The notes under the pieces were generated by a model, which saw only the letters and a program-made list of their open reading frames with translations, was not told the DNA's origin and did no database searches. Made by a program: the position numbers and the translations under genes. DNA of 54,645 bases from Chiloscyllium plagiosum (Eukaryota): assembly GCF_004010195.1 (NCBI RefSeq), contig NC_057719.1:24169933-24224577 (forward strand), in the 5' to 3' direction. This document shows positions 1 through 54,645 of this stretch, piece by piece; within the stretch, counting starts at the first letter, position 1, and every line of letters begins with the position of its first letter.

Positions 1-1124
1 AAAAATGAGTAGCCTTCTGCATTTCCATTGCTTTAGGCGTTCTGATAGTCCACTCAAGCCTTGCATCTTAATTACTTTACCTTCATAACAATATTTTTAA
101 AGATTTATTTCTTTTTGAGATTTGGAAATTGCTGATAAGGTTAGCATTTGCTGTCGATGCTTAATTGCCCTTAAACTAAGTAACATCCTAAGCCATTTCA
201 TGGGTGTGCTAAAAGATACTTTATCAGTGGTTCTGGAGTTACATGTAGGTGGATGTCAGATTTCTTTTCCTCGAGGATATTAACAAATCAGATACATTTT
301 TTCCATGATTAATAATAGTTTCATGATCACCAGTATTGAGGCTAACTTTCAATTCCAGATTGATTAATTGAATTAAATTCTACCAGCTGCCATAGTAGGA
401 TTTGGACGTGTCTCCAGTGCATTAACCTCGGCCTCTGAATTACTCATCCTGGGACAATGATCGTCCAAGAACTAAACATCTCTAAATATTAACATTAACC
501 ATGAACTAAATTTCTGCAACAATATATAAAAACTGGAATTCCTTTTTCCATTTTTAAACAAAACTCCCACCTTTAAAAAATATTTTATCTGCACTTATAG
601 ATCACCCTGATCCTCCAATGCCATTAATCCTACAGGTTTGATTATACTTTTCACTGTTCTCCTCCTCCTTGTCACCGTGCTCGCCCACCCTACAATTTTA
701 TTATCACTGCAAACTTTGTTCAAACCATTTCTATAAATGGGAAACAGCGGTGTTTCTAACATTTCCCAAAGAGACATAGTATAATCACAAATAGCTAATC
801 TGTGCAACATCCAGTTACTTGGTTCTACTTGCTAGTCACTTTCCTGTCCAACCATTTTTAAAATTTTCATAAGACCTTCACTGGCAACTTATCAAGCTCT
901 TTCTGAAAAAGACTCAATATATTAACAATGCTAGCTTTATCTTGGCACGCTGATTTCCTCAAGTAACTCAACTAATTTAATCAAACATGACCAAGCCTTC
1001 ATAAAATCATTTCAATGTGTAATGGGTTCATTCCCTTTTGGAACTCTCAAAATAATTGTATCCATTTTCTTATTCTATAAAACTCAAGATACTTCCCAGA
1101 TTAAAAATAACTCACTTCAGTGCA

Positions 1125-4100
1125 AGTCGTTCACAGGATATCAGCATTGCTGAGTAGAACGGCATTTATTGCCCATCCCTGATTTGTTTCGAAAAGCTGA
1201 CTTCTTGACTTTTGCAGTCCATGAAGACTAAGTATACCCACAATGCTTTGAGGCAGTGAGTTCCAGGAATTCATCCCAGTGACAATTAAGGAAAGGTTAC
1301 TTGGAGGGGAACTTGCAGCTGGGTTCTCACAGGTATATTGCTGCCCTTTCATTTCTTGATGATAGAGGTCAAGGATTGAGAAGGTGATGTCAAAGGATTC
1401 TGAGTGAGTTGTTGCAGTGCAACTTATTGATGACATTCCCTGCTGCCACTGTATGCGGTACTACACGAAGTGAGCATTGAAGATATTACAACGGGTATCA
1501 ATCCAACAGGTGACTGTGTCCTTTGTGGTGCATCCATCCAGGCAACTGAAAAGTAATCCTTCACTCTCCTCAATTGTGCCTTGTGCACAGGTTTTGAGTC
1601 AGGAGGTGTGTTAGATGCTACAGAATTCCCAGTCTCGGGCATGTTCTTGAATTCATTTTATTTATTAACCAGGTCCGCTTTGGTTTATGAGATACTTCCC
1701 CCAGGATGTTGATATTTGAGGATTCAGTAATGTTAACACTATTGAATACCATTGGGTAGTGATCAGATTGTTGGAAAGAGTCGTTACTTGGCACTCGTGT
1801 GGCAAGACTGTTATTTGTCACTATCAATCCAAGCCATTATGTTGTCCAAGTCTTGCTGTATTTGAATGCAGACGGTTTCAGTATCTGAGGAGTGGCAAAC
1901 AATACTGAGCACTGTGCAATGAGCAAACATCCCCATTTCTGATCAGATAGAGGCGATCAATGAATTGGTTGGAGATGTTTGAGCCTTGGACACTAACCTG
2001 AGGAACTCCTACAGCAATGTCCTGGGACTGATCAAAAGCCATGATCACTTTCCATTATGCAAATATGACAAATCAGCAGAAAGTCCTCCTCTCCCTCAAT
2101 TTCCATTAACTCCAGTAGGCTAGGGCTTATGATGCCACACTCTGTCAAATGCTGCCTTAATGTTAAGGGCAGACATACTCACTTCCCCTCGAGTTCAGCT
2201 GTTTATTCATATTTGGACCAAGCAGCAATGAGATCAGGAGCCAAATGGGTCTAGCTGAACTCAAAATGAACAAATTATTGACCTGCAAGTGCCACTTGAC
2301 AGCACTGATGCTGATATCTTCTATTACATTGCTGATGATTAGAACATAACCGTGCAGTACAGGCCCTTTGCCCCTCGATGTTGTGCTGAGCTGTGGAACC
2401 AGCCTGAAGCTCATCTCCCCTACAGTATTCCATTTTCATCCATATGTTTATCCAATGACTATTTAAATGACCTTAAAGTTGGCGAGTCTACTACTGTTGT
2501 AGGCAGTGCGTTCCACGCCCCTAATACTCTGAGTAAAGGAACTACCTTTGACATCTGTCCTATATCTAAAACCCCTCAATTTAAAGCTGTCCCCTCATGC
2601 TAGCCATCACCATCCGAGGAAAAAGATTCTCACTGTTCACTCTATCTAAACTCCTGATTATCTTATATGTCTCAATTAAGTCACATCTCAATAATCTTCT
2701 CTCTAACAAAAACAGCCTCAAGTCCCTTAACCTTTCCTCATAAGCCCCTCCCTCCCTACATGGCAACATCCTGGTAAATCTCCTCTGAAACCTTTCCAAA
2801 GCATCCTCATCCTTCCTATAATGCGGTGACCAGAACTGTACGCAATATTCCAAGTGCAGCCGCAACAGAGTTTTGTACTGCTGCAGCGTGATCTCGTGAC
2901 TCCGAAACTCAATCCCTCTACTCATAAAAGCTAACACACTGTATAACTTCTTAACAACCCTATCAACCTGGGTGGCAACTTTCAGGGATCTATATACATG
3001 AACACCAAGATCTCTCTGCTCAACTGCACTACCAAGAATCTTACCATTAGCCCAGTAATGTATATTCCTGTTACTCTTTCCAAGGTGAATCACCTCACAC
3101 TTTTCTGCATTAAATGCCATTTGCCACCTCTCAGCCCAGCTCTGCAGCTTATCCATGTCTCTCTTAACCTGCAACATCCTTCAGCACTATCCACAATTCT
3201 ACCGACCTTAATGTAATGCACAAATTTGCTAACCCATCCTTCTATGCCCACATCTAGGTCATTTATAAAAATGACAAACAACAGTGCACCCAAAACAGAT
3301 CCTTGTGGTACACCACTCGTAACTGAACTCCATGATGAACATTTCCCATCAACCACCACTCTCTGTCTTCTTTCAGCAAGCCACTTTCTGATCCAAACCA
3401 CTAAATCACTTCAATCTCATGCCTCCGTCTTTTCTGCAACAGCCTACCGTGGGGAACCTTATCAAACACCTTACTGAAATTCATAATACATCACATCAAC
3501 CTTTTTACCCTCATCCACCTGTTTGGTTAACTTCTCAAAGAACTCAATAAGGTTTGTGAGGCATGACCTACCCTTCACAAAACTGTGTTGACTATCCCTA
3601 ATCAACTTATTCCTTTCTAGATGATTATAAATCCTATCTCTTATAACCTCTTCCAACACTTTACCCACGACTGAAGTAAGGCTCACAGGTCCATAATTAC
3701 CAGGGTCATCTCTACTCACCTTCTTGAACAAGGGGACAACATTTACTATCCTCCAGTCTTCTGGCACTATTCCTGTAGACAATGACAACATAAAGATCAA
3801 AGCCAAAGGCTCTGCAATCTCTACCCTTGCTTCCCAGAGAATCCTATGATAAAAGCTATAGAACCCAGGGGACTTACCTATTTTTGCAACTTCCAGAATT
3901 GCTAACACCTTCTCGTGAACCTCAATCCCGCCTAGTCTATTGGCTTGTATCTCCGTCTTCTCCTTGACATCACTGTCTTTTTCCACTGACAAAAAATATT
4001 CATTTAGTGCTTCCCCCGTCTCCTCGGACTCCACGCACAAGTTCCCACTACTATCCTTGATTGGTCCTAGTCTTTCTCTAGTCATTCTTTTATTCCTGAT

Positions 4101-4640
4101 ACACCCATAGAAAACTTTAGGATTTTCCTTGATCCTACCTGCCAATTACTTCTCATTTCCCCTCCTCGCTCTTCTTAGCTCTGTCTTTAGGTCTTTCTTG
4201 GCTAATGTGTTAGGGCTCTCAAGCGCCCTAACTGAGCCTTCACATCTCATCCTAACATAAGCCTTCTTCTTCCCTTGACAAGAGATTCAACTTCTTTCAT
4301 AAACCACGGCTCCCTCGCTCGACCATTTCCTCCCTGCCTGACACTTATCAAAGACACGCAGTAGCTGTTCCTTGAATCAGCTCCACATTTCAAGTGTGCC
4401 CATCCCCTGCAGTTTCCTTCCCCACCTTATGCATTCTAAATCTTGATTGATGGGGTGGTAATTAGCTGGGTTGGATTTGACCTGTATTTTGTGGCAGGTC
4501 ATCCCCAAATAAATTCCCACATTTCCTGGTAGATTCAAGTGTTGTAGCTATACTGGGACAGCTTTGCTACTGATGTGGCCAGGTCTGGAGTACCAGTCTT
4601 CAGCATAATTGCTGGGATTCAGCAATAGCCTTTGCAGCAT
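1125..4640 (-). mobile_element. Old LINE (CR1/L2-group) relic split by a younger CR1: pieces ~1125-2340 and ~4443-4640
   Basis: The same degenerate 3' end (gcatttattgcccatccct...) recurs at ~110-450 and ~53560-54060. The sequence appears to resume across the 2341-4442 insert (...gctgatgatt / gattgatggggtggtaatt...). Confidence 0.6.
2341..4442 (-). mobile_element. CR1-type LINE, 5'-truncated, disrupted ORF2 (reverse transcriptase)
   Basis: ORF fragments PEDWRIVNVVPLFKK, SCLTNLIEFFE, SGVPQGSVLG.LLF.IFINDLD and [12 protein letters not shown] in successive frames. Confidence 0.93.
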
Positions 4641-4648
4641 GTACATAG

Positions 4649-5352
4649 TTAAAAATCACACAACACCAGTTATAGTCCAACAGATTTATTTGAAAGCACT
4701 AGCTTTCGGAGCACTGATCCTTTGTCAGGTGGTTGTGGAGTACAAGATCGTAAGACACAGAATTTATAGCAAATGTTTACAGTGTGATGCAACTGAAATT
4801 ATATATTGGAAATGACTGGATTGTTTGTTAAGTCTCTCATCTTTTAGAATGACCATGTTAATTTCAGTTCTTTCATATGTAAGTCCCAGAACATTTTTTT
4901 AAAGTTACATTCTCAAGTGAACTTTAACAATAGGTGCCATGTCAGCTTAGATAATGCATTGAAGGTGTGAGGTGCCCTGTGTGAGGCTATCTTTGCCCCA
5001 ATGTTCAAACTGATTCTATTTCTAAAAAATGGATTTAGAGAATCTTACATAGGTTCATGCAGTACGTAATTCTGCAAGTATAAATTCACCCCACAAACTT
5101 ATGTGTCTGTGTGTGTGTGTGTGTTGTGTGTGTGTGAGAGAGAGTGTGTGTGTGAGAGAGAGAGTATATGTGTGTGTGAGAGAGAGTGTGTGTGGGGATG
5201 TGAGAGACTGTGTATGTGAGAGAGAAAGAGTGTGTGTGTGTGAGAGAGAGTGTGTGTGGGAGAGAGTGTGTGTGTGAGAAAGAGAGTGTGTGTGAGAGAG
5301 AGAGTGTGTGCGAGAGAGAGAATGTGTATGAGAGAGAGAGAGAGAGTGTGTG

Positions 5353-5388
<36 letters not shown>

Positions 5389-5900
5389 TAGAGCAGTGGG
5401 GTCACCTGTAGTGTGACATGAACCCAAGATCCCGGTTGAGGCCATCCTCATGGGTACCAAACTTGGTTATCAGCCTCTGCTCGGCCATTTCACATTGTTG
5501 CCTGTCTGTCTTGGAGGATGGTCAGCTGAAGGTCTGAGGTTAAATGTCCTGAAATGCTAACGTGTTCTCCAATTGGGAGGGAACACTCCTATCTGGTGAT
5601 TGTTGTGCAGTGTCCATTCTTCTGTTGCTGTAGCCTTTGCTCGGTCTCGCCAATGTACCATGCCTCACAGCAACCTTGCCTACAGCATATGAGATAGACA
5701 ACGTTGACCGAGTTACATGAGTACCTGACGCATACATGGTGGGTGGTGTCCCCACGTGTTATGGTGGTATCCATGTCGACACTCTGACACGTCTTGCAGT
5801 GTCCACCGTGACAGTGTTGTACGGTGTTGTCGTGAAAACCGATCAGTTTGCTGTGAACAATGATCTGGTGGTTGGTGATTGTTTAAAGGCGAGATTGTTT
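4649..5900 (-). mobile_element. Penelope-like element 3' fragment with GIY-YIG endonuclease remnant and terminal repeat
   Basis: ORF 5589-5774 reads YSCNSVNVVYLICCRQGC.EAWYIGET (GIY-YIG signature). The terminus at ~4650-4730 carries a degenerate hammerhead core and is shared with 44280-44392 and 42035-42150. Confidence 0.88.
5101..5388. repeat. Compound (GT)n/(GA)n microsatellite within the Penelope element
   Basis: Alternating GT and GA tracts are directly visible. Confidence 0.97.
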
Positions 5901-5901
5901 A

Positions 5902-6135
5902 GGGGGCAGCACGTGGCTCAGTGGTTAGCACTGCTGCCTCACAGCACCAGGGACCCAGATTCAATTCCAGCCTCGGGTGATTGTCTGTGTGGAGTTTGCA
6001 CATTCTCCCCGTGTTTGCGTGGGTTTCCTCCGGGTGCTCCGGTTTCCTCCCACAGTTAAAAGATGTGCAGCTCAGGTGAATTGGTCATGCTAAATTGCCC
6101 ATAGTGTTAGGTGCATTAGTTAGAGGGAAATGAGT
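5902..6135 (+). mobile_element. HE1-type V-SINE, 3'-truncated
   Basis: tRNA-like head GTGGCTCAGTGGTTAGCACTGCTGCCTCACAG plus the V-core tgtgtggagtttgcacattctcccc...gggtgctccggtttcctccc. Confidence 0.9.
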
Positions 6136-7183
6136 CTCCAGCTTCTCCAACATTCACAACATGATGTGGCAGGAATGCAGAGCCTAGATTATCCCAGGAG
6201 GCCTCAACATTCAACCATTCAGGAAGATTATGGCTAATTTAATTGTGGTTCCAATGCCACATTTCCAATTTGGATCGACTCAGGCTTGGAGGGCCGAAGG
6301 GCCTATTCCTGGGCTGTAAATTTTCTTTGTTCTCTGTATTTTTGTTCAATCCCTTAAACCTATCCTTCCATTCAGTAAGATTGTGACTGATCCAATTGTG
6401 GTTCCAACTCCACATTCCCATCCAGCCCCAATAAACTCTGACTTGCTTGTTATTAAAGAATCAATCTAACTGTCATAAAAGTATTCAATAGCTGGACTGC
6501 TACTGCTTGAGCAGGAAAAGAAATCCAATAATTCACAACTCTCAGAGAAAAAGAAATCTTACTGATGTTCCATTTAAGACCACTTACTTTTCAAATCTAA
6601 GTGGTCACCTAGATCTACTTTCTCTCACAAGAAAGTTCCCTCAAGCCTTTATTTCTCAATAAGATCACCTCTTATTCATCTAAACCTAAGTGGATATAAT
6701 TTGTCCAACCTTTCCACATAAAATAACCCCAGTCACAATATCAGTCAAGTGAACCTTCTCTCAAATATATTCTCTCAAAATTAGGAGACAAATCATGCAG
6801 TAATCCAGGTGTGAAATCATACTGTGCAACTGTAGCAAAACTTCCCTAATCCTAAATCTTCTGCAATAAATGACAGCATTCCAGTTGACTTCCTATTCAC
6901 TTGCTGTGGCATAGTTAGTGTGCTTACAAAAAGATGTCAACTACCTTCACCCCACACCACCCAACACACACAAACACACACACACTACCATCTCCTGCTA
7001 GCTTCAGACTGAAAAAGAGCAACCTGGCTTGGTGAGGTATTTACATTGTATGAATTAAACATAAATCGCAAAATGAAAAACGATACAAATTAGTCTTTGT
7101 TATGAATACAAGTTAGTGCAGTGTATTGTATCTTTTTAAAGCATAAAAATATCAACATGAAAGCATTTTGTTCCAAACCATAC

Positions 7184-7273
7184 CGTATGCCTGAATCCTT
7201 TTCATAAAGAAGGATATCGCATGGTTTGGAAGCTACATCTTCTGGTGGAAATCCATTTCCACAAAGAATTACT
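7184..7273 (-). CDS. Candidate 90-nt phase-2/phase-2 cassette exon
   Basis: Donor ACG|GTATGG and a weak acceptor (TTGCTTAAAG|). Open in phase 2: VILCGNGFPPEDVASKPCDILLYEKDSGI. Confidence 0.3.
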
Positions 7274-8068
7274 CTTTAAGCAATGGCAGCTGTTAACATG
7301 TTATTAGCACCTTTGTCAACAATTACAGTTTGCTTTAATTTAATTCTAACTTTTCATGAACTGAATGTTAATAGAGTGCAAAGAGACATTAGAAATCCAT
7401 TCAGAAGAAGCGTCACTGGACCCCAAACATTAACTCTAACTTCTCTTCACAGATGCTGTCAGACCTGCTGAGCTTTTTCCAGCAATTTCTCTGCTTTTGT
7501 ATCTGATTAGAATTTTGTGTTCAATCTCTAAAGGTAAAATAAAACTTATTTTGGCAAAAAAATAGACTTACTGCACTGAAAAGGAATAAGAAACTCAAAA
7601 ATTTGATAATGTTAGAGAAATTGGTCTCAGCACTTCATGAACAATAATCTTCTAATCTGTCTTGGGTATTTATTTGTTTTACTGATTACAAGGTCAGTGA
7701 TTCATAGACAATAAAAATTGAGCTTTGAGAACAATGATTAAAGAATGTGAGAATTAGTATCAAGCATATGAATTTAAAAGTCAAAATTGCAAAGGTTTCC
7801 CAAGCAGCACTATGGGTTTAAAATGTTTCATCAGCATTAATGTGGTTTGAATTTGCTTTCTGAGGTTAATTCAAGTATAATTTTCAATTAGCCATAAAAG
7901 GGTATTAGTGCTCGACATACAATATTAGAAAGCTGGAATGTGTCCTTAAATCTCATTATCAGAAGCATACACAGCTGATGCATGGGGAGATAAGGAAAAT
8001 GTTTTATGTAGAACTGAAGGAAAAAGACTAAAAGGGTTTATCCACAATTAAAGTTTGAAACACTTTAC

Positions 8069-8218
8069 CTGATGTCCCCAGTAGGTTTTTGAAACACAAC
8101 TTTCTCCCTACCGAAGTCCCTGTAGATCTGTGAAGAGCTGAAGGAAAGGGGAGATTGATATGATGTAACACTCCCGCCGCCCCAATTTCGCACGATGCTG
8201 TGTTGATAAGAGCTGTTG
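8069..8218 (-). CDS. Candidate 150-nt phase-2/phase-2 cassette exon in PPP4R4 intron 2
   Basis: Long pyrimidine tract TGTTTTCTCTCTCCTGTTTCAG|, donor CAG|GTAAAG, length a multiple of 3. Open in the phase left by exon 2: NSSYQHSIVRNWGGGSVTSYQSPLSFSSSQIYRDFGREKVVFQKPTGDI. No homology recognised. Confidence 0.5.
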
Positions 8219-11069
8219 CTGAAACAGGAGAGAGAAAACATGGGAGACAGATAGATAGTGGAAGATGATATGAAATCAGCTCAAGCCATAGGCCAATTCT
8301 GAAGGGCAGAGATCCGAAAGAAAGAGGAAAAAGGCAATTTAATAGGCAGAAATAGATACCATCCATTTAAAGGGGAGGGAAAGAAAATCTCCTTAAATCT
8401 AGAAAAGAAAGACAAGTAACAGATGACAAAAATATAATTGCTTAGTAAGCTCAATGGACAGATGGAAGTGAAGACTTTGTATGCTTATGATAATGTTGGC
8501 AATTCCAGACGTCCTTAAATGAACTAATTTATTCAAGTATTTTGTCAGCTATTGTTATGGCTAGCTACAGCATTCAAATGTTCATTTTCTGTATAAATCA
8601 AATGACCCCAGGTCCACTGAAGGGCACATTAATTTATGTAATTTATGTAACTGCAATAGTAGCTAATTTAGGGAACTAATTGATGTTGCAGTGGTGACAA
8701 CTTCAAAACTGGTCTTAATTCTGCATCTGCATAAAATGATAGCTGCTGCAGAAGTCTACTTATTCAATACGCTTGCAGTGTCTACTTTGTAAACACAGGA
8801 AGGACATAATTTTCTGCTATAATTATTCTGATTTTGTGAATTACACAGTTAAAATTGGTCTTTAGCAAACATACTTTATTACATGACAAGGCTTAAGCGT
8901 ACATGCTAACAACATTTTGTTAGAATGTCTTGCAGATTGTATATTAATAATCACTTAGTGGCACAAAACTTGAGGATTGCTGAGAAAAGACATGTCAAAG
9001 AATTTTTACCTACTGAATGAAAAGTAAAATAAAAACATGAAAAACTTTGACAAAATTTGCCTTTTTTCGTGAATACTCAAGATTGCATATTTGTGATAGC
9101 TTAATTACAATGAGAATATTTAGCAATTATGGCAATTTGTTTTTGTTGGTGCTTTGTGTGCAATTTACATGGAGTTTTTCATAAATTTAAATAGGTGATC
9201 ATGTAGAGTCCAAAAGCTGTTAAAAATGTAATGGTTACTTCTGGCACAATTTACATAAAAATGGTTGACCTTAACATATTGCTGCACCTGTTACGGGAAA
9301 TGTTACTGATGAATGCCCATCAATCTCCATCTTAAAATACAGTCACAGACCCAGACTCAAACTCAGACCAATTGACTCTAGTTTTTATTTTACCACAGAT
9401 GACCTCTGACCGAGTATTTCCAATTTTTTTGTATATTAATTTAAAATATGATAAGAAATGTTAATATCTATTTCATGCATAGTAAGCTAGCATAAGCAAA
9501 AACAGAATGTTCAATGATTAATTACATATGCCACTCATTTCATGGGATTACTATAAATTAGATGGTCATGATAGAATAAGTTCTTAAACGTCCATGGCAC
9601 CTACAGTACCTGCCGACTTAATTAACTGATCTCTTAGATATATGCTCGCCAAGGAAAGAAAGGAAAAACTTTAAAATCTGTAAAAGGAAAGCAAAACAAT
9701 AAGTAAAATAAATCCACCCAAAATCCTCACTTAACATTGCCAGTCTCTCCAAATGTTCCAAGTTCTTAACATCATTTCAGTTAATTAATCTTTGACTACA
9801 TTTATTGGAAAAATATTATGCACTCCAAGAAAAATAATATCAAGTCTTAAGCAAAATTTCACACTATGGAGTTAAAACAAAGAATTCTATTCACATCAAA
9901 AAAACTGCAATAAGTCATTTAACCAAATTAGATAAGTGCCAACATTGAAATGTTTAAAATGGCAGGTTAAATGGTGGCATCAACTTTTACAATATTTAAA
10001 TTATTCATCTGAAAAAGAAATAGAAAACTGCGCACTTAAATGACTATTAATAAAGAAACTGCCCAGTTTCTAAGAAGAGTATTCCTCTGCATTATCGGTG
10101 TACACCAAGTTCAATGTTTAACTTTTGGAATTTTAACCAATATTAATGCATTTATATGATCAAGTGCATCATTACTTTGTTCTGTTTTTATAACAAGCAT
10201 TTAACAGACACTGGACAAAGTGGGTAAATAAAGAAAATCCTTTGGAAATCCACATTCCACATGGCGGGATTTGAAGCTTGGTCCACAGAACATTACCTGG
10301 ATCTCTGGATTAAAAGTTGAATGATAACACCCCCCACTAGGTCAATGCCTCCCCTATACTTGTCTTCCTCTGACATCATGTTAATAACCATCAATCCAAC
10401 TGAGCTAACTGGTCCACAAAATCCTGAATGAAGTGTTATTTCAACCTGTCCTAGTCTAGGTTGCTGTCAGTGGTTCCAACAAGGAAACTGATCTTAACAC
10501 TGAATTTTCACAATGACATCATTACAAAACTAACTCCTGAAAGCCAGAATCCACAAATCCTAACCTGGATTTCAGCCACTATCATATTCATTGTTCTGGT
10601 TAGGTTGTGGGAGAGCAATGTGGACCACTTCGAAATTGCAACCTGTGGTGCACAGTAGCAGTTACCCATGTAAAACAGTAGCTACCCAAAGTCATGTCCG
10701 ATTTATATTATCCAGAGATGAGGAATGTGATCATTAGAATAGGTAGTGTTAGATCTAAATATTGCAGAATTGTTTGGATAGTAGGGTACCCATTTAGAAA
10801 GTAAAGATATCCTTTGAAAATGATCCCAGGATGTCTATGGAGGAGGTTAAGTGGCCATTGATATTGTTAAAAGAATGACGTTTGTAATAAGTGCACCAAT
10901 TCATTGGAAATGTCAAAACTCACTGTCTAAAGGAACCATCAACATAGCTGTCAACAAGGGAGCTGTCAAGTTGTTAAGACATTTAAAAACATTTCCCCTT
11001 TAAATATTTTTTTAAAACTTACCTACATTATTATACAAAATGCTCATTATTGCACTTTGCCTGTTGAAG

Positions 11070-11840
11070 TAAGCCTGAATTACAGGTGATATGCCTTTAG
11101 GACCAGTTCATAAATGTGAAGGATGACAGATTTTGTCTCGTAATAACCAAGGAACATCTTAGGGGTCAGCATGGAACAAACCTCGAACTTTCCTGGTTAA
11201 CTGACTCTGGATCATGAGAGTCCACATTTCTTGTGGCATCATGGTTACCTGTTACTTTTAAAGGTAGTGAAAAAGAATTCAACTTCAACTTCTTCAAATT
11301 TACAAATTTAGCAATATTTACAAACCTCAAGGCTTGGTTCTGGGGCAGGGAATTTGTTATTGGGAGATGGAGAATTTTCCTTTGAAGTTTTAATCCAGTT
11401 AAATCTGTGTACTTATAATTCCAGTTCCAATTTTATGAACTGGAATACCCAGGCCTCTCTCTTGCTCTCTGCTCCTCAACTCTAGCTATGTTTCCAGCTC
11501 TTCCAGCTCTAGAATAGCTCATGAAGCATCATTTGAGTTTCCAGTTCCAAACTTCCATACAATTTGTGGATAGAGGTTAAGAGGCTTGAGCAATACCTGA
11601 AGCGTTTTATTCCTTTGACTTTATTGAGTTATTTTAATTTTTGTTCCCCAGCTACTATTTTTAATCTTCTATGCTCAGAGATGTTAATATTTCACTAGTC
11701 AAATTTCCTTGCTCTCGAAGCACCTTTATGTCAACATCTGCCTTTGTTCTTATGGAAGTTTAAAGAAAGATTACTGTGTTTCTTCGTTTCACAAGTAATT
11801 TAACTTGATTTTTCAATTTTTTTGCTTGCCATTGGTTTCT
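11070..11840 (-). mobile_element. Highly degraded Ty3/Gypsy (Gmr1-like) gag fossil
   Basis: Frameshifted translation KFEEVEVEFFFTTFK..MPQEMWTLMIQSQLTRK / EVCSML..YYETKSVILHIYELVLKAYHL*FR resembles recalled gag motifs W.LLLQS.L.GKA and IL..YELVPEAYRQ.FR. An E/R-rich segment precedes it. Confidence 0.7.
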
Positions 11841-13144
11841 TTGAATCTAAGAGTTAAAGCAACATTTCATGTTTTACTTTTTTTCAAAAAAAATGCTTAC
11901 AATGCTGGAATGCAGACAGGCCTTCTACCTTAGTCCACCTGTGCCCATGCCACAATCATGTCGCCCACCACCCTAGAACAAAAATCCTAACTTCCAAGAC
12001 CCTTTCTCTTAGCTCAGGTTTGTCGAACAGGGAATTATCCCAGAAGCACAACATTTGCTGAACATATATTGTGCAAATATTCAGTGCAAACAGGTGAATT
12101 CTGTTTGGTAGCCTTTAAAGTGCTTGACAACATTCCAATTAGATCTTAGGTGTTGCAGTTTCCAATTTTATTTTCACATTATTACTGAAAAAATGTAGTG
12201 TTACAATGTTAGATTGGTATAAGAGAAGGGTCGAGATTATAGGGAGCAAGATGGCTATGTAGCAACAAAATAAAAACAGTGCAGAGAAACAGTTATAAAA
12301 TAAGCTACTGTTTGACATGATAGTGGTATGGATAATAGATTCAGCATAAATCAGAGCAAGATACTAACTGGTAGTGAGGAATAAAATATGCGGATGCTTG
12401 CATGTAAAATTTAAAAGCAGGTCAAGTTCTCTGCTGTCACAATTTATCAGACTGTCAGTGAGCAGACAACCAATGACCATGGTTTAGATTTTTATTTAGT
12501 TTATCCTTCCTGATGTGCAGTTGAAGGAGATTGTTGTTCATCCTAGACTTGATTACTGCTATATAATTCATAATGATGGGGTTAAAGAGTTCATTATGCT
12601 AGCAGATAGCAAATCCCAATATTATCAACAACTATCAGAAAGATGACCAATGTATTTGAATGAGGTCATAAAGGGGCAATATGTCAATGAATAAAAGGAA
12701 ATGAGACACAAAGATTTATGAGATGATAGCACAGAGGCATTAGAAAGCAATACAAGAGAAGTATTGTCTACATGAGGACAGATAGGAATGGAACAGAAAC
12801 AATGTCATGGAGAAGAGAGTGTGCAGGAAAACAGTGCCACCTGCCAAGCATTGTAAAGGCATATAATCAAAATTAGAGGGAATGATGGATATGGTGTTAG
12901 AATTAAAGGAAGTCACTGATAATTTTCATGATGGTGACCTCCATCCATTTGAAATTTCTTCAGCCTCTTCCAGAGATCTCGCAATGCACATTTAGTGGCC
13001 ACAGAATGTTCAAAAATTGAAGGGTAATAGCTGGATCAGACAAAAGACCTGGCATGTCAACAGAAAGCCTTTAAAAATTCTTTTGTTGGGTTTAACAAAG
13101 TTGTCAATCCTAAATACAAGATCACACACTTAGAGAAAAAGTAA

Positions 13145-13625
13145 ATAGGAAGGACATTGTGAAACTTGAAAGGGTTCAGAAAAGATTTGCAAGAATGTTG
13201 CCAGGGTTGGAGGGTTTGACCTACAAAGGAGAGTGGGGCTGTTTTCCCTGGAACATCAGAGGCTGAGGGATGACCTTATAGAGGTTTATAAAATCATAAA
13301 GGTTATGGATATGGTAAATAGACATGGTCTTTTCCCCAGGTGGAGTCCAAAACTAGAGGGCATAGGTTTAGGGTGAGAGGGGAAAGATTTAAAAGGGACC
13401 TATGGGGCAACTTTTTCACGCGTGTATGGAATGAGCTGCCAGAGGAAGTAGTGGGGACTGGTACAATTACACCATTTAAAAGGGATCTGGATGTGTATAT
13501 AAATAGGAAGGGTGTAGAGGGATATGGGTTGAGTGCCGGCAAATGGGTCTAGATTAATTTATCTGTTCGGAACGGATGTGTTGGACCAAAGGGTCTGTTT
13601 CCATGCTGTACATCTCTATGACTCT
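13145..13625 (+). mobile_element. CR1 3' fragment
   Basis: ESKTRGHRFRVRGERFKRDLWGNFFTRVWNELP followed by a CR1-type 3' UTR. Confidence 0.9.
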
Positions 13626-13926
13626 AAATGAATAGCAAACATTGTAGATAATGATAAAACATTTACTTTGGAAAATATAACATTTTAGCAGTTTTAGTTC
13701 CGTTCAAAACTCCAATTACTTACAATAAATTAAATGACTTCTGCTTACAATCCAAAAGGTGTACATGTGCTATTCTGCAAAGGGAACAACTAGCAATTGC
13801 AAGAGAAAGGTCAATCACAGAGTTAAACTGACAAAGTTATTGAAACATCTGGGCTGAATTATAATATACAGAAGCAAGTGGTTTGGGTCCCATGGTAAAC
13901 TTACACAAAATGTCAATCATGCAACT

Positions 13927-15530
13927 ATTATGGACCAGGCCAGACCCCCTCAAAATATTTCAACAGACCCTAACTTTGCTAGTTGTTGTAAGCAGGCATA
14001 ACATGGATATGCAGTTGGTCAAACCACTTAGTTTTAAGACCATAAGACCATAAGACATAGGAGTGGAAGTAAGGCCATTCGGCCCATCGAGTCCACTCCG
14101 CCATTCAATCATGGCTGATGCGCATTTCAGCTCCACTTACCAGCGTTCTCCCCGTAGCCCTTAATTCCTCGAGACAACAAGAATCTATCAATCTCGGCCT
14201 GGAAGACATTTAGTGTCCCGGCTTCCACTGCACTCCGTGGCAATGAATTCCACAGGCCCACCACACTCTGGCTGAAGAAATGTCTCCGCATTTCTGTTCT
14301 GAAATGACCCCCTCTAATTCTAAGGCTGTGTCCACGGGTCCTAGTCTCCTCGTTTAACTGAAACAATTTCCTAGCATCAACCTTTTCCAAGCCATGTATT
14401 ATTTTGTACATCTCTATTAAGTCTCCCCTTAATCTTCTAAACTCCAACGAATACAATCCCACTATCCTCAGCCGTTCCTCATATGTTAGACCTAACTGCA
14501 TATCTCCCCAACCCTTTCCAGCTCTTAACTTCACTTTATGCCCCTATTGATCCGGGCATAAACTGCAAGCAACTGCACGCAATATTTCGGGGGAACCGAA
14601 TGAACAAATGAAATAAACGACTGGAGAAAGCCACAGAAACCTGTCGTTTCCAATAAAACATCTTTTGCTCAATCCTGCGCTGTGCACTTATCCTGAGCCC
14701 GATGCTCCAGTAATCTAGTGTCCGTGGCAGTAAAAGCTGCTCCGCGAGGATTAATCATAGAACAGCTGCATCTAAATGGATTGAATTGCTTGAAGATGTA
14801 GACCATGGGATTGAGCACTTTCACCCAAAACAGTGACTGCAGCAGTACAGAATGAACAGTGCAAATGTGAGTATTATATTGCGCAGTACCTCAGTGAAAT
14901 GGGAGGGTGGACGTTTAGGCAAGTTAGTTCTTGTGGGAGGGAGAGGTTACTCCGATAAAGGGTGGTTATGATATGTGAAACGCAAAGATGTGAGACAGCG
15001 GGTGTTTGAAGAAGGAAACTGATCACCACGAAGAGTATTTTTATGTAAAAAATAGATTGATTTTCCCAGACATCCACTGGGTTTCCCTGGTCTGACCTAC
15101 TTGTTACCTCTTCAAAAAATTCTAACAGGTTTGTCAGGCATGACCTCCCTTTACTAAATCCATGTTGACTTGTTCTAATCAGACTCTGCTCTTCCAAGAA
15201 TTTAGAAACCTCATCCTTAATGATGGATTCTAGAATTTTACCAACAACCAAGGTTAAGCTGATTGGCCTATAATTTTCCATCTTTTGCCTTGATCCTTTC
15301 TTGAACAAGGGGGTTACAACAGCCATCTTCCAATCATCCGGGACCTTTCCTGACTCCAGTGACTCTTGAAAGATCTCAACCAATGCCTCTGCTATTTCCT
15401 CAGCCACCTCTCTCAGAACTCTAGGGTGTATCCCATCGGGGTCAGGAGATTTATCAATTTAAATAAAACAGAATTTATTTACAAGATTACTGAATGCAAC
15501 ACAAACAAAAGAGAACAGAATACAGACTCA
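13927..15530. mobile_element. Probable LTR fragment (~13927-14037 and ~15460-15530) interrupted by a CR1 insertion
   Basis: The flanks read as one continuous sequence (...aaaccacttagttttaa | ataaaacagaatttatttacaag...) with TTTAA at both junctions. The LTR identity is from recall only. Confidence 0.45.
14038..15460 (-). mobile_element. Young CR1 copy, 5'-truncated, with its RT core replaced by unrelated sequence (14495-15069)
   Basis: Tail (GACCATAA)n at 14038. ORF2 C-terminus GLTYEERL...ENAGKWS, and upstream ORF2 MAEEIAEAL...GNPVDV. The intervening RT domains are missing. Confidence 0.88.
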
Positions 15531-16159
15531 ATGGTTGTATTTTTACAAAATAATTTTGCGTTAAATGAGTTTACATAACTATTATTGAGATCATTTTATT
15601 TTGAGTTACTAGCTACATGCCGGACAAACCATACTTAGGTTTAAGCAAAAAGGCTCATTTTCTACCAAAATATTCTGTGAAGTCACTGTAGAGTTTCAGA
15701 CTATAGCCAATGATCAAGCAACAGTTGCGAGTTGAGTAAACTCACATAACAGTAAAAACCAAGATGATAAGAGGGACACAAACACCTCTAACTCCAACAC
15801 AAAAATATAAACCTTTCCTTGAATAAACAGAAAGGACATAAAAGTCTGGCTCTGGTACTTTTACAGAACACACCATGGAGCACCTCTCCAGGGTAACCTT
15901 CTGGAGAGTTTTGCAATTTTAGCTTCTCAACATTTTTCATTTGTCCTCTTTGAAAAGTTCAGCAGCAAGGTCGCTCCTCACTGAAATGAAATAACCATGT
16001 GCAATGTATCTGCAAATGTTGTCTCAAAGCCAATCACAAATTCATAGCTTGTTAGGAAAAACAAAAATAGTATGGGGTTATCATTTTAAACTCCCAATCA
16101 CCACATGACATGGTGTGAAACTGATAATTCCATAATGTTACCAATGTAAAAATTAAGTT

Positions 16160-17205
16160 TAGAGTCATAGAGATGTACAGCATGGAAACCGACCCTTCAG
16201 TCCAACCAGTCCATGCCAACCTAACCTAGTCCCATTTGCCAGCATTTGGCCCATAACACTCTAAACCTTTCCTATTCATATACCCATCCAGATGCCTTTT
16301 AAATGTTGCAATTGTACCTGACTCCACCACTTCCTCTGGCAGCTCATTCCATTCACGTACCACCCTCTGTGTGAAAAGGTTACCCCATAGGTCTCTTTTA
16401 TATCTTTCCCCTCTCACCCTAAACCTATGCCCTCTAGTTCTGGACTCCCCGATCCCAGGGAAAAGATTTTGCCTATTTACATATCCGTGCCCCTCATAAT
16501 TTTGTTAACCTCAGCCTCCAACTCTCCAGTGAAAACAGCCCCAGCCTGTTCAGCCTCTCCCTATAGCTCAAATTCTCCAATCCTGGCAACATCCTTGTAA
16601 ATCTTTTCTGAACTCTTTCAAGTTTCACAACATCTTTCCAATAGGAAGGAGACCAGAATTGTACGCAATATTCCAACAGTGGCCTAACCAATGTCCTGTA
16701 CAGCTGCAACATGACCTCCCAACTCCTGTATTCAATACTCTGACCAATGAAGGAAAGCATACCAAACGTCTTCTTCACTATCCTATCTACCTGCGACTCC
16801 ACTTTCAAGGAGCTTTGAACCTGCACTCCAAGGTCTCTTTGTTCAGCAACACTCCCTACGACCTTACCATTAAGTGTACAAATCATGCTAAGATTTGCTT
16901 TCCCAAAATGCAGCACCTCGCATTTATCTGAATTAAACTCCATCTGCCACTTCTCAGCCCATTGGTCCATCTGGTCCAGATCCTATTGTAATCTGAGTTA
17001 ACCCTCTTCGCTGTCCACTACACCCCCAATTTTGGTGTCATCTGCAAACTTACTAACTGTACCTCCTATGCACACATCCAAGTCATTTATGTAAATAACA
17101 AAAAGCAGAGGACCCAGCACCAATCCTTGTGGCATTCCACTGGTCACAGGCCTCCAGTCTGAAAAACAACCCTCCACCACCAACCTCTATCTTCTACCTT
17201 TGAGT
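16160..17205 (-). mobile_element. CR1 ORF2 3' fragment
   Basis: [30 protein letters not shown] and [10 protein letters not shown]. Confidence 0.93.
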
Positions 17206-17392
17206 CAATTCTGTGTGTTTGATACGAGCTAATAAAACGCTTTCTGCATGTGGTAAACTGAAACGTGACTTTGAATTCAAGTGCTGTACAAGGGTGGTGG
17301 TAACATCGCTGACATTTTGAGTACCTGAGATCACTAGCCAGATGTTTTCGAGCAAATGACTGGCAAGGGAAAACAATGAGCTAGGTAATTAC

Positions 17393-18180
17393 TAAGAACA
17401 TAAGAACTAGGAGCAGGAATAGGTCGTCTGGCCTCTCAAGCCTGGTCTGCATTCAATAAGATCATGGCTGACCTTTATGTGGCTTCAGCTCCACTTACCC
17501 ACCCACTCACCATAACCCTTAACACTTTTACTGTTCAAAAAATTATCTTAGCTTTAAAAACATTTACTGAGTAAGCCTCAACCACTTCACTGGGCAGGAA
17601 ATTACACAGGACTGGATCTAGGTGGCTTGCTCCCTTGTTGATTTCATTACATATTGTTCAAGAAAATTATTGTGGATACATTCAATAAATTTCTCCTCAA
17701 GGATACCCTGACCAACCTGGTTTGACCAATCAACAAGTGGATTAAAATCCCCCATGATAACTGCCTTACTATTTTTACAGGCATTAGTTATTTCTTTGGT
17801 TATTGCCCGCCCCAATGTGATATTATTATTCAGTGGCCTATAGACTACACCTATCAATAACTTGTTATTCTTAAAATTTCTAATTTCCATCCAAATGAAT
17901 TCAACTTTATTCTCCATAGTACCTATACGATCTCTATACCACCCATACCACCCTGATGTCATCCTTAAATATCAGAGCTACACCACGTTCCTTACCTTCC
18001 TACCTTTCCTTCCAAACAGACTGATACCCCTGGATATTTGACTCCCAATCATGACCATCCTGCAATGGTTACTAAACCATATTCATTCGTGATGATTTGT
18101 GCCGTTAACTCACCTACCTTGTTATGAATGCTGTCGGCATGCAGGTAAAGTACCCTTATGCTAGTTTTTATACCCTCTTT
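17393..18180 (-). mobile_element. CR1 fragments (3' end joined to the AP-endonuclease region)
   Basis: ORF 17618-17962 has LIGVVYRP and VIMGDFN (APE domain). The tail taagaacataagaac is at ~17393. Confidence 0.8.
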
Positions 18181-18716
18181 ATGAATTCCAGACACGTGTC
18201 ACCCTCTGGATGGAAAAGCTTTTCTCATGTACTGCTGATCCTTCTAGCAATCATCTTAAAATCTGTGACTCCTGTTAAGTGACCCTGTATGAGGAGAAAC
18301 AGGCCCTCCCTGTCCATTTTATCTGACTGCCTCATTATTTTCACAACTTGATTAAGTCTCCTACTCTGAGAAAAATAATTTAGCTTATCCAATCTTTCCG
18401 CATAGCTGCAACTTTGAAGCCGTGGTATCATTTACAAGAACAAGATATATCCTAGGAATGCGTGGTGTTTGACGTAGTCAAATTTACAGAGTCATTGCTT
18501 AGGTAGACAGACAACAAACAGGCTTGGTCTGTGCTCTCTCAATCTTGGCACAAGCCTCCCACGTTAGGAAGGAGGACTTTGGACAGTCAATAGGGTGAGA
18601 CATACCATGGTCATTTCCAGTGCCTAGGCTGATGCCCAATAGTCTGGTTTCATTCGTTTCCTTAAACTTGATTGCAAGCATTTACATTTGGATGTAAAAG
18701 CATCATTTAAAGCAAC

Positions 18717-18939
18717 TAGGAGAAAGAGAGGACTGCAGATGCTGGAGAGTCAGAGTCAAAACGTGTGGCACTGGAAAAGTACAGCAGGTCAGGCAGCATC
18801 TGAGGAACAGAAGATTTGATGTTTTGGGCATAAGCCCCTCATCAGGAATGATGAAGAACTGATGCCCAAGATGTCGATTCTCCTGCTCCTCGGATGCTGC
18901 TTCACCCACTGTGCTTTTCCAGCATCACACTTTTCGACT
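18717..18939. mobile_element. Palindromic Penelope-terminus insert with 16-bp flanking direct repeat
   Basis: Inverted arms (cagcaggtcaggcagcatc / gatgctgcttcacccactg). CATCATTTAAAGCAAC at 18701-18716 and 18940-18955. Minus-strand CTGATGA-GGGGCTTATGCCC-AAAAC. Confidence 0.85.
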
Positions 18940-21801
18940 CATCATTTAAAGCAACCAAGCCTGGGCATAGGTGTTTCTGAAATTGCAATTAATAAAATAA
19001 ATTGGAGAGATTGCTATTTCAAACACTCAAAAGGTGATTTAACAGCAGTTAAATGGCTAAACAAATTGCAATTTTCCAAGAAAAATGTTAAATGGAACAT
19101 TTTGCTTTGTCTGCACATGATGTCTGAATATGAAAAGAATTGTTTGGAAATAAGCAAACTGAACACTAACAATCCTATCAACAAGTTATTTGAACTTGGG
19201 ACATTTTGAAATCCAGAAGAAATCAATGAAAATTTAATACTGTTTTATTCTTTCAAACATCACAAAAAAAACCTGCTAATCTTAGGGACCAATCTGGGAA
19301 TGTTTGATTTCTGTTTTAATATTATGTTTTATTGATCTGTAAAATTTCTTCAGCAGTCCTGAATGAGAGAGAAAGGTAATTAATCATATGTCCCACTTTG
19401 ATTAAAGGTAAACAGGAAAACTGCACCACAAAATGGGAATTGCAATAATTCACTCCATCTGGAGTACAACAAAATATATCAATCCACTGTTGATGTACCT
19501 TTATAGTGAAAGGAAAGCACGGGTGACAAGTTTCTCATAGAGATTTTTATGTCCTTGCTTACAAACTTTTAAGACAACTGAATTTGATGTCCAAGCCACT
19601 AAGTGAGAGGAGAATAAGCAAATACATTCATAGATTTCCCCTGCATCGTGTCCCACATGATCGCTCGAGAAGATTACCTGAAGGTCAAGAATGCTTGTCA
19701 GGTGGACAATTAAAAACACAACATGCAAAACTTCACTGCAAGTAGTAAGTGCGGTGGTGACAGCAAAATTTCCATTTCTTAGCCTGTCAGAAGGCAGAAG
19801 TTACAAATGAAATTAGTGGGTACTTTTCAATTTGTTCCATATGAAATTACTAGCAAAAAGGAGTGCATAGTGAAACAGTATGGTGACAGACATGCACAGC
19901 TATCTGACAAACACCAACAGGATAACATAAAATGATCAAAATGGCCACTAGATTGAGCAACTGATCCCAGCATAATCACAGCTCTGTGGAGAAAATGGCT
20001 TTAAAAACCAGAGTAGAATTAAATTCACCAACAGTTTCAACCTTTTTGAGTATTAAAGTAAAAGGGATCAGTGTTAGGCCGACTGAAGGCTAGGGACAGA
20101 TAGTACCAAACAAGAATTGTCCACAAGACAGATACATGGATGGGAAAGTTGGAGAATCTTTAAAGTCCATGAATAACCTATTGTTTTAAGTACAGGCTGT
20201 ATTTATGGGCAACAGCATGACTAAGTACAGCAAAGAATGTCTATATGAGGAAAGATAGTGCTGCAGTGCAACATTGCCTGACAAATTTTATTCAGTCTGA
20301 ATTCAAACTAGCAATTTTCGACAAACAGTCTACGTTAGCCCAGGATCTAACACCATAAAGTTTATGCCAGGCATTTGTAGGGGGAAAGCATCAGACTGGT
20401 TTATCCAAGTCAGTTTACATTTCCCAGTCTTGAAGATCAGTAAAGTCCATCCTGAGTGAAACTTCAGTTCTCTGATTTGCATGCGATTCGTGTCTGAGGG
20501 ATTAGTTAAAGAATTCAAGATGTCACAAGCAAGAAGAATACATAAGTGATGTTCTTCCTGACTGTGACATTGGTCAGTTTGACAGTGAAATAAATTCCAA
20601 GCAGGAAGAACTGTGTTTGTATCTATCCCTATTGTTGCAACTATGTTATGAATACAGTATGTGCCAATGGATAACAGAAGCCATTTTTAATAGTATACCT
20701 TAAAAACTAACAGCACTCGTGCAAAAGAACAAAATATATCATTGAGCAAAGTATTCTGTAGATGGGGAGTGCTAATCCAAATCTACTGTAATCTGATGTT
20801 TCTGGAAGTTTATAAAATCAAGAAATTAGGGAAACAAGTTTGTATTTTAGAAATAATTAGGTTAGTTAAAAAATAATTGTGAGAACTCGACAAGGATGTT
20901 TATTTGTCAAAAGGAAGCTCTAACAATTTGGACATTTAATAAACAGCACGTTTCAGATTAAGTGTAGGTTTTTCTCTGGAATTGGTAGGCATAGCATATG
21001 TTCTTCTTGGCAGAGAAAACATTTTCTTTCTCTCTTGCAAAGCACAAACATTCACTAGAAATGTTGAAGCCTCCGAATTCAGACTTCCATATTGACATTC
21101 CCATCCATGTTGACATTCCCATATTAGGATGATGTCTTGTATCCGCCTATCCAGGCAACTGACTGCTCAGAGCTAATAAATAACCATCAGTGGTTAAAGC
21201 AACATTGAGTGAAGTGATCAATAAACAGAAGTAACCACCTTGGATTTTTTAAACAAGTGATTAACAGACTAAACAACCAGGCCCAGAAATAAAGGTTGTT
21301 AATAAATTCTCGGTGATGGGGAGTAGTCCTCATTGGACAACTACCTACTTCAGACACAAGAACTAAGGAAGGTAAAGGGAGACCTGGGAAGTGTCCTGTA
21401 ACACTGCAGCTCAAGAGCAGAATGCTTCATTTGTAAACTACTGTGATCAACAGTATGTGAACCATGTTCATCTTCTGGGAGCACTGAACCATTCATCTGA
21501 CATGGGTTATATACCACTCCTGTGTATTTAAATCATGTATCATGCCTAAATTCTACTCCTTAACAAAATACCTTAAGATCAATAATGGGTCTTCTACTAC
21601 CTGTCTTAGGCAATATGATTTTCAGACCTGAAATCTTCTATTCAGCCAAGCACTGCAGTAATGGCTATCACCTTTTCACCAGACTTACATGTGTTTTCAT
21701 GGTGTACCCATGTAGATTGAAAAAACAAAGACATTTGTTACTGAACAAATTGATTGCACATGGCTTTCAGTTCAGAGGGCCAATGATAGGTATCATTAAA
21801 G

Positions 21802-21888
21802 CTGAAGAAGGGCCTGTGCCCGAAACGTCGAATCTCCTGTTCCCTGGATGCTGCCTGACCTGCTGTGCTGTTCCAGCAATAAAGTTTC
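21802..21888 (+). mobile_element. Minimal Penelope-terminus insert beginning at a hammerhead core
   Basis: CTGAAGA-A-GGGC-CTGT-GCCC-GAAAC-GTC. ATCATTAAAGCT is duplicated at 21792-21803 and 21889-21900. Confidence 0.85.
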
Positions 21889-22217
21889 ATCATTAAAGCT
21901 ATACAGCCTCTGAACAACTTTGAGATTATTGTGCTATTTGTTTGTCTAATTTAGTTTCTTTCACAATTTTTTTTTCACCAATGACAATTATGCTAGTGTC
22001 CGAAGACAATTATTTGCAAGACTACTAATTCTTTCAAAATGCCAAGAAGGCAAAAGTATTTAAACGACCTATCCATTGGGCATTGTCATGTTTTTGATTA
22101 CCGTTGGCAACCTGAGGAAAGAGCTATGAGGCATGCCATGAGTTGCCGTCACTAGAGACTACGCTGTCTTACCCCTGCAGTCCAACTCAGTATAGCTCCA
22201 AAGAGTGTAGTTACAAA

Positions 22218-22322
22218 CAATGCTCCCCCTAAGCTGTGCTCCAATGTTCGGCGCACAATAACTGGCATTCATACACCGATCTGACAATCAAGCAGCCAGT
22301 ATGAAAATTAGAGGGAATGCTG
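22218..22322. mobile_element. 105-bp hAT-type MITE
   Basis: Imperfect TIRs CAATGCTCCCCCTAA / TTAGAGGGAATGCTG. The 8-bp TSD is GTTACAAA (22210-22217) versus GTTACAAG (22323-22330). Confidence 0.75.
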
Positions 22323-22334
22323 GTTACAAGTGGC

Positions 22335-22860
22335 TGGAGATTTCAAGCAGAGTGAGTTTCATGAGTTATTAAATGTCAATATCTTTCTAAACATGTGACC
22401 TGTAGCACGTATTTAACTTTTTTTAGAAAACGGGATGAGCATTAAAGTCAGTTAAAGTAAGGTTCTCCTGCACTGGGATAAACAAGCTCATTCAAGAGTA
22501 AGTGATAGTTAATGAGGTAAACTGGTTCAGTCTAGTTCTTGCACTGTAGACCCAAAGAGTATAAATACAAATGGATTAGAGATTTCAAGCAGTATGAGTT
22601 TGGTGAATGGTGAGTTAGGAAAAGGGGAAGGAGGTGCCTATTCTGAACCTTTTTTTACTTACTTACTTCACCAACCCCAGTACTTGACTCCTACTTTTGT
22701 GCAGCAGGAGCTGGTTGATGAGTAACTGTTTTATTTGTAATAAATCATTGGTACAGTTAAAATATGGCAGAGCACTTCTGCCAAGTGGAACATACAGCCT
22801 GTGCAATATGGGAGCCCATGGATACACCACGCATCTGACACAAACACTTCTACAAGTATC
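22335..22860 (+). mobile_element. Degraded CR1 5' UTR and start of ORF1
   Basis: GAGATTTCAAGCAG..TGAGTTT is repeated (~22337, ~22579). The ATG at ~22764 gives MAEHFCQVEHTACAIWE, resembling the recalled Cys-rich CR1 ORF1 N-terminus. Confidence 0.5.
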
Positions 22861-22862
22861 TC

Positions 22863-23449
22863 TGAGAAAGTGTATAAGCAGGCTGGGAAAGAGTTAAGTT
22901 CTGAGTTTTGTGAAGAGATTCAGTTGAGCACAGGTAGGGCAAGAGTTATTTTCTGAGTTTTGTGAAACAAAAGGTTCAGCTGAGCATGACTCAGATCAGA
23001 TAAGATCTTACAGTTAACAATGGGGTGCTGGAGGCAAGGGTAACAGGTTAACAAGGTGGAAAAGCAGTCATTATGTACAGTCATTTAACAAGATGAGGTA
23101 GCATTCAGTACGTGAGGTCAGTTTAACAAGGTGTAAAGTATTAATATGTGAAGTAAGCTATTCATTGTGTAACAGCAGATGGCTTCATCTTCACTGTTGA
23201 CACTCGCTGATTGTAACGGTCATCCAATTAATATGTATGTTGCCTTATCTGGATGTTCCTCCCTGTAAAATGACTATATAGTTCATTCAGAAACTGCTGT
23301 TTCAGAGAAGACAGTGAACTCATGGTTCTGTGCACATGGGCAACCGTTCTCTCTCCCTCCAGGGCCGGGAATAAAGATAAAGAAGGTAAAACTACACTGT
23401 GTCTTTGAGCATTTTGCTTCGACTGAAGGGGGAAACAGGATGACAATAC
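22863..23449 (+). mobile_element. Endogenous-retrovirus-like 5' LTR
   Basis: TG start (approximate), U3 direct repeat TTCTGAGTTTTGTGAA (~22899, ~22951), TATATA at 23275, AATAAA at 23370, immediately followed by a PBS. Confidence 0.75.
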
Positions 23450-23467
23450 TGGCGTGGTTGGCAGAAT
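23450..23467 (+). other. Primer-binding site, tRNA-Ser-like
   Basis: TGGCGTGGTTGGCAGAAT matches 15/18 of TGGCGTAGTCGGCAGGAT, the complement of the vertebrate tRNA-Ser 3' end as recalled. Confidence 0.72.
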
Positions 23468-23688
23468 CAAAACAGATAGTTACAATCGGATGGTGTCAGC
23501 AGCTGTCCAGATCATCGCTATCTCGAGACAGATGGGCCCATAAGGTAAAGTTTTAAACCTTGGTACCTCTCGATATTCCTGCGTGCCGGAGATGGTCCCT
23601 TCGTTCAATCGCTCTCTGTTCTACAGATTCCTCAAACGGTAATTAGTTCATTCAAGAGACACAGTTTCGCAAGCGCATTAGCAGGCAG

Positions 23689-24090
23689 AGGTTAAGAGTC
23701 CTCTGCACGGTATTAGAGGAGGGGGGGGGAAGGTTGAGGTTTGAGTCCTCTGCGTGGTACTAGGGTTCGAGATCCCGGGGCGTGGGTGATGTGATTGAGA
23801 CTTGAGTCCCCTGCGTGGGTTAATTTGAGTTTAGAATCCTCTGCACAGTAATGGTGTTAGAGTCCCCTGGGATAGGTGTGATTGAAGTTCGAGTCCTCTT
23901 CATGGTTCTGGGGATCGAGTCTACTGGGTGGACTGATTTGAGGTTCAAGTCCTCTGCACTATGCTGAGGTTTGAGCTTTCTGTGCATAAGTGAGCTTCAA
24001 GCTCTCTGTGATTAAACAAATTTCAAGCTCTGTGTTTAATTGGGGTTCAGGCTTTCTGCATTTAAGTGGGATTTGGGTTCTCCGTATTTA
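23689..24090 (+). repeat. Degenerate tandem array (~14 units, mostly 25-35 bp) with core GGTTYRAGTCC
   Basis: Cores near 23691, 23738, 23764, 23801, 23829, 23856, 23887, 23913, 23942, 23968, 23995, 24021, 24044 and 24071. Confidence 0.8.
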
Positions 24091-25204
24091 AGTGAGGAGT
24101 AAAGTGAGAAAGGGGTTAAAGCCCCCCCACTGGCAAAATTTGAGGCTCTCTGAATCATTGTTCTGGGGGGATGAGAGTGGCTTGGCTTGTAGTGCCATGT
24201 GGTCTGCTGTGAGGGTTTTCTCTTTTCATAAGTGTCATTTCAGTGAGAGGATGCAAAAACAGAAATGCTGAAATTAAGGTTGTACTAATATTTGGGTTGA
24301 AAAAGGAAAGTTTCAATATAGATTGTGCCATGCTGAGAGGGTTTCATGTTTAAACATTTTGGTTTGTTAGAATACTGGTTCAGAAAATCCTTTTAAGTAA
24401 CTGTTTTGCCTTGTTTGAATCAGCATCACAATTCAGTGTGTTTGGTGGGCTGTATAATGGGGCAGATTTTGCTTGTACATTGAAATTGTACAGCATTATG
24501 TCCTCTTTAAAATGATCAAACTTGTAACCTTTAAACAAATTGATTTGAGTGCCTTGAGCCCCTGATTTGTTTCAAATCCTACAATGCTTGTTTAAAAAAA
24601 AACACAGTTGGGTCAATGCTCATGCTTTAGCCAGATGAAAGTATTGAACTAAAATATCCTTGCTGCTGTGTTTTTAATGCAGAGTGTTCACAAAAAGAAG
24701 AGTGCATTTTAAGTTTGATGCTGCTTCAGTTCTATTAATTGGCCTCCTTCATATTGTAAATTCAAAGAATGATCTCTACCAAAATTGCCACTGTAATTCA
24801 GACAGTTTATTTGGAAAACATATTTTTAAATATTCAGCATTTGTTTCCCATGAATATTTGAGTTTTAAATCCAAACTGAAACTGCCTCTTCAATTGCTAA
24901 AGCACAGGAAACATTGTTGTTTTCCTGCTGTTCCAGACTTTTGGAATATTTTTCCTGACAGCTTTCACATTAGCCAGGTATCAATTTGTTAAAGGAAATA
25001 ATATTTGAATAACCTGAACTGAGGCACCCCTGGGCTTGATTTTAGGACTATTGATTGTTGTTTATAATTGACTAATTGTTTAGGCAGTGCAATTTAGAAG
25101 TTTGTGGACTGTCTAAAACTTGATGTTGTTATAAATAGCAAACAGAGTAATAGACTTCAAGAATTCAAAGAACGTTGAAATAGGCAGACACAATTTGGAA
25201 GTTA

Positions 25205-27962
25205 TAGCAAGGGGGGGAAGTCTCAGATAAAGTCACATAGATGGGTTAACTCCAGGAAGGGTAAGAGAGGTAGGCACCTAGGGCAGGAGTCTTTTGTGGA
25301 TATACCTATTTCAAACAGGTACGCTGTTTTGGAAAACGTAGGGGGTGATGCATTCTCAGGGGAACGTAGCACGAACAGCACGAACATTTCTGGTAATGAG
25401 ACTGGCTCTAATGCAACGAGGGGTACGTCAGCTTCCAAGAGATCAATTGTGTTAGGGGATTCTGTAGTCCGAGGTACAGACAGATGTTTCTGTGGCCAGC
25501 AGAGAAAAAGCAGAATGGTGTGTTGTTTCTCTGGTGCCAGGATCAAGGATGTCTCAGAGAGGGTGCAGAATGTTCTCACGTGGGAGAGAGGCCAGCAAGA
25601 GGTCATTGTCCACAGTGGAACCAATGATATAGGAAGGGAAAAGGTTGAGATTCTGAAGGGAGATTACAGAGAGTTAGGCAGAAATTTAAAAAGCAGGTCC
25701 TAAAGGATAGTAATATCTGGATTACTCTCAGTGTTACGAGCTAGTGAGGGCAGGAATAGGAGGATAGAGCAGATGAATGCATGGCTGAGGAGCTGGTGTA
25801 TGGGAGAAGGATTCACATTTTTGGATCATTGGAATCTCTTTTGGGGTAGAAGTGACCTGTACAAGAAGGATTGATTGCACCTAAATTGGAAGGGGACTAA
25901 TATACTGGCAGGGAAATTTGCTAGAACTGCTTGGTAGGATTTAAACTAGTAAGGTGGCGGGGGGGGAAGGGGGGGGACGACCCAGGGAGATAGCGAGGAA
26001 AGTGATCAATCTGAGACTGGTACAGTTGAGAACAGAAGTGAGTCAAACAGTCAGGGCAGGCAGGGACAAGGTAGGACTAATAAATTCATTCACATTTATT
26101 TCAATGCAAAGGGCCTAACAGGGAAGGCAGATGAACTCAGGACATGGTTAAGAACATGGGACTGGGATATCACAGCACTTACAGAAACATCGCTCAGGGA
26201 TGGGCAGGACCGGCAGCTTAATGTCCCAGGATATAAATGCTGCAGGAAGGATAGAAAGGGAGGAAAGAGAGGAGGGGGAGTCACGGTTCTGATAAGGGAT
26301 AGCAGGACAGCTGTGCTGAGGGAGGATATTCCCAGAAATACATCCAGGGAAGTTATTTGGGTGGAACTGAGAAATAAGAAAGAGATGATCACCTTATTGA
26401 GATTGTATTATAGACCCCGTAACAGTAAGAGGGAAGTTGAGAAATAAACTTGTAAGGAGATCTCAGCTCTCCGGAAGAATAATAGGGTAGTTATGGTAGG
26501 GGATTTTAACTTTCCAAACATTGACTGGGACTGCCATAGTGTTAAAGGTTTAGATGGAGAGGAATTTCTTAAGGGCGTACAAGACAATTTTCTGATTCAG
26601 TATGTGGATACCTGCTAAAGAAGGTGCAAAACTTGACCTACTCTTGGGAAGTAAGGCAGAGCAGGTGACTGAGGTGTCAGTGGGGGAGCACTTTGGGGCC
26701 ATAATTCTATTCATTTTAAAATAGTGATGGAAAAGGATAGACCAGATCTAAAAGTTGAAGTTCTAAATTGGAGAAAGGCCAATTTTGACGGTATTAGGCA
26801 AGAACTTTCAAAAGCTGATTGGAGGAAGATATTCACAGGAAAATGGAAGGCTGGAAAATGGGAAGCCTTCAGAAATGAGATAACACGAATCCAGAGAAAG
26901 TATATTCCTGTCAGGGTGAAAGGGAAGGCTGGTAGGTATAGGGAATGCTGGATGACGAAAGAAATTGAGGGTTTGGTTCAGAAAAAGAAGGAAGCATATG
27001 TCAGATATAGATAGGATAGATCGAGTGAATCCTTAGAAGGGTATAAAGGAAGTAGGAGTATACTTAAGAGGGAAATCAGGAAGGCAAAAAGTGTACATGA
27101 GATAGCTTTGGCAAATAGAATTAAGGAAAATCCAAAGCATTTTTACAAATATATTAAGGACAAAAGGGTAACTTGGGAGAAAATAGGGCCCCTCAAAGAT
27201 CAGCAAGGCGGCCTTTATGTGGAGCCACAGAAAATGGGGGAGATACTAAATGAATATTTTGCATCAGTATTTACTGTGGAAAAGGATATGGAAGAAATAG
27301 ACTGTAGGGAAATAGATGGTGACATCTTGCAAAATATCCAGATTACAGAGTAGGAAGTGCTGGATGTCTTGAAATGGTTAAAGGTGGATAAATCCCCAGG
27401 ACCTGATCAGGTGTACCCGAGAACACTGTGGGAAGGTGGAAAGTGATTGCTGGGCCTCTTGCTGAGATATTTGTATCATTGATAGTCACAGGTGAGGGGC
27501 CAGAAGACTGGAGGTTGGCAAACGTGGTGCCACTGTTTAAGAAGGGCAGTAAAGACAAGCCAAGGAACTATAGACCAGTGAGCCTGACCTCAGTGGTGGG
27601 CAAGGTGTTGGAAGGAATCCTGAGGGACAGGATGTACATGTATTTGGAAAGGCAAGGACTGATTAGGGATAGTCAACATGGCTTTGTGCGTGGGAAATCA
27701 TGTCTCACAAACTTGGTTGAGTTTTTTGAAGAAGTAACAAAGACGATTCATGAGGACAGAGCAGTAGACGTGATCTATTTGGACTTCAGTAAGGCATTCG
27801 ACAAGGGTCCCCATAGGAGACTGATTAGCAAGGTTAGATCTCATGGAATACAGGGAGAACTAGCCATTTGGATACAGAATTGGCTCAAAGGTATAAGACA
27901 GCGGGTGGTGTTGGAGGGTTGTTTTTCAGTCTGGAAGCCTGTGACCAGTGGAGTGCCAGAAG
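25205..27962 (+). mobile_element. Long CR1 fragment: ORF1 (SGNH esterase-like) plus ORF2 APE and N-terminal RT, with stops and frameshifts
   Basis: ORF1 has SIVLGDSVVRG and HSGTND. ORF2 has the GDFN region, PEDWRLANVVPLFKKG, YLDFSKAFDK and SGVP. It is truncated at ~27962. Confidence 0.93.
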
Positions 27963-27964
27963 GC

Positions 27965-29270
27965 TTTTGATAATAACCGCACATTAGTACAAGAAAATTA
28001 GAATGCAAGGGACTGAAGGGAACATATTTGTACATATTTGTACGTTAAAGGACAGAAGGCAGAGAGCATCAATACAATTCTCAGCATGGCAGGCTGTTAC
28101 TCATGGGGTGCACAACTTAGGTCCACAACTATTCACAATCTATATAAATGATTTGGATGTGGGAACTAATTGTAATATTTATAGATTTGCTGATGATATC
28201 AAATTGGTGGGAACATAAATTTAAGAAGTGGGCATAGAAGCTGCAAGAAAACTTGAACAATTGAATGAGTTAGAACATGACAGACAGAATCTAACGGAAG
28301 TATGGACTTATTCAGTTTGGTAGCAAAACAAAGGCAGAATACCTCATGGACACTGAAGGCTGGGATCCAGATGTCCTCATCCATGAGTCATAGGTGCAGC
28401 AAGCAATTAGGAAGGCAAAAGGAATGCTAGCATTCATTTCAAGGGGTTTTGAGTACAAAAGTAGAAGAAATCTTAGTGCAGTTCTGTAGAGCCTTGGTGA
28501 GACCTCAGAGTATTATGCACAATTTTGATTTCCTTACCCAAGGAAGGATATACTTGTCACAGATCAAACACAGCGAAAGTTCACCAGATATGCCAGCATT
28601 GTCTTACAAGGAAAATTTGAGGAGGTAGGGTCTGTATTCTGTAGTTTCAAAGAATAAGAGATGATCTCTTTGAAACAACCAAAATTCTTACAGTACACAA
28701 GGTAGATGTAGAGTCATAGAGATGTACAGCACAGAAAGAGACCCTTCGGTTCAACTCGTCCATGACAAGTAGATATCCCAACCTAATCTCGTCCAGTTTA
28801 CCAGCACATGGCCCACATCCCTCTAGTCCAAAAATGTGCAGGGTAGGTGAATTGGCCATACTAAATTGCCCATAGTGTTGGTGAAGGGGTAAATGTAGGG
28901 GAATGAGTTTGAGTGGGTGGCTCTTCGGAGGGTCGGTGTGGACTTGTTGGGCCGAAGGGCCTGTTTCGACACTGTAAATAATCTAATCTAAACTCTTCCT
29001 GTTCATATACCCATCCAGATGCCTTTTAAATGTTGCAACTGTACCAGTCTCCACCATATATAAATTGGATATTTTCACGGACTGGTAAATCTAGAACCAG
29101 GTAACATAATCTCAGATTAAGGGGCAGGCCATTTGAGATAGGTTTCTAGAGACTAATAACATTGAGGGATTTGGAGATGGTGCAGCAAAATGGCATTGAG
29201 GAGATGATCAGCTATGATCTAGAATACTAAATGTATTGAATGGCCCACTCTTGTAATTATGTTCCTTTGA
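27965..29270 (+). mobile_element. Older CR1 RT relic with a nested antisense CR1 tail (~28709-29058), itself containing an HE1 3' piece (~28825-28991)
   Basis: LGPQLFTIYINDLD and FADDIKL. The nested tagagtcatagagatgtacagc tail and an HE1 tail ending (aatct)n are visible. Confidence 0.75.
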
Positions 29271-29575
29271 TGAAAAAGGAACTAATGTAATTTGAGGTAC
29301 TTTAAAAAGAATTGCATTTGCAAAGCACGGAGGTAATTGAATACTTCTACAAGATGCTTTATGGAAATCTGAAACTATGGTCTACCTGACACAAGGCTCC
29401 ATCTGTGGCAACAAAGGCATCAATAGTCTTCAATTTCTATAGTTCTGGCTTCAAACAGGCAAATATTGAAAACATTGGTAATATCATCCAAGGAACTAAA
29501 AGGAACAATGTAATTGCATACAACAGATCCTTTTCCCTGCAGGACATATAATTTTCTTACATACAATTACTTCAC

Positions 29576-29824
29576 TCCGTGTCTGAGTGGATTTCCACTG
29601 GGTGCTCCGGTTTTCTCCCATAGTCTAAAGATGTGCAGGTTAGGTGGATTGACCATGCTAAATTGACCATATTGTTCAGGGATGTATATGTTAGGTGAAT
29701 TAGCCATGGGAAATGCAGGGTCACAGGGATAGGGTAGGGGCTGGATCTGGGTAGGATGCTCTTCAGAGGGTCGGTGTGGACTTGTTGGGTCGCATGGCCT
29801 GTTTCCACACTGTAGGGATTCTAA
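29576..29824 (+). mobile_element. HE1-type SINE, 5'-truncated
   Basis: V-core and 3' tail shared with 53231-53538. Confidence 0.85.
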
Positions 29825-30490
29825 ATAAATGAATAATTTCCACTATATTTACTTGTTGCCCAAGATTCCAATTGCTGGGGGTGACCAACCACTCAACCTG
29901 AGAACCGGTCTCAACACAGAAATGCTAAATGAACTAATTGCCTGCAAATCTTAACTAGAGATTGTGTATGGTAACTCAGAGCAATGAGTAAGCATTCACC
30001 ATGCCTTCCTCCTTCACCACTCCATGACAATGACTTGTACAGCCACTGAAAATGACATTTTGTCATGTTTTACAATTTCTTTTAAACTAAGCTGTGAAAA
30101 AGTGATTTTAATGGTTGCAGTTCATTTACATGACGCCAATAAATTAATTCATAGATTTTTAGCTTCATGAAGTTAGTGAATGGAAAGTGTTATTGATTGT
30201 GCTAACAATGTGACCCTTGATTTGTCATGTACTAGAGCTGGACCAAATTTCCTGCAGTGTTTGAATAGCATATACAGTCAATGACGTGATTTCTTCAATC
30301 ATCAGTTTAATATTCACTTGACAATCACCTGAAAATAACTTGCATTTATAGGACAACTTCCATATTGTAAAACAACCCACAATTCTTCAGCAGTCCAAGC
30401 TTAGATATTTTAAAAAAAATTCAGAAGATTAGGCCTAATTAGGTTTAAACAAAGTGCCAATAGAATGGAGGAAAATTAGGAAGCACAATA

Positions 30491-30695
30491 GTAGAATCCC
30501 TAGTGTGGAAGCAGGTTATTTGGCCTATCAAGCCCATGGCAACACTGAAGAGCATCCCACCCAGATGGCTAATCCACCTAACCTGCACACCTTTAAACCG
30601 TGGGAGGAAACTGGAGCACCCGAAGAAAACCTGCACAGATAAGGGGAGAATGTGCAAAACTCCACACAGACAGTTGCCTGAGGATGGAATCGAAT
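30491..30695 (-). mobile_element. HE1-type SINE fragment
   Basis: Reverse complement of the V-core and tail. Confidence 0.85.
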
Positions 30696-31491
30696 GTTTG
30701 AGTAAGACATTCAGGAGGTATGAAAAGGAGGGGGCAATTATTGATATGCAGAAGAACAAGGACACAAAGGGATTTAAAATAAGGATGAAAATTTCATATT
30801 GAAGGGGTAAGTAAATTACAATGTAGGCCAGTGAGATAGAAGTGATCCATGGGACAGGAAACACAAATGAGGAACCAGGAGTAATACATTCAGCCCTCTG
30901 TCATTCACTTAACTCATAGTTGAGGAGGGAATAGTGTTCCATTGTTCTAGTCTCAGAGGACGTGGGACCATTGCAGTACTGCGCCACCGCAGAAACCTGA
31001 TTGTAAAGTCCAAAAATAGAATTGTTGGATTTGGGAGGCAAGAAGTTCAAGAATCTTAATGGGGAAAGGAAGTTTGGAATTGGACTAGTAGCATTTTAGA
31101 ACCGAGGGGTTCTTGAAGAAAAACGAAAATGTGTAGCAACTGTAAGGTATTGTATAGAGGATATACGATCTCGCACCAGGAGATCAGAAAGGGAAGTTGG
31201 GTGGTCAGTAGTTTAATAAATACAGGGGTTAGATGACTAGCGATCCCATAGGCAAGATGTATGTCAAAAACTCCAAGAATAAATCATGAAACTAAAGACA
31301 GTTGCAAGTTGTAAAACATGGGGAAATATTAAGGGCAGTTTATCTTGGTGGGAAAAAATAAGTGAGATTTGTAACAGAACAATCTCACAATTTGTAAACA
31401 GGACAGTTTGTTCTCCATCAGAGACTATTATTTATACAAAATGGAATTGACATCTGGCAATTTCAAATGTGCAAAACATTTGCATTATTGC

Positions 31492-31621
31492 ACAGGAGGC
31501 TCCCAAGCACTGAGGATGTCACCTAGATAGGGGACGAAACGTTTGCAACAAAACTTTCCAGCTCGGCGAACAGAACCACAACAACGAGCACCCGAGCTAC
31601 AAATCTTTACCCAAACTTTGA
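31492..31621 (+). mobile_element. Third short insert family with a hammerhead core and 14-bp direct repeat
   Basis: GCA-CTGAGGA-T-GTCACC-TAGATA-GGGGAC-GAAAC-GTT-TGC. ATTTGCATTATTGC at 31478-31491 and 31622-31635. Confidence 0.8.
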
Positions 31622-33342
31622 ATTTGCATTATTGCTCCAAGTAGTATTAACATAGGTACGAATAGATTCTGAAATCTATTAAGCAATACTTTTGAAACAA
31701 AACTTGGCTGAAATGAACACAAAGTTATGAAAAATAAATTCTAAAACATCAACATAAGAAAAAGAGGTGCAGATAATTCAAGTCTGCCACCTTATTCTGC
31801 CATTCAGTAGTCATGACAGATCTGACCATGACCACAATTCCATTTTCCTGCCTGCATCCCATAGACCTACAGTCCCTCTGTAGATCAACAAGTTGAATGT
31901 ACTCAAGGCTAAATTCTACAATGGCCCAAACTCCATTGAAGAGTATTCAAAAGTTTAACAATCCTCTGAGAAAAAACTTCCTCCTCATCTCTATCAAAAA
32001 TAGAAGATCCTATATTCTGAAACTATGCTCCTAAATTCTAGATGCCCCCAATATCTATCTTGTAAAGCCCCCTAAAAATCTTAAGTTCTGATAAGATCAA
32101 CTCTCTTTCTGTAGCAATGACTACAGACATAAGCTTTCCTCAAACCACAATCACTTTATCCCAAAAAGTAACCATGTGAATCTTCTCTGAAATACGTGTG
32201 TACCCCTCCTTAGATAAGGAGACCAAAATAGCATGATATACTCTAAGTATGGATTTTACCAACATGTATCATGATAGCAAGACTTCCCTCCTCTCAAATT
32301 CCACTTTCCCCTTGCAATAAAGGCCAACATCCATTTGCCTAATTGCATGCTATGGTTGTGTGTGAGAACACAGATCCCTCTGAAGTGTAACATTTTATAT
32401 TTTTGTCTGCATTAAAGTAAGATTTTACTTTTCTACTCTTCCTACCACAGTTGACAACCTCATTTCACCACAAGCTCTAAATCCTCCTCACAATTTGTTT
32501 TTCCACTAATGTTCATATCCTCAGCAAGCACTGTTCCAACAGAACTAACGTAATTGCCACCCACTGCATCCCCAATACATCACCATGCCATCATGATTTA
32601 TTTACCTTACTATATTCAAAACATGAAAACCTCATTCAACAGTTATTTGCAATTTTGTTTATTAGTTAGACTAATTAAGTTATAAATTTAAGACTAGGTT
32701 AAACTACTTCAAGTGTAGAGAAAAAAACAGCAACTATTCCTTCAATGTCCTAAATTCCTTCAGCCCCTAAATTCTCATTTTAAGTACTCTGTAGAAACAA
32801 AATGGATTCCATATAAGAATCAAAAGATACTCTCAAACATTTACATTTGGCAGAGCACAAAAGGAAGATACATGGTGGTCAGAAGAACACGGATTAGTTT
32901 TGGATTGCTTTCTCAAAAGGACTGGTCAAACATGGATTAATTGACGTACACTGTGCTGTAAACAATGATTGTTCTATGGATTGAGTACATGCGAGTGCAT
33001 GTATTAGGAAGTGCCAAGAAGAATATTCAATTACTTTAATCATAGCTTATGAAATCAGGTATAAACTCAGGTCAACTGAATAGTTGTTTTCCTCAAAATC
33101 ATATCTATCATCAGACTCAATCCTGAGCCTAAGTTCACAGTAAGCACAACCGTTGAATTCTCCAGAAATACCTGTCCTCCTCCTGAGGCTTCAAACTAGC
33201 TGAAAAAGAACCAACAAGGTGGAGAACAATCATTTACAATACAACAACCATTTACAGTTACGTGACGTAATTGGTTCATAAACCACTTCACTAGCCAAGA
33301 GTAAACGCATTTATTTAATATACACCCAAAGTAAGTATTCTT

Positions 33343-33870
33343 GATTTGACTTATTGTAGTCATGTGTACCTAAGTCCAGTGAAAAGCTTTGTTTGTGAGC
33401 AAATCACAAGGTGCTTAGACAGGCGACACTGCACCGGAGGAGCGCGAAGAAAAATTAACAATAACAAGATCAACATTATTTGAAGTTAGTCAATTCATCA
33501 GTCGAATAACAGCAGGGAAGCTGTTCTTGAACCTACAAGTATGTTCAATCTTCTATATCTTCTGCCTGACAGAAGAGGTTGTAGGAGAGCATTACTGGGC
33601 TGGGAGGTGTCTTTGATGATTATGACAGTCTTTCTGGGACGAGAAATGTAAATGGAGTCCAAGGATGGAAGGTTGGCTTCCATGATGGTCTGGCCTGTGC
33701 AGGCAACCTTCAGTAGTTATTAACAGTCCTGGGCAAAGCAGTTGCCGTACCAGGCTATTATGCATCCGGATAGAGTGTTCTCTAAGATGGATCTGTAAAA
33801 GTTACTGATGGTCCTTATGGACATACTGAATTTCCCAAGCCATCTGAGGAGGAAGAGACGATGTTGTTCT
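33343..33870 (-). mobile_element. Rex1/Babar-like LINE 3' fragment
   Basis: NLPSLDSIY..R....IIKDTSQPSNALLQPLLSGRRYRRL resembles the recalled Rex1/Babar ORF C-terminus. Confidence 0.75.
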
Positions 33871-34675
33871 TGTTGGGTTATTATTTAGGTCGTTAAGCAA
33901 AAAAACAAGGAACTTCATATATTGGAAATCAGAAATGAAAACAAATTGCTCAGGAAGCTCACAAAGACTGGTCGCATCTGTTCTTCAGAACTACTCTGAA
34001 GAAAGGTTACTGGACCCAAAAAGTTAACCTAGCTTTCTCTCCAGAGATGAAGTCAGACCTGCTGAATTTTCCCAGCAATTTCTGTTTTTGATTCTTTTGG
34101 ATGTGAGTACTTTTCAGCACTTGTGACATTTTCAAGAGTTTTAATATTTTTGCAAGAATTAACACTAAGTCACATTTATCACCTTATTACTTAGGTAAAT
34201 ACTAAATTAGGAAACATACCAGAAATCTGCTCTGCATTCAAATCTTTGAAAATCGTTTGTAGATTCACCGTCTGTTGTTACAACCTATAAATACTGTATA
34301 ATGGCATAGCATTAATATTTAGTTAAATAGCTACCCCTCATTTTAAAGGAAGTGGTTAATATAACCTAATGAGGAGTGGAATATAAAGGGACTGCTTAAT
34401 TCTAATTCTGTCACTCAATCTCCGTAACTGGTCCGAATTTAAAGTTTCAGAGTAAATAAACTCTTAGAAATGTTACACCTAACTAACTTTGTAAGACAAA
34501 ATTATATGAACATTCAATGGTGAGCACGATAAAAAAAACATTAAATATGTGCATTGGAATTAAACATAAAGCAGCAAGTGACTTCTTTGAAAACTTTAAA
34601 TACAAGCACATCCCCACTGAGTTTCTACTTTTTAAGTAAAATTACACCTTCAACTTTAGATCATCTATTGAATTA

Positions 34676-35203
34676 CAGGTGGTTCTGGGATAACATGAGT
34701 TTCAGCAACGCTATTTGGCTATAACATCACTAATGAAGTACGGGACAGTATTTTGGAGAATGCTCACTTCTGTTGCCAATAGTGCGATACCAGCTCTTTG
34801 TTCTGCACATGCGCGTCAAAATATATGTGCCACTTTTTGCATGTGCGACACCAGTGTCAGTCTTAGTGCATTCTAAACATGCACCAATGCCCGCACTGAA
34901 GTATCTGCTATACTGTACACAGCAACTGTCTTACATTTTTTAAATGTACTGTGGTAAATTTACTTTTGTTAATAAATATGATTTCAATCTTCATTCAGGC
35001 TATAAATGTAATGTCAACTTCACTTGGGCTATGTTATACTTTGCATTAGACTTTGGGTGACCTTTGAGCAATCTTGCATGTTTTTGTTTGCTAGTCTGCC
35101 CCAACCCCACTTTTTCCATAGGCCCCATTATTTCTATTAAGCAATTTTCTATTAAGCGAAATTTCACTGGAACACATCTACACCGTTATAAGAGAACTAC
35201 CAG
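34676..35203. mobile_element. Tc1/mariner (Tigger-like) non-autonomous DNA transposon
   Basis: TA on both sides. TIRs CAGGTGGTTCTGGGATAAC / GTTATAAGAGAACTACCAG match at 14/19. Confidence 0.8.
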
Positions 35204-35485
35204 TACACTCAAAGGCTTTGGGAATTCAGGAAATTCAGAGATCAACAAAACATCAATATATTTTATCACACAAATTATTTCTTAACTTCACAACACCATA
35301 TTACATGCTCAGCAGAGTTATTCAACATAACTATGAATTTCTCAGAATAACACAGTCAGTATTATAACCCTTCAACAATTTGAAAGTATTCCTTACTTTA
35401 AATTTCAAATTTCCCTTCCACCTTTCTGAGAGACTACAAAAATAAAGGGATAGCTTTAACACAGTCACTCAGTAATCCAAATAAC

Positions 35486-36915
35486 TTTTTTTTATTTCAA
35501 AAATACTTTATTCAAAAAAATATTTTGATGATCTGTACAATTGGTTATGCCATACGTACATCAACATCTTTGAATACAGAGATCGAGTAATAATTCATAT
35601 ATACAGGTCTGTACATTTACTATGCATGTATTTAGCTGAGGCATCAGCGGAGCCCACTTACTGTGTGGGCCCCCTGTTCTTTGGCAGGCAGATGTTACAC
35701 GGTGGTCTTTTCCCCCCCGCGCCTTGGCGGCCGCTGCCCCAAGCTTCAGCGTGTCCTTCAACACGTAGTCCTGGACCTTGGAATGTGCCAGTCTGCAACA
35801 CTCAGTTGGGGTCAGCTCCTTCAGCTGGAAGATCAACAGGTTTCGGACAGACCAAAGCGCATCTTTGATCCTCCAGGTACAGTTGATGTTCATCTTGACA
35901 AACACCATTTCATTCATCTCCAGACTTCTTTTGCATAGGCTCATTCCAGGAGGTGTGTGACAGTCTCATCCCCTCTGCAGCCACTTCAAGGGCAGCGTGC
36001 GGTGCAGCAGAGAGTCCGGGCGTGCATAAAGGATCTCACAGGCAGAGCCCTTCTCACCACCAGACAAGCCATGTCTTGATGCTTGTTGGAAAGTTCTGGC
36101 GATGAGGCATTCTGCCAAATGACATTGACAGTCTGCTCAAGATTCGCCCTCTCCTTTTCCCGAAGGGTCTTAAGGACACTGCGGGCTGACCACTTCTTGA
36201 CTGATTTGTGGTCAAAGGTGTTTTTCTTCATCAATTTCTTCACAAAGGACAGGTGATACGGAACGGTCCAACTACTTGGAGCGTTCCATGGCAGCGAGGC
36301 CAGGACCATCCTTCGCAACGCTGGGGACAGATAGAACCTCAGTACGTAGTGACACTTGGTGTTTGCATACCGGGGATCCACACACAGCTTGATGCAGCCA
36401 CACACAAAGGTGGTCATCAGGATGAGGGTGGCATTGGGTGTGTTTTTTCCCCCGTTGCCCAGAGCTTTGTACATCGAGTCCCTTCAGACCCTAGCCATCT
36501 TTGATCTCCATTCATAATGTAAGATGGCCCTGGTGACTGTGACGGCACAGGTTCTGGGAATAGGCCAGACTTGTGGCACATAAAACAACAGCGACAGTGC
36601 CTCACACCTAATGACCAGGTTTTTACCCTTGATGAAGAGCAACCATAGCTTCCATCTGCCCAGTTTCTGCCTCACCTTCTTGATATGCTCCCCCCAAGAC
36701 TTGGTGCATGCCCCAGGCCCTCTGAACCAAATACCTGCAGGTGGTCAGTCCTGACAGTGACGGGGATGAAGGATTGGTCGGCCCAGTTCCCGAAGAGCAT
36801 GGCCTCGCTCTTGCCTCGGTTAACCTTGGCCCCCGAGGCCCGTTTGAACTGGTCACATATGCACAAGAGTTTGTGCACAGACAGCGGACCCGAGCAGAAA
36901 ACGGCGACTTCATCC
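35486..36915 (-). mobile_element. L1/Tx1-clade LINE ORF2 3' fragment with internal deletions
   Basis: MDEVAVF...ASGAKVNRGKSEAM, YVLRFYLSP, a Cys motif, and KDALWSVRNLL...RLAHSKVQDYVL. AATAAA and an A-rich tail at ~35486-35515. Confidence 0.85.
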
Positions 36916-39214
36916 AAACAGCAATATCTTTGGCATGTTAGTCAACTATGGGAATCACTGTTGAACTCAATTTTGTCCTTCTTCAGTTCCAACCAAATCA
37001 ACTTTTCAGCAAGCATGACTGGAAAGCTATCAGAATTGGAAAACCAAGCAAATTTTGCCCGCTCTTTAATCCAGTGATAGAGAACTTGTGGTGGTGCTCA
37101 ACTTCATTTTTGCTGACGACAGTCACAGCACAAACCAGAAATTAGAATTCAGGACTGCTTTATCCATGTGGTCTAGTACTACATTATATGTTGGATCAAA
37201 GAGCCCAATATTTTTCTTATTGATACATGCTGCAAAAAAAAGTGCAAAAGTACTTGCTACGTTTGATAGAAAAACCACTAAAAAAAATCTCAAGCACTCA
37301 AGCAAATATATTGTGGAATAGTTTCAAAGTTGTAATATATTCTTTCAGCAAATCTCCAATCACTCGCACTGCGACGTACTATATTGCTTTTAAGTTATTA
37401 TTCTAAACAGACAAGGAGTTCACTTAAATTGCATAGTACATTTGTGCTATGCTAGAGTCAATAAATGATCAACTCCAGCAGAGAATCTAGCCATCTCAAC
37501 TTGAGATTGAACAGCATTACCACTGCTGGATCTCTCACATACCAACACCCTACAGATCCGTTAGCCAGAATCTGAATGAAACCAGCTATATAATTATTGA
37601 AATGACAAACGCACGTCAGAGGCTGGTAATTCTGCAGTAACTAGCTCAGCTACTGACAAAATATGTACACTACCTACAAGTCCCAAGTCAGGAATTACAT
37701 AGTAACATTAGGTTATGCACTTATGTTGACAGATGGAGTATTCGAATTTAGACAAAAGCAGAATTAGAACAAGTCATACATGTCCTCAATAATCATCACT
37801 GCTCGATTATACTAAAAGCCACATCACATGAGGTAAGCATTAATTTAAGTGACTACAATACTTAAGTGAGCACAAGAGATCAGGCAAAAGTTAGCAACAA
37901 ATAAAAAAAACATGCACCTCTGTATGTGAAAAGCCATGCTTACCATATCTGTCTGTGACATAAATTACACCTCTAGTAATTCACAGTACGAGATGCAATA
38001 ACATAAATGCAAATCTTCACAAAATAAAACTATTCAGCATTAACTTATTCAATTGGCACAATGTTCATTACAATAGCATCCACTATATTTCACCCCGTAT
38101 AGCAGCACTTAGTTCTGCAGCCTTAATCAAGAGATTCCACATTCATTTGCAAGGAATTCATTACCTCAGTGACTTGAGGGTTTCCTGATTCCCAGGTAGA
38201 GTATTCCAGGTCACTTGACCATCTGGAACATTAAAGGTAGCAGATGCGTGAGAGCACTGCCATATGCAAGTTCCCCTCCATCTCATACTCCATTCCATCC
38301 TGCTTGGAACTATATTGCCATGCCTTCATTGGCATTACATCATTGTCCTACCCCAACAGCATTTTGTGCACATCTATACCAGGTGAATTGCAATGCTTTA
38401 CAAAAGGAATTCACCATCATCCTCTCCAAAGCAATTAGGGATAAGCAATAAATGCTGAACTTGTAGGTGTCATTGACATCTCTTAGATGTATTTGTTTTA
38501 ATAAACTCCAAGCTCAATACTGTTTATATCAAGCAGGAATATATGACATCGATTTCAAATCACTTTAATTTATCAGGAATTAGCAATAAAAATCTTAGCA
38601 CTCTGACCGCGATAAATAAATGTAAATTTTAACAAGCTTGACTGAAGCAACTTATCACATTGTCCTAACCAAGAAGAAGTGTTGTCGTGGAATACATCAT
38701 ACATTATATTTTGCTTCTAAATGTATCATTCTATGATTTGGTAAATAAAAGGTTTTATTTGATAACATAATCAAACAAACGTTTTTTGTTAAACTTAATT
38801 ATGCATAAATAAGTACTCTTAAAAATTCACACGGCTAAAAACCAACAAGTTTTCTGGGCCTTATAGCCTACATAATATAGTTTTAAAAGAGGTGGTTGAC
38901 CTTCCACAATTTCCTAAATTCTAAAACACAAAGGAGGTAGAGAGCAAACAAGGAATTTAAAGTCAGTTAGACGAATACTGTTGATATTTAACATTCAATA
39001 ATGATTAAAGATATAGTAACAGAGCAGTTGGAAAATCATGATATTATTAGGTATAGTTTCATGAAAGACAAATTATGGTTCACAAATCTCATAACGCTTT
39101 GTTGAGGTGATGGAGACGTTTATAGGAAAGGAAATCTTTGACTCATAAAATGCCTTTCGCGACCTCAGAGATCGTCAAAGTACTTTTCAGCCTATTAAGT
39201 ACTTCTGAAGTGTA

Positions 39215-39376
39215 AAAAACCGAAAGAACTGCAGATGCTGGAAATCAGAAACAAAAACAGAAATTGCTGGAAAAATTCAGCATCTGTGGAGAGAAATCAG
39301 AGAAAAGGTTAACTTGCAATACTCTCCACAGATGTTGCCAGACCTGCCAAGTTTTTCCAGCAATTTCTGTTTTTGT
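39215..39376. mobile_element. Palindromic Penelope-type terminus insert
   Basis: Arms acaaaaacagaaattgctggaaaaa / tttttccagcaatttctgtttttgt, with imperfect flanking repeat TACTTYTGAAGWGTA. Related copies at ~7400-7505 and ~33920-34092. Confidence 0.75.
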
Positions 39377-39397
39377 TACTTTTGAAGAGTAGTTGCT

Positions 39398-39725
39398 TAT
39401 TAGATTAGATTAGATTCCTTACAGTGTGGAAACAGGCCCTTTGGCCCAACAAATCCACACCGACACGCCGAAGCACAACCCATCCAGACCCATTCCCCTA
39501 CATTAATCCCTTCACCCAACACTACGGGCAATTTAGCATGACCAATTCACCTAACCTGCACACATTTTTGGACTGTGGGAGGAAACCGGAGCACCCGGAG
39601 GAAACCCACGCAGACACGGGGAGAGTGTGCAAACTCCACACTGTCAGTCACCTGAGGCGGGAATTGAACCCGGGTCTCTGGCGCTGAGAAACAGCAGTGA
39701 TAACCACTGTGCCACCCGTGCTCCC
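39398..39725 (-). mobile_element. HE1-type V-SINE, near full length
   Basis: tRNA head, V-core and (TTAGA)n tail in reverse orientation. Confidence 0.92.
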
Positions 39726-41599
39726 CTTATAATTTGGATTAACAGCAATCAGTTTGCAAAGATCAAACTCCCATAAACAGAAATGTGGTAACAATTGGTA
39801 TGAGAGTCTAGATTCTTATGCTCAAGTTTGTGGAGTGGGACTTGACCCCACAGTCTTCTGGCACACAGGCAAGAGTAATTAACTGAGCTACCCTTGAGGC
39901 CGCAAGCAAGATAAGGGGGAGACTTTTGGCTGGGGCATATTCAGATTTTTAAGATTGCATCAATTATTTTCCAAACACATTTAGGATTTATTGGATTGGG
40001 GCTAATATTAGCATTCATGAAGATTAGCCTACGGACAGAAAAGTGTAGGAATAAACAGGGAATTTTCAGGATAACATTGTGCATTTAACGCAGTGATGCA
40101 GGGGTTAGCAGTTAAGCCTCAACTACTTACAATTCATATCATGATCTGGCTGAGAGGAACAAGTGCAATTCATCCAAATCTGCGAATATCATTAAACTCT
40201 GGAAAACTAAGCACTAAAGGTATGAATAGAGGCTGCAAAAAGATTACAGCAATTCTGTGATTGAAAGGGAAGGTAGAGTATTTATAGAAAGTCATTGAAG
40301 TAGGTTTTTTTAAAAACAGGCAAGATGCTGGGAAATATTAGTATTCAAAGGAACCTTGTACACATCTCAGAAAATTAACATACAAGCATCGGAAACAGTT
40401 ACGAAGTCAAGTGGCATGTTAGCCTTTGTGGCAAGGCAATTGGGCAACAAGTGTAAGGAACTGTTACAATAATATAACACTTTGAGACAACACCTGGCAA
40501 ACGGTGTACAGTTTTAGTTTCTTTACCTGAGGAAGGATAAAATTCTTTTTGCAACAGTACAATGAAGGCTGAATAGATTAATTCCTGGAATGAGATGATT
40601 GTACTATGAGCAAAAAGAGTGTACTTTTTCTGGAGTTTGGAAGAACATGAGATGATTGAGTACTTCTAAAACAAAAATCACCAAAGTTTTTTATCTTAAA
40701 CTCAGAGTAATTCACAAGAATACCAATAAAGGGGAAAAGCTTTTGGAGAGAAAATGCTGTTTGGTTGGCAAATTCTAGAGGCATTGCCAAGGAGAATGCA
40801 GCAGGTAACAATATTTACTGTTAACCTTTTAGACTTTGTTTAGATTTCAAACCAGACAGTTTGACTCTAATTCATCAGGGCATGCCATGAGAAACAAACC
40901 AGCACGTGGATATCACTTACTTTAATGCACTTAAACAGGCACAGTGCATGCATATATTCTTTCAGTCTGCAAACAAGAAGACACAATATATTCTTGCATT
41001 TGGCTTACAGTATACTCTGCAGCCCTTGTTTTTACAGTATACTCAACTGTATCACACTGAGCCCAACTGACAGTCCTTAACTGGTTGTCATATAATTCTT
41101 CACACCCTCAGGATTATTGTCCAATTGCAGAATCATATCTAATACACAATGTGGTGTGTTTTGTAAGTGCAGGCTAGTTAGATACGGTCAGTACCCCACT
41201 TGTCACAAACAGCTGAAAGGATATGCTGTTTATTATGATTCATCAAGCTTTGGGATGGATTATCTACATTTTTGGCATCACATTGGCACAGAAATTCACA
41301 TAATTTATATACTCAATTGTCTCATTGAAAACATGAAATTCTTAGAGGGTACTTGAATAGGAGATCGTCCTCCTCTATTGGAGAGTCTGGAACTACTTGC
41401 ATAGAGTGAGGATAAAGGATTGACAGCTTAGGATGGAGACGAGGACAAATGTTTTCACTCTGAGTTATGAACCTTTAGGATTCTGAACTCATGGGGCTGT
41501 GGATATTTTATCAATGAATACTCTCAGGTCTGAGAGCAATAGATCCTTGAACACTTAAGGAATCAAGAAAAATGAAGAGAGGGTGGGAAAGTGTTGGCT

Positions 41600-41995
41600 T
41601 AAGGAGGCCATGAGGTGATCTTTTAGAGGTTTATAAAATCATGAGGGGCATAGATTAGGTAAACAGTCAGGGTCTTTTCCACAGGGTAGGGACTCCAAAA
41701 CTCCAAAACAGGAGGGCATAGGTTTAAGGTGAGAGGAGAAAGATTTCATAGGGAGCGGAGGGGCAACTTTTTCCACACAGAGGGTGGTGCATATATCAAA
41801 TGAGCTGCCAAAAGGAAATGATAGATGGGTACAATTACAAACATTTAAAATATATTTGGACAGGTACAAAGAGGAAATGTTTATAGGAATGTAAACCAAA
41901 TACAGGAAAATAGGACTAGTTAAGTTTAGGAAACCTGTTCGGCATAGATGAGGTGGGCCAAAAAGCCTGTTTCTGAGTTGTATGACTGTAAGATT
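41600..41995 (+). mobile_element. CR1 3' fragment
   Basis: Similar to 13145-13625. Confidence 0.8.
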
Positions 41996-42214
41996 CTAAA
42001 TGTTTAATCAAGATCTTACTGAATGATGTCAGAAGTCAAATGACACCAGGTTATAGTCCAACAGGTTTACTTGAAATCACAAGCTTTCGGAGCAGACCTG
42101 TTGGACTATAACCTGGTGTCATCTGGCTTCTGACCTTGTCCACCTCAGTCCAATGTCAGCATCTGAATGATAAAACAGATTAGATGGTCAATTCTTGCTC
42201 TTATTTCTTACATT

Positions 42215-43680
42215 GTAGAACATAGAACAGTACAGCACAGTACAGGTTCCTTGGCCCTCGATGCTGTACTATCTTCCATGTGCCTATTCAAGATTCCCTT
42301 AAATGTACATATGTATCTAATTCTACTAACACTGCCAGCAGTCCATTCCACACACCTGTGTAAAGAACCTACCTCTGACATCTCCACTAAACCCTCCTTA
42401 AAATTATGCCCCTTTGTGACAGACATTTCTGCCCTGGGAAAGAGTCTCTGGCTATCCACTCTATCTATGCCTCTCATCCTCTTGTACACCTCTAATCCTT
42501 CTTCGCTTCAATGAGAAAAGTCCTAGTTCCCTCAACCTAAGACATGCCCTTCATTCCCGGCAGCATCCTGGTGAATTCCCTAGCACCCTCTCTAAAGTTT
42601 CCACATCTTTCCTATAATGAGGTAACCAGAACTGAACACAATATTCCAAGTGTGGCCTAACCAGGGTCTATAGAACTGCAGTATAACCTCGCAGCTCTTA
42701 AACTCAATTCCCCTGCTAATGAAAGCCAAAACACCATACACCTTCTTAACAACCCTATCAACTTGGGTGGCAACTTTGAGGGATCTATGGACATGGACCC
42801 CAAGATTCCTCTGTTCCTCCACACTGCCAAGAATCCTGCCTTTAACCCTATAGTCTGCATTCAAATTCGACCTACTAAAGTGAATGACTTCACACTTTTC
42901 CAGGTTGAACTCCATCTGCCAGTTATCAATCCAGTTCTGCATCCTGTCAACATCCTGTTGCAGCCTACAACAGCCCTTCACACTATCCACAACTCCACCA
43001 ACCTTCATGTCATCGGCAAACTTATTAACTCACCCTTCCACTTCCTCATCCAAGTCATTTATAAAAATCACAAAGAGCTGACAGCCCTGAACTGATCCCT
43101 GCAGAATGTCACTGGTCAGTGAAATCCAGGCTAAATACTTTCCATCTACTACCATCCTCTGTTTTCTATAGGCAAGCGAATTCTGTATCCATGCAGCCAG
43201 ATTTCCCTGTACCCCATGCCTCCTTACTTTCTGGATGAGCCTACCATGGGGAACCTTATCAAATGCCTTGCTAAAATCTGTGTACACCACATTCACTGCT
43301 CTACCTTCATCAACGTGTTTTGTCACATCCTCAAAGAATTTAATGACCTGTCCCTCACAAAGCCATGTTGACTACCTCCAGTCAAACTCTGGTTTTCCAA
43401 GTAATCATGAATCCTGTCTCTCAGGATCCTCTCCAATAATTTGCCATATCAGTCTGCTTCAGAAGAGTCAAGGTCCTTCTCACTACTGAACACTGAAGCA
43501 AAGTATTCAGTAAAGACCTCCCCTACTTCTTCCGACTCCAGGCACAAGTTCCCTGCATAATCCCTGATCAGCCCTATCCTCACTCTGGCCATCCTCTTGT
43601 TCCTCACTTAAGTATAGAACATCTTAGGGATTTCCTTAATCCCACCCCCTAAAGCTTTCACATGCCTCCTTCTGGCTCTT
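42215..43680 (-). mobile_element. CR1 ORF2 fragment with deletions
   Basis: YTDFSKAFDKVPH, FINDLD and WQMEFNLEKCEVIHF. Tail tagaacatagaac. Confidence 0.92.
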
Positions 43681-44009
43681 TTAAGTAAATTATATTACAA
43701 TTTTACTCAGCTGGGGAGGTGAAGCATTTTCCTAGCTGACATTAAATAGAATTTTGAAATGTCTGTTTTGATACAACCATCTTCACATAACTGTTTAATA
43801 TATCTTTCCAATTAATCCAACTTTACATCCAAAACAAAAATCTGTCAATGGTAAAAAGATTGAAACTGAGTGCTTTGAAAGAAATACAATCAGGCAAGTG
43901 TGGAAGGAGGCAAATAACCACACACAAGAATGAAATAATGATTAAAAACATAAGCTTAACAGCATACAATGTATTTAAGGAGAGAATTTACAAAGATGTG
44001 ACTTGGAGA

Positions 44010-44393
44010 CCATGATATGGAGGTGCATATGTTGGACTCGGGTGGACAAAGTTAGAAATCACACAACACCATTAATGTATTGTCTGAGCTAAGATGTTAC
44101 TTTTTTTTAATAAAACCTTATATTGTCTCAAGAATGTGATTTGAAAGTAGTTCTGGGATTTACATATTAATGAACCGAAACCTGCAATCCATTCTAAAAG
44201 ATGGAAGACTAAACAGCAATCTAGATTTGTTCAATATATCATATCAGTTGCATGACATTGTAATCTTTTGCTATAAATTCTGTGCCTTATGATCCTGCGC
44301 CACAGCTACCTGATGAAGGAACAGTGCTCCAAAAGCTAGTATTCCCAAATAAACCTGTTGGACTATAACCTGGTGTTGTGTGATTTTTAACTA
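44010..44393 (+). mobile_element. Penelope 3' fragment with inverted 5' terminal copy
   Basis: Body homologous to 4649-4960. Inverted aaatcacacaacacc (~44056) versus ggtgttgtgtgattt (~44372). CTGATGA core at 44310. TGACTTGGAGA is duplicated at 43999 and 44394. Confidence 0.82.
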
Positions 44394-45561
44394 TGACTTG
44401 GAGAGTAATTTATACTCGGCACAGTCAGATTGAAAACAAACAAAAAGGTATTAGGTATTTATGCAGGATCTTTTGAACCTTAAATGAAATTTGAGAGATT
44501 TTCAGGCCACAAAGACATTTGCTTGAATGCTTGCAGAAAAGTCTAATGTTACTGTTACAAATCATTATGGGTCACCAGACAGACAATATGGGTCACGTCT
44601 ACGTTCTCAGTTCTTGAAACAGCATTAGCAAATATTGAACGTCACAAACTTTCGACAATGAAAGTTTGATTAATTAATCAAATGTGCAAAGATGGACTTG
44701 CTTCTTCGTGCATTGTGAAGATACAAAAACAACATCAGACTTTATGGCTGCCTGGCAATTTATAGCTTGGAGAAGTCAGAATCAAACAAAGACAATAACA
44801 GGCATTGAAAGGTGTAAAACCATAAAGAACTATTCTCTATTTTTTAAAATGCTTTTATATTTTCACAAAGCTTACCAATTCAATGCCATTTTGTAACCTA
44901 ATAAAAAACTAGACACATGCTAAAGGATTTAAACTCATTGGAAATCACAGTAGCTCAACAAGTCAGTAAGATATTTGAATTTGAAGGACGTAGAAATAAA
45001 TCAAACATAGACAGAGGCTTGCAATCATTAACTACAGTACTATATAAGCTAGTCAAGTAGAAAGTGAGGGGGCGTTAGGCAATATTAGTTGGATTATTAA
45101 TAAAGTGGATCATTGATCTTGAAGGAAGTTCTCTAGGTATGTCGGCTCCTTCTTAACATGATAGGACACTTGGCCAAGGGTAGTCCTGAGAATACTTGGT
45201 CAGCTTTTGTAATAATAGCCTTAATGGCCCGGGCATATATTTTATTCATTGCTGCATAGAAGAAGGAGATAAAAGGAACAGAAGGCCAAACAAGACGGCT
45301 AAGCTATGGGAACTAGAAGATCCAAGACTGAGATAACAGCGCACATCTGCTTGCCAACATAATTCAGTGTACTGATCAGTTTATGAAACTTGTTGTATGC
45401 TGTATGTGTTGGAATAATGTGATCAAGCTCAGCCACAAACCTTGTAGTAGAATTTGAAAGTTATGAACTATAAATTATATGCTCCAAACTAGCATGGATT
45501 TCTTTGTGTGACCAGGATCTTCTCCCATGCCTATGCTCAAATTTGCTTTTCAACTCTGCAG

Positions 45562-45783
45562 GGAGGAGAAAGTGAGGACTGCAGATGCTGGAGATCAGAG
45601 CTGAAAAATGTGTTGCTGGAAAAACACAGCAGGTCAGGCAGCATCCAAGGAGCAGGAGAATCGACGTTTCGGGCATAAGAAGGGCTGATTCCTGAAGAAG
45701 GGCTTCTGCCCGAAACGTCGATTCTCCTGCTCCTTGGATGCTGCCTGACCGGCTGCGCTTTTCTAGCAACACATTTTTCAGCT
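45562..45783. mobile_element. Palindromic Penelope-terminus insert with hammerhead core and 16-bp direct repeat
   Basis: Arms of ~80 bp (45597-45676 versus 45707-45784). CTTTTCAACTCTGCAG at 45546-45561 and 45784-45799. Confidence 0.88.
45692..45719 (+). ncRNA. Minimal type-I hammerhead ribozyme motif
   Basis: CTGAAGA-A-GGGC-TTCT-GCCC-GAAAC-GTC. Helix III is reduced to a palindrome, as described for Penelope-associated hammerheads. Activity is untested. Confidence 0.65.
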
Positions 45784-46351
45784 CTTTTCAACTCTGCAGA
45801 CTTGCAAACTGTCATTTTCTGTCACAACTCCAGTCAAAAGCACTGCTAGAATTGTTAAAAAAAAAAGGTTGAATAAGCTTGAGGAGCTAACACATTACAA
45901 CTGATCAAATAGCTAATGGCACAGATTTCAGATGTGCAAGTTGAAATTTCAGTGTGCACCAGAACAATAAAATGGTTATACCAACCCAGGCTTAGACACT
46001 TTCCATTGAAGCAGACTAAAACATAAGCAATAAAAGTAATTGTAAGCACTGCAATTATAGTTACAATATCAGAATCCTTGAAATAACAATGTACCAACAC
46101 CAAGAGATAATGAAAAAGAACTAATCTTTGGTTTGCCATCTATTTTGCAAGGATGGAAAAGCTGGACAGTTAAGAATAGAGGTTGTTTAAAAGCAAAATG
46201 TAGCAAAAGTAGAAAAAGAACAGAGATATCTTTCTGAATCAGGCTATCACAGCACTGCTGAAATATTCATTTTCAAATATGCTGCCCCACAACTTCAGGC
46301 GTTACTGAACCTTTCTTCCACAACACCAGGAAGTTGGAATTAATAACCTAC

Positions 46352-46425
46352 CTGAGAAGATAAACAGCTCTTTCAATATCATTAAGTTCTTCATCAACTG
46401 TCAATCTTTCAATCTCTTCTGGTGT
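46352..46425 (-). CDS. PPP4R4: PPP4R4 coding exon 2 (74 nt)
   Basis: Acceptor TTTACATTTGTAG|, translation TPEEIERLTVDEELNDIERAVYLL(S), donor AG|GTAGGT (phase 2). It continues exon 1 in frame and matches recalled PPP4R4 TPEEIERLTVDEDLSDIERAVYLLS. Confidence 0.95.
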
Positions 46426-47044
46426 CTACAAATGTAAATAAGATTAAAAATAGAGCAGATATGCAATGCAGTTATCAATAAATCAAATGATTTCAGTCAA
46501 GCAAGGTCCAATCAAGGGGTGTCATATGATATCATAAACTGCAATGGAAAAGCATGGTTTTTGCGATACCATATGAAAGATTAGATCAGTTTTATTTGCA
46601 ACGTATCCAATATGTAATATATAAGAGATAGGGATATGTTTAAAAAGAACATTGTAATTTTTCTGAACTGGTTGGGATTGAACATAGTTGGAGTAGCAAA
46701 TTGTTTAGACTCCCATTTCATCACTCCAAAATAGAGCGAAATTATTTAAATTTAATTCAAATGGAGCAAATATCACTTCAACACACTATCATTACTTTTT
46801 TTTGGAAAAAATAGCCAGAATTAAAGTAGGGAAAAAAATTGTATGCAATATATCAGTTAATATCAAATGTACGTAGCTCTTCCAATGCTGTAAATGATCA
46901 AATGGTAACTCTATACTCCTGAATTAATCCCAACTTTTAAGTATGATTTCGAATTTAGTGTTCCATTATTTGCAGCCCTTCATAAACAATTTGCTCATGA
47001 CTAAACATGCAGGCTCTGATCTACAAACTCAATTTCTTTTTTTT

Positions 47045-47380
47045 CAGTTGGTAATGCTCTTGCCTCTGAGTCAAAAGGATCCAGCTTCAAGTTGCACATG
47101 AGAATTTGAGCACACAAATCAAGGCTCTATTTTATGATTTTATTGTAGTGTCTGAGATATCCTCTTTCAGATGTAATGTTATAACAAGGGCCCATCTGAT
47201 GTTTGAGTAGGTGTAAAAGATCCCACAGACACAATTTATACCACAAGCAACATCACAAAAAAACAGATTAGCTGGTCATTATCACATTGCAGTTTGTGGA
47301 AGATTGCTTGCATAAACTGACTACTGCACTTTCTTCATTATAACACTGTGAACAGCACTATACGAATGCAAGTCTTTCTT
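47045..47380 (+). mobile_element. tRNA-headed DeuSINE-like (SacSINE1-like) relic in PPP4R4 intron 1
   Basis: tRNA-like head followed by tctttcagatgtaatgttataacaagggccc...gtaaaagatccca, resembling the recalled Deu core. Similar pieces at ~50215-50270, ~51070-51280 and ~39790-39890 (-). Confidence 0.6.
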
Positions 47381-47731
47381 TCTCTTACGACTAAAAGCAT
47401 TTTATAATGGATAATGATGAAAGGTTTATACATGCATTTGACAAGCTATATAAAATAAGTTACTCAAACTGACAAGAGTTTGCCAAAGCCACCTCACCAG
47501 ACGAAATGCTCTTTTTGCCAGACGTCAATTTTTAAAAAAACGTTTTAAACTATGTTTCAGTTACTAATCTATGTAGATTAACAACATACAGGTTCCAGTA
47601 AAATATAGAAAAGGGTAGAGAAATTGGGCAGATCAGACAGCTTCAGTGGGGAAGGAGTTAATATTTCACCCTCATTCCCGCTTCTCTCCCTGACCTGCTG
47701 ACCATTTCCAATCAGGATTTACTTTTAATTC

Positions 47732-47846
47732 GATAAAAACAATGACTGCAGATGCTGGAAACCAGAGTCTAGATAGAATGGTGCTGGAAAAGCACAGGCA
47801 GCATCCGAAGAGCAGTAAAATCGACGTTTCGGGCAAAAGCCCTTCA
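47732..47846 (-). mobile_element. Short Penelope-terminus insert
   Basis: cagatgctgga...tcgacgtttcgggcaaaagcccttcat, flanked by TACTTYTAATTC at 47720 and 47847. Confidence 0.8.
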
Positions 47847-48619
47847 TACTTCTAATTCACATGTAAAGCACCTGCATTTCGACTTAGCATTGATTTAAAA
47901 TTCAAGTGCATCTGTTCTGTTGTTCGTAACACAGAACATCTAGCAAACATCTAGTCTGTATCATATCAGAAATGTCTTCATTAAATTAGTAAATCAGGTA
48001 GTAAATAAAGAATCAGTCACAGTTCAGAATGTAACAAGGTCCATGTTAACATTTGTTCAGAAATATAACCTGATATATTCAATAACAATTGATAGTTGTT
48101 CCAAATTTATCATATATACATATCGATTAAATAAATCTAAAATTAAACTGTGGGTTGAATTCTTAATAAATATGCCCGATGTAAATGGCTCGATATTTAA
48201 AATGTTAACGATGAATTGGTAAATGTTCCCGTTAAAATGAGTCATAACGTGCGAACAATTTCAGTGCTGGTACGGCAGATTTGATGTTTCAGTCGCTGAT
48301 AACTTACATAATATAGCTTCGCTACCCTAACGGCTGTAGTCATTATCACTTGTGGGCCTGTATAATAAATCTGATTTCGTCTCTGTACCCAAGGCAGGCT
48401 GTCGATTTTCGCTTTAAATACATTTCCAATACTGTACAGTGGTTCAGGGGTAACGCAGGCTCTGCCTTCACTGCGCTGGAACCGTAGCCCAATGTAACCT
48501 TGATAGCTCAAATTACATACATGCATATTGTACCCCACTGAATTTTGACATATAAAAGTACAAATATGTATTATTTCACCACCACCCCACAACTACATTC
48601 CCCTTTCCCACATACACAC

Positions 48620-48712
48620 CTTCAGGTATCTACGCACTGGTCTTTCAATGAAGCTCAGTTCCTGTAAATCTTCTATTTGCCCGAATAAATTCTCCTGATT
48701 GAAATCCATCAT
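48620..48712 (-). CDS. PPP4R4: PPP4R4 (protein phosphatase 4 regulatory subunit 4), first coding exon
   Basis: Manual translation gives MMDFNQENLFGQIEDLQELSFIERPVRRYLK, ending AAG|GTGTGT (phase 0). This closely matches the vertebrate PPP4R4 N-terminus as recalled (MDFSQNSLFGYMEDLQELTIIERPVRRSLK). The start could be the ATG at 48712 or at 48709. Confidence 0.93.
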
Positions 48713-48981
48713 TTTTTTTTAACAAACGAAACGAGGATTAGAAGAGATGAGAATAAAGCAGCAGAGTCCGGGGAGGAAGAAGAGCTCTGTGCGTTTTTGT
48801 GTGTGGGTGCGGGATTGATCCGGGATCCGGGGGTGGGGAGAGGAGGCTGAGGGAACAGAAGAGTGTGAGGAGAGTGGCAGGGAGAAAATAGGGGTAGGAG
48901 AGAATCTGTGGGCGGGGTGGAGGAAGGTGAGTGGGGAAAGTGAGGCTGGGGGCGGGGAGAGAAGGTGACAATGATGGGTGA

Positions 48982-49498
48982 NNNNNNNNNNNNNNNNNNN
49001 NNNNNNNNNNNNNNNNNNNNNNNNNNNNNNNNNNNNNNNNNNNNNNNNNNNNNNNNNNNNNNNNNNNNNNNNNNNNNNNNNNNNNNNNNNNNNNNNNNNN
49101 NNNNNNNNNNNNNNNNNNNNNNNNNNNNNNNNNNNNNNNNNNNNNNNNNNNNNNNNNNNNNNNNNNNNNNNNNNNNNNNNNNNNNNNNNNNNNNNNNNNN
49201 NNNNNNNNNNNNNNNNNNNNNNNNNNNNNNNNNNNNNNNNNNNNNNNNNNNNNNNNNNNNNNNNNNNNNNNNNNNNNNNNNNNNNNNNNNNNNNNNNNNN
49301 NNNNNNNNNNNNNNNNNNNNNNNNNNNNNNNNNNNNNNNNNNNNNNNNNNNNNNNNNNNNNNNNNNNNNNNNNNNNNNNNNNNNNNNNNNNNNNNNNNNN
49401 NNNNNNNNNNNNNNNNNNNNNNNNNNNNNNNNNNNNNNNNNNNNNNNNNNNNNNNNNNNNNNNNNNNNNNNNNNNNNNNNNNNNNNNNNNNNNNNNNN
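48982..49498. other. Assembly gap (517 N)
   Basis: Run of N between a G/A-rich 5' region and the CpG island. Confidence 1.
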
Positions 49499-49770
49499 GG
49501 GGCGGGGATGAGGCCGCTCCGTCTCCCCGGCAGCCGCCGTCACCAAGGCAACGAGCCGCTACGGCGAGCGCCGAGCGCCCCGATCTCGCCGGACGGAAGG
49601 CGTTCGCTCGTCACTCCGCCCCCGCGAACCATGTCCGCCTCGACCTCCACCTGCCTCCGTGATCCCCCCCCCCACTTCAATACCGTCCCTGACACACTCA
49701 AAAATCGCGGAGACCGGAAAGGACGACGGGGTTATGCCACTGCGGTTGGAGGGAAGAGTCGATTTCGGGT
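49499..49770. promoter_or_regulatory. CpG island / probable PPP4R4 promoter
   Basis: Sharp GC and CpG enrichment just upstream of coding exon 1. GC boxes GGGGCGGGG (49499) and CTCCGCCCCC (~49614), and an ETS-like CGGAAG (~49594). The left edge is hidden by the N gap. Confidence 0.8.
49539..49552. promoter_or_regulatory. RFX X-box motif
   Basis: GTCACC-AA-GGCAAC fits the consensus GTNRCC(N0-3)RGYAAC and lies inside the CpG island. Confidence 0.6.
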
Positions 49771-50484
49771 CTTTTTTTTGTAAATTTTCCCCTCGTCAAG
49801 TGCAGCAATGTTAATGACACATCCCTGGAGCAGGTGGGACCTGTAGCCCTCCTGATACAGAGTCAGGGACATTACCACTGCGCCACAAGCGTCAGGAGTG
49901 GGCCCGGATAAGTCGTCAAGTTTACCTTTGACGACTTCTGACTGTGATTTCCCAGCGTGAATCATCAGATGTTGTGGGTGAGGGTCCTATTGTATAAATT
50001 ATGATTAATGCTGGAGGATCACTTGTGCTACACGTACTGCTGGCAGATGCTTCAGTTTTCTGCGGGGACTTTAATATTTTTGTTTTTTCTGAAAGAGGAA
50101 AGATATTTTGCTAACCCCCCAACCTGAGTGAACTCTTGTTATTTTTGCTGGGGTAAACATCCTCATCGCCTTTGGTAAACTAATTGCTTGTTAATGGGTG
50201 TCGTTTCCACAACTCACTGGTAGCACTCTGAGTCATAAGGTTGTGGGTTCAAGACTTTTGAGCACAAGATGGAGATTCCTTTTCCCTGAGGAACCATAAG
50301 AAGTAGGCCATTCAGCTCATTAAGTCTACTCTGCCAATTACTGAGTTCATGACTAATGTGACAAACCTAAATTCCACTTTTCTGCCTTTTCCCGATAACC
50401 CTTATTTCCCTTTGCTGATTGAAAATCTTTCCTACACTTAAGGTGTTAAGGCAAAGTCTTATGTGATGTCTTGGATGATGAATA

Positions 50485-51065
50485 ATAACAGTACAGCACT
50501 GAAACAGGCCCTTTGGTCCCAAGATTGCACAGACACATAATGCCTTTTTAATATGCAATTAATATGCCAATAGGCAATATCTTTTGCCTCTGTGTGATCA
50601 ATTTCCCTCTATTCCCTGACTATTCACATAGCTGTCGAGATGCCTCTTAAACATTGCAATTTCAGGCATTTACTGTTCTCTGTATAGAAAGCCTTCCTCT
50701 CACCTTTAAACTTACCCAATTTTACCTTAAATCTATGTCCACTAATAATTGGCATTTCTACCCTGGAAAAAAGACTCCAATATCCATTCTATCCAGGCCT
50801 GTCGTAATTTCGTAAATTTCTATCAGTTGCCACTCATCCTTCAACATTCAAGCAAAAACAAACCAAGTTTGTCCAATCTCTCTTCATAGCTAATGCCCTC
50901 CAAACCAGGCAACATTCTGGTAAACCATTTCTGTACCCTCTTCAAAGCCTCCACATCCTTCCAGTAGTATGGCAATCATACAGCTGCAACATGACTTGTC
51001 AATTTTTATACTCAATGAAGGATGAAGCATGCTACGTACCTTCTTGACCACCTTATCCACTTGTG
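50485..51065 (-). mobile_element. Degraded CR1 3' fragment
   Basis: Similar to 16160-16800. Confidence 0.75.
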
Positions 51066-53230
51066 TGAAGCTGGGAAGTGTTGACTAGTGTCCTGACTGA
51101 TTCCTCAACCATCATTCCCTGAGATTCATTACATGGTCACTGTCACATAGACCTTGTTTGTCGGACCTTATGTGCAAATTTAATTTATATGTTTCCTACG
51201 TTAAAACAGTGTTCACACTTGAAAATTGGTCATAAGGTGCTTTGGCCTGAGGTCATTGAAAGGCACCACATATCTTCTATTTTTCATCTGGAATTTTTTA
51301 CATAGTGTATTGACAATCTATTTAATTTATAAAAATCTTCATCACCTTTCTGTCCTCTCCTGGTCTGATCCAAAACAAAAGCTAAATGGAGTTTGAAGAT
51401 ATGAAATAATTTTTAAAAAATCCTTAAAATATTTTCCACATCTTTGGAGTGGAAAACAGGGTTAATGTTTCAAGTTAATGACCAACCGATTCTGGATTCC
51501 TCCATAAATGCTTAGTTTGACACCACAATGTAACACCACAATGAACTCAATAGGCTAATGGGACTAAAATCAGTCAACATGCTAAAGTGTAAAACTGTGA
51601 TATCAAGGAAAGCATCAAATGCATTCAAAAAGCTATCAAGAACAATGATTTGTAGTTAGGAAATATACTATGAGAAAATAAAACTGTTATCTCAATAAAG
51701 CTAAGGTTTAAAACAGAGAACACACTTAAAATAAGTACAAAAGAGAAGACCAGAGAAATTAGAGCAAAAAAAATCACATATTCCAAAGTAAAAAAATTAT
51801 TTTTCCTTGGAAAGCATGATGAAAGTATCAAGTATACAGTAACAACAAATTAATATGCAGTAATATCGTTGTTTGAAATGCAAGTAAGCTGATATATCTG
51901 TTTCCAGGCATAGCTCAAAGAAGATACTGGAAGAATAAATGCCCACATCCTGACTGCAAAATATTAGATGAGGTTCAGAATCACTGCAGTCTGTAAATGT
52001 AGCTAATGCCAATTATCCCCCAAGGAACATTATCCATGTTCTCAGGGCTTCTAGTGCTTTACCAACATTTCTTTGCTTCTGAATGAATTTTGGTTGCAAG
52101 TAAAATTTGTTATCAGTCTACAAATTGATCTAATATATTTTATGGGATCTGGCATAAAAATAGATGCTGATTGATTTGTGGTTTGCAAGTATAGAATTTA
52201 TGGTTAATTGGGATCAAATCATGTGAAAGATTTTGAATATCAAGATCTACTCATCAAGAAGATATCAAGAATATATTCAACTAAAAAATGAAACATCTAG
52301 AACTTCTTAAATTTTTACTGAGGTTCCCACAATTCGTTTTTAATTTAAAGATATTTGAGCGGACAAATTATTCTTGCCTTGCAAGGCAACATCACAAGCA
52401 TTGAAGAAAGAAATGGAACTTCCATGTTATGCCCACAGTCCAAAAAAACAAATTTCTTTCTGTGTGTATGAATGATAATCACACATCAAATAATTATTAC
52501 GGCATAGAAAGTGGACATTTGGCACTTCACATCTGCACTGGCCCATCTCCAAATGAACAATTTATTATGGCCATTCTCCATGTTCTTCCTGTGACCCTGT
52601 CCATAATGCCTTTTTAGCCACCCATTTAACTCTGTTTTGAAAACTTCAAAATGTAACTGCTCTCACCATGTTGATAATGTCTTCCAGATCTTAAACACTC
52701 ATTGAATGAAAACATTTTTCAACCTGGTGCTGTTGCGTCTATTACCAATTACCCCATATTCTTGGTCCTTTCACAATACTTTTCAATAGCTCTGAAATCT
52801 CCTGCTCTCACTACCTAATTCTCCGAAAGATCAATAAAATCAATTCTGATGTCTGTTTCCTGTGTTTAATATTTTCAAAATCCATATACTTAAGTTTCCC
52901 TGACCACAGTAAAAAATATTCCTGGGTTTTCTAGTGGGTTGTTGTGTGGTTCCCAAATGATGGGGGTGATGGAGAGATTTTGGAAAGTATGAATAAGTAT
53001 TGACTCCAGGTCATGTTACAAACCAAAACATGACTCTGACAATAATGAGCTAATTTGGAGCCAACATTTAACTATTTTATATATTAATCAGTTGGATTCT
53101 GTGAATTGTAATATGTTTGGGAAATCTTAATCAGAATGAGGAATATTGCAAATTTTCAGTAAATAGGATTTTGTCCATGGATGTGAAATAAATTGTTTAA
53201 GCTTCTGATCTAAAAAATATTTTAAAAAAT

Positions 53231-53538
53231 GGGCGGCACAGTGGTTAGCACTGCTGCCTCACAGCGCCAGGGACCTGGGTTCAATTCCCGCTTCAGGCAA
53301 CTGTCTGTGTGGAGTTTGCACATTCTCCCCGAGTCTGCGTCGGTTTCCTCCGGGTGCTCTGGTTTCCTCCCATAGTCCAAAAATGTGCAGGTTAGGTGAA
53401 TTGGCCATGCTAAATTGCCCATAGTGTTAGGTGAAGGGGTAAATGTAGGGGTCTGGGTGGGTTGCTCTTCGAAGGGTCGGTGTGGACTTGTTGGGCCAAA
53501 GGGCCTGTTTCCACACTGTAAGTAATCTAATCTATCTA
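53231..53538 (+). mobile_element. HE1-type V-SINE, near full length
   Basis: Head with B-box GGTTCAATTCC, V-core and (AATCT)n tail. TCTAAAA occurs on both sides. Confidence 0.93.
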
Positions 53539-53841
53539 AAATAGTGAGGATACATCCTTTATAAATTCATTCACACAATGAATGTATTAATTATCCATCT
53601 CTATTTGCCCTTGAGGTGCTGGTGAACTGCCTTCTTGAACTACTGCCAGCCATTCGGTGTAGATATATTCACAATGTCATGAGGAAGGGAGTTCTAAGAT
53701 TTTGACCCGATGATATTTAAGGATATATTCCCAAATCTGGATGGTATCTTGAAGGGGAACTGGATAGCTGTGGTGCTTCCATGTATTTGCTTCCCCTTTG
53801 TCCCTATGTAGTTGAGGGTTTGGTAGGTGCTATCTAAGGGA

Positions 53842-53942
53842 GAAAGTGAGGTCCTGAAGAAGGGCTTATGCCCGAAACGTCGATTCTCCTGTTCCCTGGA
53901 TGCTGCCTGACCTGCTGCGCTTTTCCAGCAACACATTTCCAA
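53842..53942 (+). mobile_element. Penelope-terminus insert with hammerhead core inside an old LINE
   Basis: CTGAAGA-A-GGGC-TTAT-GCCC-GAAAC-GTC at 53854. CTATCTAAGGGA is duplicated at 53830-53841 and 53943-53954. Confidence 0.85.
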
Positions 53943-54062
53943 CTATCTAAGGGACCTTAGTGAATTTTTCCAGGGCAACTGGTAGATAGTACACTGCTGC
54001 TATTGAGAATAGGTGGTGAAGGGCTGAATATGGATGTAGTGCTGATCAAACCAAATGCTAAT

Positions 54063-54645
54063 TGTTAGAAACGAAAATCGCTTCTCAATAATCGCTCTAG
54101 ACAAATTCAGGAAAACAAAGTTTTATTAACAAGTCAAGTCTGCAGAGTCGGGCACCCTTAAAGAAAAGGCGCGCTGAGGCTTACAAAGTCTCCCATTATA
54201 TACAGCACAAGTCCCTCCTCTCCTTGGCTCCAACAAGCCATGAGGTTCACATTCTTAAAAACATCATTATTCTTATCACAAAGTCTGCAACAAATGGCTC
54301 CAGAGTCTCTAAAGTTGTTGTTTTTCTCACCCTGTAGTCCTATCAGTCAAAGACTTATTCTTCTCTGTCTGTGCAATCTGTAGCAGATGTCTCTCGAGTC
54401 GTTTCCCTATCCTGGAGTCTTATCAGTCAAGGACTCATCCTTCACAGCTGTGTGAATGGCTTCATCAATCAAGAGCCTGCTTGTTTTTACTATCGCTCAC
54501 AAATTGTCAGCATTCTGCACAATTTAAACTACTCTACTTTTGAGTATATAAAATGGTTGTTAAAAAAGAAACAAAAGTTTTGTCTTTTATTATAGATCAG
54601 TCTGTGGTCCAGGCACATCTTAAAGTTTAAACCAAAATTACCTCT
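54063..54645 (-). mobile_element. Probable LTR (3' end at 54063, continuing beyond the window)
   Basis: On the minus strand: TATATAA (54196-54202), then AATAAA (54122-54127), then a terminal ...CTAACA. No PBS follows. Confidence 0.6.

Follow-up and report, generated by a model that had tools for sequence, protein, structure and literature searches.

In the genome of Chiloscyllium plagiosum, the leader of an element with a long terminal repeat (LTR) carries a run of short repeats that resemble the tRNA T-loop and the polymerase III (Pol III) B-box, and the question raised by this locus is what such an array might do. We analyzed the whole stretch of DNA in which it lies (the window, 54,645 nt), which is vertebrate-type DNA with abundant SINE and LINE remnants. 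Articles are cited by PMC number for the portions of their text that were available.

The element shows the features of an LTR retroelement (Table 1): it is present in many copies, and its LTR, which contains a promoter and a poly(A) signal, precedes a primer-binding site (PBS). Over LTR positions 22883–23431, the summed contig depth in run X1 is 11,000–64,000 compared with about 18–25 in the flank; this depth does not equal copy number, and it rises likewise in runs X10 and X18, which represent two further species. Loose contig ends accumulate at 22872, on the 5′ side of the LTR. In the single-cell RNA run X21, sister copies of the LTR family give polyadenylated transcripts, with 103 RNA reads over 22944–23431, none of which (0/103) is ≥99% alike to the present copy, and with sister-copy poly(A) tails behind 23391 (n = 15). 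X21, a poly(A) single-cell run, has no reads over the array and is uninformative on array expression. The U3 region (22879–22966 and 23013–23137) contains a 36-nt direct repeat with a spacing of 52, which varies between sister copies. Repeats of GTTAAC/TTTAACAAGG also occur there several times, and these U3 repeats are candidate enhancer motifs.

The preliminary description called the leader retroviral, which could not be demonstrated and stays inferential because no coding sequence is left. Pfam analysis of all six frames of 24090–25180 gave no family match and no coding remnant, and no second LTR was found within the 54,645-nt window. The PBS, which we take to be of the Ser type, is genuine but is no proof of a retrovirus, because the same type of 18-mer heads gypsy-like elements; it shows three differences from the version at the head of such elements in metagenome contigs, and sister copies differ from the present copy at PBS positions 23456 and 23465. 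What is left is a dead LTR element without coding sequence, incomplete at its 3′ end. Its PBS (23450–23461) also lies one mismatch away from the Pol III A-box pattern, about 430 nt upstream of the first intact B-box, a likeness that is probably a coincidence.

Between the PBS and the array, the leader contains six 6-nt palindromes, a number reached in 28/500 shuffles, and a splice-donor-like AAGGTAAAG at 23542, which is at no more than chance level. The CpG observed/expected ratio is about 0.9 in this stretch, compared with 0.26 in the LTR, 0.36 in the array and 0.0 after the array; the pre-array leader may once have been very CpG-rich or may have been shielded from methylation. Downstream, contigs join the internal sequence at 24154–24500 to the array end. 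One part of it, 24225–24500, reaches depths of up to 9,300 in X1, compared with 270–2,500 over leader and array, and is common to more elements than the leader, because its depth is much higher. The LINE remnant farther downstream, presumably CR1, matches RVT_1 (E 4e-14) and, below the cut-off, PF13472 (E 0.007).

Table 1. Features of the LTR element, its array and the adjoining LINE remnant (window positions)
Feature	Position	Strand	Evidence or properties
LTR (TG...CA), high-copy family	22863..23445, 5′ end approximate	+	Depth jump; ends read from sequence
TATA-like box	23275..23281	+	Sequence; putative function
Poly(A) signal AATAAA	23370..23375	+	Sequence
PBS, presumed Ser type	23450..23467	+	Sequence; PBS pattern scan
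Pre-array leader	23468..23684	+	CpG-rich, o/e 0.91, 11 CG
Unit 1	23685..23706	+	Perfect 7-bp hairpin, 8-nt loop; −12.9 kcal/mol, local pairing probability 0.79
Units 2–9, A/B dimer, period 56–57	23734..23965	+	Holds all three intact GWTCRANNC: 23887, 23913, 23943
Units 10–14, C-type monomers, period 24–26	23966..24090	+	Position 61 always T
Units 15 (GGGG/CCCC hairpin) and 16 (degenerate C type)	24110..24153	+	Unit phasing, folding
Non-coding internal sequence, same family	24154..24500, reaching at least 24500	+	High depth in three species
LINE remnant, separate from LTR element	25179..28000	+	Esterase-like ORF1 and RT

The array comprises 16 phased units (23685–24153), 14 of which lie inside 23689–24090, where about 14 recurring motifs had been described, and two beyond. 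Most of the earlier layout stands. The array starts 239 nt after the start of the PBS at 23450 (about 240 bp had been given); both exact motifs reported, GTTCGAGTCC at 23887 and GGTTCAAGTCC at 23942, are present; successive spacings of 47, 26, 35, 30, 26, 31, 26, 30, 26, 26, 26, 24, 26, 44 and 24 nt agree with the recurrence every 25–45 bp; and autocorrelation peaks at lags 57/56 within 23801–23965 bear out the two-unit pattern of about 57 bp. By contrast, the supposed decay of units toward the 3′ end proved to be a separate unit type. Three kinds of unit can be told apart: in type A the stem is GAGG/CCTC, in type B it is GGGG/CCCC, and type C is marked by T at position 61 (unit positions follow tRNA numbering). 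Periodicity of the array is above chance, with a top autocorrelation lag of 26 (0.43, compared with a maximum of 0.369 in 1000 shuffles) that reaches 0.57 within 23936–24090. TRF with relaxed settings reports the C part only (period 26, 6.2 copies, 66% matches) and with default settings does not detect the array. When two mismatches are allowed, 7 of the 27 matches to GGTTCGANTCC in the window fall in the array, all on the + strand, where 0.09 is expected per 480 nt; over the whole window this motif is not enriched (27 vs. 22.5 expected).

Comparison of the unit types within the present copy separates cores from spacers. Between types, the cores are 0.66, 0.64 and 0.54 identical compared with 0.35 when shuffled, values somewhat inflated by locating the units via their cores, though the unit phase is regular, whereas the spacers (0.38, 0.30 and 0.34) lie at the shuffled level of 0.32. 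Within types, the identities are 0.64–0.80 for cores and 0.56–0.60 for spacers. The variable sequence noted earlier between cores is thus confirmed. With cores alike from type to type and spacers no better than shuffled sequence, the core was probably under constraint while the element was active. The conserved columns include several that the B-box does not specify, G59 (0.93), C64 (0.93) and G66 (0.87), and the box columns G53 and C61 reach 0.60 and 0.53.

The search for the array in other copies was positive: sister copies in three species carry it. Its depth in X1 is 266–1,562 compared with about 17 for the present locus, which suggests tens of sister copies. Unit number differs between copies, because joints that skip or repeat units occur in all three species. 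This comparison draws on one read alignment, 40 of the 309 difference rows and 24 contig pieces; among those 40 rows, 81–100% of the sister-copy depth has the core-fitting base at 23830, 23855 and 23900, and the present copy therefore understates the family. A contig from organism B crosses the junction between flank and LTR with 7 differences in 215 nt, and probable orthologues show 12/255 differences plus 6 gaps and 26/456 plus 19 gaps over the array, which, on these small counts, is not better conserved than the LTR junction. The insertion is thus old, and the same small counts show no sign of host-level conservation. The array is real and family-wide, and was probably once functional.

Does the core represent a B-box? 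The consensus is GWTCRANNC (PMC4228148), with invariant C56 and C61, and the array does not conform to it: 3/16 units fit, 13/16 fail and T replaces C61 in 6/6 C-type units, such that the earlier count of about 14 B-boxes was overstated. When the units were scored against 77 real T-arms from phage and prokaryote loci, 5/15 had a loop UUCRANY with G53–C61 at or above the 5th percentile of the real set, the remainder falling below that range; such sites number 12 per 108,190 window positions, and the count of 15 excludes unit 1, with its 7-bp stem and 8-nt loop. Positions 56–57 read CG in three units, TG in four and CA in four, so that 11/15 are CpG or one transition away from it, and units 5 and 6 have A56. 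CpG decay likely means that the A/B units were originally closer to the B-box.

A cluster of B-boxes acting at the DNA level, in which TFIIIC on the A/B units would have formed a barrier that protected the LTR promoter from silencing, a Pol III analogue of the gypsy insulator, is nevertheless unlikely. It would account for three intact GWTCRANNC within 65 nt, where 0.4 is expected in 970 nt, and for 5/8 A/B units (2–9) that score as real T-loops do, and it has parallels in the clustered B-boxes that mark S. pombe boundaries (PMC6829894; see also PMC12409998 for boundary clusters) and in the 12 Su(Hw) sites within 340 bp of the gypsy 5′UTR (PMC3383448). Of the TFIIIC-site amplification proposed in the preliminary description, the retention of the core, the mostly CpG-type departures at positions 56–57 and the presence of the array in sister copies stand, but the scarcity of intact boxes and the uniform loss of C61 in C-type units do not fit it. 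Moreover, units 5, 6, 15 and 16 have lost the invariant C56 to A or G (A in 5, 6 and 15), and mutation of C56 severely lowers binding (PMC4228148). Columns outside the box are conserved as well as those within it, the probable orthologous locus shows no added conservation in its small counts, and no convincing A-box accompanies the array (6 loose matches vs. 3.4 expected).

The brome mosaic virus (BMV) box B is a T-loop, and the array has likewise been read as a set of T-loop mimics. True mimicry at the RNA level would have the A/B hairpins read by a T-arm-binding protein, a TRUB1-type enzyme or the Gag matrix, as a tag for export or packaging. The loop is of 7 nt, closed by G-C and in the correct register; a random 26-mer contains GGTTCRANYCC only about once in 10,000. 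Three units match the TruB/TRUB1 motif GUUYRANYC, and TRUB1 modifies 17-nt T-arms (both PMC7912444). By analogy, BMV template recruitment needs box B (PMC5869524), and HIV-1, for which tRNA mimicry is described, has a matrix protein (MA) that binds the tRNA elbow (PMC8473020). Folding argues otherwise, and makes such mimicry decidedly improbable. The 5-bp stem 49–53/61–65 forms in 0/15 units, compared with five stem pairs in 69/77 real T-arms, and 49:65 is U-U in 10/15. The 7-nt-loop hairpin has a local probability >0.5 in only 2/16 units, units that pair with one another hide the loop and, in 24-nt windows, do so with greater stability (−61.6 vs. −51.2), and there is no D-loop partner. Searches with Rfam and ARAGORN gave no tRNA match in the array, and Rfam gave two chance matches elsewhere.

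Unit 1 corresponds to the T-arm implied by the PBS (GCAGG/CCUGC) plus two extra pairs, in the tRNA sense, and it is a speculation that this unit was captured from a co-packaged primer tRNA. Origin by primer read-through past position 58 was rejected, as it would yield an antisense T-arm. A broader scenario, in which an LTR lineage of sharks took up the T-arm of its primer tRNA and amplified it to 16 units, we consider rather unlikely. The units would then serve both as an RNA tRNA mimic, their T-loop hairpins drawing Gag matrix or host T-arm enzymes to the genome for packaging, and as a DNA TFIIIC barrier that shields the LTR.

We tentatively favor, with a confidence a little short of even, a reading of the array as a redundant dimerization/packaging module of short imperfect palindromes that would have acted as RNA. 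The array lies between the PBS and the expected site of gag (no gag remains), and Psi is known between PBS and gag (PMC12789967). Each core is an imperfect palindrome that can pair within a unit or between units. In the monomeric RNA, the core would fold within its unit (4-bp stem, 6- to 8-nt loop) or onto the next unit, and this fold would conceal a pyrimidine arm ending in UCUG. Two genomes would re-pair via the same arms, and the Gag of a helper element would bind the repeated UCUG/G-rich sites, as with the packaging signal of MLV. Reverse-transcriptase slippage between cores would lead to gain and loss of units, and selection would not have acted on the resemblance to a T-loop, which would be incidental or left over from the origin of the array. 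UCUG, which we take to be the MLV nucleocapsid site, follows the core in 9/16 units; this 4-mer is a common one, TCTG ranks 12th among 4-mers, and any motif within a repeat appears enriched. The A/B difference at 51:63, outside the B-box, is compensatory (AU in 5, GC in 2 and unpaired in 2 of 9), and T61 of the C type breaks the B-box while retaining a G-U pair; such changes suit a hairpin, not a B-box. Of the ideas in the preliminary description, the one of an RNA element for packaging fits best, though as a palindromic repeat and not as a tRNA copy.

Structure tests lend such a module little support, and the units entered in them, as copies of one ancestor, are non-independent. Watson–Crick-only hairpin energies give z −3.1 when unit-centered and −2.6 when spacer-centered, each the best of 14 offsets × 2 models, and the unit-centered test fails with G-U allowed (121/1000 shuffles). 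Stem covariation is not above shuffles (161/500), the whole-array fold is no better than shuffles (z −0.52) and 1/19 of the 120-nt windows reaches z −2. The self-duplex of the array, at −149 kcal/mol compared with −128 ± 9 kcal/mol (2/60 shuffles), is expected of any palindromic repeat. In monomeric MLV RNA the UCUG quartets are base-paired, whereas the dimer exposes them (PMC5874298). A packaging function leaves the T-loop match to chance or origin; a random 26-mer holds GWTCRANNC once in 100.

Two further explanations were weighed. That the array is a neutral slippage repeat carried in the leader, resembling a T-loop by chance or through a functionless captured tRNA fragment, would agree with the differing unit number of sister copies and with the lack of significance of both covariation and global fold; among the many repeat families screened, a 1-in-100 to 1-in-10,000 match will occur. 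However, all three unit types retain the core with spacers that agree no better than random sequence, and even within types the spacers fall below the cores, despite the fast-decaying CpG of the core (units being core-located), which leaves neutrality a clearly unlikely account. Very improbable, in our view, is a site for another partner, either a dimeric protein that reads GAGG-N7-CCTC in DNA or, in a PAS-like way, the 5′ strand released from the T-stem of the primer tRNA. The core is indeed palindromic on both strands (reverse strand, 1/300 shuffles) and the mean duplex with the implied primer strand is −6.2 compared with −5.1 kcal/mol (2/300 shuffles), but these duplexes are far weaker than a perfect complement (−16.6), the best site (23568) is outside the array and the primer-strand effect follows automatically from T-arm likeness. 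No candidate protein was found, and the PAS search was at or near chance level.

How does the array compare with known systems? Zebrafish ZFERV and salmon SSSV have tandem repeats in their leaders, for which our literature search gave no confirmation. That search, within the openly available literature, found no T-loop/B-box array in the leader of an LTR element, and the available portions of PMC4977317 and PMC4422223, searched by term, leave leaders unmentioned. Like MLV Psi, the array lies behind the PBS, with several palindromic hairpins that could re-pair and UCUG in the putative stems; unlike Psi, it has 16 tandem copies, one core in three types and a T-loop-like loop, and lacks GACG loops throughout 23685–24153. 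The comparison is with how Psi works and not one of membership, and it may not apply to this element. Leader repeats in LTR elements are already known from gypsy, gtwin and ZAM, and the Drosophila gypsy insulator and the gtwin, ZAM and Idefix 5′UTRs resemble the array in having about a dozen short repeats over 340–470 bp; those repeats bind Su(Hw) or HP1 on DNA, whereas the array core is self-complementary (PMC3383448). TFIIIC B-box clusters and ETC sites likewise have several GWTCRANNC-like sites without an A-box (PMC6829894, PMC4228148, PMC12409998), but in the array 3/16 fit, one type is wholly without C61 and the sites lie inside a retroelement transcript. BMV box B, a B-box-named stem-loop that acts in cis on viral RNA, is a single copy in a plant RNA virus with a demonstrated function, in contrast to the tandem array here (PMC5869524). 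Helenus TRIMs are also non-autonomous LTR elements with tRNA-like sequence; they have one tRNA-derived stretch inside each LTR, whereas here repeated T-loop-like cores lie outside it (PMC10886601). The element was not found to belong with Helenus/TRIMp3, its LTR having no ARAGORN or Rfam tRNA match and no B-box in the stretch scanned and the window-wide list.

Little has been described of the packaging signals that LTR elements of fish and sharks use, and a phase-regular tandem array with three unit types represents a natural mutagenesis series that reveals the bases retained by a leader motif. Were the resemblance to a T-loop functional, tRNA mimicry or TFIIIC insulation tied to retroelement replication would be new; otherwise the locus would clearly exemplify B-box imitation by a leader repeat.

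Scans of viral sequences gave 20 and 55 loci, none like the element; one viral contig, L059, has 9 T-loop-like motifs within 480 nt and is probably a dense tRNA cluster. The two-unit array pattern had no match in metagenomes, and the PBS pattern gave at least 117 loci in the 28/64 parts scanned, none resembling the element and all with ≤2 T-loop motifs per 480 nt compared with 4 in the array. Among 20 hand-picked PBS loci (3 without TRF rows), several look gypsy-like on inspection; their leaders are short and contain no comparable array. The metagenome assemblies contain gypsy-like LTR families with Ser-type PBS (L079, L102, L134, L137, L141, L124, L132 and L138), in several of which gag starts within about 40 nt. 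Elsewhere in the window, an N gap of 517 bases (48982–49498) makes the long ORFs at 48709–49783 artefacts. SINE heads derived from tRNA, with A-box-like and B-box sequences, are present at 53235–53310 (+) and about 39640–39715 (−), the genome being already B-box-rich. A fold-back at 45597–45785 has 83-nt arms that are 94% complementary and 23 nt apart, and its repeat family is also found at 18846, 21800 and 53852.
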